IMG/VR virus record: IMGVR_UViG_3300011005_000053
Reading direction: 5' to 3' (one strand)
DNA from: a virus
DNA: 64,000 bases
Shown: positions 1 to 64,000 of the stretch, piece by piece
How the letters are laid out: each line of letters begins with the position of its first letter
How positions within the stretch are numbered: position 1 is the stretch's first letter
The notes under the pieces: model-generated
The model's database searches: none
What the model was told of the DNA's origin: nothing
The model's input: only the letters and a program-made list of their open reading frames with translations
Made by a program: the position numbers and the translations under genes

Positions 1-489
1 CACGATTTTCACGCCGTCCTCAGACCGAGCAGAGTTCACAGAAATCTCCCAGGATGTACTCAGGGTGCCAGCTTCAATGCGGTCGCGAATCAGCTTCACA
101 GCACGCGGGTAACGGCTCCAGATCTCGGCCGTACCAACGATGCATTCCTTGTCATCAATGGTCTCGATGTCGACGCTGGTAAACACGCCGAGAGCGTCCG
201 TATCAAACTCGACGCTGGTCGTGTAGTTGCCATCTTCATCCTTCACCATAACGCGCTTCATGTTATGACCGGTGAAGTCTGCCTCCTCACCAAAGGCGGA
301 TTTCTTAATTTTGCCTACAAGCGGCTGGTTCACCATCGACTGCATCCAGTTTTCAATCGTGTCTCGGTTAAGCTGCACACCGTTGCGATTGACGTCAAAG
401 TCACAGATACAGAACTTGGCGACCATATTGCCGTTCGAGGTATTCTCTGCGATCCAAACTTTATTGGAGAACAGAAGAATTTTGTCCAT
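1..489 (-). CDS. head morphogenesis protein (prohead protease/scaffold-like), partial; C-terminus runs off the window
   Basis: Open minus-strand frame from the window edge to an ATG at 487-489, preceded by GGAGGAG. It lies directly downstream of the portal in the leftward operon. No strong family motif is visible, so the call rests on synteny. Confidence 0.4.
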   Translation of the reverse strand, partial: MDKILLFSNKVWIAENTSNGNMVAKFCICDFDVNRNGVQLNRDTIENWMQSMVNQPLVGKIKKSAFGEEADFTGHNMKRVMVKDEDGNYTTSVEFDTDALGVFTSVDIETIDDKECIVGTAEIWSRYPRAVKLIRDRIEAGTLSTSWEISVNSARSEDGVKIV

Positions 490-860
490 CGGTAACTCCT
501 CCTTTCTGCAAGGATGTATATAGAAATCCCGCCGGTACAGGTCTCCGGCGGGGTTCTATCAAAAATAACTTACATAACAGATGTTGATATGCTACAATAG
601 TTACGCAACCTCCTTCCGAGGCACATGACGCCCGTGCTAACGACCCGCGGGATAGTGTTGTCCCTGCAGCACCCATAGTCGCGTAGGGTGCAACAAGGCA
701 TGCTCACATGCCGGGAAGGAGGCACGCGATGGTTGATAATTTACTTATGAACATACTCGGCGGCGCAATCGTCGAGCTACTGTTTCGTGCAGTAGATTAC
801 TTCCGCAGCCATCGGCTGTAAAATTGCCCGCCCGGAGGTTCACGCCTCCGGGTTGGTTTA

Positions 861-2453
861 TTAAGTATCCTCTCGATAGGACTCGTCATAATCCTGGCGG
901 CCATTTTCATCGTCGCCCTTCGGTCTGCCGCCGCTGTTACCGCTTGCGGTATAAGACGTCTCGCGGGCATAGAAGATATCATTGTCGCCATCTTCATTCT
1001 CTTGCTGACGCTTGGCGCGTTCGTCATCGTAATCGATGTCGAGGATATTCATCGCCGTACGCCGAGAACCATTCAGCGTGTTGTACACAAAGCCAGCAAG
1101 CAGTCTGCGCACATCCATTTCCATCTGCTCGGAGTCGATAACCTTAATGGTCGGAGCGAGCTCCGGGTCAAATCCACAGTCCTCCAGATAAGTTCTGTAG
1201 AACTTGTACATGACGTCTTCAAAGCTTTCGCCGATCGCATTGACGGTTTTGAGCAATTGGGCAACGGAGATCTTCACGGCGCCAAGACTGGCCCCGCTGT
1301 CCGTAAAGCCAATACCCAGAGCGGTCAGCAGCTTGGACGTATACTCCTTCTGCTGGTTGATAGAATCTTCGGACTGCGCCTTTGCTTGCACATAATACAT
1401 ATCTTCAACAGCCGGAATCGCAGTATACAGACCAAAGTTCGTCTTGAGTGCCTGGGCAGCCTGCTCGTGAGCGTGCGCCGCCTCAGCGAAACCCTTGCGC
1501 GTACCGTCGCTACCAAGCAGCTCCTTGCGCAGCTTCTGAAAGATGATCTTCTTGCTTCGCGCTTTACTGTCGGATACGTCAGCAGCCTGGATCTGATCAA
1601 GTACGATCAGCGGTTTCAGGCAGCGGAACAGCGGACTGACGCCGAGCTTGCGCCCCATGCTGTTGAACTTCACGCAATCGGAGTAGCGCGGATCAAGCCG
1701 CACAATCTTTTCTCCGTCCCGATACGCCTTCACGACCTCTTTCGGATAGTTGGCCTGAACCTCTTTGTCGATGTTCTCATAATAGACAGCCTTGTTCTTC
1801 CGCGTCTTCTGATAGGTTTTGCGCAGCCGCGACTTCAGATTGTCGATCGAGAACTCGATCACGTTGCGGTGATCATATAAATAGTCCGAAGGATACGCGA
1901 TGGAAAGCGGATACCAGTCAATGGTCGGCCGCTTATTCTTGTCGTTGCGCAGATACAGCACGTAGTTACCTTCGGCATATGTGCCGGAGATAGCATCCCG
2001 TATCAGGCGCTTGATGCCAACCGACTGATTAAAGTATTTAATAGCCGCCTTGACATCGGGGAGCACGTCAGCATAGTCGTTATCCTCTTCGTATCGTCCG
2101 TATGACAACTTATAATCGGTGTTGATATTCTTCACAACAGACTCATACGTCTGCCCAAAGAAGGCGTCCGAGAGGATCTTCTGAAGGATGATGGCATTTG
2201 CCGTAATGACATTGGCCACACTGGAGTTCAGACCGGACGCAAGTTGATCGATGTAGTCCAGCGACAGCGTCTGCCCACTCGTGGTATCCGATACAATCAC
2301 AGAGTTGTGTGCGGCGGTTGGATAATTTTCAAGCGCACTTCTCAGAATCTCGTCATAGCGCTCTTCAATCCAGGCCGCATCGTGATCCGACGTGACCAGA
2401 ACCGTGTTCTCGTCGATCGGCGTTGCCATATATTCCACTTCATAATCGTCCAA
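861..2453 (-). CDS. portal protein
   Basis: A 530-538 aa ORF immediately downstream of the large terminase, with a very acidic C-terminal tail. The AAGGAGGTG site is followed 8 nt later by TTG at 2453, which I chose over the track start at 2477 (TTG overlapping the TerL stop). Confidence 0.6.
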   Translation of the reverse strand: MDDYEVEYMATPIDENTVLVTSDHDAAWIEERYDEILRSALENYPTAAHNSVIVSDTTSGQTLSLDYIDQLASGLNSSVANVITANAIILQKILSDAFFGQTYESVVKNINTDYKLSYGRYEEDNDYADVLPDVKAAIKYFNQSVGIKRLIRDAISGTYAEGNYVLYLRNDKNKRPTIDWYPLSIAYPSDYLYDHRNVIEFSIDNLKSRLRKTYQKTRKNKAVYYENIDKEVQANYPKEVVKAYRDGEKIVRLDPRYSDCVKFNSMGRKLGVSPLFRCLKPLIVLDQIQAADVSDSKARSKKIIFQKLRKELLGSDGTRKGFAEAAHAHEQAAQALKTNFGLYTAIPAVEDMYYVQAKAQSEDSINQQKEYTSKLLTALGIGFTDSGASLGAVKISVAQLLKTVNAIGESFEDVMYKFYRTYLEDCGFDPELAPTIKVIDSEQMEMDVRRLLAGFVYNTLNGSRRTAMNILDIDYDDERAKRQQENEDGDNDIFYARETSYTASGNSGGRPKGDDENGRQDYDESYREDT

Positions 2454-2473
2454 AGGTATCACCTCCTTGCTTA

Positions 2474-4249
2474 TCAAAAATTCAAATTAGAAACCAATAA
2501 CGGCGCGTCCTCAAACGCACCCTCATCATCATTTAACATATCACGCGCCATCAGGCTGCCAAAGTATGCACCCATTTCAACAGAGCTCCAACGGTCCTTT
2601 GTGTTGTTACCCTGCTCAAACACGCGGATCAAACCGGTACTCGGGGCTCGGTCATACTGCAGCGTCGCAATCTCAGAGATCATAAGCATCGTCTCAAGAT
2701 ACGGCGCCTCATAACGCAGACGCACATCCGGGTCGATCGTCTTGTTATAGTCCGGAATAAACCGTCTGATTTCGTCCAGACCGTCGTCCTTCGGGATCAG
2801 GAACTCGATCGTCTTCTCCATAAGCATGGCCTTGAACGACATAGTCATCTCGGCATTCAGTTTGTTAGAAGCGTTAATAATAAACAAACACTCTTCTGCA
2901 TTAGGATTGTTGACACGCGCCGCAACCACTGGGTCATTCATACATCTTACCGGCGCATACTCCACGCCGCGATCAGGGTCAGCTAAGACCCTCGCCAGTG
3001 TGTCTACGATAGAAATTCCTATATTACGTCCGTCAACTACAAAGTATTGAGCTCCAAAATCGTGCCTGAGCTGTTGTAGTCGGACAGCTTGTGCACGGAT
3101 CTCTGTCCCTTTGAAAGCTTCAAGATACACAACCTGTACACGATAGAGCTTATGCCCGTCGTCTCCGACATCCGGCAGCAGCCGCATCAGCGAGAAGGCG
3201 CTGTTGTCGTTGCCGGATCGGTTCACAGCGGCAAAGTCCGCCGCCACAATCCGTATCTCGCCGTCCTGTTTTTGGATTGGGTTCAAAAGCTTGGCCTTTG
3301 TGACGAACTCATCTGTCGTCTTCGGGTAAAATGGTCTCGCGATAACCTGCCGGTTTCGCAGCTCCGCATACGTGAAGAACGACATGGACCCCTGCCGCAT
3401 CATGATGTTGTCGTATTCCGTCATACGCGTGATCGGGTCGGCGTCTCGGTACGCCGTAATCATCTGCTTGCGCGTACGGATTCCGTGTTTCAGGCAGATT
3501 GCGTAGTCCAGCGCAAAGAAGACCGAACCGTCTCCGTTCAGCATGCCGCGCATAGCGTTGACCGAAGCTTTCGACAACCAGTGCTGATCGTCCGTGCTGC
3601 TGGAGATCTGTATCTGCACTGGTTCCTCCACGAATTCCTTACGCCCATTGAACTCCGGCAGTCTTGCAAACTCCGGCTGTCTTGAAATCAGGAAGGGGAC
3701 AATGACCTTCTTCACGACTTCGCCGTCGTCCAGAATGTTGCGCCCCTCGTCGATCACGATGACGTGAGCACGATGTCCTCGCGCGGAGTCAGCCAGCGTA
3801 ACGATCTCGACGAAGCTTCCGTTGCGAAACGTCACCGACGTCTCGATTTGGTTATCCTTATAGCTCTTAATCTCGCGCCGCAGCATAGGAGACCACTCGC
3901 ATAACTCCTTGATGATCTTCTCCGATATGATCAGCGACGCCTGTTTACGCGTCGAACTGGCAATGATGACGTGTGTACCGGGGTATAAGATGCACCGGAT
4001 CACGCAGTACACAGCCAGAATAAAGCTCTTGGCCGCCGCTCGACTGGCCTCAATGATGGCGTTATCGGACTGAAAAAGTCCCCACAAAATGATCTCTTGG
4101 TACGGAAAAAGTTTAATTTTTAAGTATAATCTGGCAAAAATATGTGGATTTTTTCGAAAAAACTGGTTCCAATCGAGAAAAGAATGCAAATGACGTGTAT
4201 CGGCCAGCCATCCTGACATATTGGATGCCAGTTGCTGCTCATTCGCCAT
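2474..4249 (-). CDS. terminase large subunit
   Basis: 591 aa. Walker A-like IIEASRAAAKS and Walker B VIVIDEG in the N-terminal ATPase region, with a long C-terminal nuclease-like region. RBS GGAGGAAGAG precedes the ATG. Adjacent to the portal. Confidence 0.85.
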   Translation of the reverse strand: MANEQQLASNMSGWLADTRHLHSFLDWNQFFRKNPHIFARLYLKIKLFPYQEIILWGLFQSDNAIIEASRAAAKSFILAVYCVIRCILYPGTHVIIASSTRKQASLIISEKIIKELCEWSPMLRREIKSYKDNQIETSVTFRNGSFVEIVTLADSARGHRAHVIVIDEGRNILDDGEVVKKVIVPFLISRQPEFARLPEFNGRKEFVEEPVQIQISSSTDDQHWLSKASVNAMRGMLNGDGSVFFALDYAICLKHGIRTRKQMITAYRDADPITRMTEYDNIMMRQGSMSFFTYAELRNRQVIARPFYPKTTDEFVTKAKLLNPIQKQDGEIRIVAADFAAVNRSGNDNSAFSLMRLLPDVGDDGHKLYRVQVVYLEAFKGTEIRAQAVRLQQLRHDFGAQYFVVDGRNIGISIVDTLARVLADPDRGVEYAPVRCMNDPVVAARVNNPNAEECLFIINASNKLNAEMTMSFKAMLMEKTIEFLIPKDDGLDEIRRFIPDYNKTIDPDVRLRYEAPYLETMLMISEIATLQYDRAPSTGLIRVFEQGNNTKDRWSSVEMGAYFGSLMARDMLNDDEGAFEDAPLLVSNLNF

Positions 4250-5246
4250 TGATCTCTTCCTCCGTTAGACTGAACTCAGGGTCTTTATCATTCGTCTTGC
4301 CGAAGTAATTCAGCGTTGAACGGGTAAAGAACCGCTCGATATAGTCGCCGATCTGATCCACATCCTTGTACAGATCGGGCGTTTCATACAATTCAGCAGG
4401 CGAGAACCGCTCTACCTGCGCGATAAACTGTCCCCAGGTGGCCGCTTCATCGTCCGCGTAGTCCTCGGCGGTACGCGTTTTCAGTCCGCTGCTCTTCAAG
4501 GTATCAGAATACAGCTTGGTTAGCTTGGCATACGCGTCCGGGTCGTTGCGCGACTGCATCTGCAACAATTTAGTCGTGCAAAGGTCGCGCATCAGCGAAT
4601 CCTGAACGCCGTCCGCATTCTCAAACTGCTTCGTCAGCATCTCGTAATGCTGCATCAGGATCGCATATTCGTGAGGCCGATAGCCGATACCGAACAGCTC
4701 AACCGCTCGCGGATCACTCTCAGCTTCCTCGTCCGAGACGTTAGCCGGCTGCAGCGTCGATATCATGTCCGCAGCCGCAGCTCTGGCAGCCTCCTCCTCG
4801 CGCATCGTGTCAACATAGGTCTTGTCGGCATATGCCTTGGTGCGCGACTTCATGCACAAACGCCCAACCGGATTTTTCCCGGCAGCTGCCGCCAGCACAG
4901 CATCAATGATCTCGTCATTAATGTATAAGTCGAGCAATTGAGCTACGCGATGCAAAGCAATGCGCTCGCTGCCCGTATCGTCTGCTATGTGCTGATAGTA
5001 CATCTCCATCGCATCCGTGCTGACAGGGAAGAAGCCGTTGTTTGCCGCGAACAAATCTCCGTTTGTTTTCAGGAAGTTTCCTTTTTGATCCTGGAACTCC
5101 TTGAATGTGCAATGGCAATAATACGGCGGCTGCATGACTACATCCGGCCGTACGATCCTCTTCGTAAATTTCGGCGGTTCAAACGCCTCCGCCGTAGTCA
5201 TAGGCTCCTTGCGCGGCACTTCGCGCTTCGGAAGCTTCTTCGGCAA
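4239..5246 (-). CDS. putative terminase small subunit / DNA-packaging protein
   Basis: 335-aa ORF immediately upstream of the large terminase, overlapping it by 11 nt. Called from position only. The start is uncertain: TTG at 5246, or ATG at 5201 after AAGGAG. Confidence 0.3.
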   Translation of the reverse strand: MPKKLPKREVPRKEPMTTAEAFEPPKFTKRIVRPDVVMQPPYYCHCTFKEFQDQKGNFLKTNGDLFAANNGFFPVSTDAMEMYYQHIADDTGSERIALHRVAQLLDLYINDEIIDAVLAAAAGKNPVGRLCMKSRTKAYADKTYVDTMREEEAARAAAADMISTLQPANVSDEEAESDPRAVELFGIGYRPHEYAILMQHYEMLTKQFENADGVQDSLMRDLCTTKLLQMQSRNDPDAYAKLTKLYSDTLKSSGLKTRTAEDYADDEAATWGQFIAQVERFSPAELYETPDLYKDVDQIGDYIERFFTRSTLNYFGKTNDKDPEFSLTEEEINGE

Positions 5247-5287
5247 ACTATTCTTTGCGTTTGCTATAATCAGTCACCACCTTAAAA

Positions 5288-6346
5288 TCACAGGTCGCTA
5301 AGCGATTTCTTCTCAGTGCCCTTAATACCATCCGCCGTAAAGTAGTCAGAGAAACTCTCCGCGACGTCTGTGTCGTCGTATCGCGCAACCATAGACACAT
5401 CTTCCCACGCAACGATCTCCTTGATCACATTGTGCGGCACACCGCTCTTGCTCAGGCGAGTCGTATAGTAGTGCCGCAGCGCGTGCGAATAGATCTTGTC
5501 TGCGCGCCCGGTGCTCTCAAACAGCACGCGGCTGAACGTATGCGTCCACGAGTTAGCAATGTTGTGATCTCTTGGCTGCGTCGGGTCGTCCGGATCGGGG
5601 AACATCCACGGACTGTCGAGGCCGATTTGTTCCCTATACTGCATCCACGCGTCGAAATACGGCTGAAAGTCCTTCGCCAGCGTATAAAACACGATCTGTT
5701 TGCCGGTAACCCCGCGCCCCTTCGACTGGATCGTCTCTAGCGTAGAGTACAAAGCGCCGTTACAGATCAGATGATCTGGACCAAAATGCTCCGTCTTGAA
5801 GCGGAACAACTCACTTTTTCTGCGCCCGCTGAACGCAGCCAGCGCAAAGTAGCAAGCCTTTTCATACTGTTTTGCGTCCATCAGGGCAGACAACACGGTG
5901 TTGACCTCCTCGTCGCTGAGTACCGTCTTCTCCATAACCGGCGTATTTACCGGGTTTTCTATGCCGCGAATCGTAGGCTTGAAACTGCCGAATTCATCGG
6001 GCTCGTCCTCTGCCAGAATGTTGGACACATAATTGGACAGGCTGCTGATCACAGCCTTGATACGGCGCACTCTCGCCGCACTGTTGCCATTTTCGTTGAC
6101 CATCCAGTCCTGCATGGCCACCCATTCCCGCTTCTTAACGCTGACAAACTCCTTGTTGCCACAGCGTTCCAGCAGGAACACCATAATGATATCGAGGTCG
6201 TTATCGTACCCCTTAATGGTGTTCGGCGACCTCTGAATGGAGCGCAAGTAGGCCAGAAAGTCCCGTTTCAGCTCCATATTTTTCGGATTGACCGCCGCCA
6301 GCTTCTCCGGCGACGTAATCTTATTCTGTTGTACCTTGCGACCCAC
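5288..6346 (-). CDS. tyrosine recombinase (phage integrase family) A
   Basis: C-terminal catalytic signature HALRHYYTTRL and a terminal Tyr in VARYDD. The start is moved to GTG at 6346, 6 nt after GGGAGGTG; the track ATG at 6382 overlaps a plus-strand -35 box. Confidence 0.8.
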   Translation of the reverse strand: MGRKVQQNKITSPEKLAAVNPKNMELKRDFLAYLRSIQRSPNTIKGYDNDLDIIMVFLLERCGNKEFVSVKKREWVAMQDWMVNENGNSAARVRRIKAVISSLSNYVSNILAEDEPDEFGSFKPTIRGIENPVNTPVMEKTVLSDEEVNTVLSALMDAKQYEKACYFALAAFSGRRKSELFRFKTEHFGPDHLICNGALYSTLETIQSKGRGVTGKQIVFYTLAKDFQPYFDAWMQYREQIGLDSPWMFPDPDDPTQPRDHNIANSWTHTFSRVLFESTGRADKIYSHALRHYYTTRLSKSGVPHNVIKEIVAWEDVSMVARYDDTDVAESFSDYFTADGIKGTEKKSLSDL

Positions 6347-6367
6347 TTGTCTCACCTCCCTTTCCTT

Positions 6368-6397
6368 TTGACAAAACTGCAAGATTACGAGTATAAT
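6368..6397 (+). promoter_or_regulatory. sigma-A type promoter (TTGACA-18-TATAAT) driving a short plus-strand transcript
   Basis: TTGACA at 6368-6373 and TATAAT at 6392-6397, in the gap between two minus-strand genes. Confidence 0.5.
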
Positions 6398-6403
6398 GTG
6401 TAT

Positions 6404-6547
6404 ACGCCTTTATTTCATTGTGGATCAATAGACCCTGGTGTCTATTTGGTAACCCCGTGCAAGCGGGGCCCGATCTTACAATGAAATCTGTAAGGCTTTC
6501 TGAGGCGCCGCCGCGTGGTGTTACAGCACTACGCGGCGTTATTTTTT
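6404..6547 (+). ncRNA. candidate ~145-nt small RNA between the int and HU genes
   Basis: The promoter above is followed by hairpins (ATAGAC/GTCTAT and CCCCG/CGGGG) and an intrinsic terminator at 6510-6547. The only ORF here (6418-6654) reads through that terminator. Confidence 0.35.
6510..6547 (+). terminator. rho-independent terminator (GCCGCGT...ACGCGGC followed by TTATTTTTT)
   Basis: 7-bp GC-rich stem and a T-run on the plus strand, overlapping the HU stop codon. Confidence 0.55.
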
Positions 6548-6949
6548 CTCCTCTTCAACCGCTTCAGCATCATGTATTTCCTCGTCGATATACTCGACAT
6601 CGTGCGGCGCACTGCCGCGCACAGGCAGCTCGCTTTTACGGCCGCCCTTTTTAATAGGTTCTTCAATGATCGGCACGTCGCGCATGCTCCGATCGAGCTT
6701 TGCGCACGGCACAAAAGTCAGGTCCATATGCGGTTTAGATGTCATGATCTTGCCGGTAACCCAATCCTGATACCGTCTTGCCGGCGCATATTTCTGCCGA
6801 AAGCTGCCGAAACCGGCGATCTTGATCTCCTGGTTCACAGGAAGCTGTTCGCATAGGAACTCAAAAATGGATCGCACCCACGTGTCAGCCGTCTGCGCAC
6901 TGACGTTATACTGGCTCGCAAACAACCTTGAAAACTCCGTTGTATTCAT
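6539..6949 (-). CDS. hup: HU/IHF-family DNA-binding protein
   Basis: MNTTEFS...GFGSFRQKYAPARRYQDWVTGKIMTSKPHMDLTFVP is the typical HU arm region. Start ATG at 6947-6949 after AAGGTGGTGACGG; the track ORF carries 43 extra upstream codons. Confidence 0.8.
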   Translation of the reverse strand: MNTTEFSRLFASQYNVSAQTADTWVRSIFEFLCEQLPVNQEIKIAGFGSFRQKYAPARRYQDWVTGKIMTSKPHMDLTFVPCAKLDRSMRDVPIIEEPIKKGGRKSELPVRGSAPHDVEYIDEEIHDAEAVEEEKK

Positions 6950-6962
6950 ACCGTCACCACCT

Positions 6963-7751
6963 TTACACGTAGAATCCGACGGTCTGAATCTTTTTCTCGG
7001 CCCCGACAAGTACCAGCTTATACAGCTTGTCCGAGTTGGGCCTGTAGCCGTTATCCACAGCGTAGCCGCCGTAGTCAAGGAAGGACCCGGCGTTCACGGT
7101 CTCGGTGGATTTCAGCGTAATGTTTTTAAGGATGGGATTGTAAACCAGCTTGGCCCGAGGCTGATCCTTGGGAGAGTGGTCGTGTCCCCACACGGTAAAG
7201 TCGACGCCGTCGACAAAGTCCGCCGTGCTGTATGCCTTGGTGTCCTTGGCCTTATGCACGAGGTAGCCGACGTAGTGCGTCTGCGCGTTAGGGTCCTTGG
7301 CGCGTGTGCCAACACCGATATCAATAAAAGCAAAATGCGGACGGTAACGTTCCTTGATACCGGCAATGATACAGGCGTCGTACAGCGGGTACAACCCAGC
7401 CAACTTATAACTGCGGTTGCGCTCATGGTTGCCGTCGATCACAGCTATAGTGCGATCAGACAAATCACACAGCTGCTCGGCAAACCACTCCCGCTGCTCC
7501 TGCGGAGTGGAAGTCTGCGTAAACACATCGCTCTTACTACCAGGAGTCGCGTTTTCCATGGCGTCGCCCACAAAGATGCAGTAGCGGTTCGGCGCATCCA
7601 GAATCTCCTGTTTGACAGCGCCCCACTTTTCTTTGTTGAACTGCGCACTGCCCATATGCAAATCATGCAGCGCATACAGTTCGATGTAAGAGAACTCTTT
7701 CGGTGTGTTGAACAGAATAGGCGTATAATCACTTAACATTGGCCGCACCAC
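6963..7751 (-). CDS. calcineurin-like metallophosphoesterase
   Basis: Motifs GDAMENAT, GNHE and GHDH. Alternative start at 7739 (MLSDYTP). Confidence 0.75.
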   Translation of the reverse strand: MVRPMLSDYTPILFNTPKEFSYIELYALHDLHMGSAQFNKEKWGAVKQEILDAPNRYCIFVGDAMENATPGSKSDVFTQTSTPQEQREWFAEQLCDLSDRTIAVIDGNHERNRSYKLAGLYPLYDACIIAGIKERYRPHFAFIDIGVGTRAKDPNAQTHYVGYLVHKAKDTKAYSTADFVDGVDFTVWGHDHSPKDQPRAKLVYNPILKNITLKSTETVNAGSFLDYGGYAVDNGYRPNSDKLYKLVLVGAEKKIQTVGFYV

Positions 7752-7902
7752 GCATCTTTCTCAGCAGCGCCTTGACCTCCCGGCTTTCAACGGCATAGTA
7801 CCGGTGTCGGTTGGACTTCTGCACGCACGTCCTCACAATCTGAGGGTCTTTACAATTTTCGCGGATGGCCTGAGCCTCTTCTTTGCTCACTTGGATAATA
7901 AT
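7729..7902 (-). CDS. small basic hypothetical protein (start codon unclear)
   Basis: The ORF runs through the upstream terminator, so the true start must lie downstream. Candidates are ATT codons preceded by AAAAAGGA, or GTG at 7890. The 3' end overlaps the phosphoesterase start. Confidence 0.3.
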   Translation of the reverse strand: MIIQVSKEEAQAIRENCKDPQIVRTCVQKSNRHRYYAVESREVKALLRKMRGAANVK

Positions 7903-7970
7903 AATCAGTCCTTTTTCTGTAGTAAGGAGTGGCTTGGAGCCGTTTCTCCTCCTAACACACCACACTCCCG

Positions 7971-8018
7971 TCAAAATGCAGAAAACCCGCAAACCCTTGA
8001 AAATCAAGGACTTGCGGG
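7971..8018 (-). terminator. rho-independent terminator after the 934-aa gene
   Basis: Minus-strand hairpin CCCGCAAGTCCTTG...CAAGGGTTTGCGGG followed by TTTTCTGCATTTTG. Confidence 0.5.
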
Positions 8019-8049
8019 CATTTCAAAGCTTTGAAACTTTTGGGGTAGG

Positions 8050-10854
8050 TCAAGTAATTTGGCCATTTTTTGTAATTTCCCGGCGGAAATGCAGGTCGAA
8101 GATACGCAGATCGCCATCCGGATCCTCTACCAGGGACAGCACCGGCTCCCGGCTTCGTTTGATCAGATCGAAGAAGGAAGAGTTGGGGTAACCGAACAAA
8201 GTGTTGAAGACGGAGCGGCAGATATCTTTGAGCTCATCATCCTCAAGATGTTTTAGGAAATAGATCATGGTGTTACGTGTCATCACGATCTCGCCGACGT
8301 AATCGATACAATCCTGTCGCCTTGTAGCAGCCAGACGGTGTTGATCCTCCGGCTCAAGAGTATCGGACGCGTATATGTACTTGATTTCGCTCCGCGACTG
8401 CCTCACCAGCTCCACAGCGCGCTCGATCTTCGGACGCCACACGTTACGGTGATTGTAATCTTCGCTTGTAACGAGCTCCGAGAAGGGGAGGAAGGCACCG
8501 TGCCGATCCCCGTGACCTGCCCGCAGCTTATAAGAGTTGATGGCCGTCTGCAGGTAATCCATCGTCGATGCATGCTTCTGATATACCTTGGACGATGCGT
8601 CGTAATATCCCTTGCCGCGATCTTTCGCCGCAAAGAAGTTTGGCTTCACCTTGCGACCGTCGGCGCTGACACGCGCATATTTCTGATTCAAGATGTCAAG
8701 CTCTTTACGATTGTTGACGTTGAATTCCTTCTTGGCGGAGTCGATCTCGATATTACTCATCACGTTCAGCAAACACGCGTCCAGATATAACGGCTGCACA
8801 TCCTCAATCGATGCTCCATTATTCAGGCGATCCCATATCATGGAGTTGATCTCGCTGGCCGTGTTCACGATGCGGCCGATCAAATTGCGGCTCGTTTTTA
8901 TATCCAGGTCACACTGCTGAGCCTTGGTGTAATATCGGGCGATCTTCTTCGCCACCACGTTGTACGCGGCAACAGGGAAGTGGGCATAGTGCGTTTCTGC
9001 AGCCTCTATCAGAATATTGTTGTCGGTAAGGAGCATAACGTCCGAATCAAAGTCGGCCCCGGACAGTCTGTCCAGGATGCTCTCGCCAATAGAGTTGAGA
9101 TATACGATCTGCGGCGACGGATTCATGTATCGATCGATCATGTCGTTTGCGGCATTGTTCGCTACCAACACGTTGCCCATAGACACGTGAGGGGAGCGGG
9201 AGCCAAGCAGCTTCTGCCCGTACGCAAAGCGTGTTGAGTGAATGTTACCCGCACCGATCTGACTGGTACCGTCAAAGGTTCCGATTGCCGCCCGCAGCAT
9301 CTCGATCGGATTGCCGCACAGCACACTATAGTTGCCGTTCACGAGCACATGTCCAAGCCGCAGGCTCTTTGTCATGGATTTCAATACATCTGTACGGAAG
9401 TCATGGTACAGTTTCGTCTCGGCAAACCTGTCGTTAATGCCGAGCATCTGATATATCACGTCGTTCTTGCTCTGAGCCGGCAGGATCTCGTCGGCATCCG
9501 GATCGATCGGGTATTTAATATGGTAGCGCATCACAGCAGGGTCCGTCCGCAGCATCGTCATATAATCAAAGGTTGGAGCGAGCAGCGCCCGCACTTCGTC
9601 CGGCGTGAGCTGCAGCGTATTGAGAAGCTGGTAATGGATCTGCACCATACGGCCGTCAAAGAAATGTGTGGGCTTATCATATTTCACCACACCGAACATC
9701 GGCTCAATGTGCGCCATCCACTCATCCAGTGTGCCAAACTTGACATACTTGATACTGCTCGGCGTCGTGATCAGCTTGATATCCTCGACGCGCTTGGCCT
9801 TCGTGCGGCCATGGAGCTGACCGATCTCCGTGATGCCGTTATCGGCAAACCACTGCTGCAGATTGCAGTTAAAGCAGCAGCACTTAAAAAACAGGTTCCG
9901 CAGCAGGATCATACCCTTATCGCTGTACGGCCCCATAGCCGACTTGTCAATCAGCCCCTGCCCGTCCCAGATACTGTTGTGGATCTCACAGGTTTTATGC
10001 TCGGCCGACAACCTACCCCCGTGCTCCTCCACAGAGATCACGTCGTCGGCAAACACACTTTCCCAATCGTCGATCACCAGGATATTCTCCGGCGCCAGCT
10101 CAAGCACATCCACGATGCTGGAGGAGGGAAGAGAGATGTAGCTCTCCAGAGCCGCCAGATCGATCTGATCGCCATCGCGCACATCCAGCCCGCACATCTC
10201 CCATTTGTGCATCTCGTCGTACAGCTTCTCGTCGATGAACAGGCATTTGCCCACACGCGCCGAACCGGAGCTCCGCTTCCAGCGCACATAATGGACGTTG
10301 TCGCACCAGAAGCCGTTTTTGTACAGACGCTCACGCGCTTCGGCCGTACCGACCATAACTTTAGGCTGGTGAAGCATTTTATATTGACCGTCTGCATATC
10401 CGAAGTATGGAAGCAGCTCGTCGTCTGCCGCCGAACGCGCAAAGGGTTTATCCACCTCTACACCGACCACGGTACCGTTTGCGTCCCTGGCAATACCGTC
10501 CCGGAATGTCAAATCTCGCGGGCACTGCCCAAGCTTAACATACGTTGTGCCACCGATGCGGTTCCATTCGCGCACCGCATATTTGAACGTCACATTGATC
10601 ACGCTCTTCGTATAGTGTTTGCGCCCGCGCTTAAAGGAGAAGTCGGTGTCCCCGTAAACACCCTCATACACCTCGCCAAGCTTGATCTGATCGAGGCTGA
10701 AATCCAGCGCGGCTACAAAACGTCTTGTATTATAGTCGCGCTTAAGATTCAGCATACTGTGCCCTATGCGTCTGCGGCGCCAGTTGCTGTAGTATTGCGG
10801 AATGATGAGGTCCTTGCAATCGGCAGAGAAGATATATAGGGACTTACCTCTCAA
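8050..10854 (-). CDS. 934-aa hypothetical protein; candidate non-canonical single-subunit RNA polymerase of the two-barrel (YonO-like) type
   Basis: No Walker motifs. LSGADFDSDVM at about aa 598-608 resembles the universal beta-prime NADFDGDQM catalytic loop. GQKLLGSRSPHVSMGNV about 55 aa upstream resembles the beta GDKLAGRHGNKGV loop, and the beta-like-then-beta-prime-like order matches two-barrel polymerases. There is also a CCCFNC cluster. TTG start at 10854 after GGAGG. Confidence 0.5.
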   Translation of the reverse strand: MRGKSLYIFSADCKDLIIPQYYSNWRRRRIGHSMLNLKRDYNTRRFVAALDFSLDQIKLGEVYEGVYGDTDFSFKRGRKHYTKSVINVTFKYAVREWNRIGGTTYVKLGQCPRDLTFRDGIARDANGTVVGVEVDKPFARSAADDELLPYFGYADGQYKMLHQPKVMVGTAEARERLYKNGFWCDNVHYVRWKRSSGSARVGKCLFIDEKLYDEMHKWEMCGLDVRDGDQIDLAALESYISLPSSSIVDVLELAPENILVIDDWESVFADDVISVEEHGGRLSAEHKTCEIHNSIWDGQGLIDKSAMGPYSDKGMILLRNLFFKCCCFNCNLQQWFADNGITEIGQLHGRTKAKRVEDIKLITTPSSIKYVKFGTLDEWMAHIEPMFGVVKYDKPTHFFDGRMVQIHYQLLNTLQLTPDEVRALLAPTFDYMTMLRTDPAVMRYHIKYPIDPDADEILPAQSKNDVIYQMLGINDRFAETKLYHDFRTDVLKSMTKSLRLGHVLVNGNYSVLCGNPIEMLRAAIGTFDGTSQIGAGNIHSTRFAYGQKLLGSRSPHVSMGNVLVANNAANDMIDRYMNPSPQIVYLNSIGESILDRLSGADFDSDVMLLTDNNILIEAAETHYAHFPVAAYNVVAKKIARYYTKAQQCDLDIKTSRNLIGRIVNTASEINSMIWDRLNNGASIEDVQPLYLDACLLNVMSNIEIDSAKKEFNVNNRKELDILNQKYARVSADGRKVKPNFFAAKDRGKGYYDASSKVYQKHASTMDYLQTAINSYKLRAGHGDRHGAFLPFSELVTSEDYNHRNVWRPKIERAVELVRQSRSEIKYIYASDTLEPEDQHRLAATRRQDCIDYVGEIVMTRNTMIYFLKHLEDDELKDICRSVFNTLFGYPNSSFFDLIKRSREPVLSLVEDPDGDLRIFDLHFRREITKNGQIT

Positions 10855-11132
10855 CCTTTCTTGGCCTCCCTTGCAGCTGCAAGCCGCGCGGCTATTGCAG
10901 CCTTCTGCTCGTCGCTTAGCTCAACTGTACGTTTTTTACCCAATTTCACCATTTCGAGGGGGAGATGAGCAAAGATACTCCCATCCTTGTTCTCGACGAA
11001 AACGCGCTCATTTTCGTCCAGCTCATCCATAAGTTTTCGCACTTTATTGATGTACCTTCGATCTGTAAGCGTCACGGACACATGATCGTCGCCGGTGATC
11101 CACTCGATAACGTTCTCACGCAGCTCACTCAT
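10851..11132 (-). CDS. hypothetical protein
   Basis: Start ATG (MSELRENV) overlaps the stop of the upstream gene (GATGAGTGA). Translationally coupled. Confidence 0.55.
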   Translation of the reverse strand: MSELRENVIEWITGDDHVSVTLTDRRYINKVRKLMDELDENERVFVENKDGSIFAHLPLEMVKLGKKRTVELSDEQKAAIAARLAAAREAKKG

Positions 11133-11355
11133 CCGCAACACCATTTTCAATAAGATCGATCGTCCATGCGATAACACGATCCTGACCGGCGGCCTCGGCA
11201 AGCGTGTACATCAGCAAATAGAACATCTGATCGAACGGCGATTTGCCGGTAGCTTCAAATCCAAATTCGCGCATAGTCTCTTCGAAGGCTCGCTGACGCT
11301 CAATAATCATGTCTGCCTTCACAACCGTCTGCACAAAGCTTTCTCTGGTGATCAT
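11125..11355 (-). CDS. hypothetical protein
   Basis: RBS GGAGGA plus 6 nt then ATG. 76 aa. Confidence 0.6.
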   Translation of the reverse strand: MITRESFVQTVVKADMIIERQRAFEETMREFGFEATGKSPFDQMFYLLMYTLAEAAGQDRVIAWTIDLIENGVADE

Positions 11356-11489
11356 ATGTAATCCTCCATAATAGAATAGTAGGTCTTCGCCCGCATAGCC
11401 AAATCGTCTTCGTAAGCGAGCTCATCATTTCTGTAGTCATCATCAGCCGCGCAATAATCGTCGCAGCCAACAGCGTCAAAGTTCGTCAT
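11352..11489 (-). CDS. small acidic hypothetical protein (45 aa)
   Basis: GGGAGGAGGAG plus 9 nt then ATG (MTNFDAV...). The track ORF extends upstream with no start signal. Confidence 0.45.
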   Translation of the reverse strand: MTNFDAVGCDDYCAADDDYRNDELAYEDDLAMRAKTYYSIMEDYI

Positions 11490-11588
11490 GCGCCTACACT
11501 CCTCCTCCCATAAGCACCCGGCGCAGGTATTCAGTTCACGGTTCACTCCTGCATAATCCTTTCGTAGTTGCTTTCACAGCCGGTAAAA

Positions 11589-11610
11589 TGTGAGTACCCT
11601 AATTCTGATT
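11589..11610 (-). promoter_or_regulatory. degenerate copy of the conserved 22-bp element (AATCAGAATTAGGGTACTCACA), in a 5' UTR
   Basis: Reverse complement matches the recurring motif, with CTCACA in place of TTGACA and no -10 box. It lies between an upstream promoter/terminator and the 45-aa gene. Confidence 0.5.
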
Positions 11611-11643
11611 ATCTCCCGCAAAATAACCAGCCTTGCCCGGCTG
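11611..11643 (-). terminator. short hairpin plus T-run (CAGCC-ttgccc-GGCTG then TTATTTTG) between the two motif copies
   Basis: On the minus strand the stem is followed by a T-rich stretch. This would end a ~35-nt leader from the promoter at 11653-11698. Confidence 0.4.
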
Positions 11644-11652
11644 TCTAAGATC

Positions 11653-11698
11653 AGTATAGCACAAAAAGTTGGATTTGTCAATACCCTAATTCTGATTT
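11653..11698 (-). promoter_or_regulatory. leftward sigma-A type promoter carrying the conserved motif (AATCAGAATTAGGGTATTGACA-18-TATACT)
   Basis: -35 TTGACA at 11676-11681 and -10 TATACT at 11653-11658 on the minus strand. Consensus upstream extension AATCAGAATTAGGG. Confidence 0.6.
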
Positions 11699-11722
11699 CC
11701 GACGAGGGGTCGTCGGGTTTTT
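11699..11722 (+). terminator. hairpin CCGACGA-gggg-TCGTCGG plus TTTTTG
   Basis: Stem followed by a T-run on the plus strand, at the boundary of the divergent control region. Confidence 0.4.
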
Positions 11723-11764
11723 GAAAAATGGCTGCCGATAATGTGGTATTTTGGCGGCCGATCC

Positions 11765-12135
11765 TTAAAAGAAAGAGAAGCTGGAGTAAGAGAAAGAAAA
11801 TATATATATCATTCTAAAAGAATATCTCTTATATACTTTATATTCTAATATTATATATATTAAATTATTAATATAAGTAAAGTATATATAAAATCATTTT
11901 AGTAAGAGAAGTATAGAACGTAAAGTATTATTCTTACTAAAAGGATAGAGTAAAGTATTAATCCAACTAAAAGGATAGAGTAAATGATTATGCTTACTAA
12001 AAGTATTATGAGAATGATTACTCATACTTAAATGAATAGCAGTAAAGTATTGGTAATACGTAAATGATATAGGAAATGATATGTCTTAGTAAAATCATTT
12101 ACTTTGACCAAGTATATTATTATTCATACTCCGGA
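11765..12135. repeat. AT-rich iteron block (~25% GC); candidate replication origin or partition site
   Basis: Three tandem ~29-bp units beginning ACTAAAAGGATAGAGTAAA at 11936-12020. Repeated GTAAAGTATT appears about 4 times and GTAAATGAT about 3 times, with a sharp GC drop relative to the ~52% flanks. Confidence 0.45.
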
Positions 12136-12539
12136 AAAAAAGTTTGGAGTGATGCTTTGTTAGGGGCGCAGCGGCCCTCCAAAGCCGCGTGCGCCCCGGA
12201 TGTTAAAGAATAACGATGGCGGTGAACTCCCTCGCTTTTGAGCTGTTAGATGTAAAGGCTTGGTGTCAAAAGCTTGGTCGTTCACCTTGTACATAACGTA
12301 AAGCATTTGTAGCTGGTAAAGCAGTAGCAGCTGGGGTTTAACTTCCTCAGTTTTGCCATTTTGCTGTACCGGCTTTTTTGTTGTTGTACCTGCAAAGCTT
12401 CGGTCGTTAAACCCGCACATGCAATTTTGATCCGTTACAGGCCGATTTTTCGCGGGTCCGGCATAAATCATTCTGGTATGGCGAGATCTCGGTTTTTGGG
12501 ATGGTTTAATTTATCGAACAGTGAGCGCTAGGAGATTAG

Positions 12540-12690
12540 GTCGTGATTAAATTATTGGAATGAGTGTGTTGCGGTAGGTATGTGATGGAATGTAATTGTG
12601 GTGGGAGCGAGGTGCGAAAATGTGGAAAATTTTGTGAGGGTGAGGTGGAATAACTAAGGTCGTGTTTCGCCCGAATTTTTGGAAAAGATT
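12540..12690. other. strand-asymmetric G+T-rich tract almost devoid of C on the plus strand, inside a ~1.2-kb apparently non-coding region
   Basis: Read directly from the sequence: GTGTGTTGCGGTAGGTATGTGATGGAATGTAATTGTGGTGGGAGCGAGGTG...GTGAGGGTGAGGTGG. Only low-complexity ORFs overlap it. Confidence 0.4.
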
Positions 12691-13334
12691 GTAAACTAAC
12701 CCATAACATTTTACGTCCTTTTTTGAGCAAATAGGACATAAAACACGGTAAAATCCGAACTTTTCGCCGTTTACTTGACTTTTCCGTATGTTCTGTTATG
12801 TTGAGAGTGCAAGGAGGGAAAGACAAGTTCATAGATAGATAGGCAAAGGGTTAGCAGTCTTAACAGACTATATGCCGTTTCTTAACAGAAATTACCCTTA
12901 TATCCAATCAGTCTATGCGTGTACTTTGATAACGGAATACATCTCACAAGCCGCAACAGGGGCGTTTTCTATCGTGTTCCCTTGTCGCAATGGGTAGGGC
13001 TTGCCATACCTATAACGTCGGGTTAATCGATGTGTAAAACATGGGTGGATTGCGTCAATGACCAGCTTTAGGGCGGTGCGTGAAGTGTATGCGTGTATAA
13101 CTAACCGTGAAAAAGGCGGCTGCGGGTGTACTATGCCCTTTTCAGCGCAACCTGGTTCTCTGCCGGGGCACTGTTGGCAAAGGGGGCATAGTAAGCTGGT
13201 GGACAGCGCGATATTACGGGACACTCTTGAAGTGTATGCTTTGCATTGACTTGACAGCGCAATCTTTGCGCCGTGATGTGAGTGCAAAACTCAAAAATAT
13301 TTTATTCCGGCAAAGCCGGGGAAAGGACTATACC

Positions 13335-14015
13335 ATGACTATCAATCTCATCAACTCTATCCGTGCCAACCGTGCCAACACCAAGACTGTCCCCATCGAT
13401 TGCTATGGGGAGAACGCTAAGCAGGACTGGACTACGTTCCGTGACGCTCTGTATGACTGGAGTCTGATCGATTCCAAGAAAGACGCAAGCGCCGCCTTTG
13501 AAGCGGGCAAGGCTATCTTTGCGTCTATCAACGCCGACCTCGACGACATCCGCCGTATCCGCTTTGACGGTGTGGCCGACCTCGCCCGCTACCGTGACGC
13601 CGCCGTGACGTTCCGCAATGTCGATAATGCGGAGACCGCCGCGCTCAAGACTGTGCTCGCCCTCGCTCGCTATCGTGCCGGGGACGCCGACAAGGCCAGT
13701 TTCGCAGGGACTGACTATGCCTATGCCTGCAAACTCGCCGGGGTAGAGCCACGCCCCGACTACTCCATGGACGCCGACGTGGCTACCGCCCTTGCCGCAA
13801 AGGTGGAGACTATGCTCGCCGACTCCAAGGAGTCCAAAGAGTCGAAGCAGAAGGTCAAGGCGCCCGTGGGCGTCGAAGCGTTCCGCAAGGCTTGCGAAGT
13901 GCTCGTGGCCGAGAAGCTCGACGATGTCATGTCCAAGACCGTCGCCGAACTCGACGCCGAGCGCAAGGCTCGCAACAAGGCCCGCGCCGCCGCTCGCAAG
14001 ATTGCCGCCAAGTAA
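13335..14015 (+). CDS. hypothetical protein (Ala-rich C-terminus); first gene of the rightward early block
   Basis: GGGGAAAGGA plus ATG at 13335. High-GC coding region. The track start at 13107 lacks an RBS. Confidence 0.55.
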   Translation: MTINLINSIRANRANTKTVPIDCYGENAKQDWTTFRDALYDWSLIDSKKDASAAFEAGKAIFASINADLDDIRRIRFDGVADLARYRDAAVTFRNVDNAETAALKTVLALARYRAGDADKASFAGTDYAYACKLAGVEPRPDYSMDADVATALAAKVETMLADSKESKESKQKVKAPVGVEAFRKACEVLVAEKLDDVMSKTVAELDAERKARNKARAAARKIAAK

Positions 14016-14272
14016 GGCGATACTGAGAGCCCGCCCGATGAGTCGCTGAAAATTGCGACGAAACGCCCCTGCCCGGGGCGTCGTGGGACAAGCTTCGCAA
14101 ACCCACAAAATAATAGCGCCCATATGCGGCAACATACAGGCGCTAAGAAAGGGGGTGTAGTATCACGAGGGGATACTATACCCAAGCCGGCTATTGGGGC
14201 TGGGTAGGAAATCGGTATATCCTGTTCGCGACAGAACAGGAATATTGTGACTACATAGCCTGATAGCACGAC

Positions 14273-14303
14273 GGGCGCCCGGTTTACCGCCGGGCGCTTT
14301 TTA
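14273..14303 (+). terminator. rho-independent terminator (GCGCCCGG...CCGGGCGC TTTTTAT)
   Basis: 8-bp GC stem plus T-run. Confidence 0.6.
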
Positions 14304-14342
14304 TCTTAACACGAAAACGGAATTTTTGCAAGGAGGAAAATT

Positions 14343-14657
14343 ATGCGTACCAACAGAATTTTACCGTTGCGCTTTGAGCGCAACCTGTCTGCGGCGGATA
14401 CCGCCGATGCCGGTATCGAATTCACTTATTGCGCTGACTGCGGCGCGATGATCGAAGCGAATTCGGTTGTCACTGTGCACGCCAATGGCGCTGAGCGCGC
14501 CGTTTGTGGCCAGTGCGCCGAGGAGGGTTATGAGTGGTGCTACGGGTGCAGCGCTTTCTTCGACCGCGGCGATATGTTGGTCGATATGCGCACCGGCGAC
14601 TACTTTTGCCGCCGGTGTAGTAGCAATCCCATTAGTTTCTACTGTTGTAAGCCGTAA
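14343..14657 (+). CDS. Cys-rich zinc-ribbon protein
   Basis: AAGGAGGAAAATT then ATG. Several CxxC pairs. Confidence 0.6.
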   Translation: MRTNRILPLRFERNLSAADTADAGIEFTYCADCGAMIEANSVVTVHANGAERAVCGQCAEEGYEWCYGCSAFFDRGDMLVDMRTGDYFCRRCSSNPISFYCCKP

Positions 14658-14705
14658 TTAAAAAAGCGCCCGGCAAGGGCGTCATTTTTATAAGGAGGAT
14701 TTGAA

Positions 14706-14933
14706 ATGGATTTTGAACATTGGAAAGAGAAACTGCGCAAATTATGTGCCGGTTTCGACCTCACGTTCCGTGAGGAAAACGGCAATTTTTACGCCGTTTC
14801 AGGCAACACGGAAATGCATTCCCACAAGGGAAGCACCCGTGTGTACATTAGAAGTTCCGAACGCAATCGCGGCGTCGGGACTTCTTTCAACAGGGATGAC
14901 GGATATGTGTCCGTCAATTTGCAGGAGGTGTAA
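14706..14933 (+). CDS. hypothetical protein
   Basis: AAGGAGGATTTGAA then ATG. A weak terminator lies upstream at ~14666-14692. Confidence 0.55.
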   Translation: MDFEHWKEKLRKLCAGFDLTFREENGNFYAVSGNTEMHSHKGSTRVYIRSSERNRGVGTSFNRDDGYVSVNLQEV

Positions 14934-14935
14934 AA

Positions 14936-15241
14936 ATGAAAGCGAAACTTGCCGGCATTATGACCGCGATCATGCTTCTGGTTTCCGCTTTGGTCTCGGC
15001 GGAAGTCATTTATCCGGAGACTATGGTCATCACGCATCTTGACTATGCCAATGACATGGTCATCTGCGAAACCGCAAACGGGCATGAATTTGCCTTTTGC
15101 GGCATCGAAGATTACCAGCAGGGCGAGCTGGTGAGCTGTATCATGTACAGCGGCTTCACGCCCGAGATCTTCGACGATGAATTCCTTGCCACATATTACA
15201 GCGGCTGGTCTTTCGAAAACGTTTCCGCGATCATTCGATAA
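14936..15241 (+). CDS. small secreted/membrane-anchored hypothetical protein
   Basis: N-terminal hydrophobic signal-like segment (MKAKLAGIMTAIMLLVSALVSA). Confidence 0.55.
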   Translation: MKAKLAGIMTAIMLLVSALVSAEVIYPETMVITHLDYANDMVICETANGHEFAFCGIEDYQQGELVSCIMYSGFTPEIFDDEFLATYYSGWSFENVSAIIR

Positions 15242-15285
15242 CAAATACATATCCCGGCATGAATCCGGGAGAAAGGAAGGCAAAA

Positions 15286-16047
15286 ATGGCAAAGCAGGTT
15301 ATGATTTGGGAAGCAGAGGATGGAGCGCAGTTCGTCAAGCGCGAGGACTGTGAGCGCCACGAAATGGCACAGGCGCAGATCTATATGGAGCGCCTGAAAG
15401 ACGAAGTGAGGTATCGGGAAGTGCCCCTGTTTGAAGAGAGGCGCTATGGCGCTTATTTGGTGTCGCCGGTAACGATTCTGACCGCCACGCCGCGCTCCAT
15501 GAAAGAGCTGATCGACATTGCGGAATACATGCGCAAGGAGATCAGTGAATCCATCGACCTCATGCCCGGCTTCCGCTTCAATGCGGCCAAAAATGAGGTT
15601 TACTACGCCGAGCCGGCGGCGTTTCCTATGACCTATTCCGTCATGGTTGAGCGTTACCGCAAGCGCAAGCACCCGATCGTGAAACTGTTCACTGGTCGGG
15701 AATTTGCCAAACTGGCGAATCTGATTACCGGCCATATTCCCGATTCGGATATCGCGGCGGTCACATTCCGCGAAGATGATTCCGATGAAATCGCCTACGC
15801 CGAACCCGACGACTACAAGCCCGTGATGGGCTTTGGCAGCAGTGACGCCGAGACGAAATGGGAAAACGCCAAACATCCCGGCAGACCGCGCATGATCGTA
15901 GTCAACGGCGAAGTGCACAACATGTCCGAGTGGGCGAGAATCTCCGGCCTTAGCCTGAACACGATCAGCAGCCGCATCAATATTCTTGGCTGGGATCCGG
16001 TTGCCGCCGTGACCACTCCCGCCCATTCCCGCAAAATTTCTGGCTAA
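15286..16047 (+). CDS. hypothetical protein with C-terminal HTH-like segment
   Basis: GGGAGAAAGGAAGG then ATG at 15286. C-terminal WARISGLSLNTISSRINILGW. Confidence 0.5.
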   Translation: MAKQVMIWEAEDGAQFVKREDCERHEMAQAQIYMERLKDEVRYREVPLFEERRYGAYLVSPVTILTATPRSMKELIDIAEYMRKEISESIDLMPGFRFNAAKNEVYYAEPAAFPMTYSVMVERYRKRKHPIVKLFTGREFAKLANLITGHIPDSDIAAVTFREDDSDEIAYAEPDDYKPVMGFGSSDAETKWENAKHPGRPRMIVVNGEVHNMSEWARISGLSLNTISSRINILGWDPVAAVTTPAHSRKISG

Positions 16048-16092
16048 AATCAGAAATAGGGTATTGACAAGATGGAATTTTCGGACTATACT
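16048..16092 (+). promoter_or_regulatory. conserved-motif promoter (AATCAGAAATAGGGTATTGACA-17-TATACT)
   Basis: TTGACA at 16064-16069, TATACT at 16087-16092. Confidence 0.55.
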
Positions 16093-16162
16093 ATGAATCA
16101 CAATCGTAACCGGGCCTTGGCAATAGCCTCGGCTGAGGGAGCGATGGAAAGGAAAATCAAAA

Positions 16163-16309
16163 ATGAAAACGCAGCGTATATTCGGCGCGATTCTAATTGG
16201 AATCGCAATTCTGGGCCTGATCGTGTGCCCGGAAGAGGGCGCAGGGTGTGTCTTTGTGGGCGTCCTGGGTGTGGCGGCACTCGTCAGCCACAAAAATTTT
16301 TGCCCCTAA
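16163..16309 (+). CDS. small hydrophobic membrane peptide (48 aa)
   Basis: GGAAAGGAAAA then ATG. Sequence MKTQRIFGAILIGIAILGLIVCPEEGAGCVFVGVLGVAALV. Preferred over the overlapping Arg-rich 83-aa track ORF. Confidence 0.4.
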   Translation: MKTQRIFGAILIGIAILGLIVCPEEGAGCVFVGVLGVAALVSHKNFCP

Positions 16310-16311
16310 AT

Positions 16312-16333
16312 AATCAGAAATAGGGTAATCACA
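16312..16333 (+). promoter_or_regulatory. degenerate copy of the conserved element (AATCAGAAATAGGGTAATCACA) upstream of tRNA-Gln
   Basis: No -10 box. Followed by the hairpin GGCGCTCC-gcaa-GGAGCGCC (16337-16358) and then the tRNA. Confidence 0.45.
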
Positions 16334-16362
16334 AATCGGCGCTCCGCAAGGAGCGCCAACAT

Positions 16363-16436
16363 AGGCCCGTGGTGTAACGGCAGCACAACAGACTTTGACT
16401 CTGTTGGAATTGGTTCAACCCCAATCGGGCCTGCCA
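16363..16436 (+). tRNA. tRNA-Gln (anticodon TTG), CCA encoded
   Basis: Hand-folded cloverleaf. Acceptor AGGCCCG/CGGGCCT, D stem GUGU/GCAC, anticodon arm ACAGA-CUUUGAC-UCUGU, T arm AUUGG-UUCAACC-CCAAU, discriminator G then CCA. Confidence 0.7.
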
Positions 16437-16473
16437 AACAGAATTAAAGACCAATTTTAGGAGGAATGGATTT

Positions 16474-16710
16474 ATGTGCGAATTTTGCGATCTCCGCTAT
16501 GACGAATCCGGTAGATATAGCCGGGATAAACAAAGAACGACCACTGTTGTAGATGGTGCGTGGACGTCAATTGTGCGCGGCGTGGAGCCAAATAACAGGC
16601 TGTTTCTGGAGGGAGTAGGCGATGACACAACAGATCGCTATTATCCGAAATACTGCCCGGAATGCGGCCGCAAGCTCACACTTAAAGTGAAGGTTAAAAA
16701 GAGAAAGTGA
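16474..16710 (+). CDS. zinc-ribbon small protein
   Basis: AGGAGGAATGGATTT then ATG. CxxC...CxxC. Confidence 0.6.
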   Translation: MCEFCDLRYDESGRYSRDKQRTTTVVDGAWTSIVRGVEPNNRLFLEGVGDDTTDRYYPKYCPECGRKLTLKVKVKKRK

Positions 16711-16746
16711 AATCAAAATAAAATTTGCTTATAGGAGGAAAGAATT

Positions 16747-18516
16747 ATGAGCACCGAATTAAGATTCCATACCGGCGATAAGGTGCGCATCCTGCGGCGG
16801 CTGTTTGGCCACAGCTTGACGATCGGAGGCGTGTACGAAGTTGAAGTGCATGATGTCAACTATAAGGCCAAGGGCGTTCGGGTCGCGCCGTACTTCACAG
16901 ACAAGGAGTGCGGCCCGGTTTGGGAGGTGGGCGACCTTGTCCGTGTCGTGCCGAGCGCTAACGAATTCGGCCACAACTACATGGTTGGCGATTTGTGTGA
17001 GGTCGAAATCGTCTATAACCATTCGCTGCATCTTGTGCGCAAACCTGATAATCTGCGTCAGGCTGTGCTGCCCGCGGACATTGAGTGGGTGCGGCGTGGA
17101 AATATCACTGCAGAAAACGAAATTGAAAATAAGGAGAAAAGCGACATGAAATACGAAGTCAACGGCGAAATGTACACCGCCGAGGAACTGGAGGAAATGG
17201 GTTATAAGCGCTGCTGCGATTGCGGTGAGTGGCTGCCCGCAGACGAATTTGAATACGAATATCACGGCGACCCGCTGTGCAACAGCTGCTTCGAGGACAA
17301 CTATTTTGTCTGCGAAGACTGCGGCGAAGTTGAACATGCGGACGATATGGTGACCGTGTATACATATCGCGGCGGTGAAAAATACGTTTGCTCCTACTGC
17401 GCCGATCGCAACTATTACCAGTGCATCGACTGCGGCGAACACTTCATCCGTCGCGCCGGATACGTTGATTCCAACGACGATTTCCTCTGCGACAACTGCT
17501 ATGACGATCATTACTGGCATACCTGTGATGATTGCGGCTGTTTTATCGCCGAGGGGAATGAGTATTACTCCGAATACGACGACAACTGCTACTGCGACAA
17601 CTGCATCGGCGATCACGAAGGAGGAATCGGGTCGTATCACGCTCATAAGGGCGAATACGAATACAACATCGGATATATGCCCGGCGAGGATTACTACAAC
17701 ACTTTGACCTTCGGCATCGAGGACGAAATGGATGACGGCGACGATCCGTGTGAGTGCGTGGATGCCATGTCCGCCATTACCGATCGCGTCGTGTTCGAGC
17801 ATGATGGCAGTCTGAGCGATGACGGGTTTGAAATGATTTCGTATCCGGGATCTCTCCGCTATCACATGGAGAAAATGCCTTATGCGGATCTATTCAGAAA
17901 GGCAAGCGACTATGATTACAAGTCTCACGACACCGACACCTGCGGCCTGCATATCCATGTCGGACGTAGCTGCCTAACCAACAGCGATACATACAAAATC
18001 GTTATGCTGGCCAAGCGGTTTGAAAAGGAATTGACCAAGTTCAGCCGCCGCAGATCCGAAAACCTTTCCCAGTGGGCAAGCTTCGGACGCATGTTGACCG
18101 AGTATGATCCCGACAAGATTTACAACGACGTAAGAGCCAGCGACGTGATCAATTTCGGTAATCGGTATCAGGCGGTCAATCTGACAAATCGTTCTACGAT
18201 CGAATTCCGTATCTTCCGTGGAAGTCTGGTGCGCGACACCGTGATTTCCTCGATTCAGCTTGTCAGCAACATCTGCCGCTATGCCATGGAGCATAGTTGG
18301 GAGGAAGTCTGCACGTCTAAGTGGAAAGAGGTGGCGCTCTACGAGGAATTCGATGAGCTCCACGCTTACATGGTGGTCCGGAAGCTGATTCCGGACGAGC
18401 TGCCGCCGGAGGATATGCCCGAGGTCGAAGACGATGTCACGCCTCGTGTGGCTTTGCGCCAGCACACGGTTTCTATCCCGGACCCGGTGGCGGCGATCAC
18501 ACCTTCGCTGTCCTGA
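16747..18516 (+). CDS. amidoligase-family enzyme fused to N-terminal tandem zinc-ribbon (CxxC) repeats
   Basis: C-terminal half has GLHIHVGR and TIEFRIFRGSL, typical of phage amidoligases (glutamine-synthetase/GCS2-like). The N-terminal ~300 aa carry at least 8 CxxC pairs. Confidence 0.6.
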   Translation: MSTELRFHTGDKVRILRRLFGHSLTIGGVYEVEVHDVNYKAKGVRVAPYFTDKECGPVWEVGDLVRVVPSANEFGHNYMVGDLCEVEIVYNHSLHLVRKPDNLRQAVLPADIEWVRRGNITAENEIENKEKSDMKYEVNGEMYTAEELEEMGYKRCCDCGEWLPADEFEYEYHGDPLCNSCFEDNYFVCEDCGEVEHADDMVTVYTYRGGEKYVCSYCADRNYYQCIDCGEHFIRRAGYVDSNDDFLCDNCYDDHYWHTCDDCGCFIAEGNEYYSEYDDNCYCDNCIGDHEGGIGSYHAHKGEYEYNIGYMPGEDYYNTLTFGIEDEMDDGDDPCECVDAMSAITDRVVFEHDGSLSDDGFEMISYPGSLRYHMEKMPYADLFRKASDYDYKSHDTDTCGLHIHVGRSCLTNSDTYKIVMLAKRFEKELTKFSRRRSENLSQWASFGRMLTEYDPDKIYNDVRASDVINFGNRYQAVNLTNRSTIEFRIFRGSLVRDTVISSIQLVSNICRYAMEHSWEEVCTSKWKEVALYEEFDELHAYMVVRKLIPDELPPEDMPEVEDDVTPRVALRQHTVSIPDPVAAITPSLS

Positions 18517-18546
18517 TTACATAACAAATAAAGGAGGAATGTGCCT

Positions 18547-19554
18547 ATGTGCATTATTGCGGCGAAACCTGCAGGGGTTGAACTCCCAGACGAGAATATC
18601 TTCTACAACATGTGGACAAACAATTCGGATGGTGCCGGCATCATGTATGTGAAAGACGGCAAGGTGCGTATCGAAAAGGGGTTCATGAAATACACCGACT
18701 TCACGTCCGCGCTGTCTTCTCTGAAACGGAAAATGAATCTGAAGAACACGCCGATGGTATTCCACTTCCGCATTACGACCCACGGCGGAACCAGCGAGGA
18801 AAATTGTCATCCGTTTCCTGTGACGCGGAGCATTGAAATGCTCAAAAGGAAAACGTGTGCAACCGCGCTGGGCGTGGCTCACAACGGAATCATTTCATCC
18901 GTGACCCCGCGCAAAGGAATCAGCGACACGATGGAGTATATTGCCACGCAACTTGCTCCGCTTTATGCATCCATGCCGAGCTTCTATCGCGATCCGAATC
19001 TGGTCGAGATGATCTCCAATGCCATCAAGAGCAAAATGACTTTTCTGAACAGCAAGGGCGAGATCTACACCATTGGCGATTTCATCGAAGACAAGGGCAT
19101 CATGTACTCGAATTCGACTTACAAAATGCGGATGTACTATCCGTCCTATTCCTATTGGGATGAAATGGATGGCGGCTGGGGATACGGTTATGACAAGGAC
19201 GAGGGGATCTGCCGGGATGAAAAGCTGCTCATGTGGTGCGATCTTCTGCCGGACGGCTCCTACGCTTTCGATTTCAGTTCCGGTGAAATGTGCGACGATC
19301 TGACAGAGTTTCGTATGGATTCCTGCGGCAATGTCTACTGGTACGACCCGGACATGGATGCCTGCGAGCAGATCGAGGAAATCGGAATTTACCTGCCGGA
19401 CGGCAACACACCGAAGTTCGATCCCGAACTCGCTGCATATGAAGCGGTCGTGGATTGGGACGCTATCGCCGCTGCCTATGAGGAGGCGGACAAGAAGCGC
19501 AATGAGGCGCTGGTTGTGGTGGACGAGAAACCAAAAAAGAAAAAGAAAAAGTGA
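18547..19554 (+). CDS. class-II (Ntn) glutamine amidotransferase-like protein
   Basis: Begins Met-Cys (MCIIAAKP), the Ntn-hydrolase catalytic Cys1 arrangement. AAAGGAGGAA plus 9 nt then ATG at 18547. Classic partner of phage amidoligases. Lysine-rich tail. Confidence 0.6.
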   Translation: MCIIAAKPAGVELPDENIFYNMWTNNSDGAGIMYVKDGKVRIEKGFMKYTDFTSALSSLKRKMNLKNTPMVFHFRITTHGGTSEENCHPFPVTRSIEMLKRKTCATALGVAHNGIISSVTPRKGISDTMEYIATQLAPLYASMPSFYRDPNLVEMISNAIKSKMTFLNSKGEIYTIGDFIEDKGIMYSNSTYKMRMYYPSYSYWDEMDGGWGYGYDKDEGICRDEKLLMWCDLLPDGSYAFDFSSGEMCDDLTEFRMDSCGNVYWYDPDMDACEQIEEIGIYLPDGNTPKFDPELAAYEAVVDWDAIAAAYEEADKKRNEALVVVDEKPKKKKKK

Positions 19555-19566
19555 GGGGGAATCGAC

Positions 19567-19791
19567 TTGATCACGTTGAGTGAAGCCTTTAAGCTCTGTC
19601 AGATCCGTGACGATGAGGTGGTAAGAATGGTGAAGGAAGGAGATTCCTACCCGTGGTACGCGCCATCCTTCTATACCGGAGCAGAAATCCGGAAGCGTAT
19701 GGATATGAAAAAGATTCAGGTCGTCCACATTCGTCCATACTTTGCCTTCTATGAATACCAAGGAATGGCATTTGAAGTGCGCGGCCTGTAA
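19567..19791 (+). CDS. hypothetical protein (TTG start)
   Basis: GAGGGGGAA plus 6 nt then TTG. Confidence 0.4.
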   Translation: MITLSEAFKLCQIRDDEVVRMVKEGDSYPWYAPSFYTGAEIRKRMDMKKIQVVHIRPYFAFYEYQGMAFEVRGL

Positions 19792-19818
19792 CGAAATTTA
19801 GTTTGATTGGAGGACACA

Positions 19819-20289
19819 ATGAAAAAATGCGCAGTGTTATATACCAATACGCTTACAGGGGAGGAACGATGGGCTTGCAGTTATGATGAACACGGCTGTT
19901 CGTATTGCCTTCGGCCGCGTATATCAGTCATTCCTCGCGATCACAATGACGCTGCGGAATTCTACGGTAAAAACCGCAAGAAACGAGCAATCAAAATGAT
20001 AAACAATGATCAAAAATTTCACAGATGGTATGGGTGGAAAGCATCCATCATCGAGTATGACGGTGATCCGCATTGGTATTTTGAACTCCAATATGTTCTT
20101 GCAAATCAATACGGTAATCATTTTTATGAGCAAGTCCCGAAGCGTTTCCCTCTGCGTGAAGATGTCAAATATCGTTTGGTTGGCTCAAATACAAGGCCAC
20201 TCATCTGTGACCTGCCGCTCGATGAATTGCAACGCCTATACGAATGGCGTAAAGCGAATTATAAAGGCAAAATCAAAGAAGAAATTTAG
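19819..20289 (+). CDS. hypothetical protein
   Basis: GGAGGACACA then ATG at 19819. Confidence 0.55.
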   Translation: MKKCAVLYTNTLTGEERWACSYDEHGCSYCLRPRISVIPRDHNDAAEFYGKNRKKRAIKMINNDQKFHRWYGWKASIIEYDGDPHWYFELQYVLANQYGNHFYEQVPKRFPLREDVKYRLVGSNTRPLICDLPLDELQRLYEWRKANYKGKIKEEI

Positions 20290-20309
20290 ATTTGATAGGA
20301 GGAATGCGT

Positions 20310-20645
20310 ATGTTGGACTATATTGACGGCCTTGATCCAGAAGAAAAATACTCGGACGGTCCTGTTATGTTCTCGGCTTACGACCAAACATGGGATTACA
20401 AAACGCGGGCACAGCTCAGAAACGAGTATAACGTTATTTATAACGGCGGCATCTGGGCATACATGAAAATCGGAACTGCCGACCATCCACTCGTAGCGGT
20501 TGGGTTTGAAGACGATGGTACGATCCAGTTCCCGAGACAATACGGGCAGTTTACACACTGTTTCTCGCCTTATTGGATAGACTCGATTATCAGTGGACTT
20601 CAAGACATGAAAAAGCTCTGTGAAACCCGCGCAGAAATTGAATAG
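20310..20645 (+). CDS. hypothetical protein
   Basis: GATAGGAGGA plus 7 nt then ATG. Confidence 0.55.
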   Translation: MLDYIDGLDPEEKYSDGPVMFSAYDQTWDYKTRAQLRNEYNVIYNGGIWAYMKIGTADHPLVAVGFEDDGTIQFPRQYGQFTHCFSPYWIDSIISGLQDMKKLCETRAEIE

Positions 20646-20655
20646 GAGGATTTTT

Positions 20656-21015
20656 ATGAGACGAGTTGTAGACGACAGAATGTACGGCGTTATTTCGGAT
20701 CAGATCAACAAACTGATCTGGTCGCTCGACCCGAAGCCGCTCAGCGCATACTCCTGGGGTATGGATCGCGTCGATGTCGGCAAGGTGCGAGACGCGATCG
20801 CAGCACGAATTCCCAATATCAAATTCGGCAAAAACGAACACGCAAATGGAATTGTAAATAACAATGCCTATGAAATCATCTACACCGGCAACCAGCGAGA
20901 GGAACAGATCTGTGGCCTGCTCCATCTGACGGACGACATGTGTGGCGGCGTGATCTGTTGGGTGTCCGATGTGGATGGCACGACGAAAACGCCGAGCAGG
21001 AAGCTGAGAGTATAA
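20656..21015 (+). CDS. hypothetical protein
   Basis: ATAGGAGGATTTTT then ATG. Confidence 0.55.
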   Translation: MRRVVDDRMYGVISDQINKLIWSLDPKPLSAYSWGMDRVDVGKVRDAIAARIPNIKFGKNEHANGIVNNNAYEIIYTGNQREEQICGLLHLTDDMCGGVICWVSDVDGTTKTPSRKLRV

Positions 21016-21032
21016 ACATGAAGGAGGGAGTC

Positions 21033-21248
21033 ATGTTTTACGTTTTGGATTTCTTTGATCACACGTTTGTGCCGTGCGAATATCCTGAGCAGGTCAAAGC
21101 GGCAATCGAACAGAAATATCCGACCGGCAGCAAGGAAGCAGATTTTGTTGAGGATTATATCGAAATCATCTTTCGCCCGTTCCTCGACGTCAGCGATCCG
21201 GATCTGTACTATACCCACGATGAGTTTATGAAATACTGGATGAACTAA
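21033..21248 (+). CDS. hypothetical protein
   Basis: AAGGAGGGAGTC then ATG. Confidence 0.5.
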   Translation: MFYVLDFFDHTFVPCEYPEQVKAAIEQKYPTGSKEADFVEDYIEIIFRPFLDVSDPDLYYTHDEFMKYWMN

Positions 21249-21263
21249 GGAGGAATTTGAATT

Positions 21264-21686
21264 ATGAAAGCAATTACGAAGACGCAGGAAGTTGTAGTTG
21301 GATACGAAGCCGACGACGGAACTTGGTTCAACAGCGAAGAGCAGTGCAAGGCGTATGAACAGACGGCCAGAAGTGTGATCAAAACCCAGTGGCAGAAGCT
21401 CAGTACGGTTTTTAACGAGCACAATATTCCGTTCTCGTTTGAAGATTGTGTCCGCGTAATCGATGTGAAGGACATGAATACGGTCGTGGCCGCCAATATG
21501 TACGGCAAGGAGTGCTGCGGTTGGGAATCCGTGCTTAGCTCCGACATGATCGGAAAACGCGTGGCAGTAGTCACCGGATATGAAGACTGCGACATTTATG
21601 GTATTTACACCCGCGAGGAATTGGAAAAGAAATTTGCAGACGTGGTCAGTAAACTGTTCGATTTCGACAAGGAAAAGGAGGAGTAA
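21264..21686 (+). CDS. hypothetical protein
   Basis: TAAGGAGGAATTTGAATT then ATG. Confidence 0.55.
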   Translation: MKAITKTQEVVVGYEADDGTWFNSEEQCKAYEQTARSVIKTQWQKLSTVFNEHNIPFSFEDCVRVIDVKDMNTVVAANMYGKECCGWESVLSSDMIGKRVAVVTGYEDCDIYGIYTREELEKKFADVVSKLFDFDKEKEE

Positions 21687-21688
21687 AA

Positions 21689-21931
21689 ATGGATCTGCAG
21701 TACGTTGTTATGACCAAGGAGGGTTTTATACCGGCGATGGACGAGTGGTTGGCGCTCGACATTGCATTTGGCGATGTTGAAATGGACCATGCAACGGTCA
21801 ACGCGTATCTGGACGAGCTCCGTTCCATGGGCGCAAACGAATCGCGTAAGTTGGGCGGCATCAATTTCCTGAGATTTTTTGTCCTGCCGCCCAATCCGAA
21901 CGAGCTCGGTGCAATGTATTTGCCGACATGA
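21689..21931 (+). CDS. hypothetical protein
   Basis: AAAAGGAGGAGTAAAA then ATG. Confidence 0.55.
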   Translation: MDLQYVVMTKEGFIPAMDEWLALDIAFGDVEMDHATVNAYLDELRSMGANESRKLGGINFLRFFVLPPNPNELGAMYLPT

Positions 21932-22119
21932 AGATCCCGCAATCGGAGTTGAACGCACCTGGTGTTCTCTGCCGTACCGTGGGCGGCACTAATTACCAGG
22001 TGACGTACAACATAGCCAAGGACAAATTTACCCTTTGGAAGTTAGGTGCCGATGGCGCCGACAAACTTTTGACCGCTGCGAACATCGATAAGTGTTACGC
22101 CGCGATCCCGTGGAGATAG
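21928..22119 (+). CDS. hypothetical protein
   Basis: ATGA overlap with the upstream gene. Confidence 0.45.
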   Translation: MKIPQSELNAPGVLCRTVGGTNYQVTYNIAKDKFTLWKLGADGADKLLTAANIDKCYAAIPWR

Positions 22120-22130
22120 GAGGAATGCAT

Positions 22131-22286
22131 ATGCCTGAAAAGAAAGTCGCCAGTTTTAAGAATGCCGCCATTTACCGGGTTGGAAAAGGGAAAGACGCCA
22201 TTTACCGTCTGATACATAATGGCGTTCTCGTGGCGGTTGACAAGAGTTTTTATTATCTGCATCAGATCATGTACCAGATCGGGTGA
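22131..22286 (+). CDS. excisionase/AlpA-like HTH DNA-binding protein
   Basis: KGKDAIYRLIHNGVLVAVDKSFYY resembles excisionase-family winged helix proteins. GGAGATAGGAGGAATGCAT then ATG. Confidence 0.5.
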   Translation: MPEKKVASFKNAAIYRVGKGKDAIYRLIHNGVLVAVDKSFYYLHQIMYQIG

Positions 22287-22291
22287 GAAGA

Positions 22292-22612
22292 ATGAGGCGT
22301 TACACATATCTTGGCGTAGCGGGAGAGTATTGCTGTATGCTGTCTTCTCTTGCGCCGTTTGAACAGTTGATCGAACACAACAGCGAAATCGATCAGAAGG
22401 ATTTTTATTATGAGGGCGCCACAAATTGGTGCGGCCGCGATACGATCGAACGAACGTGCAGGCTTGAAGTCCTCACGGCAACAGGAAGAAAAATCAAATT
22501 AGAGTATCCGATCACATTTCATGGCACAGATTACGATTCTGGCCATGAATACGGATGGTCATTTACGGTAGAAGAGGTTTGGGAAGTCAATTTTGGGCAA
22601 GGAGGAATTTGA
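22292..22612 (+). CDS. hypothetical protein
   Basis: ORF with a weak RBS. Confidence 0.4.
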   Translation: MRRYTYLGVAGEYCCMLSSLAPFEQLIEHNSEIDQKDFYYEGATNWCGRDTIERTCRLEVLTATGRKIKLEYPITFHGTDYDSGHEYGWSFTVEEVWEVNFGQGGI

Positions 22613-22615
22613 TTT

Positions 22616-23569
22616 ATGCATTATGTTGAAAGTATGTTCAGTGTCCGCGAGAAACCCTGGCACTATTCCATGACGAAAGATGTGACAAAGATCCTGCAGG
22701 ACGCGCCGAACAGCGCCGAGGCTCTGCGTCTGGCCGGCCTGGATTGGAACGTGATCCAGAAAGACATCCAGCTCAAGGACGAAAATGGCGATCGGATTCC
22801 AGGCTATAAGGCCAACGTTCGCTCTTCGGACAACCGTGTGCTCGGCGTGGTATCCGACCGCTACCGCATCGTTCAGAACACCGAGGCGTTTGCGTTCACT
22901 GACGAGCTGATCGGCGGCGATGTCCGATACGAAACCGCCGGCAGCCTCCAGAACGGCAAGAAAGTCTGGCTGCTGGCCCGGCTTCCGGATACGAAACTGG
23001 TCGGAGACGACGTGGAATCCTACGTTTGCTTCTCGAATACGCATGACGGCAGCGGCAGCGTCCGCGTCTGTATGACACCGATCCGCGTGGTGTGCAACAA
23101 CACGCTGAACCTGGCTCTGAACTCGGCTAAGCGTGCGTGGAGTACGCCGCATGTGGGCGACGTTCAGGGCAAGATCCGCGAGGCGCGGCAGTGCCTCGAA
23201 CTGGCGGAGGATTATATGGATTCTCTGGCCGAGTACGCCGACAAGCTCGCTAATACGAAACTGGAAGAGACGAAGCTGCGGGAGATCATTGACGAAATGT
23301 TTGCCGTCCCCGAGGATGAAACCGATCGCAAGAAGGCAAACGCACAGGCAGCCAAGGACAGTTTCATGGTGTGCTACTTTGCGCCCGACATTGCCAAGTT
23401 CCGTGGTACGGCATGGGGTGCAGTCAACGCCATGAGCGATATGGTCTCTCACGCAGCTCCGGCCCGCAACACCGGCACCTATGCCGAAAACAACTGGGGA
23501 CGAATCATGGATGGCCATGCGCTTCTGGATCAGCTGGTGGCCAAAGTCGGAAAATTTGTGGAGGATTAA
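22616..23569 (+). CDS. DUF932-family (phage/plasmid-related) protein
   Basis: FSNTHDGSGSVRV matches the NxHDGS signature of this family. CAAGGAGGAATTTGATTT then ATG. Confidence 0.55.
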   Translation: MHYVESMFSVREKPWHYSMTKDVTKILQDAPNSAEALRLAGLDWNVIQKDIQLKDENGDRIPGYKANVRSSDNRVLGVVSDRYRIVQNTEAFAFTDELIGGDVRYETAGSLQNGKKVWLLARLPDTKLVGDDVESYVCFSNTHDGSGSVRVCMTPIRVVCNNTLNLALNSAKRAWSTPHVGDVQGKIREARQCLELAEDYMDSLAEYADKLANTKLEETKLREIIDEMFAVPEDETDRKKANAQAAKDSFMVCYFAPDIAKFRGTAWGAVNAMSDMVSHAAPARNTGTYAENNWGRIMDGHALLDQLVAKVGKFVED

Positions 23570-23571
23570 TG

Positions 23572-23841
23572 ATGAAAGTGTACGTTGTGCTGACTTGGTG
23601 GGACACCGATCAGGACGACGGCCGCGAGGTTCTTGGAGCGTGGGCGGACAGAGACTCCGCCCGCGCCGCCATGAAGGCGGACGTGAATCCGATCAAAAAA
23701 CTCTACGCCGGTATGGATTGGAAATGGGATGAAGAGTACAGCGAAGAGACGGACGACTACGTCTATCTCGCTGCCGGAATCATGGACCCGTATGGAGCAA
23801 CCATTTATTGTTGGGAAGTCCTCGAAATGGACGTTCAGTAA
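23572..23841 (+). CDS. hypothetical protein
   Basis: TAATGATG overlaps the upstream stop. Confidence 0.5.
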   Translation: MKVYVVLTWWDTDQDDGREVLGAWADRDSARAAMKADVNPIKKLYAGMDWKWDEEYSEETDDYVYLAAGIMDPYGATIYCWEVLEMDVQ

Positions 23842-23851
23842 GGAGGAAGCG

Positions 23852-24052
23852 ATGCAGACATATACGATTTGTTTTCAGGTGACAGGAGGAATTTCCGTTG
23901 AAGCGGAATCGGAAGATGCGGCTCTGGAATACTTCTGGAGTGACGCCGGGCAAGAAGCTGTCGGTATGTGCCTGAGTCAGAACGAAATCGATGTAACAGA
24001 AATTTTAGATGAAGAGACCGTGAATTGGTTGGAGGAGGTAAAACACTCATGA
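23852..24052 (+). CDS. small acidic hypothetical protein
   Basis: GTAAGGAGGAAGCG then ATG. Confidence 0.5.
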   Translation: MQTYTICFQVTGGISVEAESEDAALEYFWSDAGQEAVGMCLSQNEIDVTEILDEETVNWLEEVKHS

Positions 24053-24498
24053 AGTATAGCGAAGCGAAAAAGATTCTGGACTCCATACGAAACAGCCATA
24101 AGTATGGCGGCGAAGTTCAGTTCCGTATGGCGGTTTACCACCTGATCGATACCGGCATGCGAAACTTTACGCCGGAAATCGTTGAGTCCACCTGCAAGAA
24201 AATCGATCAGCAGGACGATTCCAATGCAGTGATGACAAACGATTACCAGAAACGAATTGTCCGCCGGGCGGCCGAAATCGCTAAATCTGGCATTGATATC
24301 ACGCAGCTTCTGGTCTACATCCAGAGGGAATTCAGTTTCGATGTGGGCGACTTCATCACGGCCGACACGCTGGCCTACCGTCTGGCCCGTGTGTTGGAGG
24401 AGGATTACTGTACCGACCGGTCCGTTCTGTACGACCGCCTTGAATCTCTTGGTGCAGATATCTCTCCAGAGGAACTGAAGTATGTTGACCTTGTTTGA
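24049..24498 (+). CDS. hypothetical protein
   Basis: GGAGGAGGTAAAACACTC then ATG. ATGA overlap. Confidence 0.55.
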   Translation: MKYSEAKKILDSIRNSHKYGGEVQFRMAVYHLIDTGMRNFTPEIVESTCKKIDQQDDSNAVMTNDYQKRIVRRAAEIAKSGIDITQLLVYIQREFSFDVGDFITADTLAYRLARVLEEDYCTDRSVLYDRLESLGADISPEELKYVDLV

Positions 24499-24537
24499 TA
24501 AAACGAAGAAAGTAGCAGAGTAAAAGGAGGAATCAAA

Positions 24538-24948
24538 ATGTTTATAACGAAATTAGATCTTGCACAGGCCAATGAGCGAGAGCGGATCATTTTTGGCTAC
24601 GACTACAGGCCGGAGTTTTACGGTATGGGAGGAATTCGGTATTTCGAGCATATGCCGGTAGAAAAAGCAAAAGAACTTCTGGAGCGCGGATATATCGATC
24701 CGGACGACACGCAGAATCTTTCGCCGACGAACCAGTCTATGATCGATTTCTGTGATGACGAAACAGGGAAATGGTATCTGCACGGCTATGTGGTCAGTCC
24801 GACCAGGCTCGATACCCGCGTCAGCTTTGAGGGCGTCGGTTCCGACGCACCGCTGACCGATAAGGAAGTAGCCGATTTCTACCGTATGTTCCGCTGGGCA
24901 GACGAGTGCGACGCCGGCGATTGCGGAGCCTATTGCTGGTACGATTAA
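24538..24948 (+). CDS. hypothetical protein
   Basis: AAAAGGAGGAATCAAA then ATG. Confidence 0.55.
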   Translation: MFITKLDLAQANERERIIFGYDYRPEFYGMGGIRYFEHMPVEKAKELLERGYIDPDDTQNLSPTNQSMIDFCDDETGKWYLHGYVVSPTRLDTRVSFEGVGSDAPLTDKEVADFYRMFRWADECDAGDCGAYCWYD

Positions 24949-24960
24949 AGGAGGACGGAC

Positions 24961-25194
24961 ATGTACACACACGATGAACTTGTAGATATCGTAAGCGCAG
25001 CCAACATCTCAGGCTGCATGGAACACGCAGAGCGAATCAACATTTTTGATGACGAAACCTTGCTCGGCGTGATCGAAAAGGAATATGCCAAATGGCGTGA
25101 AAGCTGCGGAGTTACCATGGAGAATTCCAATGGAACCACATGGTACAGCTGGATCGAAAACGCGCTGCTCAAAAAATTCGGGAGGGATCAGTGA
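24961..25194 (+). CDS. hypothetical protein
   Basis: AAAGGAGGACGGAC then ATG. Confidence 0.55.
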   Translation: MYTHDELVDIVSAANISGCMEHAERINIFDDETLLGVIEKEYAKWRESCGVTMENSNGTTWYSWIENALLKKFGRDQ

Positions 25195-25195
25195 T

Positions 25196-25495
25196 ATGAA
25201 TCTGCGCGACCATCTGCTGGTGATCATCGGCATGAAAGCGGCCTACATGGACAAGAACTGCTGGATCGAACTCCCGTTTGGCGAACAGGGCGAAGAAAAA
25301 GTGGCCACTGTCTGCATATTGATCGTCGATCAGTATCTGAAAATCAAATCGCTTGGCTGGCTGGACGAGCCATTCGATCTCTTCACAGAACGCAGGCTGG
25401 AATATCACTTCGGCCACAGCAAAGAACTGATGTACCATGTGCGTCTGCCCGACCTGTCCGAGGCAGATATGTTTGAAGACGAAATGACTGTTTGA
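25196..25495 (+). CDS. hypothetical protein
   Basis: GGGAGGGATCAGTGAT then ATG. Confidence 0.5.
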   Translation: MNLRDHLLVIIGMKAAYMDKNCWIELPFGEQGEEKVATVCILIVDQYLKIKSLGWLDEPFDLFTERRLEYHFGHSKELMYHVRLPDLSEADMFEDEMTV

Positions 25496-25506
25496 TTTTC
25501 TGCATA

Positions 25507-25560
25507 AACCAGAATTAGGGTATTGACAAATGCGCGGAGGCGTGAATTGAATATTGGTCC
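25507..25560 (+). promoter_or_regulatory. conserved-motif promoter (AACCAGAATTAGGGTATTGACA) with weak -10
   Basis: TTGACA at 25524-25529. The -10 is poor (ATTGAA or TATTGG). Confidence 0.45.
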
Positions 25561-25589
25561 ACGCCTCCTGTCACAAAGGAGGAATGTGG

Positions 25590-26266
25590 ATGAGCGGATA
25601 TTACAACCGTAATGTGATCGCAAAATTCAACGACGCCTACGCAGCATATGAAGAAAAGTTTATAGACGGCGAAGAGCTGCATGTGAAATTCTCGGGAGGG
25701 AATTCCAAAATGGGAGCTGTTCCAAGCGCGTCCCTGCTTCCGTTTCTGACCTGCCCAGCCAGGTGCAGAGATACTTGTGGCCCCGCCTGTTACGCCGCCA
25801 AGCTTGCCAATCTGCGGCCGAGCGTCCTGAACTCTTACGCCAACAATACAGTGTTGGCCGTCCGTGACATGGATCGTTATTTCGAAGAAATCCGCGATTT
25901 CTGCAGAGCACAGCGCTTCTTCCGCTTTCACGTCTCCGGAGATATTATCAACAACCAGTATTTTGAGGGAATGCTTTGGACGGCAAATGAAAATCCGCAC
26001 TGCGAATTTTGGCCTTCACCAAACGATTTGAGATCGTAAACGAATACCAGGAGCTGCCGACGAATTTACATATCCTGTTTTCCGGCTGGACGAATCTGAA
26101 ACCCGTTAACCCGTATAAATTCCCGGAAACCAACATCTTCACAGAAGAAAATCCGCCGAAGGAAAACTGGACGATCTGCGGCGGCAATTGTTTCGAGTGC
26201 GCCTGTCGCGGCACCGGATGCTGGACAATTCACAACGGCGAGACTCTTGCCTTTCATAAGCATTAA
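25590..26266 (+). pseudogene. Gp37/Gp68-like (DUF5131-type, Cys-rich) gene apparently split by a frameshift near 26010-26040
   Basis: The first frame ends at 26039. A second frame, open from 25987, continues the protein to 26266 with no start signal. N-terminal TCPARCRDTCGPACYA and C-terminal CGGNCFECACRGTGC Cys clusters fall in the two frames. Confidence 0.35.
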
Positions 26267-26318
26267 TAGAGAGAAGAATTTTGGACAACACACGATGTAA
26301 ATTTAAGGAGGAAATCGA

Positions 26319-27047
26319 ATGAGCCATTATGCCGTAGCTGTTTTTCACCGTCCCGATCAGGACATCGACGATCTGCTCGCCCCGTTTGACGAGAATCTGG
26401 AGGTCGACCCGTATCTCTCCTATACGAAGCAGGAGGCCATCGACCATGTGCGGCAGCATTGGTCTTTTGTGATGGACGGCCCCAAGAAAATTCCCGTTGC
26501 AGAGGCGACCGACGCACAGTGCTATGCCTACATCGCTTCTGATTATGCGTCAGACATGAAAGACGAGGATGGAAACCTGTATTCCACCTACAATCCGAAT
26601 TCCAAGTGGGACTGGTATCAGGAGGGAGGCAGATGGAGCGGCAGCCTTCGACTGAAATCCGGAGGAATAACAGACAGCGCCGCCGTCCGTGACCTGGATT
26701 TCTCGCCCGATATGACAGAGTATGAAGAGGCCGCGATCTGGTGGGACAAAGCCGTTGACGGCAAGGTAGAGGAAGGAGAGGAAAAGCCCCTCTGCTTCTT
26801 CAGAGAGGATTACATGAGGCAGCGCTACCGCGACCGGGAAACGTATGCCAGATTGAATTCGGTGTTCAACACTTACGCTGTGCTGACGCCGGATGGCGTT
26901 TGGCATGAACCCGGACAGATGGGATGGTTCGGCTGTTCCAGCGAGGAGCCTGAGGACGGCCTGTATTGGGACGAGCATTACCAGGAAACCTTCATTGATA
27001 CGGCCGATCCGGACTGGATCCTCACGGTGGTGGACTGTCATATTTAA
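26319..27047 (+). CDS. hypothetical protein
   Basis: TAAGGAGGAAATCGA then ATG. Confidence 0.55.
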   Translation: MSHYAVAVFHRPDQDIDDLLAPFDENLEVDPYLSYTKQEAIDHVRQHWSFVMDGPKKIPVAEATDAQCYAYIASDYASDMKDEDGNLYSTYNPNSKWDWYQEGGRWSGSLRLKSGGITDSAAVRDLDFSPDMTEYEEAAIWWDKAVDGKVEEGEEKPLCFFREDYMRQRYRDRETYARLNSVFNTYAVLTPDGVWHEPGQMGWFGCSSEEPEDGLYWDEHYQETFIDTADPDWILTVVDCHI

Positions 27048-27161
27048 ATTACCAACATCTACCTGCTTGACAGACAGTAATTGGTAACGTATGATGAGTG
27101 TATAGAAAAATAGATATTACGCAAATGCGTAATTGTGAAGCATTAAACTTTTGCAAATGCA

Positions 27162-27189
27162 TTGACAAATTCCAAAAAATCAGTATAAT
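27162..27189 (+). promoter_or_regulatory. sigma-A type promoter (TTGACA-16-TATAAT) with upstream GCAAATGC direct repeats and a 5'-UTR hairpin
   Basis: TTGACA at 27162-27167, TATAAT at 27184-27189. GCAAATGC occurs twice at 27121-27160. The UTR forms an 8-bp stem GCGAAGCG...CGCTTCGC. Confidence 0.55.
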
Positions 27190-27252
27190 CGAGTGCGAAG
27201 CGGGCTGCTGAAAAGCAATTCGCTTCGCCCTCCCAACTGGAAAGGAGTGTAT

Positions 27253-28050
27253 ATGGGAGAGCTGATCCTGTTTGATCCGACGAAGCCGAGAAACACGGAT
27301 TATGAAGTTGTACAGAGTGCGTTCCACGGAAGAAACGAAATCGCAAGAAGTCATGCTGCGACACCGATCAAGCGCATTGAAGATATCATGCTGGTCGAAG
27401 ATTATATCCTGAACCGGCGGGACTACCGCAAAGAGGAAATTCGTCTGCGGGATTACCTGATGTTCGTCATGGGAATCAATTTCGGCCTGCGGGCAGGAGA
27501 CCTGCTGCGGCTGCAGTACGGACACATCCTGGAGCCGAACGGGCGAGTGCGTGATATGATCGAGCTGATCGAGGAGAAAACGGAAAACACAAACGCCAGA
27601 CTGAAACGCCGGCATGTGTATGTGAACGACGACGTGTTCGACGCGCTGAAAATTTACATGTCCGGCCGCCGCATCGATCTGGATGATTACCTGTTTACCA
27701 GTCAGAGCAACAACGTCGGTCTCTGGGACGAATCCAAATGCCTGTCACGTCGCAACGCTGAGCGCATTCTGAAACAGATCGTGGAAGCAGAGCTGAAATT
27801 GGACGTTCACGCCAGCACCCACATGATGCGGAAGACGTTTGCGTATCAGACGCTGATGAGTGTGCCGGATCGAAACCGGGCGCTTGAGATCGTGCAGACG
27901 ATCCTGAACCACTCCACGCCGCAGATGACCATGCATTACATCGGTATCACGGAAGATGAGATCCAGAACGCTTACAAAACCTTAAGTCTCGGTCTGGGTC
28001 GGAAGAACGGAATGGATTTCTACCGCAGTTCGGGAGCGTGGGCCGTATGA
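27253..28050 (+). CDS. tyrosine recombinase B (XerC/D-sized)
   Basis: HMMRKTFAYQ (HxxR) and LNHSTPQMTMHYIGI (H...Y) catalytic motifs. GGAAAGGAG then ATG. Confidence 0.75.
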   Translation: MGELILFDPTKPRNTDYEVVQSAFHGRNEIARSHAATPIKRIEDIMLVEDYILNRRDYRKEEIRLRDYLMFVMGINFGLRAGDLLRLQYGHILEPNGRVRDMIELIEEKTENTNARLKRRHVYVNDDVFDALKIYMSGRRIDLDDYLFTSQSNNVGLWDESKCLSRRNAERILKQIVEAELKLDVHASTHMMRKTFAYQTLMSVPDRNRALEIVQTILNHSTPQMTMHYIGITEDEIQNAYKTLSLGLGRKNGMDFYRSSGAWAV

Positions 28051-28268
28051 AAAAGAGTCTGTACGGAGGAAAGCCGAAAAATCCCTGCGCCTACTGTGCC
28101 CATCACAAAAGGAATTTGACGGTCCCGGAGATGCGTCTCCATGAATGTCTGCAGAAACAGTGCTTCCATCTGCGGAAAAACGATCATCCGTACTGGAAGC
28201 AGCGTGAAGTTATGAAACAAAAACGAAAAGACCGCAAGGCGTATTACGACGCGTTGGCTGGGAGGTGA
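28047..28268 (+). CDS. basic zinc-finger-like small protein
   Basis: CAYCAHH...C...C. ATGA overlap. Confidence 0.45.
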   Translation: MKKSLYGGKPKNPCAYCAHHKRNLTVPEMRLHECLQKQCFHLRKNDHPYWKQREVMKQKRKDRKAYYDALAGR

Positions 28269-28273
28269 TAACT

Positions 28274-28984
28274 TTGGAAGTCGTGATTTTTTTATTCGCG
28301 CTCATTGTTTTTGTTGTTGCCGCTATCGGCGCCAATACAAGCAGTGTTATGAAATACCGTAAGTGGCAAAAGAAACTATACGATACAGCAGATCAAATTC
28401 AAAGCATTGGCAATGAGCGCAGCAACACACTACGAGAGCTTTTGAATGGACAAAACCCAACGCGTTATAACTTCCTATTGGAATTTGATGAGGCGATGCG
28501 GCTTTATGACGTAATGCTTAAAAAATACGAAGGTGAACACCCTCCAGGAAGTGCATATGACGAATGGACGGTTGAATATGGGGCTTCTATGCTTAAAACA
28601 CATAAGCATATGACATTTCAGCCTGGAGATTACTATCATTCTGATGTGGAATGGAACTATAGAGATTCTGTCGTATATACCTATAAAGAACCATGGTGTT
28701 CTTATGGAGGAAGTTTAGAGATACGAACGTGGTATCTATCGCCGGCCATGTATTGCCTTGGACTTGCTCGATATGAAGTGATCAAACATGGATATCTCCC
28801 AAGCAATGTCTATCAAGATTTTGGTAATAGCTATACTCCATTCATGCCGGGGCCATATAGAACAGGCGGTTTTCCAAGTGATATTGTTACACTTGTTTAC
28901 GATGTTTTGCATGGCAAGCGTACGCGCGAAGACGCACGTCTCGCATTGACAAGGAAGCAGCATGACTACGACAATATAAAATAG
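28274..28984 (+). CDS. membrane-anchored hypothetical protein, markedly lower GC (~42%), moron-like
   Basis: N-terminal TM helix. AT-rich codon usage unlike its neighbours. GGGAGG plus 7 nt then TTG. Confidence 0.5.
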   Translation: MEVVIFLFALIVFVVAAIGANTSSVMKYRKWQKKLYDTADQIQSIGNERSNTLRELLNGQNPTRYNFLLEFDEAMRLYDVMLKKYEGEHPPGSAYDEWTVEYGASMLKTHKHMTFQPGDYYHSDVEWNYRDSVVYTYKEPWCSYGGSLEIRTWYLSPAMYCLGLARYEVIKHGYLPSNVYQDFGNSYTPFMPGPYRTGGFPSDIVTLVYDVLHGKRTREDARLALTRKQHDYDNIK

Positions 28985-28995
28985 GAGGAATGCCC

Positions 28996-29226
28996 ATGAA
29001 CAACAAACGTCGCGCAGCCATCCGTGCCATCGCCGAAAAGCTCGAACAGCTCTCAGAAGAAATCGAGTCGATCCGGGACGACGAACAGGACTACTTCGAC
29101 AACATGCCTGAGAATTTACAGGGATCGGAAAGGGGTGAGATCGCAGAAAACGCCCTTGACGCACTGGAAGAAGCGAGCAGCAATTTAGAGGAAGCCATCG
29201 GAAATTTAGAGAATGCAGCAGAATAA
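28996..29226 (+). CDS. acidic coiled-coil small protein
   Basis: TAGGAGGAATGCCC then ATG. Confidence 0.5.
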   Translation: MNNKRRAAIRAIAEKLEQLSEEIESIRDDEQDYFDNMPENLQGSERGEIAENALDALEEASSNLEEAIGNLENAAE

Positions 29227-29237
29227 GGATGAGGAAC

Positions 29238-29483
29238 ATGAATCTTAACTGGAACCAAGCCGAGACCAGACGTGACGATGATTATGTGTGCTGTGAGGTG
29301 CCGGTCACACTGCCGGCACCAGGCATTCCCGATTACGCCAAACGGGCCATGGTCATCATGACCAACTATAACTACAAAGCAGCGCTGTGCTACCTGGACG
29401 AAGACGACAGGCCGCACTACATAGACCACGCATTTGCGCAAGAGGAAATTGAAAAACTGAAAAGGATGGTGTCCAGCCCATGA
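29238..29483 (+). CDS. hypothetical protein
   Basis: AGGATGAGGAAC then ATG. Confidence 0.45.
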   Translation: MNLNWNQAETRRDDDYVCCEVPVTLPAPGIPDYAKRAMVIMTNYNYKAALCYLDEDDRPHYIDHAFAQEEIEKLKRMVSSP

Positions 29484-29698
29484 AACGGTTCAGAACCACC
29501 AGACGTGTGCGCCGGCTTTGCGGCGAGACACTGCAGACTTATGGCGAGAACGCCGTACTGTATTTCGACCACCGCGAGGGAGGGAAATACGCGGCTGTCT
29601 ACTATGACCCGGCCAACAATCAGATGATCTTGGTCGAGTCCCACGACGTGTCAGCCCCTAAGCTCGAACTGGATTTCACAAAATTTTCGAAAAAATAA
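29480..29698 (+). CDS. hypothetical basic protein
   Basis: ATGA overlap. Confidence 0.45.
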   Translation: MKRFRTTRRVRRLCGETLQTYGENAVLYFDHREGGKYAAVYYDPANNQMILVESHDVSAPKLELDFTKFSKK

Positions 29699-29738
29699 GA
29701 ATTAGGGTATTGACAAATCGGCGCAAATGTGCTATAGT
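29694..29738 (+). promoter_or_regulatory. conserved-motif promoter (AAGAATTAGGGTATTGACA-17-TATAGT)
   Basis: TTGACA at 29710-29715, TATAGT at 29733-29738. Confidence 0.6.
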
Positions 29739-29761
29739 TACACACGAAGGGAGGTCGTTGT

Positions 29762-30121
29762 ATGAACAGAATACCGGATTTCGGTGACGTTTACGTCGCC
29801 AGCCTAACCGTGAATGGCAGTGTGCAGGGAGGAATCCGCCCCGTGATCATCGCGCAGAACAACACGGGCAATCAGCACAGTCCCACGATCGAAGTCATTC
29901 CGATGTCCAGCCGTGTCGGCAAGGCCAGCTATCTGCCGACGCACGTTGTGATCAGTGCCGAACAGGAAAACGGATTGCGTCAGGACAGCATCGCGCTGAC
30001 CGAACAGACGCAGACCATCAATCAGTCGCAGCTCAGCCGCAAGCTCGGTCATCTTACATGGAACGACCTGATCCGTGTGGGACGAGCCCGGCGCGTACAA
30101 TCTCCATTTCCAACAGAATAA
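29762..30121 (+). CDS. MazF/PemK-family endoribonuclease toxin-like protein
   Basis: GDVYVASL...GSVQGGIRPVIIAQNN...IEVIPMSS...HVVISAEQENGLRQDSIALTEQTQTINQSQL fits the Kid/PemK/MazF fold pattern. GAAGGGAGG plus 7 nt then ATG. It has its own strong promoter. Confidence 0.65.
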   Translation: MNRIPDFGDVYVASLTVNGSVQGGIRPVIIAQNNTGNQHSPTIEVIPMSSRVGKASYLPTHVVISAEQENGLRQDSIALTEQTQTINQSQLSRKLGHLTWNDLIRVGRARRVQSPFPTE

Positions 30122-30165
30122 ATCAGAAATAGGGTATTGACAAACTCGCTTACATATGGTATAAT
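30121..30165 (+). promoter_or_regulatory. conserved-motif promoter (AATCAGAAATAGGGTATTGACA-17-TATAAT)
   Basis: TTGACA at 30137-30142, TATAAT at 30160-30165. The best consensus copy. Confidence 0.65.
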
Positions 30166-30190
30166 ACCTGTAATGCGAGGAGGAATGTTC

Positions 30191-31123
30191 ATGTTCAACC
30201 CGGAGATCAAACAAAAATTCATCGAATCTTTAAGTAAAGCGGACGTCGTGCAGGCCACCTATTCCATGGGGCGCATTGCGGAAATGATCGAGGAGCCGCT
30301 GAACACCGACTATTTTGAACTGGTCGCCGCAGGACGCACAAAAGAGATCTATCAAAGCGTCGAGGAAAAAGGAACCACTATTGCCTATAGGACCTACCGC
30401 AATATTTTTCATTACGGCAAGCTGTATGTCCGCTGGCGCTGCATTACAGACGGCGTGTTCGTCAACGAAAAAGACCACCCGACCATCGCAAACGGGGAGA
30501 CGTACAACTTTTCCCTGACGCCCGCCTTTTCCAAACAGCTTGTGCTGACAGAGAACGATCTGGAGCTCGTGTGCAACAAACTCCGCAACTACCGCGAAAG
30601 CGCACAGCTTCCGGTCATCTACTGTCTGGCGTGGCTGGGGCAGAGCGCCGAGGACATCCGCACTCTGAAAGAAAATGAGGTATACTTCTCAGGCGACGGC
30701 AGCGTTATGATCGGGAACCACATGATCGACGACGGTTTTGTGTCCCGCAAGCTGCATGAATACGCCGAGACAGAGGTCGTGATCGGCAACGCCGCCCCGC
30801 TGGAGAAGGCAGACGGCGACACTTTTTACCGCAGATTTGTGAAGCGTGGCTCCGCCAAAAACAAGCCGATCGGAACCCGGTTTTTATCCAACACCATTAC
30901 GGAGGCCGGCGCCGCCATCGGCCAGGAGGTTGTGGTATCCATCCGCGACCTGAATTATTTCGGCGCCTTCGCCGAGATCCGGGCTTTTACCGAAAAATAT
31001 GGCATCCAGGCGGACGCCAGTCATATTGTTCGTTTCTTCGGAGTCAAAAGCACGACACACAAAAACGACCTTTTGCACGCCTACCAATGTTATTTGGAAG
31101 CCGTAAAAGAAAGGGGCGGTTAA
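30191..31123 (+). CDS. hypothetical protein (310 aa)
   Basis: GAGGAGGA plus 6 nt then ATG at 30191. Confidence 0.5.
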   Translation: MFNPEIKQKFIESLSKADVVQATYSMGRIAEMIEEPLNTDYFELVAAGRTKEIYQSVEEKGTTIAYRTYRNIFHYGKLYVRWRCITDGVFVNEKDHPTIANGETYNFSLTPAFSKQLVLTENDLELVCNKLRNYRESAQLPVIYCLAWLGQSAEDIRTLKENEVYFSGDGSVMIGNHMIDDGFVSRKLHEYAETEVVIGNAAPLEKADGDTFYRRFVKRGSAKNKPIGTRFLSNTITEAGAAIGQEVVVSIRDLNYFGAFAEIRAFTEKYGIQADASHIVRFFGVKSTTHKNDLLHAYQCYLEAVKERGG

Positions 31124-31148
31124 CCGTCCTTTTCTTTTCGGATCATAA

Positions 31149-31170
31149 AATCAGAATTAGGGTATTCACA
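31149..31170 (+). promoter_or_regulatory. degenerate conserved element (AATCAGAATTAGGGTATTCACA) 5 nt upstream of the tRNA cluster
   Basis: TTCACA in place of TTGACA. Any -10 would fall inside the tRNA. Confidence 0.45.
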
Positions 31171-31175
31171 ATTAT

Positions 31176-31252
31176 GCTGGCGTGGCGCAATTGGCAGACG
31201 CACCGGACTTAAAATCCGGTTTCTGCGGGTTCGATCCCCGCCGCCAGTACCA
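31176..31252 (+). tRNA. tRNA with anticodon TAA and a short (class I) variable loop; atypical for a Leu-reading tRNA
   Basis: Hand fold. Acceptor GCUGGCG/CGCCAGU, anticodon arm CCGGA-CUUAAAA-UCCGG, T arm GCGGG-UUCGAUC-CCCGC, CCA encoded. Confidence 0.55.
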
Positions 31253-31464
31253 TCTTTCACAAAAACCGGAGGGCACACCGTCTTATTGCAGACGGCGGAA
31301 CAACTATTCTTTGCGAATCCTTAATGTGCCGCGAACCGCAGGCAGACCCGGACACAGTACCGCCGATTTTGTTTTCTTTTCTCATCCTCCTTTGTCAAAA
31401 TCGGGTAACAGAAACGGCTTCACCTGCAAGCGCCGCTTAGTTTTGACGGTCTAAGCGGACATAC

Positions 31465-31540
31465 GCTGTCGTAGCTCAATTGGAAGAGCGACGCCCCTGT
31501 AAGGCGTAGGTTATGAGTTCAAGTCTCATCGGCAGCTCCA
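31465..31540 (+). tRNA. tRNA-Thr (anticodon TGT), C at position 33
   Basis: Hand fold. Acceptor GCUGUCG/CGGCAGC, D arm GCUC-AAUUGGAA-GAGC, anticodon arm ACGCC-CCUGUAA-GGCGU, T arm AUGAG-UUCAAGU-CUCAU, CCA encoded. Confidence 0.6.
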
Positions 31541-31543
31541 CAC

Positions 31544-31617
31544 ACTGCGGTAGCTCAACGGCAGAGCGGGCGACTTATAATCGTCTGATAAAAGTTCAAC
31601 TCTTTTCCGCAGTACCA
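31544..31617 (+). tRNA. tRNA-Ile (anticodon TAT)
   Basis: Hand fold. Acceptor ACUGCGG/CCGCAGU, anticodon arm GGCGA-CUUAUAA-UCGUC, T arm AAAAG-UUCAACU-CUUUU, CCA encoded. Only 3 nt after the previous tRNA. Confidence 0.6.
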
Positions 31618-31646
31618 TCAATCTTTTTAGACAGGAGGAAAGTCCA

Positions 31647-31895
31647 ATGTACCAGTTGTATTTTGAACGCAGCAACGGCGAGATCCAGCCGGTAGCCAGG
31701 GCCCCCGACGACAAGAGCGTGTGGCCGGCCATCCGCGACGACATCGCAAGACGAAATCCGAATTTTGTGGTGTACTACATACGAAATTGGGTGGTTAATC
31801 GGAACGGCGAGCCGGCGACTATGTTCGATGTGGGAAGCCACACAGAGTTCTATTACTGTGTGCCGCCGCTTCCGCAGGAGGAGGAACCTACATGA
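31647..31895 (+). CDS. hypothetical protein
   Basis: ACAGGAGGAAAGTCCA then ATG. Confidence 0.55.
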   Translation: MYQLYFERSNGEIQPVARAPDDKSVWPAIRDDIARRNPNFVVYYIRNWVVNRNGEPATMFDVGSHTEFYYCVPPLPQEEEPT

Positions 31896-32077
31896 GCTGC
31901 CAGCACGAAAACGCCGCGTCCGTCCGCCTCGGTGCATACGAAATCGATCCGTGTGAATTCGAAGAAGTGGAACGACATGCCAATGTTACGGTCAGCATTC
32001 TACGCTGTCCGAAATGCGGCAAGGTCAGCATCGGCTGGCTCAGACAGGAGGATACGATCGATCTGGAGGTGGAGTAA
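31892..32077 (+). CDS. zinc-ribbon small protein
   Basis: CxxC...CPKCG. ATGA overlap. Confidence 0.5.
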   Translation: MSCQHENAASVRLGAYEIDPCEFEEVERHANVTVSILRCPKCGKVSIGWLRQEDTIDLEVE

Positions 32078-32280
32078 TTCGATTTTGAAATTGATGTAAC
32101 GGCCATTGTGCTTCGCATTTACCGCACTCTTTGTGCCATAGGAATTTGGGCAGTTGTATATGGTCTCGTGACCAACCTGACGCCGTATCACTCCATGACG
32201 CCGATCGCCAAGATCCTTCTGGCTGTGGCTGCGTGGCTGATCGAGAATAAACTTGCCTATTACTTATTTGTGGAGGAAGT

Positions 32281-32592
32281 ATGAAAGGATTTTTGCACTT
32301 CCTGTTCTGGAAGCTGTGCCGCCGGCATCTGATTTGGGACGGAAACGTCCTGCGCTGCAGTGTATGCGGCGATGTGATCGGCGGCCGCTACCTGAAAGAC
32401 AACGCGACGCATGTCTTTCTCTTCACGAAATACCACGATTGGAAACAGGATATTCTGGATATGCCAGACACGGCTATGGCTCCGTATGTCGATCTGGAGT
32501 ATCAGGAATTCGATCAATTTATGGAGGAGCTGAAATATTCCGTCCGTTCCGCACGGGATATGACATTGGAGGAAAACGAATTTGACGAATAA
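32281..32592 (+). CDS. hypothetical protein
   Basis: TGTGGAGGAAGT then ATG. Confidence 0.55.
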   Translation: MKGFLHFLFWKLCRRHLIWDGNVLRCSVCGDVIGGRYLKDNATHVFLFTKYHDWKQDILDMPDTAMAPYVDLEYQEFDQFMEELKYSVRSARDMTLEENEFDE

Positions 32593-33160
32593 GGAACGCT
32601 TTGATCATCTGTATCACGACATTCACCGCTCTGGTGCAGACGAACTGTACAATTACCTGCAGCGCAGCGATTTCTTTACGGCTCCGGCGTCCACCCGCTT
32701 TCACGGCAATTACGAAGGCGGTCTGCTGGAACATTCGCTGAACGTATACGACTGTCTGCTGAAAATGCTGGAGACGGTTTGCCCGGAGCGCAGCTATCCC
32801 GATGAAACGATTTTGATCGTCTCCCTCCTGCATGACCTGTGCAAGACTAACTTTTACAAGCCTGGCACACGTAATGTGAAGAACCCGGAAACAGGGAAGT
32901 GGGAGACGAAAGAGGTCTACGAGATCGATGAGATGTGGCCTCTCGGAGATCATTCCGACAAATCTCTGGTGTTGATCCAGAATTTCATGCACCTGACCAC
33001 CGATGAAATTTATGCCATTCGTGCCCATATGGGATTCAGCGACGCCACCTTTAAGGGCGGCAGCCAGATGATCGGCCGTATCTTTGAAAAGTGCCCGCTG
33101 GCTCTGGCGTTACATATGGCCGACATGATGGCGACTTATACCATGGAGGAAAAGCGATGA
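32582..33160 (+). CDS. HD-domain phosphohydrolase (YhaM-like)
   Basis: FHGNYEGGLLEHSLNV, LLHDLCK and GDHSD motifs. TTG start after GGAGGAAAA. Confidence 0.6.
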   Translation: MTNKERFDHLYHDIHRSGADELYNYLQRSDFFTAPASTRFHGNYEGGLLEHSLNVYDCLLKMLETVCPERSYPDETILIVSLLHDLCKTNFYKPGTRNVKNPETGKWETKEVYEIDEMWPLGDHSDKSLVLIQNFMHLTTDEIYAIRAHMGFSDATFKGGSQMIGRIFEKCPLALALHMADMMATYTMEEKR

Positions 33161-33211
33161 GGAAATCGCATACTGCTCATGTGTCCATTTACAGGTTTAC
33201 GCCTGATTAAA

Positions 33212-33233
33212 AATCAGAATTAGGGGATTCACA
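33212..33233 (+). promoter_or_regulatory. degenerate conserved element (AATCAGAATTAGGGGATTCACA) abutting the start of the annealase gene
   Basis: It ends 2 nt before the TTG start at 33236. No -10 box and no SD. Confidence 0.4.
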
Positions 33234-33235
33234 CA

Positions 33236-33916
33236 TTGGAAAATAATAAAGCAAAAGAGATATTCGACACGCTGTTTGCGGTCGATGTAAGTCAGTATAC
33301 CGACGCCCGAAAGGGCCTGACGTATCTTCCTTGGAGCCACGCACTGTCCGAAGTGATGAAGCTCTATCCGGATATGAGTTACAGCATCCGGCGTTTCGGC
33401 CCGGATGAACTGCCGTACCAGTATGATCCGGTGCTTGGTTATATGGTTTTTACCACCGTGACCATCGGCGGTATCACAAAGGAAATGTGGCTGCCGGTAC
33501 TGGATACCAACAACAAGGCCATGAAGGCCGACCCGTATACATATGATACGAAGACTACAAAGGGAATCCGGGTAGAGGCCGCGACCTTCTACGACATCAA
33601 CAAGGCGCTGATGCGCTGCCTTGTAAAGAACATCGCCGCGTTCGGCCTTGGTATGTACATCTATAACAAAGACGACCTGCCCGAGGCTGTCACCGAGGAA
33701 CAGGAAAGAGCAGCAGAGGAGCTCGCCGCCGCCATCAAGCGTGTTGTAGCCGCCGGCACGAAACTGATCAAGGCCGGTTATTCCAAGGAAGAGATGTACG
33801 CTGTTGTGGAGCGCATTAACGGCAACAAGCAGCCCAACACGATCCCCAGTGTCGAAGTCGCCAAGCAGATCGAAGATGAATTCGCCAACATGATGAAGAA
33901 GAAAGAGGGAAAGTAA
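33236..33916 (+). CDS. Rad52/Sak-like single-strand annealing protein
   Basis: GLTYLPWSHALSEVMKLYPDMSYSIRRFG and a conserved core typical of phage Sak / Rad52-22 annealases. TTG start without an SD. Confidence 0.6.
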   Translation: MENNKAKEIFDTLFAVDVSQYTDARKGLTYLPWSHALSEVMKLYPDMSYSIRRFGPDELPYQYDPVLGYMVFTTVTIGGITKEMWLPVLDTNNKAMKADPYTYDTKTTKGIRVEAATFYDINKALMRCLVKNIAAFGLGMYIYNKDDLPEAVTEEQERAAEELAAAIKRVVAAGTKLIKAGYSKEEMYAVVERINGNKQPNTIPSVEVAKQIEDEFANMMKKKEGK

Positions 33917-33917
33917 G

Positions 33918-34307
33918 ATGTTTTGGGTAACGAACAAGTACGCAAAGGTCTGGAAGATTTTCGGTGTGGACGGCAAGTACGCTGATATGAACATCAGCAC
34001 GTCCGAAAAGAAACAGGATGGCACTTATGCCAACAGCTCCTGGCCCGCAAGAGCCATCGGCCATGCCCTCCAGCAGGTGAAGACCGGTAAGATCAAAGAG
34101 GGTAATACATACGCCATCACGCAGGCCAAGGTGTCCAACGAATCTTATAAGGATAAAGACGGCAATTGGAAAAACAATCTCCGTCTGCTCGTGATGGAAT
34201 TTGGTCCTTCCGGCGCTGACGGCCAGAATGCTAAGCCGAAGGCCGCCACGCCCACCAAGGGTGTTGATGTTTCCGCCGCTAACGACGATGAGGAAGAGCC
34301 TTGGTAA
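33918..34307 (+). CDS. ssb: single-stranded DNA-binding protein (OB fold) with acidic C-terminal tip
   Basis: ~129 aa, ends DDEEEPW. Sits next to the annealase. Confidence 0.55.
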   Translation: MFWVTNKYAKVWKIFGVDGKYADMNISTSEKKQDGTYANSSWPARAIGHALQQVKTGKIKEGNTYAITQAKVSNESYKDKDGNWKNNLRLLVMEFGPSGADGQNAKPKAATPTKGVDVSAANDDEEEPW

Positions 34308-35050
34308 ACGCCAAAGGCCAGACCGTCTACTCTTATTCTCAGCTCAACACCTTTGAGCAATGCCCGTACAGTTGGTTCAAGATCTATAAGGAAAAGGCGC
34401 CGCGAGAAAACAACGCCTTTTCCTCGTACGGAACTTTGATCCACGAGCTGCTCCAGCAGTGTGCATGCGGTGATTTGAAACGGGAAGATCTGGCCGAGCT
34501 TTTTGAATGGAGCTACGAGGCCAGCATCCCGGAGGAATTTCCTCCGAACAAATATGTCAATCTGCACGACAGCTATTTGCAACAGGGCATTGATTTCTTC
34601 CATAACTTCGAGGGTTTCGATGATCTCGAAATCCTCGGGGTCGAGGATCATTTTGAAATCGACATGGGCGATTTCGCCCTGCAGGGTTTCATCGACCTGA
34701 TCTACCGGGACAAAAACGGCAAGCTGGTGTGCCGTGACTGGAAGAGCGGGAAGCGGTGGACGAAAAAGGATATCGCCGAACATGGCAAACAGCCGTACTT
34801 ATATTCGGCCTACATCAAAGAGAAATTTGGCCGCTACCCGGACAGGCTTGAGTTCTTCCATTTCCGTGAAGGCAACAAGAAATCGGTCATTCCGTTCAAC
34901 ATTAAGGACTTCCACGCCGCTGAACAGTGGGCGCGTGATACGGTAAAAGCCATTAACGAAACATGGGATTACGCCAGTCATTACGATGAGTTCTTCTGTA
35001 AGGAATTGTGCTCCTGCCGGAGCTCCTGCGATCAAAAGAAAAAGGGGTGA
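34301..35050 (+). CDS. PD-(D/E)xK exonuclease with C-terminal Cys cluster (Cas4/RecB-like)
   Basis: N-terminal YSYSQLNTFEQCPYSWFKIY and C-terminal CKELCSCRSSC (Fe-S-like). TTG start overlapping the ssb stop. Confidence 0.6.
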   Translation: MVNAKGQTVYSYSQLNTFEQCPYSWFKIYKEKAPRENNAFSSYGTLIHELLQQCACGDLKREDLAELFEWSYEASIPEEFPPNKYVNLHDSYLQQGIDFFHNFEGFDDLEILGVEDHFEIDMGDFALQGFIDLIYRDKNGKLVCRDWKSGKRWTKKDIAEHGKQPYLYSAYIKEKFGRYPDRLEFFHFREGNKKSVIPFNIKDFHAAEQWARDTVKAINETWDYASHYDEFFCKELCSCRSSCDQKKKG

Positions 35051-35055
35051 TTTTA

Positions 35056-35259
35056 ATGAAGAGAAGATGGCTTTCTATTCTCTCTGAGGTCTTATGTGTT
35101 CTATGTCTGATTATGGAAAACGTGATTCTGACCACACAATATCATGTGTCGTGGCTCGTGTGCGCCGGTATTTGCTGCCTGGCAGTCATGTGGGCTTTGA
35201 ACGGAGCCGCGTTGATGATCGACCTGATTAATAAATGGGATAAAGAAGGGCGAGAATGA
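35056..35259 (+). CDS. small two-TM membrane protein
   Basis: AAAGGGGTGATTTTA then ATG. Confidence 0.5.
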   Translation: MKRRWLSILSEVLCVLCLIMENVILTTQYHVSWLVCAGICCLAVMWALNGAALMIDLINKWDKEGRE

Positions 35260-35549
35260 TTCAAACAGAATTCAGGCGTTATACGCCAATCGTAGACGGA
35301 TTTCAGATCCGCGATGTTACATATGTGGACGGCCGCGTCGATGAATACCCGGAACTGTACGACATCGTGAAGTGGAACGGTGATTATTGCTACACAGTCG
35401 CCACGCTGAAATGGAACGCTCATGAGCCATGCTTTGAGTTCCAGTCCTGCGGTATGCGCTGGCTTGAGGCCGAGCCTACAGAGCGCGTCATTATCATGGT
35501 CAAGCGTTTCGCGTCCATGGCTCACTGCTGGATGGAGGACGCGGAATGA
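35256..35549 (+). CDS. hypothetical protein
   Basis: ATGA overlap. Confidence 0.5.
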   Translation: MIQTEFRRYTPIVDGFQIRDVTYVDGRVDEYPELYDIVKWNGDYCYTVATLKWNAHEPCFEFQSCGMRWLEAEPTERVIIMVKRFASMAHCWMEDAE

Positions 35550-35899
35550 ATCTGAAAGATGAAACGTTGGAGATCATGGCAGAACACGGCAAAACAAAAG
35601 AGGACATTGTCTGGATCGGCTGCCGTGATTTCGCCATTGGCCCGGCTACTTTTTGGAGACTGGCTGATCGTATGTACGACAGCGGATATGGATGGCAGGA
35701 AGTCGCCACCGATCTCCTTGTCGTTGGCGACAACTGGTGGATGGAACGGCATGAATATGACGGTTCTGAATGGTGGGAATATAAAGAGCCTCCGAAAATG
35801 CCGTTTGTATGTAAAGATGTACAGCGCATTATTCGCGGCCCTAACCAGACTGGCTGGAGCAAACTGGCTGAAATGAATGAGGAGGGGAAGCAGGAATGA
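35546..35899 (+). CDS. hypothetical protein
   Basis: ATGA overlap. Confidence 0.5.
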   Translation: MNLKDETLEIMAEHGKTKEDIVWIGCRDFAIGPATFWRLADRMYDSGYGWQEVATDLLVVGDNWWMERHEYDGSEWWEYKEPPKMPFVCKDVQRIIRGPNQTGWSKLAEMNEEGKQE

Positions 35900-36225
35900 A
35901 TCGGGCACAGCGACGCAAATTCGACAAAGCGGTTGGTTTCGATGGGGCTTCTGCGGTAGCAGAGGCTTTGCAAAACGAAATGAAGATTCCGGACGGCGCA
36001 AAGGTAAAACTGAACGTAGATCAAATCACCGCCCGTAAAGACTATCGCTCGAAGCTTCCGGCATACCAGGATTTTGTTGTCAGGAATCGCGACACCGTAT
36101 TCACCGCACGTCGTGTCTGGCCCACGAAGCGCCATAGCTTTCTGGAGCTGGAAGAGGATACGACAAAGCCGAAATGGTTATGGTGGGACGGCGACCTGAT
36201 TGTAGTGGAGGAGGAAGGCACATGA
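35896..36225 (+). CDS. hypothetical protein
   Basis: ATGA overlap. Confidence 0.5.
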   Translation: MNRAQRRKFDKAVGFDGASAVAEALQNEMKIPDGAKVKLNVDQITARKDYRSKLPAYQDFVVRNRDTVFTARRVWPTKRHSFLELEEDTTKPKWLWWDGDLIVVEEEGT

Positions 36226-36773
36226 TTCAAAAGATTCGTAAGGGAGTGTTCGAGACGAACAGCTCCAGCACCCACAGCATCGTCATCAGCAAAGCGCCTG
36301 TGCGTTTTCTGCCGAGCAAGGTGACCTTCCGTACAGACGAATATGGCTGGGAAAACAATTGCGTAGACGACACAGCCAGATATCTCTTCACCGGCATCCT
36401 GGACGGACCGCGGTCTCTGCGGAGCATGCGCATCGAGCGTCTTGAAAAACTGCTGGAAGAGCTCGGCGTCGAATACGAATTCGTTTATCCGGCATATAAC
36501 GCCGAGTACGACTGCTACGACTGCTATGTCGACCACAGCTATGAACTCAGTGAGTTTATCGACGCGGTTCTGGCCGATAAGGATCTGCTGGCCCGCTATC
36601 TCTTTGGTGATAGTTGTATCTATACCGGCAACGACAATCAGGACTGTGTGCCGGATGGCTGTAATATCGGCGACGAAACCATTTGGAAATATGACGATAG
36701 CGGCAAATATTCCGAGATGCCAAATCCTTATCACGACGAAGAGCACTATCAGTATTTTGTAAAGGGGAATTGA
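36222..36773 (+). CDS. hypothetical protein, paralog A (N-terminal MIQKIRKGVFETNSSSTHSI; Cys/Tyr/Asp-rich C-terminus)
   Basis: GAGGAGGAAGGCAC then ATG. The first 21 aa are near-identical to the next gene. Confidence 0.55.
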   Translation: MIQKIRKGVFETNSSSTHSIVISKAPVRFLPSKVTFRTDEYGWENNCVDDTARYLFTGILDGPRSLRSMRIERLEKLLEELGVEYEFVYPAYNAEYDCYDCYVDHSYELSEFIDAVLADKDLLARYLFGDSCIYTGNDNQDCVPDGCNIGDETIWKYDDSGKYSEMPNPYHDEEHYQYFVKGN

Positions 36774-36774
36774 T

Positions 36775-37134
36775 ATGATTCAGATCCGGCGCGGTGTCTT
36801 TGAAACGAACAGCAGTTCGACCCACTCCATCACGATGTGTATGAAATCGGACTTTGATGAGTGGAAAAATGGTCATATTTACTATAATGAGGGCTATCCC
36901 AGCAAACAATTTATGCAAAAAGACGAAGCTTTTGAGCTTTTGAGAAGCGATAAGTGGGATCCTGTTTCGGAACCTGAAAAGTTATCGGAGGACGAGCTTC
37001 TGGCAATTATGCGCGAACACGAAATCTATACGTATGACACGTATTATTACGAGTACCTGGAATGGTATGACGACTCGTTTACGACGCCGTCCGGCGAGAC
37101 GGTGGTAGCATTCGGCTGGTACGGCCACGACTAA
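36775..37134 (+). CDS. hypothetical protein, paralog B (N-terminal MIQIRRGVFETNSSSTHSI; Tyr/Asp/Glu-rich)
   Basis: Same N-terminal motif as 36222-36773. Confidence 0.55.
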   Translation: MIQIRRGVFETNSSSTHSITMCMKSDFDEWKNGHIYYNEGYPSKQFMQKDEAFELLRSDKWDPVSEPEKLSEDELLAIMREHEIYTYDTYYYEYLEWYDDSFTTPSGETVVAFGWYGHD

Positions 37135-37146
37135 GGAGGAATTTGG

Positions 37147-38028
37147 ATGAAAGTTCTCGGCTCTTATCAAAATGGCAACTATTCCGTAACCATCTGGGAT
37201 GACGGCACCAAGGTAAGGCAAACGTGCGGTACCGCTTTTGAGCCGACGAAGCCCGAATCCATGGATCTCAAAATCACAAACCGCTGTGATATGGGTTGCC
37301 CCATGTGTCACGAAGATTCCACGCCCGGCGGCGCCCACGGCGATATCCTGAATCTTCCGTTTCTGGATACGCTGCTGCCGTACACAGAGATTGCCATCGG
37401 CGGCGGCAACCCGCTGAGCCATCCAGACCTGACGCAGTTCCTGCGGCTTCTGAAATCAAAACGGCTGATCGCCAATATGACGGTCAACGCCGCGCATTTC
37501 ATTCGGGACTTTGACCGCATTAAGCAGCTGTCGGACGACGGCTATATCCACGGTCTGGGCGTGTCTGTCACGTACATGACCAACGATCTGCTGGATAAAC
37601 TGCGCCAGATCCCAAACGTGGTACTGCACGTGATCAACGGCGTGATTACAGTCGATGAACTCAGGATGATGTATGACAAGGGACTTAAGCTTTTGATCCT
37701 CGGCTACAAGGATTTTCGTCGCGGCGTTGCGGCGCATAAACCGGATACTGACCTGAATATGGCCCATCTGTACGCGGAACTTCCGGAGCTCGTAAAACAT
37801 TTTGAGGTCGTGAGTTTTGACAATCTGGCGATTCGTCAGCTCGACCCGAAGCGCCTGATGAGTGAAGAGGAATGGAATGAATTCTATATGGGCGACGACG
37901 GTCAGTTCACGATGTACGTGGACGCCGTTTTCAGAGAGTTCGCCAAAAGCAGTGTGTCAACCGAGCGTTGGCCGCTGATGGACGAGATCGAGCCTATGTT
38001 CCGGCTGGTCCGAAACGAACAGAGATAA
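37147..38028 (+). CDS. radical SAM enzyme (CxxxCxxC)
   Basis: LKITNRCDMGCPMCHE cluster and a GGGNP glycine-rich segment. No SPASM Cys cluster. TAAGGAGGAATTTGG then ATG. Confidence 0.6.
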   Translation: MKVLGSYQNGNYSVTIWDDGTKVRQTCGTAFEPTKPESMDLKITNRCDMGCPMCHEDSTPGGAHGDILNLPFLDTLLPYTEIAIGGGNPLSHPDLTQFLRLLKSKRLIANMTVNAAHFIRDFDRIKQLSDDGYIHGLGVSVTYMTNDLLDKLRQIPNVVLHVINGVITVDELRMMYDKGLKLLILGYKDFRRGVAAHKPDTDLNMAHLYAELPELVKHFEVVSFDNLAIRQLDPKRLMSEEEWNEFYMGDDGQFTMYVDAVFREFAKSSVSTERWPLMDEIEPMFRLVRNEQR

Positions 38029-38029
38029 C

Positions 38030-38340
38030 AGAAATAAATTGCGGTGGCGGAATAGACATATTTGCGTTGAGGTACTTAACAGAAAACCGGCCCATGGATC
38101 AGGGCGCAGGAATGGCATTGAGTGAAAAGGCAAATATGGTAAAGGCGGCTGATGCGCACAGCGCCGGACAGTTAATCCGGATAAGCCAAGAGTAGACGCA
38201 TAGTTGACGGTCTCAGGCTGACGTGAGGAAGGGGTTCGAGTCCCCAAGTCTCCGGGTTCGACTCCCGGGGGCGCAAGGTGCAATAACGTCAGTATGCAGG
38301 GTGCAAATCCCTGCCCGCAATTTTATACACACAACAAAGT
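38030..38340 (+). other. 310-bp non-coding region with two tandem tRNA T-arm-like hairpins and an anticodon-arm-like hairpin (tRNA-like element or pseudo-tRNAs)
   Basis: GGGGTTCGAGTCCCC at 38231-38245 and CCGGGTTCGACTCCCGG at 38252-38268. CCGGA-CAGTTAA-TCCGG hairpin at 38165-38181. CTGACGT and ACGTCAG flank the region. I could not fold a canonical cloverleaf. Confidence 0.35.
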
Positions 38341-38356
38341 TTAAGGAGGTGACCCA

Positions 38357-38629
38357 ATGCCAGAAAGATTGAAATATGAATTCAATGAAGTGCGCCGCCT
38401 GTTGGTATCGCTGCTGCGCCGTGATATGGAAGAAGATGGCGAGACTGCTGATGAGGAACCGTGTCAACTGATTCCGTCTTGTGACACGGAAAATGATGTA
38501 TACCATCTTACGCTGGCGTATCACGTCGGGCCGGAACCGCGAGAAGTGGTATGGCACGGCGACTCGTGGGAGGATGTTCTGCAGAAATGTAAGGCCGACG
38601 TTGTGCGTCGGGCCTTTCAATTGCTTTAA
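38357..38629 (+). CDS. hypothetical protein
   Basis: TTTAAGGAGGTGACCCA then ATG. Confidence 0.55.
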   Translation: MPERLKYEFNEVRRLLVSLLRRDMEEDGETADEEPCQLIPSCDTENDVYHLTLAYHVGPEPREVVWHGDSWEDVLQKCKADVVRRAFQLL

Positions 38630-38714
38630 CGCGACCTGAAAGTAAAAGGAGGGCGGTACCATTTTAGTTGATCCTAAAAAAATACAGGAAGCGAAAGAAA
38701 AACTCGGCGACGAG

Positions 38715-40595
38715 ATGGCTTTGATGATCCGCGACGAGTTGGAAATCGAAGATTTTGACGAGAGAAATTTGAAGTGCTGCTGCCCGTTTCATAATGAAGA
38801 CCATGTGTCTTTCATCTGGAACCCGAAATCGCTCAGTTTCCATTGCTTTGGGTCGTGCGGCCGCAGTTATGACATCATCGACATCTATATGCATAAGGGC
38901 CTGACCTATCTGGAAGCTTGCGACAAGCTCTTTCAGACGGCGAAGATCCCATATACCTTCGGCGAGCGCAAAGTCAGAACGAAACGCGCTTACCGCTATC
39001 CGAAAGAAGTGATCTGTACGGACAAAACACAGGTGTATCACTACCTGTCACTCCGTAAGATCAGCCCGGAAACAGCGGATTACCTTGACATTCGACAGGA
39101 CGAAGAGGGGAATTGCGTGTTCAACTACTACGACGCCAACGACACGCTGACCATGGTGAAGTATCGTCCGTCCCACAGAATCGAAAAGGGACAGTCAAAA
39201 AACTGGTGTCAGGAAAACGCGGACACGGCGCCGATCCTCTTCAATATGAACCGCATCAACCCGGATCAGCCGCTTCTGATCTGCTCCGGAGAGCTGGACT
39301 GCGCGGCAGCCGTGGAAGCCGGATGGAAAAACGCTGTGTCGATCCCGCTCGGAGATCAGAACCTCCATTGGGTGCAGGAGTGTTACGACTGGCTCGAACA
39401 GTTCCAGAGTATTATCATCTGTCCGGATAACGACGAGTCGGGAACTAAGTACCAGAAAACGGTCGTGCCGATGCTCGGCGCATGGCGCACCAAAACGATC
39501 CATCTGCCGACCACGGTTATCAACAAACGCGGCGAAGAACAACCCCTAAAAGACCTGAATGAGCTCCTGTATCACAGCGGCAAAGAAGCCGTGATCGACG
39601 CCATCCTCTCGGCGGAAGACAGCCCCGTGGCCTCTGTCGTGGATCTGTCCGAGATACAGGCGACCGATTATGAAGATGTGGATGGGGTGCAATTCGGTCT
39701 CAAGCCTCTGGACGACAACCTCCTTCGTCTGTTTTTCGGAACCCTGACCGTTATCTCCGGCCGACCCGGTTCCGGTAAGAGCAGTTTGATCTCCCAGCTT
39801 GTGTGCAACGCTCTTGACCAGGGTATCAATACCTGGCTCTACAGCGGCGAACTGCCCAACTCCGTAGAAAAAAGCTGGTTCAATTACATATTTGCAGGGC
39901 CGCGCAACGTGGAAGATTCCGTATCCACACGCGGCGACGCCTATAAACGCATCACAAACAAAACGATCGCGGCCATCAACGAGAAATATAAAGGCCGTTG
40001 GTATATCTACCGCGACGACGGCGATAACACTCTCGACAGTCTGCTGGATTCCATGACGAATTCGGTACGCAAGTACGCAACGAAGCTGCTGATCCTCGAC
40101 AACTTCATGTGTATCGACACCGAGAATAGCGATAGCGAGCTGAAAGCGCAGACCGACACTATTAAAAAGCTTATCCTCTTTGCCCGCCGATACGATTGCG
40201 CCGTAATTCTTGTGGCGCACCCGCGAAAGCTCTCCACAAAAGACGGCGGCGCGGAAATCGGCCTCGACGATATCGCCGGCACATCGAACATAGCCAATCT
40301 GGCCCACCGTACAATCTCCATGCGCCGCGTGACCGACGCCGACCGTGACAATGCGGCACGCTTTTCTCCACGCCGCCGGGCTCTGCTGGGCTGCGATGTG
40401 CTTGTAACGATTCTGAAAGACCGCATGTTCGGTCGCTCCAATATTGAGCTCGGCCTGTACTACGACCCGGCGTCACGCCGCTTCTTTTCCGACGATGAGG
40501 AATACGATCATCAGTATTTATGGGATACCAATCTTTATGACGGCTGCCTGAGCAGCGGTCGCAACTATGACGCAGAGGAGGTGTTCGGCGATTAA
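38715..40595 (+). CDS. primase-helicase (zinc-binding plus Toprim plus DnaB-like ATPase)
   Basis: CCCPFHNEDH...FHCFGSCG zinc finger. Toprim LLICSGELD...IIICPDNDESG. Walker A GRPGSGKSS and Walker B LLILDNF. Possible ATT start at 38661 after AAAGGAGGG. Confidence 0.8.
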   Translation: MALMIRDELEIEDFDERNLKCCCPFHNEDHVSFIWNPKSLSFHCFGSCGRSYDIIDIYMHKGLTYLEACDKLFQTAKIPYTFGERKVRTKRAYRYPKEVICTDKTQVYHYLSLRKISPETADYLDIRQDEEGNCVFNYYDANDTLTMVKYRPSHRIEKGQSKNWCQENADTAPILFNMNRINPDQPLLICSGELDCAAAVEAGWKNAVSIPLGDQNLHWVQECYDWLEQFQSIIICPDNDESGTKYQKTVVPMLGAWRTKTIHLPTTVINKRGEEQPLKDLNELLYHSGKEAVIDAILSAEDSPVASVVDLSEIQATDYEDVDGVQFGLKPLDDNLLRLFFGTLTVISGRPGSGKSSLISQLVCNALDQGINTWLYSGELPNSVEKSWFNYIFAGPRNVEDSVSTRGDAYKRITNKTIAAINEKYKGRWYIYRDDGDNTLDSLLDSMTNSVRKYATKLLILDNFMCIDTENSDSELKAQTDTIKKLILFARRYDCAVILVAHPRKLSTKDGGAEIGLDDIAGTSNIANLAHRTISMRRVTDADRDNAARFSPRRRALLGCDVLVTILKDRMFGRSNIELGLYYDPASRRFFSDDEEYDHQYLWDTNLYDGCLSSGRNYDAEEVFGD

Positions 40596-43500
40596 TTACA
40601 CAGTTACGCATCTTCACTCCGATTACAGCTTACTCGACAGCACAACACGCTTTTCTGATTACATAGCCAGAGCGAAAGAGCTTGGTCAGACCGCCATCGC
40701 CTCTACCGAGCACGGGCTTCCGCGTGGATGGGTGCGTAAGAAAATGGCCTGCGACGCCGCCGGAATTAAGTTTATCCACGGCGTAGAGATCTATCTGACG
40801 GAGGCTCTGGAACAGCGAGATCCGGAAACCGGTGAGATGAAAAAGGTGCGCGACAACTACCACACGATCCTGCTGGCAAAGAATTGGGATGGTGTTCTTG
40901 AGCTTAACAATGCCGTATCGCGTTCCGCCCAGCCGGATCATTTCTATTTTACCAACCGCATGACCTTCGATGAGTTCCTGCGTCTCTCGCCGAACATCCT
41001 TACGACGAGCGCCTGTCTGGCGTCTCCTCTTAACAAGCTGCCCATCGACCATCCTTACTACAAAAAGCTGATAGACCGCTATGATTTTCTGGAGATCCAG
41101 CCGCATAATGACCCGGATCAAAAAGCTTTTAACGTTCATCTGGCGTCCTTGGCCGCGCAGTATCACAAGCCGCTGATCGTCGGCACAGATACGCACAGCC
41201 TGAATGCTTATCATCGTGACTGCCGCGCCATTCTGACCGGAGCAAAGCGGAAGAGCTATGACGACGACACCTTTGATCTGACCTACAAATCCTATGAGGA
41301 ATTGGTCGAGATGTTCCGGGAGCAGGACATCCTGCCGGAGTCCGTGTATATGGACGCGATCAACAACACCAATGTGGCGGCAGATATGTGCGAGAACTGG
41401 ACGCTGGACACCTCTCTGAAATACCCGATCCTCTACGGTTCGCAGGAAGAAGACAAGAAAAAGCTGGTCGAAGTCACATGGAAAAACCTTGATAAGAAAC
41501 TCGCCGACGGTGTGATCCCGACGGAACAGGAGCAGGGTTTTCGGGACGCCATCAACGAAGAGCTCCGTGTTTTTGAAAAGGTACAGATGTCTGGTTTCAT
41601 GCTCAGCATGAGCGAGCTGATCACATGGTGTAAGGAAAATGGCATTCCGGTCGGCCCGTCTCGCGGCTCTGTCGGCGGTTCCCGCGTGGCGTATGTGGAC
41701 AACATCACTGACCTGAATCCGGAGCAGTGGCACACGGTATTCTCGCGCTTCTGCAATGAAGATCGTGTCGAAGTGGGTGATATCGATGTCGATGTGATCG
41801 ACACAGACAGACCCAAAATTTTTGAATATATCATTGGCCGGTTCGGCCAGAGCAAAACCGCCCGCGTCCCGTCCTACGGGACAATCAAGGCAAGGGGCGT
41901 CGTAGACGAGGTCTGCCGCGCAAAGATGTATGAGTGGAACGAGACTCACGGTCTACGCTTCGACGACCGCACACAGGAGAATCCGTACTGTTACGCTGCT
42001 GCCGATAAGCTGAAAGATATGCTCCCGGACGACGCGGACAGCGCCATGGATAACGCCGTCAAGAAAGGAACCATCGACGAAATCGAGTGGCTCCAAGAGC
42101 TTAAGCGGAAGAAGCCTGACGTGTTTCAGTATTTCGACGGACTGTGGGGTGTGAAGATCAGCCAGTCTGTTCACCCGGCCGGTATGGTCATCAGCCCTGT
42201 CACGCTGCCGGATCATTACGGTACGTTTGAAAAAGACGGCGACCAGTGCCTGATGATCGATATGGACGAGATTCATGACTGCGGTCTTGTCAAGTATGAC
42301 TTTCTGGTGCTGAGCAATATCGGCATCATTCGCGACGCATTCGCCTATGCCGGGAAACCGTATCCGAAGATGAACGAGATCAATTGGAACGACCAAAAGG
42401 TGTACGAAGACATGGTTCGCTCTCCTGTCGGCATCTTCCAGTTCGAGGGCGATTACGCTATGCGACTGCTCAGTCAGTTCCAGCCAAAATCGATTTTCGA
42501 TGTGACGATCGTCACCGCTTGTATCCGCCCGTCCGGTGCTTCTTACCGCGATGCCCTGATCTCGCGTAAGCCACATCGCAACCCCTCCAAGCTGATCGAT
42601 GACCTGCTGTCCGATAACAACGGTTATCTGGTCTATCAGGAAGATATCATTAAGTTCCTGCAGGTCGTGTGCGGCCTGACAGGTAGTGAGGCTGATACGG
42701 TACGGCGCGGCATCGCCCGCAAGAAACCGGAGATCCTGGAGGCGGCTCTGCCGAAGATCCTTGATGGTTATTGCTCCAAATCCCCGCACAATCGCGAAGA
42801 TGCGGAGGAGGAGGCAAAAGAGTTTCTGCAGATCATAGAGGACGCTTCGTCTTACATGTTTGGCCTGAATCATGCAATCGGTTACTCTCTGCTTTCCTAC
42901 ATCTGCGCATATCTTCGCTGCTACTATCCATTGGAATTTATCACTTCTTACTTAAACCACGCCGCCAATGACGATGACATTAAAAACGGCTCAGAGCTTG
43001 CAGAACTGTATAAGATCAAGATCCTGCCGCCGCAGTACGGTGAATCCACAGACATCTACTTCTTCGACCGCGACAAAAACGTAATCTACAAAGGCGTCGG
43101 TTCTATCCGCGATCTGAATAAGCAGGTCTCACGCGACCTCTATGAGCTGTCCAAAACAAATCCGACCGATTCCTTTATCGAGCTGCTCGGGCTGATGAAG
43201 GAACACACAACGCTGCGCTCCAACCAACTGGACAACCTCATCAAGGTCGATTACTTCCGGCAGTACGGCAACATTCCGACTCTGACGCGTATGCTTGACC
43301 TTTACCGTTTTCTCAAAGAGGGGGAGGCCAAGAGTTTTAACAAAGACCGCATCACGCCGGCTATGGCAGAGTTCATCGCGCCGTATGCTACCGATGTCAA
43401 TGCCAAGGGCGAGACGCTGAAAACTTATAAGATTACCGACATGCCAGGACTGCTGAAACATGTGGAGGAAACGGTGCTGGCAATGGATCTGCCGGACCTC

Positions 43501-43821
43501 GACCTTAAAACGAAAATCGCTAATCAGAAAGATATGCTCGGCTATGTGTCCGAAGTAACCGGGTTGCCGGAGGACAGAACAAAGTTGATCGCTCTGGAAG
43601 TCCGTCCGCTCATCAGCGCAAGAACGCGCAACCCGTGGGCTTACAGCGTCAATACGCAGTCTCTCGGCACAGGCAAGCAGAGCAACATGACAGTGGAAGC
43701 GCGGCAGTTCCGTAAGCACCCGTTCGCGCAGTTCGACATTTTACATACGTCGATTCGCGGTGTCAGCAAAGACCATAAGGGCTACTGGCATCTGAACGAA
43801 TACACGGTGGAGAGAGGATGA
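40567..43821 (+). CDS. DNA polymerase III alpha-type (DnaE-like) replicative polymerase with N-terminal PHP domain
   Basis: THLHSDYSLLDSTTRF and STEHG PHP motifs, 1084 aa. The track ATG at 40567 lies inside the primase gene. AGAGGAGGTG plus 7 nt then ATT at 40591 overlaps the primase stop (ATTAA). Confidence 0.8.
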   Translation: MTQRRCSAINYTVTHLHSDYSLLDSTTRFSDYIARAKELGQTAIASTEHGLPRGWVRKKMACDAAGIKFIHGVEIYLTEALEQRDPETGEMKKVRDNYHTILLAKNWDGVLELNNAVSRSAQPDHFYFTNRMTFDEFLRLSPNILTTSACLASPLNKLPIDHPYYKKLIDRYDFLEIQPHNDPDQKAFNVHLASLAAQYHKPLIVGTDTHSLNAYHRDCRAILTGAKRKSYDDDTFDLTYKSYEELVEMFREQDILPESVYMDAINNTNVAADMCENWTLDTSLKYPILYGSQEEDKKKLVEVTWKNLDKKLADGVIPTEQEQGFRDAINEELRVFEKVQMSGFMLSMSELITWCKENGIPVGPSRGSVGGSRVAYVDNITDLNPEQWHTVFSRFCNEDRVEVGDIDVDVIDTDRPKIFEYIIGRFGQSKTARVPSYGTIKARGVVDEVCRAKMYEWNETHGLRFDDRTQENPYCYAAADKLKDMLPDDADSAMDNAVKKGTIDEIEWLQELKRKKPDVFQYFDGLWGVKISQSVHPAGMVISPVTLPDHYGTFEKDGDQCLMIDMDEIHDCGLVKYDFLVLSNIGIIRDAFAYAGKPYPKMNEINWNDQKVYEDMVRSPVGIFQFEGDYAMRLLSQFQPKSIFDVTIVTACIRPSGASYRDALISRKPHRNPSKLIDDLLSDNNGYLVYQEDIIKFLQVVCGLTGSEADTVRRGIARKKPEILEAALPKILDGYCSKSPHNREDAEEEAKEFLQIIEDASSYMFGLNHAIGYSLLSYICAYLRCYYPLEFITSYLNHAANDDDIKNGSELAELYKIKILPPQYGESTDIYFFDRDKNVIYKGVGSIRDLNKQVSRDLYELSKTNPTDSFIELLGLMKEHTTLRSNQLDNLIKVDYFRQYGNIPTLTRMLDLYRFLKEGEAKSFNKDRITPAMAEFIAPYATDVNAKGETLKTYKITDMPGLLKHVEETVLAMDLPDLDLKTKIANQKDMLGYVSEVTGLPEDRTKLIALEVRPLISARTRNPWAYSVNTQSLGTGKQSNMTVEARQFRKHPFAQFDILHTSIRGVSKDHKGYWHLNEYTVERG

Positions 43822-43822
43822 A

Positions 43823-44074
43823 ATGAGAGTTTCAAGTTATACCTGTCTGGATTGCAAGCTTGAATTTGATGAACCAGACACCTTTACCGAGCATTACAGC
43901 CTTGTAGATCATCTGTTTGAACAGCACTTGTGCTGCCCGTATTGCGGAGGCCCGTTCACGCAGACGCATCTCTGCGACGAATGCGGAGAGATGATCACCG
44001 ACACCTACATAAAATTACAGGACGGCACCGAGCTGTGTTCCAACTGTTTTACGGTGCGCGACTTTGGAGAATAA
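43823..44074 (+). CDS. zinc-ribbon small protein
   Basis: CLDC...CPYCGG...CDECG...CSNC. Confidence 0.5.
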   Translation: MRVSSYTCLDCKLEFDEPDTFTEHYSLVDHLFEQHLCCPYCGGPFTQTHLCDECGEMITDTYIKLQDGTELCSNCFTVRDFGE

Positions 44075-44087
44075 AGGAGAATAGCTT

Positions 44088-44747
44088 ATGAAGCGACTGT
44101 TATGTTTTTTCTGTTGCGCTCTGCTGATCTGCGGCGCGTTCGTTATAACATCCTGCGCCGATGTTGATTACTGGCGTATGATGCGCGAGGCCGCCGAACA
44201 GGGCGACGAAATGTCTATGCGGCAGGGCGCTGTCTATGAGACACTCCGAAATCAGAAGATCCAGAACATGGATCTGGATTACCGGACGACAAATTATTTT
44301 CTGTGCTTTACAGACCCGGTCGATATCCTGTCCGCTATGGATGCCTACGAGGAAGCGTCTGATTATACAGATGAAGATGTTGAGCTTCTGGCGAGAGTCA
44401 TCCATAACGAAGCGGGCAGCTACTGGCTGCCGGATGATTGGAAGATGGCTGCCGGGGAGGTTGTGCTGAATCGCGTGGCCTCTCCGGAGTTTCCGGATAC
44501 CATTCATGATGTTGTGTATCAGAAAGGACAGTACGCATTGGCCCGCAACTTTGCCACTGTCAAACTGACTGACCATGAATACGAGTTGGCAGAGCGGCTT
44601 CTGAGCGGTGAACGAGTCCTGAACGATCCGTCTATTGTCTTTCAGGCGAATTTCCCGCAGGGAAGTGGTACGGCGCTGAAACTGATAGATGACCAGCTTG
44701 GAGCCACATATTTCTGCTACTCCAGCCATCCAGAATATTATCAGTGA
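44088..44747 (+). CDS. SleB/CwlJ-like cell-wall hydrolase lipoprotein
   Basis: Signal peptide plus lipobox ITSCAD. LLARVIHNEAGS...VVLNRVASPEFPDTIHDVVYQKGQY matches the Hydrolase_2 family. Confidence 0.6.
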   Translation: MKRLLCFFCCALLICGAFVITSCADVDYWRMMREAAEQGDEMSMRQGAVYETLRNQKIQNMDLDYRTTNYFLCFTDPVDILSAMDAYEEASDYTDEDVELLARVIHNEAGSYWLPDDWKMAAGEVVLNRVASPEFPDTIHDVVYQKGQYALARNFATVKLTDHEYELAERLLSGERVLNDPSIVFQANFPQGSGTALKLIDDQLGATYFCYSSHPEYYQ

Positions 44748-44756
44748 GGGGATGCT

Positions 44757-45305
44757 ATGCGAGATAATTACATTTTTCTGATCGTTGGGCCAAGTGGAAG
44801 CGGCAAGACGACCTTGGCGAAACGCCTTGGCGCTATCGGCTTACATGAATTACAGTCTTACACCACAAGACCGCCGCGTTTTCCCGGTGAGACCGGACAT
44901 ATTTTCGTCAGCGAATTCAAAGTTGAACATCCGGTGGCCTACACCAATTTCAACGGTTATGACTATTGGGCCACAGCAGAACAAGTGGATGCCAGTGACG
45001 TGTACGTAATCGACCCTGCCGGCATCGAGTGGTTCCTTAGTCAGTATCATGGCAGGCGCGTACCGATCATCGTTTATCTGGACGTGCCGGAGGACGTGTG
45101 CCGGGCCCGTATGAAAGAGCGCGGCGACAGCGACGAAGCTATTGATGGACGTATCGAACATGACCGCAAGGCGTTTGACGGCGTCCGCACCAAGGTGATC
45201 GCCAGACTTTACGGCGCAGATGGTTACGCGTTTGAAAACAAAAATGACGATGATATGGACAATATCATCAAGACAATTCAAGCCTGTCTGGAAGCGGGGC
45301 GTTAA
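44757..45305 (+). CDS. guanylate kinase-like nucleotide kinase
   Basis: P-loop GPSGSGKTTL and SYTTRPPR motif. Confidence 0.65.
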   Translation: MRDNYIFLIVGPSGSGKTTLAKRLGAIGLHELQSYTTRPPRFPGETGHIFVSEFKVEHPVAYTNFNGYDYWATAEQVDASDVYVIDPAGIEWFLSQYHGRRVPIIVYLDVPEDVCRARMKERGDSDEAIDGRIEHDRKAFDGVRTKVIARLYGADGYAFENKNDDDMDNIIKTIQACLEAGR

Positions 45306-45902
45306 ATGACAATCCTTTTTGATTTTGACGACGTACTGAACGATCTGAGCAAGTGTTTTATCCAGGAGCTGAATCGTGAGTACGGCAAGCAGGTTCAATG
45401 GGAAAGCGTCTCCGAATTTGAAATCGGAGAATCGTTTCCAGACTTATCCGATTATCAGATCTATACGCCATATCTGGATGGAACGCTTTATCTGGACGCC
45501 CATCCGGAACAAGGAGCGCAAAACCTTCTGCACGATCTGGCGCAAAAGCACACCATATATATTGTGACGGCCGGCCTGCTGGCTCTGCCTGAAACCACGC
45601 TGTATGAGTACATGTGGGACGGCAACCCGGTCAACAGCACCGAGTATATGCTGCGTTTTCTTGGTGAGTATTATCCCGATGTTCACCCGCAGAACATTGT
45701 GATGACCACCAATAAAACCATGATTCGCGGCGATGCCCTGATCGACGACCGGCCGCAGAACCTGATCGGGTTTCGCGGTTTGAAGATCCTGATGGATAAG
45801 CCGTACAACCACACGTTTGATACGGAGCGTCACAACATACACAGAGCTTATACATATGACGACGTGAAAACTATTTTGACGGAGGAACTTGGCATTGAGT
45901 GA
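45306..45902 (+). CDS. HAD-family 5'(3')-deoxyribonucleotidase-like
   Basis: MTILFDFDDVLND DxDx motif. Confidence 0.55.
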   Translation: MTILFDFDDVLNDLSKCFIQELNREYGKQVQWESVSEFEIGESFPDLSDYQIYTPYLDGTLYLDAHPEQGAQNLLHDLAQKHTIYIVTAGLLALPETTLYEYMWDGNPVNSTEYMLRFLGEYYPDVHPQNIVMTTNKTMIRGDALIDDRPQNLIGFRGLKILMDKPYNHTFDTERHNIHRAYTYDDVKTILTEELGIE

Positions 45903-46209
45903 TAAATATCTGGGATTTGTCGATCGGTATTTAAGCGACGAAGAGCTCGCCGCCTTCTACAGCGATCTTACGTTTAATCGCTTCGATCTGTTCCGAAACG
46001 AATATCTGCTCCTCACAGATATTGATGGCAACACGATCGATACATACCGCTGGAACGGCGAAACGCATGTCCGCGTTCCGACCAAGCAGATCAAAACCAG
46101 ATATCTTGGTACGATCCGCCCCCGCAACCCGCAGCAGGTATGCGCGATCGATATGCTTTACAACACGGATATGACCGTCAAAATGCTACAGGGGCCTTTT
46201 GGCTCGGGT
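45895..46209 (+). CDS. phoH: PhoH-like ATPase, exon 1 (ends within Walker A GPFGSGK)
   Basis: IRPRNPQQVCAIDMLYNTDMTVKMLQGPFGSGK matches the PhoH N-terminus and P-loop. The reading frame then falls into an insertion. Start TTG at 45889 or 45895. Confidence 0.6.
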
Positions 46210-47324
46210 AAAATCTTGCCCCGCCGCGCGGCAACGCTCGGTTGACAATCTTGTAAATTGCTGGAACACCCTGAGAGCCGCACAGACCACAGCGTGAGGA
46301 TGAAACGCCTGGGCGCGATGGTGTGAAAACAGTGCGGATTGGGCAATCAGCAGCCAAGCCCCGAATAGGGGAAGGTTCAACGACTATCCATAAGGAGTAG
46401 GGCGCAAGCCCGAAAAACAAGACGACCCGATATATTGCCATTAAACAACGGGAGGTGAAAGAGTGACAAAGAGGACATGGACACAAGAGCAGGTTGACGA
46501 CATTGTTCATATGTATACCGTCCAGCGCTGTACACAAAAAGTGATCGCGGCAAAGTATAGCGCCAAAGTACAAACTATCAGTGGCATCCTAAAAGCTCAT
46601 AACGTTTCTATCAACTATCGCAAGGGCGCAAATCGCCATATGAACGATCAGTATTTCGATGTAGTTGATTCTGCTGAAAAGGCGTACTTCTTGGGATTAT
46701 TATTAACCGACGGAAGCGTGATTTATGATGCTGAGCGCATTAGGCAGCCAGAAATCAGCATTGAGCTTATAGAGAGTGACGTCGAGATCTTGCACAGACT
46801 GCGTGACGCGATCGGGTTGAGCACCAAGCTGTGCTATGCAAAGCGAGCAGGCAGAAAACATGGTACATATACTCTGAAATTTCGATCGGCGCACATGGCG
46901 TCTACTCTTGCTGCTTATCATATCGTGCAAGATAAAACCCATCGCGTTCGCGTACTGCCACAAAATATCCCCGAACAATATATGAAAGATTATGTTCGTG
47001 GATTAATTGACGGTGATGGCAGTATTTATTTTAGCCAAGGGTCATGGCACATCAATTATTGCGGTCACTTTCAATCACTGGTACGCGATGTCGGAAATGT
47101 GTGCTGCAGCATGATCGGGAGAGATGCACCGCTCAAAATCCAGGTGAGCGATAATGTATACCGTATAACGTTTAATGGTGCGTGGGCACAAAAATTGGCG
47201 TCGGCGCTTTATGATAACGCAGATATTGCAATTGCTCGTAAATACCGTTTGGCAATAGCGGCAATGCGAGGATAATAGGGTCGAAGATATAGTCTAACCC
47301 TCGCCGAAAGGCGAGGTAGCAGTG
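46210..47324 (+). mobile_element. group I intron in phoH carrying a LAGLIDADG homing endonuclease
   Basis: The 5' exon ends ...TCGGGT (U). A GCCC(C)G guide-like element follows the junction. GACTATCC at ~46400 and ATAGTC at ~47288 are P7-like strands. The intron ends in G. Exon 2 has no RBS. Junction positions are approximate. Confidence 0.55.
46463..47275 (+). CDS. LAGLIDADG homing endonuclease
   Basis: Two motifs, YFLGLLLTDGS and VRGLIDGDGSIY. AT-richer codon usage. Confidence 0.75.
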   Translation: MTKRTWTQEQVDDIVHMYTVQRCTQKVIAAKYSAKVQTISGILKAHNVSINYRKGANRHMNDQYFDVVDSAEKAYFLGLLLTDGSVIYDAERIRQPEISIELIESDVEILHRLRDAIGLSTKLCYAKRAGRKHGTYTLKFRSAHMASTLAAYHIVQDKTHRVRVLPQNIPEQYMKDYVRGLIDGDGSIYFSQGSWHINYCGHFQSLVRDVGNVCCSMIGRDAPLKIQVSDNVYRITFNGAWAQKLASALYDNADIAIARKYRLAIAAMRG

Positions 47325-47840
47325 AAAGATTTGTTAATGTCTACAGTAGCTCTGGACATGCTTGACAAAAACAAGTTTGACAAGACCGTCTATGTGCGCA
47401 ACAACATCGAGGTCAAGGACTCCAAGCCGATCGGTTTTCTGCCCGGCACAGACAAAGATAAACTCCTCCCTTACGCGATGCCTTTAGCCGACCATATGGG
47501 CGGCGTCAGCGGCATTGAATTTATGATGAGCCAGGGGCAGTTGGAGATCGTTCATCTTGGATTTATCCGGGGCCGCGATATCAAGGACGCCATCATCTAC
47601 GTTCCCGAAGCGGAGAATATGACAAAAGAACATATTCAGCTTCTGCTCGGACGAGTAGGTGAGGGGTCTCAGCTCTGGATCAACGGCGACTACCGTCAGG
47701 TGGACGCAGAAGTTTTTGTAAAGAACAGTGGTCTTGCGGCCGCCGCAGACCGCTTAAAGGGCCATCCTCGCTTTGGCCTCGTGACGCTGATCAAAACGGA
47801 ACGAAGCGAAACAGCGGCTATGGCCGATCTTTTGGATTGA
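47325..47840 (+). CDS. phoH: PhoH-like ATPase, exon 2
   Basis: IGFLPGTDKDKLLPY...IYVPEAENMTKEHIQLLLGRVGEGSQLWINGDYRQVD matches the PhoH core. Open from 47298 with no start signal. Confidence 0.6.
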   Translation, partial: KDLLMSTVALDMLDKNKFDKTVYVRNNIEVKDSKPIGFLPGTDKDKLLPYAMPLADHMGGVSGIEFMMSQGQLEIVHLGFIRGRDIKDAIIYVPEAENMTKEHIQLLLGRVGEGSQLWINGDYRQVDAEVFVKNSGLAAAADRLKGHPRFGLVTLIKTERSETAAMADLLD

Positions 47841-47856
47841 GAAAAGGAGATTGTAT

Positions 47857-48798
47857 ATGGTTTTACTGATTTTGGCGTTCATTCTTTTGATCGGCGGCCT
47901 TGTTGCAGGTGCTGTCGCGTATAGTCCGGAAGCAGCTTGGGCCTGTCGTATAGGCGGAGTTGTTCTTGCCGTTGTGCTCGTCATCGTAAGTTGTGTGGCG
48001 GTGGTGCCAACAGGGTATACCGGTATTCTCACCACTTTCGGCCGCGTGGAGGATCGCACGGTTCAGTCCGGCATCAACTTTGTCGCGCCCTGGCAGAAGG
48101 TCGTGAAGATGGACAACCGAACCCAGAAAGTCGTCATCGAGACCTCGGCTTTCTCCAGTGATATTCAGCAGGTGGATCTTGACCTGTCAGTGAACTATTG
48201 TATCGACCAGTCCACGGCCCAGGAGCTCTACCGCACCATCGGCACCAATTACTACGAAAATGTCATGTATCCCCGCATCCAGGAAAACACCAAGGCGGTC
48301 TTCTCCCAGTATTCCGCGGAGAATCTGATCTCTAAACGGGACAGCCTGTCCGACTTAATCCTGGAGACGACCGCGAACGATATGGCTTCATACGGCATCA
48401 CCATTGTTTCGATCGCCATCGAGGACATTGACTTCACGGACGCTTTTACCAATGCGGTTGAGGCCAAGCAGGTGGCTGCTCAAAATAAGCTGGCGGAAGA
48501 GACCCGGCAGGCGCAGAAGACTATGGAAGAGCAGGCCGCAGCCGACCGCGCCATTATTATGTCCAAAGCGGAGGCGGAGCAGGCCATTATTGCTGCGAAC
48601 GCGGATCTGGAGGTTGTGAAAATCCAGGCCGATGCGGCTCTGTACGCCGGCGAGCGGGAAGCCAACATGAACGAACGCATTGCGGCGGCTCTCACGGATA
48701 ATCTGATCGACTACTACTGGATCAAAGAATGGGACGGCAAGCTGCCGGATACCGTGCTCAGCAACGACGGAAACTATATGCTGAGTCTTGGCGACTGA
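47857..48798 (+). CDS. SPFH/band-7 domain membrane protein
   Basis: N-terminal TM then GYTGILTTFGRVEDRTVQSGINFVAPW, and a long coiled-coil C-terminus. AAAAGGAGA plus 6 nt then ATG. Confidence 0.65.
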   Translation: MVLLILAFILLIGGLVAGAVAYSPEAAWACRIGGVVLAVVLVIVSCVAVVPTGYTGILTTFGRVEDRTVQSGINFVAPWQKVVKMDNRTQKVVIETSAFSSDIQQVDLDLSVNYCIDQSTAQELYRTIGTNYYENVMYPRIQENTKAVFSQYSAENLISKRDSLSDLILETTANDMASYGITIVSIAIEDIDFTDAFTNAVEAKQVAAQNKLAEETRQAQKTMEEQAAADRAIIMSKAEAEQAIIAANADLEVVKIQADAALYAGEREANMNERIAAALTDNLIDYYWIKEWDGKLPDTVLSNDGNYMLSLGD

Positions 48799-48817
48799 TT
48801 AATATGGTGGTGATGAT

Positions 48818-49018
48818 ATGGAACTTGTGTTATACAGTACCGGCTGCCCGCAGTGCTCGGTACTAAAAAAGAAATTGGACACTAAAGGGTTGTCGTATCG
48901 TGTGAACGAGAATGTTGAAGCGATGCTGGCGCTTGGGATCGACAGTGTGCCTGTACTCAGCGTAGACGGTGAGCTGCTTGGTTTTGCGGCCGCGAACAAA
49001 TGGATTGGAGAACAGTAA
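48818..49018 (+). CDS. NrdH/glutaredoxin-like small redoxin
   Basis: YSTGCPQCSVLKKKL CxxC thioredoxin-fold motif. 66 aa, immediately upstream of nrdD. Confidence 0.65.
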   Translation: MELVLYSTGCPQCSVLKKKLDTKGLSYRVNENVEAMLALGIDSVPVLSVDGELLGFAAANKWIGEQ

Positions 49019-49021
49019 AAG

Positions 49022-49543
49022 ATGCAGATTGAGCTGAAACTTTCAAAGGACTTTGAGCGTTGCTTAAACGATCTCCGCAACAAGTACGGTGAAGATTTTG
49101 AAATTTTGAACGGGGTACATCCGAGTCAATTGGATTTTTCGGAATTCATCGACAACTTCGTGGACAAAAAGACGCTGGCTGACGCCAGCATCGACCCCAA
49201 CGCCAATGCCAACCATAAGGACATCCGCAGCTTTATGACGGAGAAGGCCAAGAGCGAAGACAAGCTGTTTGGACTGAACAAGATTTTTACGGAGATCAAG
49301 AAGCGCTGGGGGCTGCGGACAGCCAAGCAGTGGTTAGAGCAGGAATTCAGCAAGGGTTTTTATCTGAACGACAGCACGACCGCCAGTTATTTCCCTTATT
49401 GCTGGGCGAACGACTTTACGCGCCTCGCCAAAGAGGGCCTGTTCTTCCTTGGCAATTATAACAACGAGGGGCCGAAACATTTGACCACGTATTTTGATGA
49501 TGTGATCGAGTTTGTCAGCTTCCTCTCAAATCGCCAGTCGGGT
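49022..49543 (+). CDS. nrdD: anaerobic ribonucleoside-triphosphate reductase NrdD, exon 1
   Basis: FPYCWANDF...GPKHLTTYFDDVIEFVSFLSNRQSG matches the NrdD N-terminal region. The frame then enters the intron. Confidence 0.7.
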
Positions 49544-50662
49544 AGAAAACGCTGTGCCCGTTTGTCGCTTTTCCACATCATCAGTGGGGTCAATTTTCTT
49601 ATTGGCTAACGGTGAAAGCTAAACAGTATATGCAAGCTAATACCGTGGGAATCGCCTCCCAATGTCCTAAGAAAGATATATACGTAATCAAAAACCGAAT
49701 CAATGATAAGGTTTATGTCGGGCAATCCATTAATGCCGCCGATCGCTTTATAAAACATTGCAAGCCAAGTGCTGCAAAAGACAATTCGTTGATCGATAAG
49801 GCGATACAAAAATATGGCGCAGAAAATTTCTGGTACGAGGTTCTTGAAAGCCAGGTGGAAAATTACAACGATCGTGAGCGATTTTGGATCGAACAGCTTC
49901 ATTCGTTAATTCCTGGTGGATACAATATGCTCCCAGGAGGCGAAGAACCGCCTGTACATCGTTCTATTGATCATCCGCTATCGTCGTTTGACAGTCTTGA
50001 TGAAGTGAAAAAAATCAAAACCGAGCTTCGTACTACAAAACTTAGTTTAGCGGATATTGCAAAACTGCATAACACGTCAAAGAGAACTGTCATGCGTATC
50101 AATCAGGGGCTTCATTATGAGGAGCTTGGTGAAACATATCCAATTCGTGTAACACCTAATTTGTGCGGAAAGCTGTCAGACGACCAAGTGGCTGACATTG
50201 TCGAGTTGCTGCGATATACATATCGACAATACGAAGACCTCGGTAAGCAATACGGCGTGTCTGTTTCTACCATCAAGCAAATCAATTCTGGAGAATGTCA
50301 CCCGCTTCCAGGTGTGCAATATCCAATACGCGCTTATAAAAACAGCGGCAAACCGACCTGCACATATGCACAGGTGACCGAGATTTCCGACTTATTAAAA
50401 AACACAACCATGTCTTGTAGACAAATTGCTAAATGTTATGGAATTGATTTACAAACCGTATATATCATTAATAATGGATCTGCAAAAAGATACCGACGTG
50501 CAGAGCTGACGTATCCTTTGCGCAAACACAATCAGGGGAGGCGACCCTGTATCGACTATCCCCGGTAAGGGGAGTACACCGGCTATTGATACGCCGGTGG
50601 AAAGAGCGACACCGCTGTTTGAGACAGCGGCAAAATATAGTCAGTCCCCGTGGAAACACGGG
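49544..50662 (+). mobile_element. group I intron in nrdD carrying a GIY-YIG homing endonuclease
   Basis: The 5' exon ends CAGTCGGGT (U). GCCCG follows. GACTATCC at ~50552 and ATAGTC at ~50638 are P7-like strands. The intron ends ...CACGGG. The junction is codon-aligned and gives SNRQSG-TPTAVGMPNV. Exon 2 has no RBS. Confidence 0.6.
49612..50568 (+). CDS. GIY-YIG homing endonuclease with C-terminal DNA-binding region
   Basis: KDIYVIKNRINDKVYVGQSINAADRFIKH is the GIY-YIG motif. AT-rich codon usage. Confidence 0.75.
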   Translation: MKAKQYMQANTVGIASQCPKKDIYVIKNRINDKVYVGQSINAADRFIKHCKPSAAKDNSLIDKAIQKYGAENFWYEVLESQVENYNDRERFWIEQLHSLIPGGYNMLPGGEEPPVHRSIDHPLSSFDSLDEVKKIKTELRTTKLSLADIAKLHNTSKRTVMRINQGLHYEELGETYPIRVTPNLCGKLSDDQVADIVELLRYTYRQYEDLGKQYGVSVSTIKQINSGECHPLPGVQYPIRAYKNSGKPTCTYAQVTEISDLLKNTTMSCRQIAKCYGIDLQTVYIINNGSAKRYRRAELTYPLRKHNQGRRPCIDYPR

Positions 50663-52075
50663 ACGCCTACGGCAGTAGGCATGCCCAATGTTCTGATCTG
50701 GGCATGGTACTTCTGGAAGAAGGACTGCGAAGACGGCTATTACATGAAAAATCCGGATTATTATCTCCGCCAGCAGTTTCAGAAATTTATTTACCGGTTG
50801 AATCAACCGTTCCTTCGGATAGATCAGAGCGCCTTTACCAACGTTTCCATCTTTGACCGCCCGTATCTGGAATCCCTGTTTGGCGGCGTTGAGTTCCCGG
50901 ACGGGACCTTTGCCATTGACCACATCGAAGACTTGATCGAATGTCAGAAGGTGTTCATGGACGTCGTCAGCGAGATCAGAAGCACGAACATGTTCACTTA
51001 TCCAGTATTAACTTATTCGTTGTTATATCAGGATAACAAGTTCGTAGACGAGCCCTTCGCCCGCTGGTGCTCCGCCCATAACATGCAGTGGTCCGACAGC
51101 AACTTCTTTGTCAGCGATAACGTTGGTGTCCTGAGTAACTGTTGCCGGCTTCTCAGCGACACCAAAAAGCTCGATGCGTTCATCAATTCTATTGGCGGCA
51201 CGGCGCTGTCTGTAGGCTCCTGCCGCGTCAGCACCATTAACCTGGTGAGAATCGCTTATGAGAGCGACATGAACAAGAAAAAGTATCTCAAGATCCTGCG
51301 AGACCGCGTGCTGCTCGACTGTAAGGCGCTGACTTCCATGCGCCACATTCTCCAACGTAATATTGAGAAGGGCCTGCTTCCGAATTATCAGGACGGGGCC
51401 GTCGAGCTTGATAAGCAGTTCTGCACCATTGGCGGTATCGGCATGTATGAGGTCATGGATCTGTTCGGCCTGATCGATACGGATGAATTCGGCAACAAGA
51501 GTTATTCCGATGAAGCTGTCGCGTTTGCAACCGAAATCCTGGACACGATCAATGAGGTCAAGGATTCTTTTGAGTGTGATTTTTCGTTCAACGTCGAAAT
51601 GATCCCCGCCGAAAACTGCGCCGGTGTGATTTGTCAGGCCGACAACCTGATCTACGAGCAGAACAAATACTTCATCTATTCCAACCAGTGGATCCCCTTG
51701 ATGGAGAAATGCACGATCCAGGAGAAGTGCCGTCTCGGTTCTCTGTTCGATCAGAAGTGCGGCGGTGGATGTATCGCCCATATCAATATCGAAAATCGTT
51801 TCCCGAACGAGGAGACCGCGTGGGATATGCTGAACTATGTTGCATCTCATGGCGTGATCTATTTCGCTTTCACCACCAAGATTTCGGCGTGCAAACACAA
51901 GCACGCCTTTATCGGAACGCAGACCTGTCCTCGCTGCGGCGAACCGGTAGCGGATACATATGCTCGCGTGGTCGGCTTCTATACCCCCGTCAGCAGTTAT
52001 CAGAAAATCCGCAAACATGAGTTTGATCGTCGCCGTTGGATGAACGTACTTTCAAAGGACGGCGTGATGCAATGA
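50663..52075 (+). CDS. nrdD: NrdD, exon 2 (glycyl-radical domain)
   Basis: C-terminal CPRCGEPVADTYARVVGFYTPV carries the glycyl radical motif. A zinc-ribbon CxxC lies upstream. Confidence 0.7.
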   Translation, partial: TPTAVGMPNVLIWAWYFWKKDCEDGYYMKNPDYYLRQQFQKFIYRLNQPFLRIDQSAFTNVSIFDRPYLESLFGGVEFPDGTFAIDHIEDLIECQKVFMDVVSEIRSTNMFTYPVLTYSLLYQDNKFVDEPFARWCSAHNMQWSDSNFFVSDNVGVLSNCCRLLSDTKKLDAFINSIGGTALSVGSCRVSTINLVRIAYESDMNKKKYLKILRDRVLLDCKALTSMRHILQRNIEKGLLPNYQDGAVELDKQFCTIGGIGMYEVMDLFGLIDTDEFGNKSYSDEAVAFATEILDTINEVKDSFECDFSFNVEMIPAENCAGVICQADNLIYEQNKYFIYSNQWIPLMEKCTIQEKCRLGSLFDQKCGGGCIAHINIENRFPNEETAWDMLNYVASHGVIYFAFTTKISACKHKHAFIGTQTCPRCGEPVADTYARVVGFYTPVSSYQKIRKHEFDRRRWMNVLSKDGVMQ

Positions 52076-52557
52076 AGATACGCGGCATTCTCGCGGAGGA
52101 TTTTCAAAACTTCCGCCTGCCCTCCATGTATATCGCAACATCGTTGTGTGACTGGAAATGCTGCTGTGAACAGAATCTCGACCTTGGGGTGTGCCAAAAC
52201 GCACCCCTTGCGTCGAGCCCCATTATGGACGTGTCGTATGACGCCATCTTTGAGCTGTATCACCACAATGATATAAGCCGCGCCGTCGTGATCGGTGGTC
52301 TCGAACCCTTCCTGCAGTTCAACGACATTTTTGAGTTGATTCGTGTGTTTCGGGAGAGGGGAGAGATGTGTCCGTTTGTGATCTATACAGGTTACTACCC
52401 GGAAGAGATCGCCAATGAGCTGCGTTCCATACGACAGAGCTTTTCCAATATCATCGTAAAATTCGGTCGGTATATACCGGACCGTCCGGCGCGTTACGAC
52501 GACGTGCTCGGAATCACGTTGGCGTCTGATAACCAGTACGCCGAGGAGCTGTCATGA
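52072..52557 (+). CDS. nrdG: anaerobic RNR activating enzyme NrdG (radical SAM)
   Basis: SLCDWKCCCEQN Cys cluster. ATGA overlap with nrdD. Confidence 0.65.
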   Translation: MKIRGILAEDFQNFRLPSMYIATSLCDWKCCCEQNLDLGVCQNAPLASSPIMDVSYDAIFELYHHNDISRAVVIGGLEPFLQFNDIFELIRVFRERGEMCPFVIYTGYYPEEIANELRSIRQSFSNIIVKFGRYIPDRPARYDDVLGITLASDNQYAEELS

Positions 52558-52739
52558 AAATCATATTAAATCCAGACGCCGAACATGTCGCCAACATCAA
52601 AGCGGCGCTAAAAAAGAACGGCGGTTATTGCCCATGCCGTCTTGTCCGAACGCAGGAGACAAAATGCATGTGCAAAGAATTCAAAGAAATGGAAGAAGGG
52701 ATGTGTCACTGTGGACTCTACATTAAAACCTCAGACTGA
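52554..52739 (+). CDS. small Cys-rich protein resembling the ferredoxin:thioredoxin reductase catalytic subunit (FtrB-like)
   Basis: CPCRLV...CMC...CHCGLY matches the CPC...CHC pattern of FtrB. ATGA overlap with nrdG. Confidence 0.45.
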   Translation: MKIILNPDAEHVANIKAALKKNGGYCPCRLVRTQETKCMCKEFKEMEEGMCHCGLYIKTSD

Positions 52740-52947
52740 GCAGGAACTGTTGGATCAGGTTTCCCCGCAGGACGATGCAGATGATGATCGTTATGAGCTT
52801 ACGCCGAAAGGTTTGGCTTTACTTGCCATGATGCAGGTCGGTCTCGTGGATGATATTGACGATCCGCGCATCGACGGGTTTTGGACGATTTTCTCTGTTC
52901 TGATGGATCGTCACGGCTACGTCGAAGAGCTGGAAGATGGTGATTGA
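52711..52947 (+). CDS. small acidic hypothetical protein
   Basis: GGAAGAAGGGA plus 9 nt then GTG at 52711. Overlaps the previous gene by 29 nt. Confidence 0.4.
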   Translation: MDSTLKPQTEQELLDQVSPQDDADDDRYELTPKGLALLAMMQVGLVDDIDDPRIDGFWTIFSVLMDRHGYVEELEDGD

Positions 52948-54037
52948 TATGCACCGCCATCGTTTGCTTCCGCTTGTCATTCTGCTGATACTCGTTATTC
53001 TGACGCAGACAGCTTATATAGCGCTCGGGCCCGAGCATGACCTGTACAGCGATGTTTCCCGCAACGCCGATTACTACGAAGCCGTCGCATGGGCCACATC
53101 CAACGGCATTACAAATGGCACAGGAAATAGCCGGTTCTCCCCGGACGATCCCGTGACCACACGTCAGTGGGCCGTCATGCTGTGCCGCGCCTTCCGCGTC
53201 GAGAGCGCAATAAATGACAATGGGGCTTTTGGAGACGCCAGCTTGTCGCACGCATTCGATCGCGGTTGGATCGACGATGTCGCCGTAACAAGTCCTGAAT
53301 CTTCATGGTGCAGATGGAACCTGTACAAAAGCGCGTTTCGCGCCTACGGCATTTCTGTATATCCAAACGAAGTCTATGGCGGGGAGCATATGACAACGAC
53401 AGAAAATGTAATGCGCACCGCTTATCAGGTCGGCCTGTGTGAAGCGTATGCGGCAAGCGGCGTGATTTCCACGCGAGCAGAAGCTGTATCGGTCATTTAT
53501 CGTCTCGCCACAAACGATTGTGCGTCTATGATCAAGGCGCCGGAATTGCTGCAAATAGAAGCGTCAAAAAATGTTGATCTCGCGCCATATTACGACGAGC
53601 TCGTACACTTACCGACGGCGATCGTGCAGGCGTTTATAGATGAAGGTTGGCAGATCAAACTTGATTTTGATTACCTCTGCCGGCTCGGCGATCAATACAA
53701 CGCATCCGTTATCGGAGCGACCTCGGCCACATCGAAAGTGATCTTTCTTGAATGTCCGCATGCTATGGCTCATGAGTTTGGACACTTCCTCGACCACTAT
53801 CTCGGAGACGTATCAAACGATCCGCTTTGGGAAGAGGAGATCCGTTTGGGGCAGGCATACTTAAGAGATTATGCCGAGACCAATGTCAAGGAATACTTTG
53901 CCGAGGCGTTTGCCTATTACGTCGGCCGCCCGAATTACCGCATTGCACTGGAAGATATGCAGCAATTCACTCCGCAAACCTATGAATTCTTCCGCGATCT
54001 TGAAGCGCACAACTGGGAATCAGAATTAGGGTATTGA
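52937..54037 (+). CDS. secreted zinc metalloprotease (HExxH) with N-terminal signal/TM and an SLH-like segment; moron-like
   Basis: ECPHAMAHEFGHFLDH zincin motif (anthrax-lethal-factor-like family). Signal peptide LLPLVILLILVIL. FSPDDPVTTRQWAVML is SLH-like. Alternative start at 52949. Confidence 0.55.
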   Translation: MVIDMHRHRLLPLVILLILVILTQTAYIALGPEHDLYSDVSRNADYYEAVAWATSNGITNGTGNSRFSPDDPVTTRQWAVMLCRAFRVESAINDNGAFGDASLSHAFDRGWIDDVAVTSPESSWCRWNLYKSAFRAYGISVYPNEVYGGEHMTTTENVMRTAYQVGLCEAYAASGVISTRAEAVSVIYRLATNDCASMIKAPELLQIEASKNVDLAPYYDELVHLPTAIVQAFIDEGWQIKLDFDYLCRLGDQYNASVIGATSATSKVIFLECPHAMAHEFGHFLDHYLGDVSNDPLWEEEIRLGQAYLRDYAETNVKEYFAEAFAYYVGRPNYRIALEDMQQFTPQTYEFFRDLEAHNWESELGY

Positions 54038-54062
54038 CAAGTGCGCAACAATGTGATATAAT
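54018..54062 (+). promoter_or_regulatory. conserved-motif promoter (AATCAGAATTAGGGTATTGACA-17-TATAAT)
   Basis: TTGACA at 54034-54039, TATAAT at 54057-54062. Confidence 0.6.
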
Positions 54063-54069
54063 AAGCAAC

Positions 54070-54126
54070 GTAGGGGTGGAGAACCACCTTCTTTCACCCC
54101 TACATATCAGAAATAGGGTAATTACA
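54070..54126 (+). promoter_or_regulatory. leader hairpin (GTAGGGGTG...CACCCCTAC, 9-bp stem) followed by a second, degenerate motif copy (TATCAGAAATAGGGTAATTACA)
   Basis: Hairpin at 54070-54103, motif at 54105-54126, then the RBS GAAGGAG. Same tandem arrangement as at 11589-11698. Confidence 0.45.
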
Positions 54127-54149
54127 AGTGAGAAGGAGCGTGATGCGTG

Positions 54150-54380
54150 ATGGAAGTCGGAGACGGCTACAAGTATCCTATGCCACCGCGCCCGGCGGCC
54201 GGGGCCGGGCTGACGTGCGAGACCTGCAAACATTTTATCGGAGCTGGCGACTGGAATCTCTGCTGTGATCTGCCGCACCCGGATTACCCATGCGGCTTTC
54301 TGTGCTACAAGGACACACCGGCATGTGATTCCTATGAGGAGGGCACCTACCATTGGAGGTACCCAAGCGAAATATATTGA
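54150..54380 (+). CDS. Cys-rich small protein
   Basis: GAAGGAG plus 11 nt then ATG at 54150. Confidence 0.5.
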   Translation: MEVGDGYKYPMPPRPAAGAGLTCETCKHFIGAGDWNLCCDLPHPDYPCGFLCYKDTPACDSYEEGTYHWRYPSEIY

Positions 54381-54426
54381 CGACGAAGAAATAGTAGTTT
54401 GGTTAGTAAAAAAAAGGAGGGGCTTT

Positions 54427-54693
54427 GTGTTTCCCATTGAGAGAATCGGCGTCCACGCGTCGGATTTGACAGGCGAAATTTACGTCGGACGCATTAACAG
54501 TAAAGGTGATAAGTGGCTGGAAAAACGTGAAGCGACAGAGGAGGTCGTAGAAGCTGTGCGCGATTCCTTTGTATTACATATGGCAGAATACCAGACACAG
54601 TACGGCTATGAATGGACGCGTGTAGACGGCAAAATTGTTCGTCTGATCTGCTCCGTTCTGGAGCCAGAAGAAACTGCGGAGGAAAGCACATAA
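54427..54693 (+). CDS. hypothetical protein
   Basis: AAGGAGGGG plus 6 nt then GTG. Confidence 0.45.
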   Translation: MFPIERIGVHASDLTGEIYVGRINSKGDKWLEKREATEEVVEAVRDSFVLHMAEYQTQYGYEWTRVDGKIVRLICSVLEPEETAEEST

Positions 54694-55062
54694 ATGCCGA
54701 TTATAGTCATCGTCATTCTTATTATCCTCTTGATTGTCGTCATGCTCGTATATACTTCGATTAGCCTTGTCAACACAGAGGGCAATCACACAATAAGGAT
54801 GAAGTTTAAGACGGTTCTGTCGTTATATCACATGTGTCCGCATCGTTGGACGATGTATGAATACAGCATTACCTACCAGAGTTCGTCAGGCGAAGAATAT
54901 GGCATAGAGCTTTCGCCGATAGACACGCTGCGCTATCACAGATGGTACACGAAAAGACAGCAAGACGAAGCGAGTGAACATGTCGCCAAGGCGATACAGA
55001 GCATGCAACAAGACGTCGAGACCTATGCCGATTTACTGAAAAAAAGAGGAGTGTTTTATTGA
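54694..55062 (+). CDS. membrane-anchored hypothetical protein (AT-rich)
   Basis: N-terminal TM (IIVIVILIILLIVVMLV). ATGA-type overlap. Confidence 0.5.
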   Translation: MPIIVIVILIILLIVVMLVYTSISLVNTEGNHTIRMKFKTVLSLYHMCPHRWTMYEYSITYQSSSGEEYGIELSPIDTLRYHRWYTKRQQDEASEHVAKAIQSMQQDVETYADLLKKRGVFY

Positions 55063-55706
55063 TGGCAGCTATTACAAATGTGGATGTTTACGGATTGGAC
55101 AGCGCAATCTATCGCAGCGGATACCCGATGCTGAAGGCAGCTCCGACGCAGATGGATTTTGAAAAGAATGTGGGTGAGATCTGGGCCGCACGGATGGCGG
55201 GTAATTACGAGCATCCGGCCATTAAGCGGGCGATCAATCTCGCCACAGCAAAGGGTGGAGGTCATGATCAGTTCCTGACCGGCATCCACGTAGATTTTGA
55301 CCTGACGCTTTCCAACAAAGCCTGGGTAGAAGCTGAGCGGTATACATTCCTGAACTTTATCAGCTCTATGAGCTCCATGCACCGCGCTGCTTTCTTTAAG
55401 ATCGGCGACTGCTGCAACGACCGTGTCAGCCCGGAGATTATCAAAGAGGTTGAGCGCCTGCAGAAGCGCTACAACGACATCGACGGTGACGCCTCGTCCG
55501 CAGAGAAAAAGGAAGCCTATCTGGATCTACTCTATAACATGCCGTCCGGTTTTGAGTTGACCGCCGGCATGACGACCAATTACCGCTGCCTGAAAAACAT
55601 CTACGAACAGCGCCGCAACCACAGACTGCCCGATTGGCACGTCGTGTGCGACTGGATCGAAACACTCCCGCTGTCGGTACTGATTACCGGTAATAGAGAA
55701 GAATAA
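55059..55706 (+). CDS. hypothetical protein (215 aa)
   Basis: ATGA overlap. No confident family assignment. Confidence 0.5.
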   Translation: MMAAITNVDVYGLDSAIYRSGYPMLKAAPTQMDFEKNVGEIWAARMAGNYEHPAIKRAINLATAKGGGHDQFLTGIHVDFDLTLSNKAWVEAERYTFLNFISSMSSMHRAAFFKIGDCCNDRVSPEIIKEVERLQKRYNDIDGDASSAEKKEAYLDLLYNMPSGFELTAGMTTNYRCLKNIYEQRRNHRLPDWHVVCDWIETLPLSVLITGNREE

Positions 55707-55879
55707 TGATGCGCGGCCGATATAAAAAGGAAACGAGCCGGGAATACCCGGCTGACGTTCTCCGGCATCGCGGTATTTATTGCAGCAGCCGGGAGCGCAT
55801 TAAGTGGTGCAAGAAGTATCTGAGCCGCATTTATAGGCGGCGGAGTAATAGGGAAGAGGACGAGAGAGGAGACTGAATA

Positions 55880-56191
55880 ATGGGCGTTTACATCAATATG
55901 GAGATACCCGAAAGCTGTGCAAAATGTCTGGAAATTGGATGGCATTATGTGTTTGAGTGCGTTCTTGACGACGTAGAACACGGTGAGCGCAAGGCTGATT
56001 GCCCTCTTATCCCCATCCCACCGCACGGGAGGCTGATTGATGCGGATGCGCCTATCGCAGTCTGGGAAGTAAAACTCTCAGATGGCGATAGCTGTTCATC
56101 CCGAAATATCGAAACAACAGTTTCAAAGTTTCTGCTATCTCATTTAATGGGGGAAGTACCGCCCACTATCATCCCGGCAGAGGAGGGCTGA
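55880..56191 (+). CDS. hypothetical protein
   Basis: GAGAGAGGAGACTGAATA then ATG. Ends ...IIPAEEG within a repeated junction sequence. Confidence 0.5.
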   Translation: MGVYINMEIPESCAKCLEIGWHYVFECVLDDVEHGERKADCPLIPIPPHGRLIDADAPIAVWEVKLSDGDSCSSRNIETTVSKFLLSHLMGEVPPTIIPAEEG

Positions 56192-56193
56192 CA

Positions 56194-56592
56194 ATGCCGA
56201 AGAAAATATTTTTCCCGTTTGATGCGAAGACGGGCGAACTGCTTGTTTATGTCCGCCATGATTACCCGGACGACAACAGAGGGACTGTCAAGTGGTCAGA
56301 GAACTACATCTTTGAGGACGATTTAGAATATGCGGGATATACTCGCGGATGCTCTGCGGCAAGAATCCTTTTCCGAAGCATCAAAGACGGGAAAAGTTAT
56401 GAGATGTTTTTAACCGACTTCGACGACGCAATGAGGCGTTGCCGGTTTTTCAAAAACAGGCTTATTGGCAAATTTACGTTCTGCAAACGTGGCCAGAACT
56501 ATGGCGTGAAAATCGCCCCGGCAGAGGAGGAGGTGCTGACCATGACAATTGGCAACGGCATCATCCCGGCAGAGGAGGTAGACAATGACTGA
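56194..56592 (+). CDS. hypothetical protein
   Basis: Starts in the junction GAGGAGGGCTGACA-ATG. Ends ...IIPAEEVDND. Confidence 0.5.
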   Translation: MPKKIFFPFDAKTGELLVYVRHDYPDDNRGTVKWSENYIFEDDLEYAGYTRGCSAARILFRSIKDGKSYEMFLTDFDDAMRRCRFFKNRLIGKFTFCKRGQNYGVKIAPAEEEVLTMTIGNGIIPAEEVDND

Positions 56593-56860
56593 TGTGATAA
56601 GCGCTCTAAGCGTTAAAAAGGCGAGGCTCGCAGAACGCAAGCGTCAGCTCAAGCGAGATTTTGACTGTCAGATCGCCGAGATTGATGCGGGGATCAGAGA
56701 GGTCGATAGAGCATTGCAAACGATCAATGGGGCTATCCAAAATTATCTCTGCCCCGTTTGTCGGGGGACGGGCAACGTCCGCAAATGCGATGCCGCCGGG
56801 CAGATGGAGGACGTGATATGCCCTCACTGCAATGGCACGGGCATCAAAATGGAGGGCTGA
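56585..56860 (+). CDS. hypothetical protein with C-terminal zinc ribbon
   Basis: CPVCRG...CPHCNG. Junction GAGGAGGTAGACA-ATG. Confidence 0.5.
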   Translation: MTDVISALSVKKARLAERKRQLKRDFDCQIAEIDAGIREVDRALQTINGAIQNYLCPVCRGTGNVRKCDAAGQMEDVICPHCNGTGIKMEG

Positions 56861-56862
56861 CA

Positions 56863-57024
56863 ATGGCTGAAATCATCTGGGGCATAGATTTGGGCAATAG
56901 CACAACATCATTGGCTCCGATTAAGCACATGTGCAAGAACGGAACGATGTGCGAGTTTGCTACCGAATTTGGCTATTGTAAGGTTACTGGTTGCGTTAAG
57001 AGAGAGGAGGTAGACAATGGCTAA
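56863..57024 (+). CDS. small hypothetical protein (53 aa)
   Basis: Junction GGAGGGCTGACA-ATG. The track ORF has an Arg-rich extension with no RBS. Confidence 0.4.
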   Translation: MAEIIWGIDLGNSTTSLAPIKHMCKNGTMCEFATEFGYCKVTGCVKREEVDNG

Positions 57025-57304
57025 AGAGTACATCGAGAGAGAGGCTGTGTTGGAGTTGCTATACGATGCCGACGCGATCACGATGCGCGGAGCGAAACTT
57101 CTCAACCAATTCCCAGCCGCAGACGTTGTGCCAAGAGAGCAATACACCAAACTGCTCAAAGCGGCGTTTGCGATGCACGAATGGATTTTCCTCAACACAG
57201 CCGATGAGGAAGAAGCCTACGCCGAGTGTGGGCTGACGGAAGAGATGAACGCTCTGCTGGGCTATGGCGGGAGCGTGAAAATTACAACACAGGAGGGAAA
57301 ATAA
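57017..57304 (+). CDS. hypothetical protein
   Basis: Junction GAGGAGGTAGACA-ATG. Confidence 0.5.
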   Translation: MAKEYIEREAVLELLYDADAITMRGAKLLNQFPAADVVPREQYTKLLKAAFAMHEWIFLNTADEEEAYAECGLTEEMNALLGYGGSVKITTQEGK

Positions 57305-57568
57305 ATGAGCAGAACGGATGCTAAACTGGCAAAACTGGGGTTTGAAAAAGTAAGAGAGGATAAGTACGGGGCTGAGTATATCAAGGATTGCAACGGCTAT
57401 ATTCAAACCGTCGCAATCTTGCACAAAGCATCGGGGAGACATATTCTCCAGAGCTACGATTCCCACCTCACCGATGAGCGCGGAATCGGTTGCACCAATG
57501 TCGGACTGACATACACGGAACTTCGCGTGTTTGCCAAGAAAATGAGAGAGATGAAGCTGAAATCGTGA
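57305..57568 (+). CDS. hypothetical protein
   Basis: CAGGAGGGAAAATAA then ATG. Confidence 0.5.
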   Translation: MSRTDAKLAKLGFEKVREDKYGAEYIKDCNGYIQTVAILHKASGRHILQSYDSHLTDERGIGCTNVGLTYTELRVFAKKMREMKLKS

Positions 57569-57574
57569 CGGGAG

Positions 57575-58075
57575 GTGCCGACAACGGGTAAAACAACAGA
57601 GCACAACAAAGAACTCTGCGCAAAATATCCATGGCTGATTCCCACCAATAGGTGGAGCGGCAAACGCATCACGGATGGGGCTGGCTACTGGCCAGGAACG
57701 CCGGACATTGTTCCGGAATGGGACTATGAGAACACAGAGCTTGATGAGATGCCGGAGGGCTGGCGCATTGCTTTCGGCGAACAGATGTGCGAAGAACTCC
57801 AGCGCGAACTGGAAGCTGCCGGCCGCGTTGATACATACCGCATCACGCAGATTAAAGAGAAGTTCGGCTGGCTCCACTGGTACGATTATGGCGGCACCGT
57901 AGAAACGGACAGTATCATCCATAAATACGCCGACATCAGCCAGCGTACATGCATCAAGTGCGGCAGGCCGGCAAGATTTGTCACGATAGGCTGGATCTCT
58001 CCATATTGCGAAGATTGCGTGCCGCTGAACGAAACGAGCATTTCTTTGGAAGAATGGCTGGCAGATGAGGAGTAA
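57575..58075 (+). CDS. hypothetical protein with C-terminal zinc ribbon
   Basis: CIKCG...CEDC. GTG start close to GGGAGG, so the start is uncertain. Confidence 0.45.
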   Translation: MPTTGKTTEHNKELCAKYPWLIPTNRWSGKRITDGAGYWPGTPDIVPEWDYENTELDEMPEGWRIAFGEQMCEELQRELEAAGRVDTYRITQIKEKFGWLHWYDYGGTVETDSIIHKYADISQRTCIKCGRPARFVTIGWISPYCEDCVPLNETSISLEEWLADEE

Positions 58076-58080
58076 ACACT

Positions 58081-58398
58081 ATGTTAAAATGGAATGTTTA
58101 CGTAGGAGACTTTAATGCCCGTAAGATCCGCGAGCATAACGTATTTGACCATTGGCGGTTTTTAGAGGACTGCCGCGACAACGCTAAAAAGAACAAAAAC
58201 GACCGGGCCACATTTGTATATCAGCTCAAAAACGACCTGTTGTATTACTACTGGTCAAAGTGTGAGTGGGAAGTTGTTGTGACGAACTGGCCGCCGAGAG
58301 AGGATTATGGCGCCATCAAAATCGACGTGTATAACCAGGTCATGATGAACTGGGACAAGTTTGCAGATTACGTGTGGGAACACAAGGAGGACTTATGA
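58081..58398 (+). CDS. hypothetical protein
   Basis: GAGGAG plus 8 nt then ATG. Confidence 0.55.
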   Translation: MLKWNVYVGDFNARKIREHNVFDHWRFLEDCRDNAKKNKNDRATFVYQLKNDLLYYYWSKCEWEVVVTNWPPREDYGAIKIDVYNQVMMNWDKFADYVWEHKEDL

Positions 58399-58883
58399 AC
58401 GTTTTTTATAAGGTAACATTCGCACAGTATGTAAAGGATGTCGGCGGCGACGCCGACCTAACACAGGAATATAAAGCCATTAAGCTTCCGGCCAGAGCCA
58501 CCAAATTCTCCGCCGGATATGATATTTTCTCTCCGTGTTCCTTTTATTTGGAACCTGGAGAGTCGATCAAAATCCCTCTCGGCATCGGTGTGGAACTCGA
58601 CAATGATAAATTCCTTGCCATTTATCCTCGCAGCGGACTTGGTTTTAAGTATAAGCTCCAGATCGACAATACAATCGGCATCATCGACGCGGATTATGTA
58701 AACTCCGATAACGAAGGGCATATCTGGATCAAGCTCACAAATGACACGCGAGAGAACAAAGCGCTCGAAATCAATGCCGGACAGGCTATCGCACAGGGCA
58801 TCATCCAGCAATATTTCCTGACGATTGACGATGCTGTAAATGCCACGCGCAACGGTGGTTTCGGCAGTACGGACGGCAAGTAA
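58395..58883 (+). CDS. dut: dUTPase (trimeric dUTP pyrophosphatase)
   Basis: AGYDIFSP, YPRSGLG, GIIDADYVNSDNEG and RNGGFGSTD motifs. CACAAGGAGGACTT then ATG. Confidence 0.8.
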   Translation: MNVFYKVTFAQYVKDVGGDADLTQEYKAIKLPARATKFSAGYDIFSPCSFYLEPGESIKIPLGIGVELDNDKFLAIYPRSGLGFKYKLQIDNTIGIIDADYVNSDNEGHIWIKLTNDTRENKALEINAGQAIAQGIIQQYFLTIDDAVNATRNGGFGSTDGK

Positions 58884-59170
58884 TGCCGCGAACCACCTGG
58901 ATACACAAAGCGCCTCTTATCGTTGACCGACCAGACTACACCATGGAGCTATTCCGCCGATACCAAAAGGCCAACCACCTGACCAACGCGGAATTAGCTC
59001 CTCTGGTTGGCTGCCGCAACGAACAAGCCATCAAAGACAAAAAGGCGCGAGGAACCGACGCCTGGAAAAAGGAAACCGTTCTTTTATGGGCCTCGGTTCT
59101 TCGCGTTCCTCCAGAAGAGCTTGTAGAGGCGATTCGTCTGGACGCCACGCATCATGGTTTACATAAATAA
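58883..59170 (+). CDS. HTH DNA-binding protein (putative regulator)
   Basis: LTNAELAPLVGCRNEQAIKDKKARG helix-turn-helix-like segment. Start ATG overlaps the dut stop. Alternative start at 58943. Confidence 0.4.
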   Translation: MPRTTWIHKAPLIVDRPDYTMELFRRYQKANHLTNAELAPLVGCRNEQAIKDKKARGTDAWKKETVLLWASVLRVPPEELVEAIRLDATHHGLHK

Positions 59171-59185
59171 GGAGGCGATGATGCG

Positions 59186-60304
59186 ATGAAGTGCAAAGCT
59201 TGCAAACGCAAGATCGACGATAATTCTATCTTTTGCAATTGGTGTGGCGCCAGACAGGTCAAGGAAGAACAAGTGATCAAGATCCCGGAGCCGAAAAAAC
59301 TGGCAAGCGGGAAGTGGAATGTCTATCTGCGGGCGGAAGGGCAGAGCGTAACGGAAGACACCAAAGAGAAGTGTATCACGAAAGCAAGAGCGATCCGCGC
59401 AGGATTCTTGGAAGCCCAAAAGAGTGCGCCAAAGCTGACAATGGCAAAGGCAATCGAGAGGTACATTGCCGAGAATGACGCCGTGCTGTCTCCCGGTACG
59501 ATACGCGGGTACTTAGAAATAGGCCGCAATCGTTTCAAACCATATCATGATAAAGAACTGTCGTCTGTGAATTGGCAGGCGGCCATTAACCGAGAAGCAA
59601 AACTGTGCGGGCCGAAGACGCTCAAAAACGCTTGGGGTCTCGTTGCCCGTGTCATGCGCTGCAATCACATAACGCCGCCTGATGTCAGGCTTCCACAGGT
59701 AGTACCGACAGAACGTCCGTGGCTGAACTATGAACAGGTACTGCGGTTCGTGGAGGAGCTGCGGGGGACTCCGTGCGAATTTGCCGCGCTGCTTGCGCTT
59801 CATTCTTTGAGGCGTTCAGAGCTGCTTGCTATCACACCGTCCAAGATACGTGAAGACGGTATTCATGTCAGCGGATCGATGGTCATAGACCGCGACAACA
59901 ATCTTGTTGAAAAGAAAGCAAACAAGAACACTGCGTCAACACGCGTCGTTCCGATCATGATCCCGCGCCTGCAGGAGCTGATTGACGCGTCAGATAAAGG
60001 CCCTGACGAACCTTACGTTGACATTCGGTTCAATAAACTTTATAATCATATCAATACGGTGTGCAGACACGCCGGCCTGCCGGAGGTTGGCGTTCATGGA
60101 TTAAGAAGATCCTTTGCGTCGCTTGCCTACCATCTCGGGTGGCAAGAGCGTAAAACCATGGCGATTGGCGGATGGGATGATTGGGAGACTATGCATAAAA
60201 TATACATCCATCTCTCCTCAAAAGACCTGTCCGAAGCCGCCGATTCCATGCGTGCGTTTTACACATTTACAGACAAAATTACAGACGAATCCGCAAAGCC
60301 TTGA
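59186..60304 (+). CDS. tyrosine integrase C with N-terminal zinc ribbon
   Basis: CKACKRKIDDNSIFCNWCG. Catalytic HSLRRS and HGLRRSF, and the Tyr region. Its 3' end abuts an attP-like tRNA fragment. Confidence 0.8.
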   Translation: MKCKACKRKIDDNSIFCNWCGARQVKEEQVIKIPEPKKLASGKWNVYLRAEGQSVTEDTKEKCITKARAIRAGFLEAQKSAPKLTMAKAIERYIAENDAVLSPGTIRGYLEIGRNRFKPYHDKELSSVNWQAAINREAKLCGPKTLKNAWGLVARVMRCNHITPPDVRLPQVVPTERPWLNYEQVLRFVEELRGTPCEFAALLALHSLRRSELLAITPSKIREDGIHVSGSMVIDRDNNLVEKKANKNTASTRVVPIMIPRLQELIDASDKGPDEPYVDIRFNKLYNHINTVCRHAGLPEVGVHGLRRSFASLAYHLGWQERKTMAIGGWDDWETMHKIYIHLSSKDLSEAADSMRAFYTFTDKITDESAKP

Positions 60305-60330
60305 TTTTCAACGTGTTTGTGGCACGAAAA

Positions 60331-60358
60331 ACAGGTTCGACTCCCGTACCCTGCTCCA
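60331..60358 (+). other. attP-like core: 3' fragment of a tRNA gene (T arm plus acceptor plus CCA)
   Basis: ACAGGTTCGACTCCCGTACCCTGCTCCA has a T loop (TTCGACT), a 7-nt acceptor strand, a discriminator and CCA, but no 5' half. It sits immediately downstream of the integrase. Confidence 0.5.
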
Positions 60359-60365
60359 TACGTTG

Positions 60366-60403
60366 AAAGTCCGGATTGTTCAAAAAGTCCGGACTTTTAC
60401 ATA
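60366..60403 (+). terminator. rho-independent terminator (AAAGTCCGGA...TCCGGACTTT plus T-rich)
   Basis: 10-bp stem and T-rich tail after the integrase. Confidence 0.55.
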
Positions 60404-60854
60404 TTTTTAGGAACTTTTCGGAACATTTCAAAGCAAAACGTTTTTCAGAAATTGTAAAAAGTAGACTGAGAGTCTACTTCGTAGACCTATATTCTACCCC
60501 AATTTTACAGACGATTTTACAGACGAAACCAGATTTTGACAATTGCATGACTATCAGTACATACGCGAGTGTGTATGCAGTGATAATTATACAAGGCAAA
60601 AAAAATAGCCGCCCTGTCCGGGCGGCTAAAAATTTTTTAATAGCGAATTTCCGCAAGCAACTCCCAAAACATATCGTCCTGCTGTTGCGCGTTAATTTCA
60701 TCTGACACGGCTTATCCCTCCGCGTCATACTGTATCACTTTTCGAAGCACTCTCCAAGCAACAAAGTGGTAACAAAAAAAATAGGGCCATACCACAAATG
60801 TGATATGACCCTGAAAAACCCCAACGTGGTCCGCATCAAAGAGAGGCGTGTGGG

Positions 60855-61346
60855 TTAGGTGGAATGCGATGTGTGTTGTAGCACGTAAGAGAGGCATGCT
60901 TCTTCTAACAACTTAAAATCGCAGCTATTTCTCACCAAGCCCACATCTTTGCCAAGCAATACGCGTTTATATGTCCGCTCGGCGTCATGCATAATAGTAT
61001 CTTGATGCTCAATACAAAACCGCAACTCCTGCGAAAGCAAAGACCTACGTACGCGCACAATGTCTATTGGAATCGGAAACATATAGTTAAAACGCAACGA
61101 TCCAACAGCCTCTCCGTTTTCAGCACGGATCAAAATGTTATCTTTCTTTTGCTGCTTATATGACGACACTGGCACATAGTAGTCCACAGAGTCTATTTTT
61201 AGGACAATGCCGCACAAAAATTTAGGCTTGCGTTTCTGGCCGTAATCCATATCAGGGACCCGGCTAAAGCCACGGCTCGCCAACTCGACATCCTTTAGAT
61301 ACTGCACATAGTCCAGATCTACGGTGTAAAAATTTAATTTATCCAT
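60855..61346 (-). CDS. toxN: ToxN/AbiQ-family type III toxin (endoribonuclease)
   Basis: FYTVDLDYVQYLKDVE, FLCGIVLKIDSVDYYVPVSSYKQQ, NYMFPIPIDIV, KRVLLGKDVGLVRNSCDFKLLEEACLSY align with ToxN/AbiQ conserved blocks. Confidence 0.8.
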   Translation of the reverse strand: MDKLNFYTVDLDYVQYLKDVELASRGFSRVPDMDYGQKRKPKFLCGIVLKIDSVDYYVPVSSYKQQKKDNILIRAENGEAVGSLRFNYMFPIPIDIVRVRRSLLSQELRFCIEHQDTIMHDAERTYKRVLLGKDVGLVRNSCDFKLLEEACLSYVLQHTSHST

Positions 61347-61360
61347 TCATATTCTCTTTC

Positions 61361-61397
61361 TTCCAAAAAAAACGAGGGGGCGCATAAACGCCCCCTC
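61361..61397 (-). terminator. rho-independent terminator between the repeats and toxN (GAGGGGGCG...CGCCCCCTC plus T8 on the minus strand)
   Basis: 9-bp GC stem followed by TTTTTTTT on the minus strand. This is the canonical ToxI/ToxN attenuator position. Confidence 0.65.
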
Positions 61398-61403
61398 AAC
61401 ATT

Positions 61404-61478
61404 ATCATCCGCGCTTAAGGTGGCGGGGCACCTCGCATAAATGATCCGCGCTCAAAGTGGCGGGGCACTTCTCATTAA
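61404..61478 (-). ncRNA. ToxI-like antitoxin RNA: two tandem ~37-nt direct repeats
   Basis: ATCATCCGCGCTTAAGGTGGCGGGGCACCTCGCATAA and ATGATCCGCGCTCAAAGTGGCGGGGCACTTCTCATTAA, between the promoter and the terminator upstream of toxN. Confidence 0.6.
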
Positions 61479-61502
61479 AAGAGAAATATCTTTCTCGGCT
61501 AT

Positions 61503-61532
61503 AGTATATGCAAAAACTATGATAATGTCAAG
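61503..61532 (-). promoter_or_regulatory. promoter of the toxIN locus (TTGACA-18-TATACT on the minus strand)
   Basis: -35 at 61527-61532 and -10 at 61503-61508 (reverse complement). Confidence 0.6.
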
Positions 61533-61542
61533 TGGCTTGCAC

Positions 61543-61992
61543 TTATAGGAAGCTATGATCTTTCATACACTTCTCGTACTGTTTCAGAATCAGCCGCTTG
61601 GTTGACTCTGTCATATGGTTCTTAAACTCTGGATGTGCGACGCAATAGGCGTCGTATTCCGTGATACGCTGCACCACTGTGTCAAATCTGTCCTTGCTGT
61701 GCATTTTGTCCGGATTATAGATTAACTCATCACCGAACTCTAAAATGCTTTCCCTGGCCGATTTGGCGTCTCTCTCGTCAATGCTGCGTTTCAGCTCGAC
61801 AACTTCATCGCTCAGCGTGTCAACTTTATCAATAACTTCGCGGTTAATTGCTCTTCCGATGCGCCGAGCAAGCCATGACCACGGATTCAGTTTGATGGGA
61901 ATAATTTCGATTACGCCGGTTAACGCGATCAGTGTGGCCGACAGCCAGCCAATCATCTGCCCGACGGTCAACTCAGCAAGACCTCCCATCAT
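61543..61992 (-). CDS. membrane-anchored hypothetical protein
   Basis: N-terminal TM. 149 aa. Confidence 0.5.
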   Translation of the reverse strand: MMGGLAELTVGQMIGWLSATLIALTGVIEIIPIKLNPWSWLARRIGRAINREVIDKVDTLSDEVVELKRSIDERDAKSARESILEFGDELIYNPDKMHSKDRFDTVVQRITEYDAYCVAHPEFKNHMTESTKRLILKQYEKCMKDHSFL

Positions 61993-62324
61993 TCACCGTC
62001 TTTCTTGATCTCTGCATTTACGATTTTGCTCATAGCGCAAAGACCGTCGATCATGTCGCTGACAACATCCATATCAATCTCGTAGTTGATACTGTTGGCA
62101 GAGGCTTTGACCATAGCCATGACCCATTCTTTTCTGTCGGCGCCTTCGGAGAACTTAATCTCCGCCTGCTCCATATAGTTTCTGACCAGAGCCAGCAGGG
62201 AAGGCCAGTTCCGTTCTTTGACAGACTTCTTGACGTAGCGAACGAGCGCGACAATCAGCGGAATCACAACCGCCAAGCCAACGAGTATGGGAACAAGTGC
62301 AGTAGTCCAATCCATAATTTTCAC
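61989..62324 (-). CDS. holin-like protein
   Basis: N-terminal TM (ALVPILVGLAVVIPLIVALV) followed by a charged C-terminus. Sits in the lysis cassette. Confidence 0.5.
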   Translation of the reverse strand: MKIMDWTTALVPILVGLAVVIPLIVALVRYVKKSVKERNWPSLLALVRNYMEQAEIKFSEGADRKEWVMAMVKASANSINYEIDMDVVSDMIDGLCAMSKIVNAEIKKDGE

Positions 62325-62339
62325 TCCCTTGCAATTTCG

Positions 62340-62666
62340 TTATACAGGCGGCTCGTCCTCGGCCAACTGGAATCCGTTAGCCTGAGCCGTGGCATAAGTA
62401 ATGCCGGCTCCGTCTGGACCTTTATGCTCCACCTTACAGAGTGACAAGTACCCGGACAGACCGGCGGCGATAACCGCTTCGGCTAAACCGATAGCAGCAG
62501 TCAGATATGCAGCAGTGGCAGTAAATCCATGGCGGATGCAGAGGTAGATCAGCACGATACACTCCTGCGCAATCACAAACCCGCATAGGATCACGAGGAG
62601 CGTCAGCCATTTACTCCACTGTATTTTGTGTTTTTTACGCGGTTCTTTGCGGCGAAGCGGTTTCAT
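62340..62666 (-). CDS. three-TM small membrane protein (second holin-like)
   Basis: Hydrophobic segments. Immediately downstream of the endolysin. Confidence 0.45.
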   Translation of the reverse strand: MKPLRRKEPRKKHKIQWSKWLTLLVILCGFVIAQECIVLIYLCIRHGFTATAAYLTAAIGLAEAVIAAGLSGYLSLCKVEHKGPDGAGITYATAQANGFQLAEDEPPV

Positions 62667-63424
62667 TTCTTTGCCGCCCGCTTAATCATGATGGCGTCTT
62701 CGTACCGCATGGATACGGCCATCGGACGAGAGCCATCCGTGATGCCCATGGCCACAGCTTCATCGAGCTCGCCGCGAGCGTTCCAGTTCGTCGGTAGCTC
62801 ACGCTTTGCCAGAGCCGCGTTCATCTTGTTGAAGAGGCCGATAAGCTGCTCGTCAGAAGCCTCTTCGATAAACTTGTCGATGTTCACTTCCTCATCCTCC
62901 AATCTTGCGTTGACCTCAGCCGCGATCTGCGGATGAAGGTTATATAAATAGTCGCCCGGGCAGGGCTTATTGGCAAACCACCGATGGACGGTCATGTTCT
63001 GCTTGTCCACCTGCCCGATCAGCGACTTATCCCCCTGCCACAACAGCTTCTCAATGTCGTTGCGCTGACAGATATCCACCAATAGATCGACCAGGGCTTT
63101 ATAGGCCGCGTTGGTAATCTTGTACGGATGATAGTTGTCGCTCGACACTTCAATCGTAATCGCGCGGTTGTCGTTGGCGCTTGACGAAGAACACCAGGAC
63201 CGATCCTTTTCCTCAACGTACAATCCGATGCTGCCGTCGTAGCCAATACCATAGTTGCTTGACGCCTTGCGGTTAGCATCCGCAAACCACTGGCCTAATG
63301 CCCGCGCCGTGGTCTGCCCGGCAGTGCAGTGAATTGTCACCGTATCGATTTTGTGAGTTCTGGCCCCGGACTGGTTCGGGCTGATCTGAATCACATCGAC
63401 CAGCGAACTGTTTGTGTAGCCCAT
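62663..63424 (-). CDS. N-acetylmuramoyl-L-alanine amidase endolysin (PGRP/Amidase_2)
   Basis: IHCTAG, NYGIGYDG and HRWFANKPCPGD motifs. Confidence 0.75.
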   Translation of the reverse strand: MGYTNSSLVDVIQISPNQSGARTHKIDTVTIHCTAGQTTARALGQWFADANRKASSNYGIGYDGSIGLYVEEKDRSWCSSSSANDNRAITIEVSSDNYHPYKITNAAYKALVDLLVDICQRNDIEKLLWQGDKSLIGQVDKQNMTVHRWFANKPCPGDYLYNLHPQIAAEVNARLEDEEVNIDKFIEEASDEQLIGLFNKMNAALAKRELPTNWNARGELDEAVAMGITDGSRPMAVSMRYEDAIMIKRAAKK

Positions 63425-63440
63425 CGGATCATCACCCCGC

Positions 63441-63695
63441 TTAGAACTTTATTGTAGCGGTGGCACCGTCGTTGCCGACATTGGTGCCACTGATCGTATT
63501 TATACCGTTGCTTGATGTCCACGTAATGCTCGGTGTGGTATTAATAGGTGTAGTGTCAACCTGCCACCACGGACGGTACCGCCAACAGTTTTGACATTTA
63601 TCCACAGATTCCTCAGTCGTTTCCGTAGTAGTCACACGGGTCACGCGACCGTTTTCGTCGTACTCTGTAATATTTTCCTTAGTAACTGTCTTCAT
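63441..63695 (-). CDS. hypothetical Thr/Ser-rich protein (tail-fibre-associated?)
   Basis: ATAAGGAGGAAGTTTATT then ATG at 63693-63695. Confidence 0.45.
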   Translation of the reverse strand: MKTVTKENITEYDENGRVTRVTTTETTEESVDKCQNCWRYRPWWQVDTTPINTTPSITWTSSNGINTISGTNVGNDGATATIKF

Positions 63696-63709
63696 AATAA
63701 ACTTCCTCC

Positions 63710-64000
63710 TTATGCAACAGGTTTCCATACCGCGTACCACTTGTATGTTCGTCCTGCCCTCCAGTAGCGACTCGTGCTGTTGGTGTACGGCATAAACCCA
63801 GTTGGCGTTACCCAATACCTTGAATACACGGTGCTGCTTGCGCTTGTGCTATCGGAATTGGTCGAACAATGAGTCCCCCCTACGCCTATGGAACTGCTTG
63901 ATCGATATACGTAAGTCGCCGTTGCATACCGAAACGTCGATGCCGAGTTTGGCGAACCAACGCCAAAGGCATTGTAGAAATCAAAAAACGTAAACGTGTA
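63710..64000 (-). CDS. Ser/Thr/Tyr-rich C-terminal fragment of a larger protein (tail fibre / receptor-binding-like), partial
   Basis: Open minus-strand frame from the window edge to a TAA at 63710-63712. Confidence 0.4.
   Translation of the reverse strand, partial: YTFTFFDFYNAFGVGSPNSASTFRYATATYVYRSSSSIGVGGTHCSTNSDSTSASSTVYSRYWVTPTGFMPYTNSTSRYWRAGRTYKWYAVWKPVA

Follow-up and report, generated by a model that had tools for sequence, protein, structure and literature searches.

Predicted T4-like group I introns with unlike homing endonuclease genes in phoH and nrdD of an uncultivated tailed phage

The window analysed here, a 64,000-nt stretch of DNA, derives from an uncultivated tailed phage whose genes include those for the DNA polymerase III alpha subunit, a primase-helicase and the TerL terminase, as well as four tRNAs. 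A protein with an SLH domain suggests a Firmicutes host. The phoH and nrdD genes in the window are each broken by an insertion that carries an endonuclease gene, and the two insertions are 2.2 kb apart (Table 1). An earlier note on this DNA had located one insertion in the P-loop of phoH with a LAGLIDADG gene, and the other in nrdD after SNRQSG with a GIY-YIG gene. It also had recognized that both upstream exons end with TCGGGT, that both insertions end in G, and that each contains a GCCC(C)G element as a candidate P1 strand and the P7 strands GACTATCC and ATAGTC (46382-89 and 47289-94 in phoH; 50554-61 and 50637-42 in nrdD). All of these features were recovered, and the identification of both insertions as group I introns is upheld by the evidence presented below. 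Inteins were excluded by in-frame stop codons 12 and 22 codons into the two insertions.

Table 1. Features of the interrupted phoH and nrdD genes. All features are on the + strand; "with" joins the two sides of a pairing.
Feature	Position	Details
phoH exon 1	45889..46209	TTG start, GGAGG upstream; from ORF list; ends ...GPFGSG, ...GGC TCG GGT, last base U46209
phoH group I intron	46210..47324	1115 nt; 5' end AAAAUCUU-GCCCCG; 3' end ...CAGUG
P10 strand AUCUU	46213-17	with exon 2 AAGAU 47326-30
IGS GCCCCG	46218-23	P1 with exon 1 CGGGU 46205-09
P2	~46224-41	
P3	46249-54 with 46417-22	UCUUGU with ACAAGA
P4	46258-64 with 46347-53	
Long P5 extension	~46267-46344	
P6	46354-75	
P7	46382-87 with 47289-94	GACUAU with AUAGUC
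P7.1, P7.2	46388-95; 46400-11	
P8	46424-28 with 47278-82	GACCC with GGGUC
LAGLIDADG homing endonuclease ORF	46463..47275	270 aa; GTG start; SD GGGAGGTG 46449-56; inside P8 loop
P9	47298-47316	
Terminal G (omega-G)	47324	
phoH exon 2	47325..47840	starts AAA GAT = K D; Pfam PhoH 107.6 bits from exon residue 1
nrdD exon 1	49022..49543	Pfam NRDD profile positions 14-104; ends ...SNRQSG, ...CAG TCG GGT, last base U49543
nrdD group I intron	49544..50671	1128 nt; 5' end AGAAAACGCUGU-GCCCG; 3' end ...CCUACG
P10 strand GCUGU	49551-55	with exon 2 GCAGU
IGS GCCCG	49556-60	P1 with exon 1 CGGGU 49539-43
P3	49563-72 with 50602-11	
Two extra hairpins	49573-87; 49588-49607	between P3 and J3/4
J3/4 UAA	49607-09	in-frame stop for exon-1 read-through
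P4	49609-14 with 49641-46	
P5	49617-20 with 49635-38	
GIY-YIG homing endonuclease ORF	49630..50568	312 aa from ATG
P6	49647-60 with 50536-47	closes ORF
P7	50554-59 with 50637-42	
P7.1, P7.2	50560-72; 50577-99	
P8	50612-30	
P9	50644-64	
3' splice-site hairpin	50665-70 with exon 50675-80	
Terminal G (omega-G)	50671	
nrdD exon 2	50672..52075	starts GCA GTA GGC = A V G; Pfam NRDD resumes at position 105

The phoH junction was placed after U46209 and G47324 because intron-less homologues read G.FG.GKD[YFL]LM at this site, with GKD uninterrupted in about 44 of them. The earlier note had questioned a junction that would yield GSGK-D instead of GKT. Judged by the homologues, GKD is the native sequence of this PhoH subfamily, which settles that doubt. 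The spliced product aligns with intron-less PhoH proteins over its entire length, and pairing between the two P10 strands further backs the placement. The site is occupied in four other loci (L144, L145, L147 and L230), while 52 loci have no insertion there. The phoH intron matched Rfam RF00028 (Intron_gpI) across the full model (positions 1-253) with a score of 69.7 bits (E 1.3e-15; gathering score 50), and its four homologues retain the helices with compensatory changes. The exon 1 terminus varies within this family (TCGGGT, GCGGGT, AGTGGT) with matching changes in the IGS, as in L230 in which GUGGU is paired with GCCAC. The intron ORF possesses two LAGLIDADG motifs, FLGLLLTDG (residue 76) and VRGLIDGDG (residue 178), and a match to Pfam LAGLIDADG_3 (PF14528) of 23.8 bits that is just over the cutoff of 22.5. 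Homologues of this ORF, with identities of up to 46%, occupy the same phoH site in other phages.

Positions 104 and 105 of the NRDD profile are contiguous across the gap in nrdD, and SNRQSG|AVG is uninterrupted in 78 intron-less homologues. The exons also were aligned with the NrdD proteins of phage c-st and ProddE, the former of which reads NLQSGAVGIPD unbroken. Among the loci retrieved, 22 carry an intron at this site, 174|175, and comprise 17 distinct sequences (NrdD 42-90% identical to that of the window), while 80 have no insertion there (76-90%). L149 (NrdD identity 84-90%) contains the same-site intron and L057 (90%) lacks it, and homologous introns at site 174 also occur in NrdD genes whose products are merely 42-60% identical to that of the window. 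Overall, >20 occupied loci were found in IMG/VR and metagenome assemblies. Homing introns characteristically are present in some related genomes and absent from the same position in others, a polymorphism that was observed for both the nrdD and the phoH sites.

The endonuclease ORF in the nrdD intron starts in L5, passes through P5', P4' and P6, and terminates with a UAA codon in the P7.1 loop. Residues 23-98 match Pfam PF01541 (31.5 bits, cutoff 22.6) and are followed by helix-turn-helix (HTH) repeats. The ORF product is 36% identical over 92 aa to the catalytic domain of I-TevI (residues 2-91; E 6e-9), and no similarity was found in a comparison with I-TevII. More than 200 homologues were detected, and nrdD was the gene in all examined contexts with a near-full-length match to the endonuclease.

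A search of the nrdD intron with the Rfam Intron_gpI model gave no match even at E<=10, so that support from this model, to which the earlier note had looked for both insertions, was obtained for phoH but not for nrdD. The ~900-nt ORF within P6 probably breaks the model. At the gathering threshold Rfam also gave no match to the phoH-intron homologues L144, L147 and L230 or to the scanned nrdD-site homologues. The core was assessed instead in an alignment of the 17 distinct same-site homologues (A3), for which slid pairings and 500 shuffles served as controls. Paired cells comprised 92.0% compared to 40-48% in the slid controls, 49 of 82 pairs were changed on both sides compared to 13-20, and the covariation score was 0.417 compared to 0.08-0.11, a value that was not reached in any of the 500 shuffles. 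Compensatory changes were observed in P3, P4, P5, P6, P7.1, P7.2, P8 and P9, including three of four pairs in P7.1 (100% paired) and seven of seven in P7.2 (98% paired); P7 was invariant and correctly placed. The U.G pair that closes P1 was conserved in 17/17 members and P1 covaries, with AGCGGU opposite GCCGC in L163. P10 was 94% paired and includes a compensatory combination of GCUGU with GCAGC in L165. Position -5 was unpaired in 10/17 members, and the exon of one member ends with AGCGGT. The minimum free energy fold of the ORF-deleted nrdD intron RNA recovered P1, P3 and local hairpins. A second model, R1, derived solely from the T4 td, sunY and nrdB introns and foreign phoH introns, had just two matches within the 128 kb of strand searched, and these were the two introns. 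The match in phoH spans 46377-46442, and that to the 3' domain of the nrdD intron (50549-50647) was modest at 19.7 bits with a rough E of 0.016. On the covariation and the R1 match taken together, we regard a group I core as present in the nrdD intron, albeit one that departs from the textbook layout by the absence of P2 and the presence of two hairpins between P3 and J3/4.

The location of P7.1 and P7.2 between P7 and P3' in both introns matches the layout of T4 td, sunY and nrdB, and by this structural mark both are assigned to T4-like subgroup IA. It is highly probable that phoH and nrdD each hold one mobile, self-splicing intron of this subgroup and that the two represent separate lineages. 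Splicing in vivo is predicted from the structures, and cleavage activity of both endonucleases from their sequences. P1 would arise from pairing of the exon terminus (C)GGGU with the GCCC(C)G guide, a U.G wobble marking the splice site, and an external guanosine would attack after U46209 in phoH or U49543 in nrdD. P10 (AAGAU/AUCUU and GCAGU/GCUGU, respectively) would position exon 2, and exon ligation would follow the terminal G at 47324 or 50671. The products would be PhoH with ...GPFGSGKDLLM... and NrdD with ...SNRQSGAVGMPN..., and the exon joins expected in spliced RNA are GGCTCGGGT with AAAGATTTG and CAGTCGGGT with GCAGTAGGC. Each endonuclease presumably cleaves intron-less alleles during co-infection, with repair copying the intron into the broken site, and each lineage would have resided for long at its own gene site in many phages.

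The nrdD intron resembles the T4 td intron (IA2, I-TevI) in its GIY-YIG enzyme with an I-TevI-like catalytic domain, in an ORF that is looped from P6 with its 3' end extending into P6' and J6/7, in a P4 of the ACGGNG/CCCGU type that also is found in sunY, in an exon 1 that ends with GGGU, and in the order P7, P7.1, GAGUA, P7.2, GAAA, P3', P8. Unlike td, it resides in nrdD, lacks P2 and has two covarying hairpins that separate P3 from J3/4. Its ORF extends from L5 to the P7.1 loop, the HTH repeats that make up the C-terminal DNA-binding part of its enzyme are unlike the corresponding part of I-TevI, and a hairpin bridges the 3' splice site and exon 2. The T4 nrdD (sunY) intron with I-TevII shares the host gene, subgroup IA, a GIY-YIG enzyme and the lack of P2. 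However, the T4 site (...QAYE|YEVNTL) is about 40 aligned residues downstream of NRQSG|AVG, and the T4 ORF is 3' of the core and not in P6. The phoH intron is similar to T4 nrdB (I-TevIII) in the sequence of P4-P6 and J6/7 (AAUUGCUGGAA...CAGCAGCCAAG...GGUUCAACGACUA) and to sunY and td in its 3' domain. It differs from nrdB and sunY in host gene, in its location at the Walker A loop, in the LAGLIDADG ORF in the P8 loop and in the long P5 extension, which is lacking in the homologue L144. The enzymes of T-even introns are of the GIY-YIG or HNH types (PMC2988022).

The earlier note had interpreted the two introns as relatives that spread within this genome. In a fuller form of this reading, one intron would have moved here or in recent ancestors to a second TCGGGT site, for example by reverse splicing guided by GCCC(C)G, and the endonuclease genes would have been acquired separately later. 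The shared exon hexamer, the same codon phase after Ser-Gly, the alike guides GCCCCG and GCCCG, the common P7 (GACUAU/AUAGUC), P7.1, GAGUA, P7.2, GAAA and P3' elements, and the separation of only 2.2 kb are in keeping with such a transfer. Nevertheless, the claim was not supported by comparison of the cores, and we regard it as improbable. In pairwise local alignments of the 5' and 3' domains of five IA introns, phoH compared to nrdD gave z-scores of -0.3 and 2.4, respectively, which are among the lowest in both domains, and each intron was closer to a T4 intron (phoH-sunY 13.1, phoH-td 10.3, nrdD-td 6.1, nrdD-sunY 3.6). Thus, the sunY core is nearer to the phoH intron than to the nrdD intron. 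The shared core motifs, including GACUAUCC/AUAGUC, GAGUA and AUAUAGUC, all are found in T4 td and sunY too. The two introns differ in P2, the J3/4 hairpins, the P4-P6 sequence, the P5 extension and P9, and in the position and family of the ORF (LAGLIDADG in L8 compared to GIY-YIG in L5-P6). Moreover, each family has kept its own gene and insertion site in other, distant phages, the hexamer is not kept within the phoH family, and position -5 frequently is unpaired in the nrdD family as noted above. TCGGGT also is not a rare word, with 15 copies observed on the + strand of the window compared to 14.9 expected, of which the 13 others are intron-free. Among serine codons, only UCG has a final G, so that TCGGGT is the one hexamer that can encode Ser-Gly if P1 demands GGGU. 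The common hexamer is best explained by coincidence and constraint, since Ser-Gly precedes both sites and P1 is of the GGGU/GCCC type in both introns, as it also is in td and the L125 intron, whose upstream exons likewise end with GGGU. The identical hexamer, codon phase and subgroup also would fit an ancient common origin, against which sequence comparison of such short and rapidly evolving cores is not decisive.

Alternatively, the genes might truly be split by endonuclease gene insertion, with the halves assembling as polypeptides and the RNA structures being vestigial, as reportedly is the case for nrdA of Aeromonas phage Aeh1 which is divided by mobE. Unspliced split ribonucleotide reductase genes are known in phages (PMC3653736), and in phoH a GAGG sequence (47313-16) is located 5 nt upstream of an in-frame GTG codon (47322) that precedes exon 2. 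The absence of ribosome binding sites from both downstream exons, which the earlier note had described, stands for nrdD but not for phoH, although the GAGG there is inside the P9 stem. This possibility is very unlikely: PhoH is broken within its Walker A loop and NrdD midway through a conserved segment, neither an SD sequence nor a start codon was found at the nrdD exon 2 junction, and excision restores the exact sequence of intron-less homologues. Furthermore, compensatory changes among the 17 homologues have preserved the ribozyme helices, including the exon-intron pairings P1 and P10, which requires continuing selection for splicing.

Both introns belong to an already known kind, and our general understanding of group I introns is unchanged. 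The phoH insertion site appears to be unreported, as no report of phoH introns was found in the searchable literature, and phoH can be added to the phage genes known to contain group I introns. We tentatively suggest that two undescribed entities may be represented here, namely a LAGLIDADG intron family at the phoH Walker A motif and a structural variant of subgroup IA at nrdD site 174. The variant may be characterized by the absence of P2, by two conserved covarying hairpins between P3 and J3/4, by an endonuclease ORF whose overlap with the core stretches from L5 as far as the P7.1 loop, and by a hairpin that joins the last six intron bases to exon 2 positions +4 to +9. This last element covaries with synonymous codon positions in nrdD, and therefore the intron and its host gene may co-evolve at the RNA level. 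The family provides a clean natural case of co-variation in P1, P10 and between exon and intron. For annotation, phoH and nrdD should be joined across the introns, in place of four fragments and two hypothetical proteins. As this widespread nrdD family is unseen by Rfam Intron_gpI when the endonuclease ORF is in P6, censuses that rest on that model alone undercount group I introns; an improved covariance model could be started from the 17 aligned homologues.

In uncultivated as well as cultured phages, nrdD is a hotspot of group I intron and intein insertion, and it is fragmented by introns, endonucleases and inteins in the 'Jug' jumbo phages of the gut and in Lactococcus phage 949 (PMC12880540; PMC3653736). 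Splicing of nrdD in Jug phages was confirmed by metatranscriptomes (PMC12880540). The phage studied here belongs to a different phage group, with a source contig of about 95 kb and a single intron in nrdD. The pattern recurs among its relatives, of which L139 and L140 each contain a second intron, L142 contains an intein and L125 contains an ORF-less intron.

The phoH and nrdD genes lie on the + strand of the window in the order NT5C nucleotidase, PhoH-like ATPase (two pieces), SPFH protein, glutaredoxin, NrdD (two pieces) and NrdG-like activase. The phoH halves are set apart by 1115 nt with a LAGLIDADG ORF and the nrdD halves by 1128 nt with a GIY-YIG ORF. As the earlier note described, TCG GGT closes the upstream exon in frame in both genes, and both insertions terminate in G. 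In-frame stop codons 12 (phoH) and 22 (nrdD) codons into the insertions rule out inteins. DNA polymerase III alpha, primase-helicase, terminase, integrase, four tRNA and SLH-domain protein genes elsewhere in the window identify it as tailed-phage DNA, the host probably being a member of the Firmicutes. Megablast of 45000-53000 against deposited phage genomes gave no match, and thus no close relative there. The SLH-domain protein also carries an anthrax-lethal-factor-like (ATLF) metalloprotease domain, which hints at a Gram-positive host.

Features of the window and of related loci (L-numbers)
Feature	Position	Detail
phoH intron	46210-47324	exon 1 end U46209, intron end G47324
Rfam Intron_gpI match	46200-47316	full model length, 69.7 bits (gathering score 50)
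R1 match, phoH intron	46377-46442	22.5 bits
phoH P10, exon AAGAU with intron AUCUU	47326-30 with 46213-17
PhoH Walker A, GxxGxGKD	46195-46212 with 47325-47330
GAGG 5 nt before in-frame GTG	47313-47324	within P9 3' strand
nrdD intron	49544-50671	exon 1 end U49543
R1 match, nrdD intron	50549-50647	19.7 bits, every helix intact
nrdD hairpins between P3 and J3/4 UAA	49573-87, 49588-49607
nrdD 3' splice-site hairpin	50665-50680	GCCUAC-G/GCA-GUAGGC
SLH/ATLF protein	52937-54037	366 aa
tRNA genes	16363-16433, 31176-31249, 31465-31537, 31544-31614	Rfam 60-66 bits
LAGLIDADG homolog between pol III alpha pieces	L228:2309-3722 (also L229)	weak R1 match at 2421-2506
ORF-less nrdD intron, ~272 nt	L125:7829-8100	R1 19 bits at 8017-8065
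Second nrdD introns	L139:3543-5173, L140:2382-3861	R1 40-42 bits at L139 4896-4985, L140 3742-3834
nrdD exon 1 product with intein matches	L142:976-2475 (also L143:195-1694)	499 aa
Clostridium phage c-st NrdD	L001 1501-4437	intein between SCC and RL
GIY-YIG homologs at other nrdD sites	L166, L167, L169, L170 (~1340-2510), L173, L174 (~1370-2660)	33-47% identical

Comparison with intron-less homologs, which the earlier note had proposed, placed both junctions (78 homologs for nrdD and 44 for phoH). The match to the Pfam NRDD profile breaks off after position 104, where nrdD exon 1 ends, and restarts at 105 at Ala (GCA, 50672). The sequence SNRQSG/AVG[MLI]PN, with the slash marking the insertion site, is uninterrupted in the 78 nrdD relatives (76-90% identical), and NrdD of Clostridium phage c-st reads NLQSGAVGIPD continuously over the junction. 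The site is not that of T4 sunY, which aligns ~40 residues further downstream when its junction is fixed from the AUGAGU/GCUCAU P1, and whose endonuclease is unrelated. In phoH, the concern that splicing would yield GSGK-D in place of GKT is dispelled as intron-less relatives natively read GKD: the motif G.FG.GKD[YFL]LM occurs in Lactococcus phage 949, MT835676 and 42 metagenomic PhoH relatives. The Walker A motif of this PhoH subfamily is GxxGxGKD and not GK[ST] in 44/44 motif-bearing intron-less homologs, and GKT appears solely in the intron-bearing allele L230. Repeated AAA renders the phoH junction position ambiguous, which is settled by the rule of U before and G last in the intron. The phoH P10, whose intron strand lies directly 5' of the guide GCCCCG, agrees with this junction. 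The Rfam match ends at 47316, and a 3' junction there was ruled out because TAG would then fall in frame. The predicted spliced junctions join GGCTCGGGT to AAAGATTTG in phoH and CAGTCGGGT to GCAGTAGGC in nrdD. Just 5' of phoH exon 2, a GAGG/GTG start could in principle direct synthesis of an N-terminally truncated PhoH from unspliced RNA.

Searches with Infernal group I models, suggested in the same note, recovered the phoH intron and left the nrdD intron undetected. The Rfam match covers essentially the entire phoH insertion, and compensatory helix changes in phoH-site homologs also bear out the group I reading. The LAGLIDADG endonuclease has 22 homologs, each ≤46% identical. Four of the five contexts inspected (L144, L145, L147 and L230) are phoH genes cut at the same position between GxG and K; in the remaining one, L228, the split gene is that of DNA polymerase III alpha. 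Judged by eye in five sequences, the phoH family has compensatory changes in P2, P3, P6 (GCCCC/GGGG, GCCGC/GCGG, GCUCC/GGAG), P7.1, P7.2, P8 (ACCC/GGGU, ACUCU/AGAGU, ACCU/AGGU) and P9, and P1 covaries in L230 (exon GUGGU with guide GCCAC). The 33%-identical homolog within the polymerase gene, found in Hadza gut phage contigs, probably marks another intron.

Rfam failed to detect the nrdD intron in permissive mode over 49400-50800, and at E≤1 found no introns in the whole window beyond that in phoH. At the gathering threshold it returned only tRNAs from 13 related loci, missing all ORF-containing homologs. The GIY-YIG protein has >200 homologs. Viral contigs searched with either endonuclease as a single protein returned no related loci; nrdD-site loci instead were collected from neighborhoods L139-L143 and by querying viral contigs with a protein alignment, which succeeded. 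The loci in which the match spans most of the endonuclease (L149-L174) all are in nrdD, mostly between residues 174 and 175, and the host NrdDs of the GIY-YIG homolog loci are 42-90% identical to that of the window. Pairs were counted on a hand-built structure in an alignment of 17 distinct ORF-deleted introns. Pairing was observed in 92.0% of cells compared with 40-48% in slid-partner controls, 49 of 82 pairs were changed on both sides (controls 13-20), and the covariation score was 0.417 (controls 0.08-0.11); none of 500 shuffles reached these values. Compensatory pairs occur in each of P3, P4, P5, P6, P7.1, P7.2, P8 and P9, whereas P7 (GACUAU/AUAGUC) is unchanging. P1 covaries in L163 (AGCGGU with GCCGC) and P10 in L165 (exon GCUGU with intron GCAGC). 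Another partner for the P3 strand (GUCGCUUUUCC with GGGGAGGCGAC) was dropped because P3 and P6 both covary. In an independent test, R1, a covariance model that spans P7 to P7' and was trained only on T4 td, sunY and nrdB and three foreign phoH introns, matched exactly two places in the whole window, one in each intron. Taken together, the 17-member covariation and the R1 match identify the nrdD insertion as a group I intron, though Rfam misses it.

Location of P7.1 and P7.2 between P7 and P3' is the hallmark of subgroup IA. Both window introns possess this arrangement and agree with the T4 introns in an element-wise comparison. The phoH intron includes P2, has P4-P6 and J6/7 like those of T4 nrdB, and bears its ORF in L8 after a strong Shine-Dalgarno sequence; its long P5 extension is missing from L144. 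The nrdD intron lacks P2 and has a td/sunY-like P4. Its ORF begins in L5 and stops at UAA in the P7.1 loop, so that coding sequence overlaps P5', P4', P6, J6/7 and the P7 5' strand. The overlap resembles that in T4 td, where the I-TevI ORF stops in J6/7, but reaches further. Two unusual hairpins between P3 and J3/4 covary and are kept in 17/17 members. A further unusual hairpin spans the 3' splice site: the six bases that close the intron pair with positions +4 to +9 of exon 2, and two of its bases are shared with P10. It is present in 17/17 members and 95% paired; its compensatory changes fall on synonymous positions of codons, and it could influence 3' site choice or timing. In each of the 17 members, read-through from exon 1 halts upstream of P4, at a stop within intron nt 33-63.

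The proposal in the earlier note that the introns are related and spread within this genome is unsupported. In shuffled-control local alignments of five IA introns, the phoH and nrdD introns gave z-scores of -0.3 for the 5' domain and 2.4 for the 3' domain, both near the bottom of their sets, versus 13.1 for phoH with sunY, 10.3 for phoH with td and 6.1 for nrdD with td. The endonucleases are of different families and occupy different loops. The introns themselves belong to separate families, and each family is fixed in its respective gene in distant phages. The motifs GACUAUCC and AUAGUC that had been noted are present in both introns but, like GAGUA and J8/7 AUAUAGUC, also occur in td and sunY and therefore are class features. 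The shared hexamer varies: phoH-family exons end TCGGGT, GCGGGT or AGTGGT with matching guide changes, and position -5 is unpaired in 10/17 nrdD-family members. TCGGGT occurs on the + strand of the window at chance frequency (15 observed, 14.9 expected), and 13 of the 15 copies have no intron. The GGGU/GCCC P1 also is found in td (UUGGGU) and in the ORF-less L125 intron (UAGGGU). If P1 is preferentially of this form and the intron inserts directly behind a full Gly codon, a preceding Ser is forced to UCG, and all that remains coincidental is that Ser-Gly precedes both sites. A shared ancient ancestor is conceivable, but nothing measured points that way.

Both window introns belong to an already known kind. 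Group I introns have long been recognized in phage nucleotide-metabolism genes, especially nrdD, as in T4 sunY with I-TevII and Lactococcus phage 949 (PMC3653736, PMC2988022), and nrdD of gut jumbo phages is heavily fragmented by introns and inteins, with splicing proven by metatranscriptomics (PMC12880540). No report of a phoH intron was found in the full-text literature searched, an incomplete collection, and this absence is not proof of novelty.

Related loci harbor further insertions. The L125 intron lies within the glycyl-radical motif of nrdD, between RVVG and FYTP, with exon 1 end GUAGGGU, guide GCCC and P7 GACUAC with GUAUAGUC; Rfam at E≤1 did not find it. The second group I introns of L139 and L140, downstream of the site-174 intron, carry an HTH-rich ORF of 368-373 aa, and second R1 matches also occur in L165 and L155. 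Intein_splicing and LAGLIDADG matches in exon 1 of L142 and L143 indicate that nrdD there also contains an intein, located 5' of its GIY-YIG intron. GIY-YIG homologs also sit at two other nrdD sites, near residues 223/226 and 430 of the window protein, with R1 matches alongside, which suggests that this endonuclease-intron lineage moved between sites within nrdD.

Follow-up and report, generated by a model that had tools for sequence, protein, structure and literature searches.

In the type III toxin-antitoxin locus toxIN of Pectobacterium atrosepticum plasmid pECA1039, a promoter is followed by tandem repeats of about 36 nt, a terminator and the toxN gene. ToxIN of Bacillus thuringiensis pAW63 and AbiQ/antiQ of Lactococcus lactis, both plasmid-borne and from Firmicutes, have few repeats, about 2.8-2.9. 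Published criteria for such loci call for tandem repeats followed by a terminator and the toxin gene; in the ToxIN family the repeats measure 31-62 nt and are present in 1.9-5.6 copies, and the toxins have a mean length of 168 aa (PMC3401426). According to a 2025 survey, only one phage-borne case of the ToxIN family had been reported (PMC12283969).

The locus described here, which we refer to as phage toxIN, lies on the minus strand at positions 60855-61532 of a 64,000-nt stretch of DNA (the window), whose source is a single metagenome contig from sample ERZ3810914. The carrier is a temperate gut phage with a genome of roughly 95 kb, and toxIN is at the genome end. Reading along the minus strand, we found a promoter, a 5' hairpin, two repeats, a terminator, an ORF of 163 aa and a second terminator. 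Repeats, terminator and toxN are thus in the published order, the 37-nt repeat and its two copies fall within the family ranges, and the toxin is near the family mean in length. The first-pass annotation had proposed a complete type III locus of the ToxIN/AbiQ kind, and each element that it listed was found in place on the minus strand. The identification of the locus as a complete ToxIN/AbiQ-type module, with a putative RNA antitoxin and RNase toxin, is supported by the toxin's sequence family, its predicted fold and catalytic residues, by the order of repeats, terminator and toxin, and by a ToxI-like pseudoknot with covariation behind it. Its elements, in the direction of transcription, are as follows.

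61503..61531, minus strand: putative sigma-70-type toxIN promoter (-35 TTGACA at 61531-61526, -10 TATACT at 61508-61503)
61481..61496, minus strand: 5' leader hairpin GAGAAA-GAUA-UUUCUC, read from the sequence, at the predicted transcript start
61477-61473, 61440-61436 and 61400..61404, minus strand: junction motif UAAUG, putative ToxN processing sites
61439..61475 (AUG register), minus strand: ToxI-like repeat 1, 37 nt, internal type (covariance-model match of 49.9 bits)
61471-61466 with 61459-61454, and 61463-61460 with 61449-61446, minus strand: predicted stems 1 and 2 of repeat 1
61403..61438 (AUG register), minus strand: ToxI-like repeat 2, 36 nt, terminal type, G-C at pair 7-21
61434-61429 with 61422-61417, and 61426-61423 with 61412-61409, minus strand: predicted stems 1 and 2 of repeat 2
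61365..61398, minus strand: intrinsic terminator between toxI and toxN, 11-bp stem (61398-61373) with 8 G-C pairs, then U8
60855..61346, minus strand: toxN, 163 aa, putative endoribonuclease toxin of the ToxN/AbiQ family (Pfam PF13958)
61046..61047, minus strand: point in toxN where 10 codons are deleted in frame, Arg100 adjoining Arg101
60774..60812, minus strand: terminator 3' of toxN, 13-bp stem and T8

The Pfam profile PF13958 (ToxN_toxin) matched residues 4-154 of the 163 in the toxin with 102.8 bits against a cutoff of 25 (E=2.8e-29). The profile was covered end to end (positions 1-159 of 159) and was the only Pfam model to match, which bears out the earlier assignment of the gene to the ToxN/AbiQ family. 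PADLOC called the protein AbiQ (1.1e-24), and the phmmer matches in the PDB were AbiQ (4glk), ToxN_Bt (4ato), ToxN_Pa (2xd0) and ToxN_Ec (7d8o). The AF2 model of the protein had a pLDDT of 88.4 and a pTM of 0.85, values that express AlphaFold confidence and are no test of activity. The four best Foldseek matches of this model were all ToxN/AbiQ structures, namely 4ato (TM 0.79), 4glk (0.73), 2xd0 (0.68) and 7d8o (0.68); CptN came next at 0.49, followed by MazF at about 0.3. As modelled, the phage toxin has the ToxN fold that the earlier reading called for. The pAW63 and AbiQ proteins (4ato and 4glk), the best matches in both structure and PDB sequence, are 22-23% identical to phage ToxN, and the Pectobacterium and Escherichia coli proteins about 20-30%. 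Lys33, Thr52, Ser53 and Lys55 are the catalytic residues in ToxN_Pa/Ec numbering (PMC8860590). K42, S61, S62 and K64 of the phage protein align with them, with Ser in place of Thr at S61. ToxN_Pa shares both the fold and the aligned catalytic K/T-S/S/K series.

Identities as CptIN, TenpIN or MazF were ruled out by the fold and profile scores. CptIN and TenpIN work by the same logic of RNA repeats, terminator and RNase toxin, but CptN (4rmo) reaches a TM of only 0.49 to phage ToxN, against 0.68-0.79 for the ToxN/AbiQ structures. The 37-nt toxI repeat is also below the ranges of cptIN (40-48 nt) and tenpIN (39-57 nt) repeats (PMC3401426).

Much closer to the phage locus is a clade of ToxIN loci in Clostridia, found in MAGs of Lachnospiraceae, Oscillospiraceae and Hungatella (for example L005, L013 and L021), whose ToxN proteins are 58-68% identical to that of the phage. 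K42 and S62 are invariant within this clade. Its members resemble phage toxIN in having repeats of the same 37-nt family, a leader hairpin, the terminator and the same spacing. The clade relatives examined are not phage-borne; they lie in islands of toxin-antitoxin and defence genes that include Fic, RelB/YoeB and ParE.

A repeat search located a tandem pair of 37-nt direct repeats, 84% identical, at 61477-61441 and 61440-61404, and a covariance model, in which the units measure 37 and 36 nt, found exactly these two and none other within the 64-kb window. The pair of direct repeats of about 37 nt described in the first pass (61477-61404) is therefore real. Tandem Repeats Finder, run over 61300-61600, missed them, as they number only two. 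The same repeat family was found 5' of about 40 homologous toxin genes, and hence the repeats are not a chance occurrence; these loci, about 40 from Clostridia, have the same layout as phage toxIN. The earlier remark that two repeats are fewer than in ToxI holds against the 5.5 repeats of 36 nt in Pectobacterium, but two copies are inside the family range of 1.9-5.6 (PMC3401426). Among relatives in the clade, three repeats are present in 32 of the 44 loci with matches, one more than in phage toxIN; L024 and L039 have two, as the phage does. No Rfam 15 family matched the individual repeats at E<=10, and the only Rfam match overlapping toxI was L20_leader (61362-61476), scoring 20.4 bits where the gathering score is 58.7 (E=0.55). 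All Rfam matches in the region (suhB, STnc240 and L20_leader) were rejected as far below their gathering scores and mostly placed on the terminator hairpins, and a match to abiF RNA just 3' of the toxN stop codon (E=7.4) was not significant.

In silico, each repeat is predicted to form a ToxI-like pseudoknot of the H type whose tails are single-stranded. We scored covariation in repeat units of the homologous loci, first in a set of 67 distinct units and then in one of 100, with slid partners as the control. In these two sets, 87-88% of cells in both stems were paired, against 32-56% in the slid controls, and the covariation score was 0.42-0.45, against 0.04-0.14. Double changes occurred at 8 of 11 pairs, and none of 500 shuffles reached the observed values. 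Since stem 1 lies outside the search model, its covariation support in the 100-unit set is not circular. All core pairs are formed in both repeats of the window, which differ from each other by a compensatory change from A-U to G-C in stem 1. The same distinction runs through the clade, where pair 7-21 is A-U in internal units but G-C in the last unit, whose tail ends in UA. Stem 2 is CCGC/GCGG in loci of the L030/L034 type, as in phage toxIN. The claim of a pseudoknot is limited to four core pairs per stem: the outermost pairs (columns 5-23, 10-18 and 13-32) were discarded, being unpaired in at least one third of the units, and column 10 is the equivalent of ToxI G5, which is a tertiary-contact base and not a Watson-Crick partner. 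The positions equivalent to G5 and A20 of ToxI are at least 90% conserved across the repeat units; in ToxI, both bases make tertiary contacts.

Comparison was also made with the Pectobacterium ToxI sequence, verified in pECA1039. It has the same pseudoknot topology and a similar AGGUG...GC.ACCUU.AAG.GC.G, and it shares 25 of 38 aligned columns with repeat 2 (66% identity), a value reached by none of 1000 shuffles. A-U-G at the unit boundary is invariant among the 67 units; the junction in phage toxIN is WAUG, whereas Pectobacterium and E. coli ToxIN have an A-rich AA|AU or GAA|AU. The ToxN proteins of Pectobacterium, E. coli and B. thuringiensis cut in single-stranded overhangs (PMC8860590). 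By analogy, phage ToxN presumably cleaves at the three junction motifs that flank the repeats.

The elements that surround the repeats have counterparts in the relatives. By a consensus scan, a pattern match only, the promoter has 11 of 12 consensus matches and a 17-nt spacer; both promoter boxes reported in the first pass are there, but not the spacer of 18. Homologous loci have TTGACA...TATAAT in the same position. Most relatives have a leader hairpin in the same place with a different sequence, and the hairpin presumably stabilises the RNA. The strong terminator already recognized after the repeats (61398-61365) was confirmed and has the same location in relatives. The second terminator falls beyond the coordinates of the first-pass annotation and closes the toxIN unit. 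The ribosome-binding site of toxN is weak, though purine-rich. The unit has a GC content of 44%, against 50.5% for the window (6.5th percentile), and a Megablast search of the locus against 50,697 phage records gave no match.

Phage ToxN departs from its family in one respect: 10 codons have been deleted in frame from a loop that contacts RNA. Where the deletion lies, the relatives carry T-I-A-x-E-P-D-x-A-Y, and its removal takes out four near-invariant columns of the clade, including the Tyr that aligns with ToxN Tyr110. Tyr110 and residue 108 contact the ToxI RNA in the E. coli complex, and the RNA-holding residues of ToxN are Trp57, Phe88, Tyr110 and Gln117 (PMC8860590). W57, F88 and Q117 align with Q66, Y88 and E107 of phage ToxN, so that, relative to the Pectobacterium and E. 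coli proteins, it has lost the Tyr110 loop and has Gln for W57 and Glu for Q117. The 4ato and 4glk proteins likewise keep a longer segment between the M-x-P motif and the next helix that is missing from phage ToxN. Among the best 120 homologues, the full segment of 24 residues is present in 116 and could not be measured in 3; it is shortened only in the protein of the window itself, and the Clostridia clade keeps the 10 residues wherever they could be measured. In a diverse set of 120 family members (119 representatives and ToxN_Pa), the segment has 22-28 residues in 119, against 13 in phage ToxN; the sole other short segment, of 16 residues, may be an alignment artefact. The deletion had gone unseen in the first-pass annotation. 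Its position in the RNA-contact loop makes the activity of the toxin uncertain, and the deleted ToxN may be weakened or altered in specificity. As the sequence comes from one metagenome contig, it may also be a rare or defective variant.

The genomic setting, between the integrase and the lysis genes, is typical of cargo at a prophage end. The flanking features are the following.

59186..60304, plus strand: tyrosine integrase, convergent with toxIN (Pfam Phage_integrase; PHROG 1 integrase, 2.8e-32)
60334..60358, plus strand: candidate attP core of 25 nt, equal to the 3' end of tRNA-Gly(CCC), 30 nt past the integrase stop codon
61543..63424, minus strand: lysis cassette, upstream of toxIN on the same strand
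61543-61992, minus strand: 149-aa phrog_37604 protein of the lysis cassette
61989-62324, minus strand: holin-like ORF of the lysis cassette
62663-63424, minus strand: amidase endolysin of the lysis cassette

The 25-mer had at least 120 exact matches in metagenome contigs, and in 27 of 31 loci checked with ARAGORN it was the exact 3' end of a tRNA-Gly(CCC) gene. Identity to the matched loci stops exactly at both borders of the 25-mer, and relatives of the integrase likewise have a tRNA 3' end directly downstream. The candidate core is thus a host tRNA 3' end adjoining an integrase gene, as an attP site should be, and it lies about 0.5 kb from toxN. The only match in an Rfam tRNA scan was tRNA-Sec (E=3.9), which was set aside when the exact-match scan and ARAGORN gave tRNA-Gly(CCC). 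No integrated copy or lysogen junction of this phage was among the matches listed (at least 120 loci). The lysis cassette also contains a 108-aa ORF. The 149-aa protein stands directly after the endolysin in two other phage contigs; the IMG/VR matches to this protein and to the integrase are only 28-58% identical and are not syntenic with this phage. The location first noted for the locus, between the integrase with its attachment site and the lysis cassette, is borne out by these flanking genes.

Phage-borne homologues of ToxN, with identities of 26-45%, are found in Clostridium botulinum phage D-1873, in Clostridioides phage-plasmids and in the IMG/VR contigs L091 and L001. The D-1873 and Clostridioides isolates are phage-plasmids of about 130 kb, whereas the carrier here is a putatively tRNA-integrating phage with a likely Clostridial host; pECA1039 ToxIN, by contrast, is enterobacterial and on a small plasmid. 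L091 is a distantly related phage contig of 107 kb, whose ToxIN belongs to a different sub-clade (45% identity). It has two repeats and occupies the same junction between lysis genes and integrase as phage toxIN, but with a large serine recombinase instead of a tyrosine integrase. In L091 a dUTPase follows.

The present analysis shows to which family and fold the toxin belongs, how the locus is arranged, that the pseudoknot is conserved and that the locus adjoins attP. We consider it quite probable that the locus is a ToxN/AbiQ type III toxin-antitoxin module, self-contained with its own promoter and two terminators, carried by a temperate phage beside its attP site. For toxicity, RNA processing and neutralisation, trigger and biological role we rely on the family, and by that analogy the module would work as follows. 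The promoter would give a short precursor with two units of 36/37 nt, most transcripts ending at the terminator and a minority reading through to express ToxN. The toxin would cut the precursor at the conserved W-A-U-G junctions flanking each unit, and a freed unit would fold into the H-type pseudoknot (stem 1 AGGU/ACCU-like, stem 2 CCGC/GCGG), whose single-stranded tails would bind ToxN in a closed, inactive RNA-protein complex. If the locus ceased to be transcribed, for example because a superinfecting phage shut transcription off or the prophage was lost, the labile RNA would decay and ToxN would be left to cleave cellular and viral RNA. In a lysogen, toxIN would lie directly beside the reconstituted tRNA-Gly gene and could act as an abortive-infection module, a prophage-retention module or both. 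The role in superinfection exclusion or abortive infection proposed earlier is plausible on these grounds.

An alternative, which we regard as unlikely, is that the phage captured a toxIN locus whose toxin has since been crippled by the deletion, and that the antitoxin RNA is what counts for the phage: the ToxI units would be a decoy that neutralises same-clade ToxN proteins of Clostridial hosts as a counter-defence. A pseudo-ToxI or captured ToxI was reportedly described for Pectobacterium phage PhiTE by Blower and colleagues in PLoS Genet in 2012. The deleted segment, of conserved length in 119 of 120 diverse members, holds RNA-contact positions 108 and 110, while promoter, repeats and every pseudoknot pair remain intact, and closely similar repeats and toxins are common in MAGs of Clostridia, the likely host range. 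Furthermore, no terminator intervenes between the late lysis operon and toxI, so that late transcription would also make ToxI, ending at the toxI terminator. However, the toxN ORF is full-length and in frame, and outside the deleted segment it keeps the catalytic residues and the columns invariant in the clade, which points to selection having been maintained on the protein for most of its history; in addition, toxN is present without the deletion at the corresponding position in a second phage, L091.

A further reading, to which we attach a rather low probability, is a ToxIN adapted to the phage after capture at the attP-proximal cargo site, trimmed to one internal and one terminal repeat, deprived of the Tyr110 loop and serving the phage. 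If true, the toxin would either be attenuated and changed in RNA specificity, or be dead while its antitoxin stays live. The locus would then act as an RNA decoy against host ToxIN systems belonging to the same Clostridial clade or as a prophage-addiction module of low toxicity, and would differ from the classical abortive-infection system of hosts.

It is very improbable that ToxN serves the lytic programme of the phage, for example by degrading host mRNA or timing late events, from a place at the tail of the lysis operon that would let it out late in infection. The position of toxIN on the same strand immediately 3' of the lysis cassette, with no terminator between, would suit such a role, and L091 shows the same adjacency. 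Against this, the unit possesses a near-consensus promoter of its own, terminators insulate it, and the attP-adjoining end of a prophage is typical of cargo expressed in lysogeny; we know of no precedent for a lytic role in the ToxIN family. Scarcely any credence is due to the notion that the repeats arose incidentally, such as by slippage duplication within a 5' UTR, and form no antitoxin, the ORF being either an RNase that acts alone or an inactive remnant. There are just two copies, missed by Tandem Repeats Finder and Rfam, but the notion is contradicted by about 40 homologous toxin genes that are preceded by this repeat family in an identical position and register, with compensatory changes that preserve two interleaved stems.

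Phage toxIN, as a probable ToxN/AbiQ module, is an ordinary member of a well-known family, the loop deletion excepted, and understanding of that family is unchanged by it. Together with L091, L001 and others, it indicates that ToxIN recurs in large temperate phages of gut Clostridia, with the junction between the lysis genes and the integrase as a recurrent site. For an uncharacterised Clostridial clade, the comparative set yields a ToxI structure backed by covariation, and it shows the last repeat of each array to be differentiated by position. Finally, the natural deletion variant of the RNA-contact loop would be a convenient probe of how ToxN holds its RNA.

The elements of the toxIN locus and the core of the adjoining attachment site were placed as follows.

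61531-61526, minus strand: -35 box TTGACA (consensus scan)
61508-61503, minus strand: -10 box TATACT (consensus scan)
61496-61481, minus strand: leader hairpin GAGAAA-GAUA-UUUCUC, near the expected transcript start
Between leader hairpin and terminator, minus strand: two tandem repeats of 37 nt, 84% identical
61398-61365, minus strand: terminator between the repeats and toxN, 11-bp G+C-rich stem and U8
61346-60855, minus strand: toxN ORF, 163 codons
60812-60774, minus strand: second hairpin with T8, 3' of toxN
60334-60358: attP core 25-mer, reading GGTTCGACTCCCGTACCCTGCTCCA, 30 nt past the integrase stop codon

The promoter matches 11 of 12 consensus positions. Both of its boxes are those proposed in the first-pass annotation, but the spacer, given there as 18 nt, measures 17 nt. 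The two direct repeats and the strong terminator before the toxin gene were as that annotation had described them, and a purine-rich stretch directly precedes the toxN ORF. Exactly two repeat units, and no others, were found in the 64-kb window with a covariance model built from relatives; the two-copy array was not reported by Tandem Repeats Finder, and the individual repeats matched no Rfam family. A 17-nt inverted repeat (61392-61408 / 61519-61535; 82% complementary, 110 nt apart) has one arm over the -35 region and the other over the last part of repeat 2 and the base of the terminator. As the -35 region is untranscribed, the inverted repeat has no obvious role in RNA, and it may be due to chance or may be a protein-binding site.

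The toxN product matched the Pfam ToxN_toxin profile from end to end (E=2.8e-29; 102.8 bits, cutoff 25) as well as the PADLOC AbiQ model, which bears out the earlier naming of a ToxN/AbiQ-family toxin gene, and on sequence alone it matched four solved ToxN/AbiQ proteins. An AlphaFold2 model built on 19 sequences (pLDDT 88.4, pTM 0.85) most resembled Bacillus thuringiensis ToxN_Bt (4ato, TM 0.79), followed by Lactococcus lactis AbiQ (4glk, 0.73) and by ToxN_Pa (2xd0) and E. coli ToxN_Ec (7d8o), both at 0.68. The top PDB matches of the predicted model are therefore all ToxN/AbiQ proteins, in agreement with the fold on which the original family call had been staked. The catalytic residues of E. 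coli ToxN are Lys33, Thr52, Ser53 and Lys55 (PMC8860590); their counterparts in the window protein, from alignment with ToxN_Pa of Pectobacterium atrosepticum plasmid pECA1039, are K42, S61, S62 and K64. The locus belongs to the ToxIN family: of the defining features open to in-silico checking, all were found but one, the RNA-contact segment bearing Tyr110, which is deleted. Lower-ranked matches were MazF (TM about 0.3) and CptN, whose TM of only 0.49, together with the end-to-end profile match, led us to reject a CptIN/TenpIN identity.

About 100 loci encoding ToxN relatives were collected. Those at 50-68% identity come from Clostridia MAGs (Lachnospiraceae, Oscillospiraceae, Hungatella and others) and share the full layout of promoter, leader hairpin, 37-nt repeats, terminator and toxN. 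The 67 distinct repeat units from homologous loci align nearly without gaps, and two interleaved helices drawn from the window repeats were counted on this alignment. Pairing was found in 87% of cells, versus 32-46% in controls in which the 3' partners were slid by 1-3 columns, and the covariation score was 0.42 versus 0.05-0.14; 8 of 11 pairs showed changes on both sides, and none of 500 shuffles reached the observed values. In a second alignment of 119 matches (100 distinct), 88% of cells paired and covariation scored 0.45; the model that gathered these matches contained stem 2 only, so stem 1 was not favoured by construction. The solid core consists of four pairs per stem (in the window, stem 1 of AGGU/ACCU type and stem 2 CCGC/GCGG), while the outermost pairs drawn are frequently unpaired across units. 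Of the six positions at which the window repeats differ, two are partners in stem 1, where G-C replaces A-U in a compensatory change. ToxI is an H-type pseudoknot with four pairs in each of S1 and S2, tertiary contacts at G5 and A19/A20, and single-stranded tails (PMC8860590). The repeats of the window clade have this same topology, and conservation among clade units reaches at least 90% in the columns corresponding to G5 and A20. The sequence of the Pectobacterium ToxI repeat was confirmed at 100% identity in pECA1039. Of the 38 columns aligned between it and repeat 2, 25 are shared, a value reached by none of 1000 shuffles.

The first-pass annotation had remarked on the presence of only two repeats. 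The count stands, yet the published toxIN family range is 1.9-5.6 copies, with repeats of 31-62 nt and toxins averaging 168 aa (PMC3401426, Table 2), so that two 37-nt repeats and a 163-aa toxin are unremarkable. In the Clostridial clade three repeats are the rule (32 of 44 loci with matches), and the compared loci L024 and L039 have two, as in the window. Repeat types depend on position: pair 7-21 is G-C in the last repeat of 29 of 38 arrays and A-U in 67 of 69 internal repeats, and the tail of the last repeat ends in UA in 36 of 38. With one unit of each type, the window array has lost one internal unit relative to its kin. In the arrays of L005-L045 the distinct last repeat often has CCAC/GUGG rather than CUGC/GCAG as stem 2, the fold being preserved by compensatory changes (window 61403-61475). 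We know of no published description of such a last-repeat type in the Clostridial ToxIN clade. A-U-G is invariant at the boundaries of the 67 units, and W-A-U-G occurs at all three window boundaries; in many clade arrays the first unit has no AUG motif on its 5' side. ToxN enzymes cut in the ToxI tails (PMC8860590), and by analogy we infer processing at or next to the boundary motif.

The window belongs to a large phage (contig of 94.8 kb) that encodes a terminase, DNA polymerase, primase-helicase, NrdD and four tRNAs. On the toxIN strand, the genes upstream encode an amidase endolysin, a holin-like protein and two small proteins; downstream are the 25-mer and a convergent tyrosine integrase, which places the locus between attP and the lysis cassette, as first proposed. 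Metagenome contigs contain the exact 25-mer at least 120 times; of 31 such loci checked, 27 have it as the precise 3' end of a tRNA-Gly(CCC) gene, and among the matches listed identity to the window ends at both borders of the 25-mer. By these sequence properties it is a classical attP core. Its distance from the toxN stop codon is about 0.5 kb, and integration would leave toxIN as the unit closest to the rebuilt tRNA gene. Other integrases adjoin the same core or other tRNA 3' ends; those at the same core include five, on metagenome contigs, that are 28-39% identical to the window's (L153, L157, L173, L228, L235), and tRNA-Gly(CCC) is therefore a target common to several gut mobile elements. 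Short direct repeats, (A/T)TTACAGAC(G/A)A, which may be arm-type sites bound by the integrase, lie at 60270-60295, in the 3' end of its gene, and at 60500-60530, where two tandem copies stand in the spacer separating toxN from the attP core. A 23-codon ORF, MSDEINAQQQDDMFWELLAEIRY (60637-60708, minus strand), is located in the interval from the toxN terminator to the attP region; it has a GTG start and a GGAGGG Shine-Dalgarno sequence 7 nt upstream, and is directly followed by a strong bidirectional terminator (60606-60628). A second tyrosine-recombinase-like ORF (5288-6382, minus strand; PHROG 1 integrase, 1.2e-31), distant from the attP-adjacent integrase (59186-60304), could encode a resolvase of the Xer type or mark a further integration module.

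The toxIN unit has a G+C content of 44%, versus 50.5% for the window, and its closest toxN relatives are located in bacterial toxin-antitoxin islands. A distantly related 107-kb phage contig (L091, IMG/VR UViG_3300045988_153380) carries a toxIN of another sub-clade (45% identity) with two divergent 34-nt repeats. Its order at 3006-8441 is lysozyme, small membrane proteins, toxIN, convergent large serine recombinase and dUTPase; that of the window is endolysin, small proteins, toxIN, tyrosine integrase, 95-aa ORF and dUTPase. The slot is the same, the recombinases are of different types, and from gene order the lysis-integrase interval appears to be a recurrent cargo site. Taken together, the low G+C, the island relatives and the L091 slot fit an exchangeable cargo site; the IMG/VR matches contained no close phage relative for comparing presence and absence of the cargo. 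In L005-L010 (about 2700-7450; 68% identity) the island is dense, with RelB/YoeB, two Fic proteins, a DUF6290/ParE pair and several HTH regulators, and its position beside a gene for a 2000-aa SNF2-type helicase is suggestive of a mobile element, conjugative or other. An archaeal genome, that of Methanolapillus africanus (L047), and Bacteroidales/Bacteroides MAGs (L026, L064) also encode ToxN homologues (45-63% identity), which may reflect horizontal transfer or binning contamination; in a simple scan, no clear repeat array was seen ahead of the L047 copy.

Alignment showed that 10 residues are absent between Arg100 and Arg101 of the window ToxN (nt 61047/61046), where relatives read T-I-A-x-E-P-D-x-A-Y. 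By pattern match the segment has 24 residues in 116 of the 120 closest homologues (3 were unmeasurable with the pattern used) and 14 in the window protein alone. A search of 1.84 billion cluster representatives supplied 119 full-length family members for a diverse set, to which ToxN_Pa was added; the equivalent segment has 22-28 residues in 119 of these 120 and 13 in the window ToxN; the sole other short segment, of 16 residues, is possibly an alignment artefact. The deleted piece holds four columns at least 90% conserved in the clade and the Tyr aligned with Tyr110, one of the ToxN residues that "hold the RNA in place"; residue 108 is also among the ToxI contacts (PMC8860590). Every invariant column outside the deletion is kept. 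The predicted fold gives no verdict on whether the shortened toxin stays active, and this is the main uncertainty over the function of the locus. The main alternative, that the deletion disabled or weakened the toxin and that the useful part would be the RNA, as a decoy for related ToxN proteins of the host, we consider improbable. Less likely are the readings that the unit, which follows lysis genes on the same strand, serves the lytic programme of the phage itself and that the covarying array is an incidental repeat.

With family, predicted fold, architecture, conserved pseudoknot and attP adjacency established, the preferred reading is a working ToxIN, with its steps taken from the family. 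The repeats would be transcribed constitutively with limited read-through into toxN, the precursor would be processed by ToxN, and RNA and toxin would assemble into an inactive ring, from which ToxN would be released when transcription stops. Phage-borne ToxIN is rare in the literature: one case was known in 2012 (PMC3401426), and a 2025 survey gave no further bacteriophage cases reported before its own tenpIN matches (PMC12283969). The window ToxN as query found only three among 50,697 phage records, all in Clostridial phage-plasmids or phages. The novelty here is modest: the loop deletion of this ToxN is essentially unique, and in its clade the repeat types are specific to position. In a lysogen, such a locus would abort infections by other phages, penalise prophage loss, or both.
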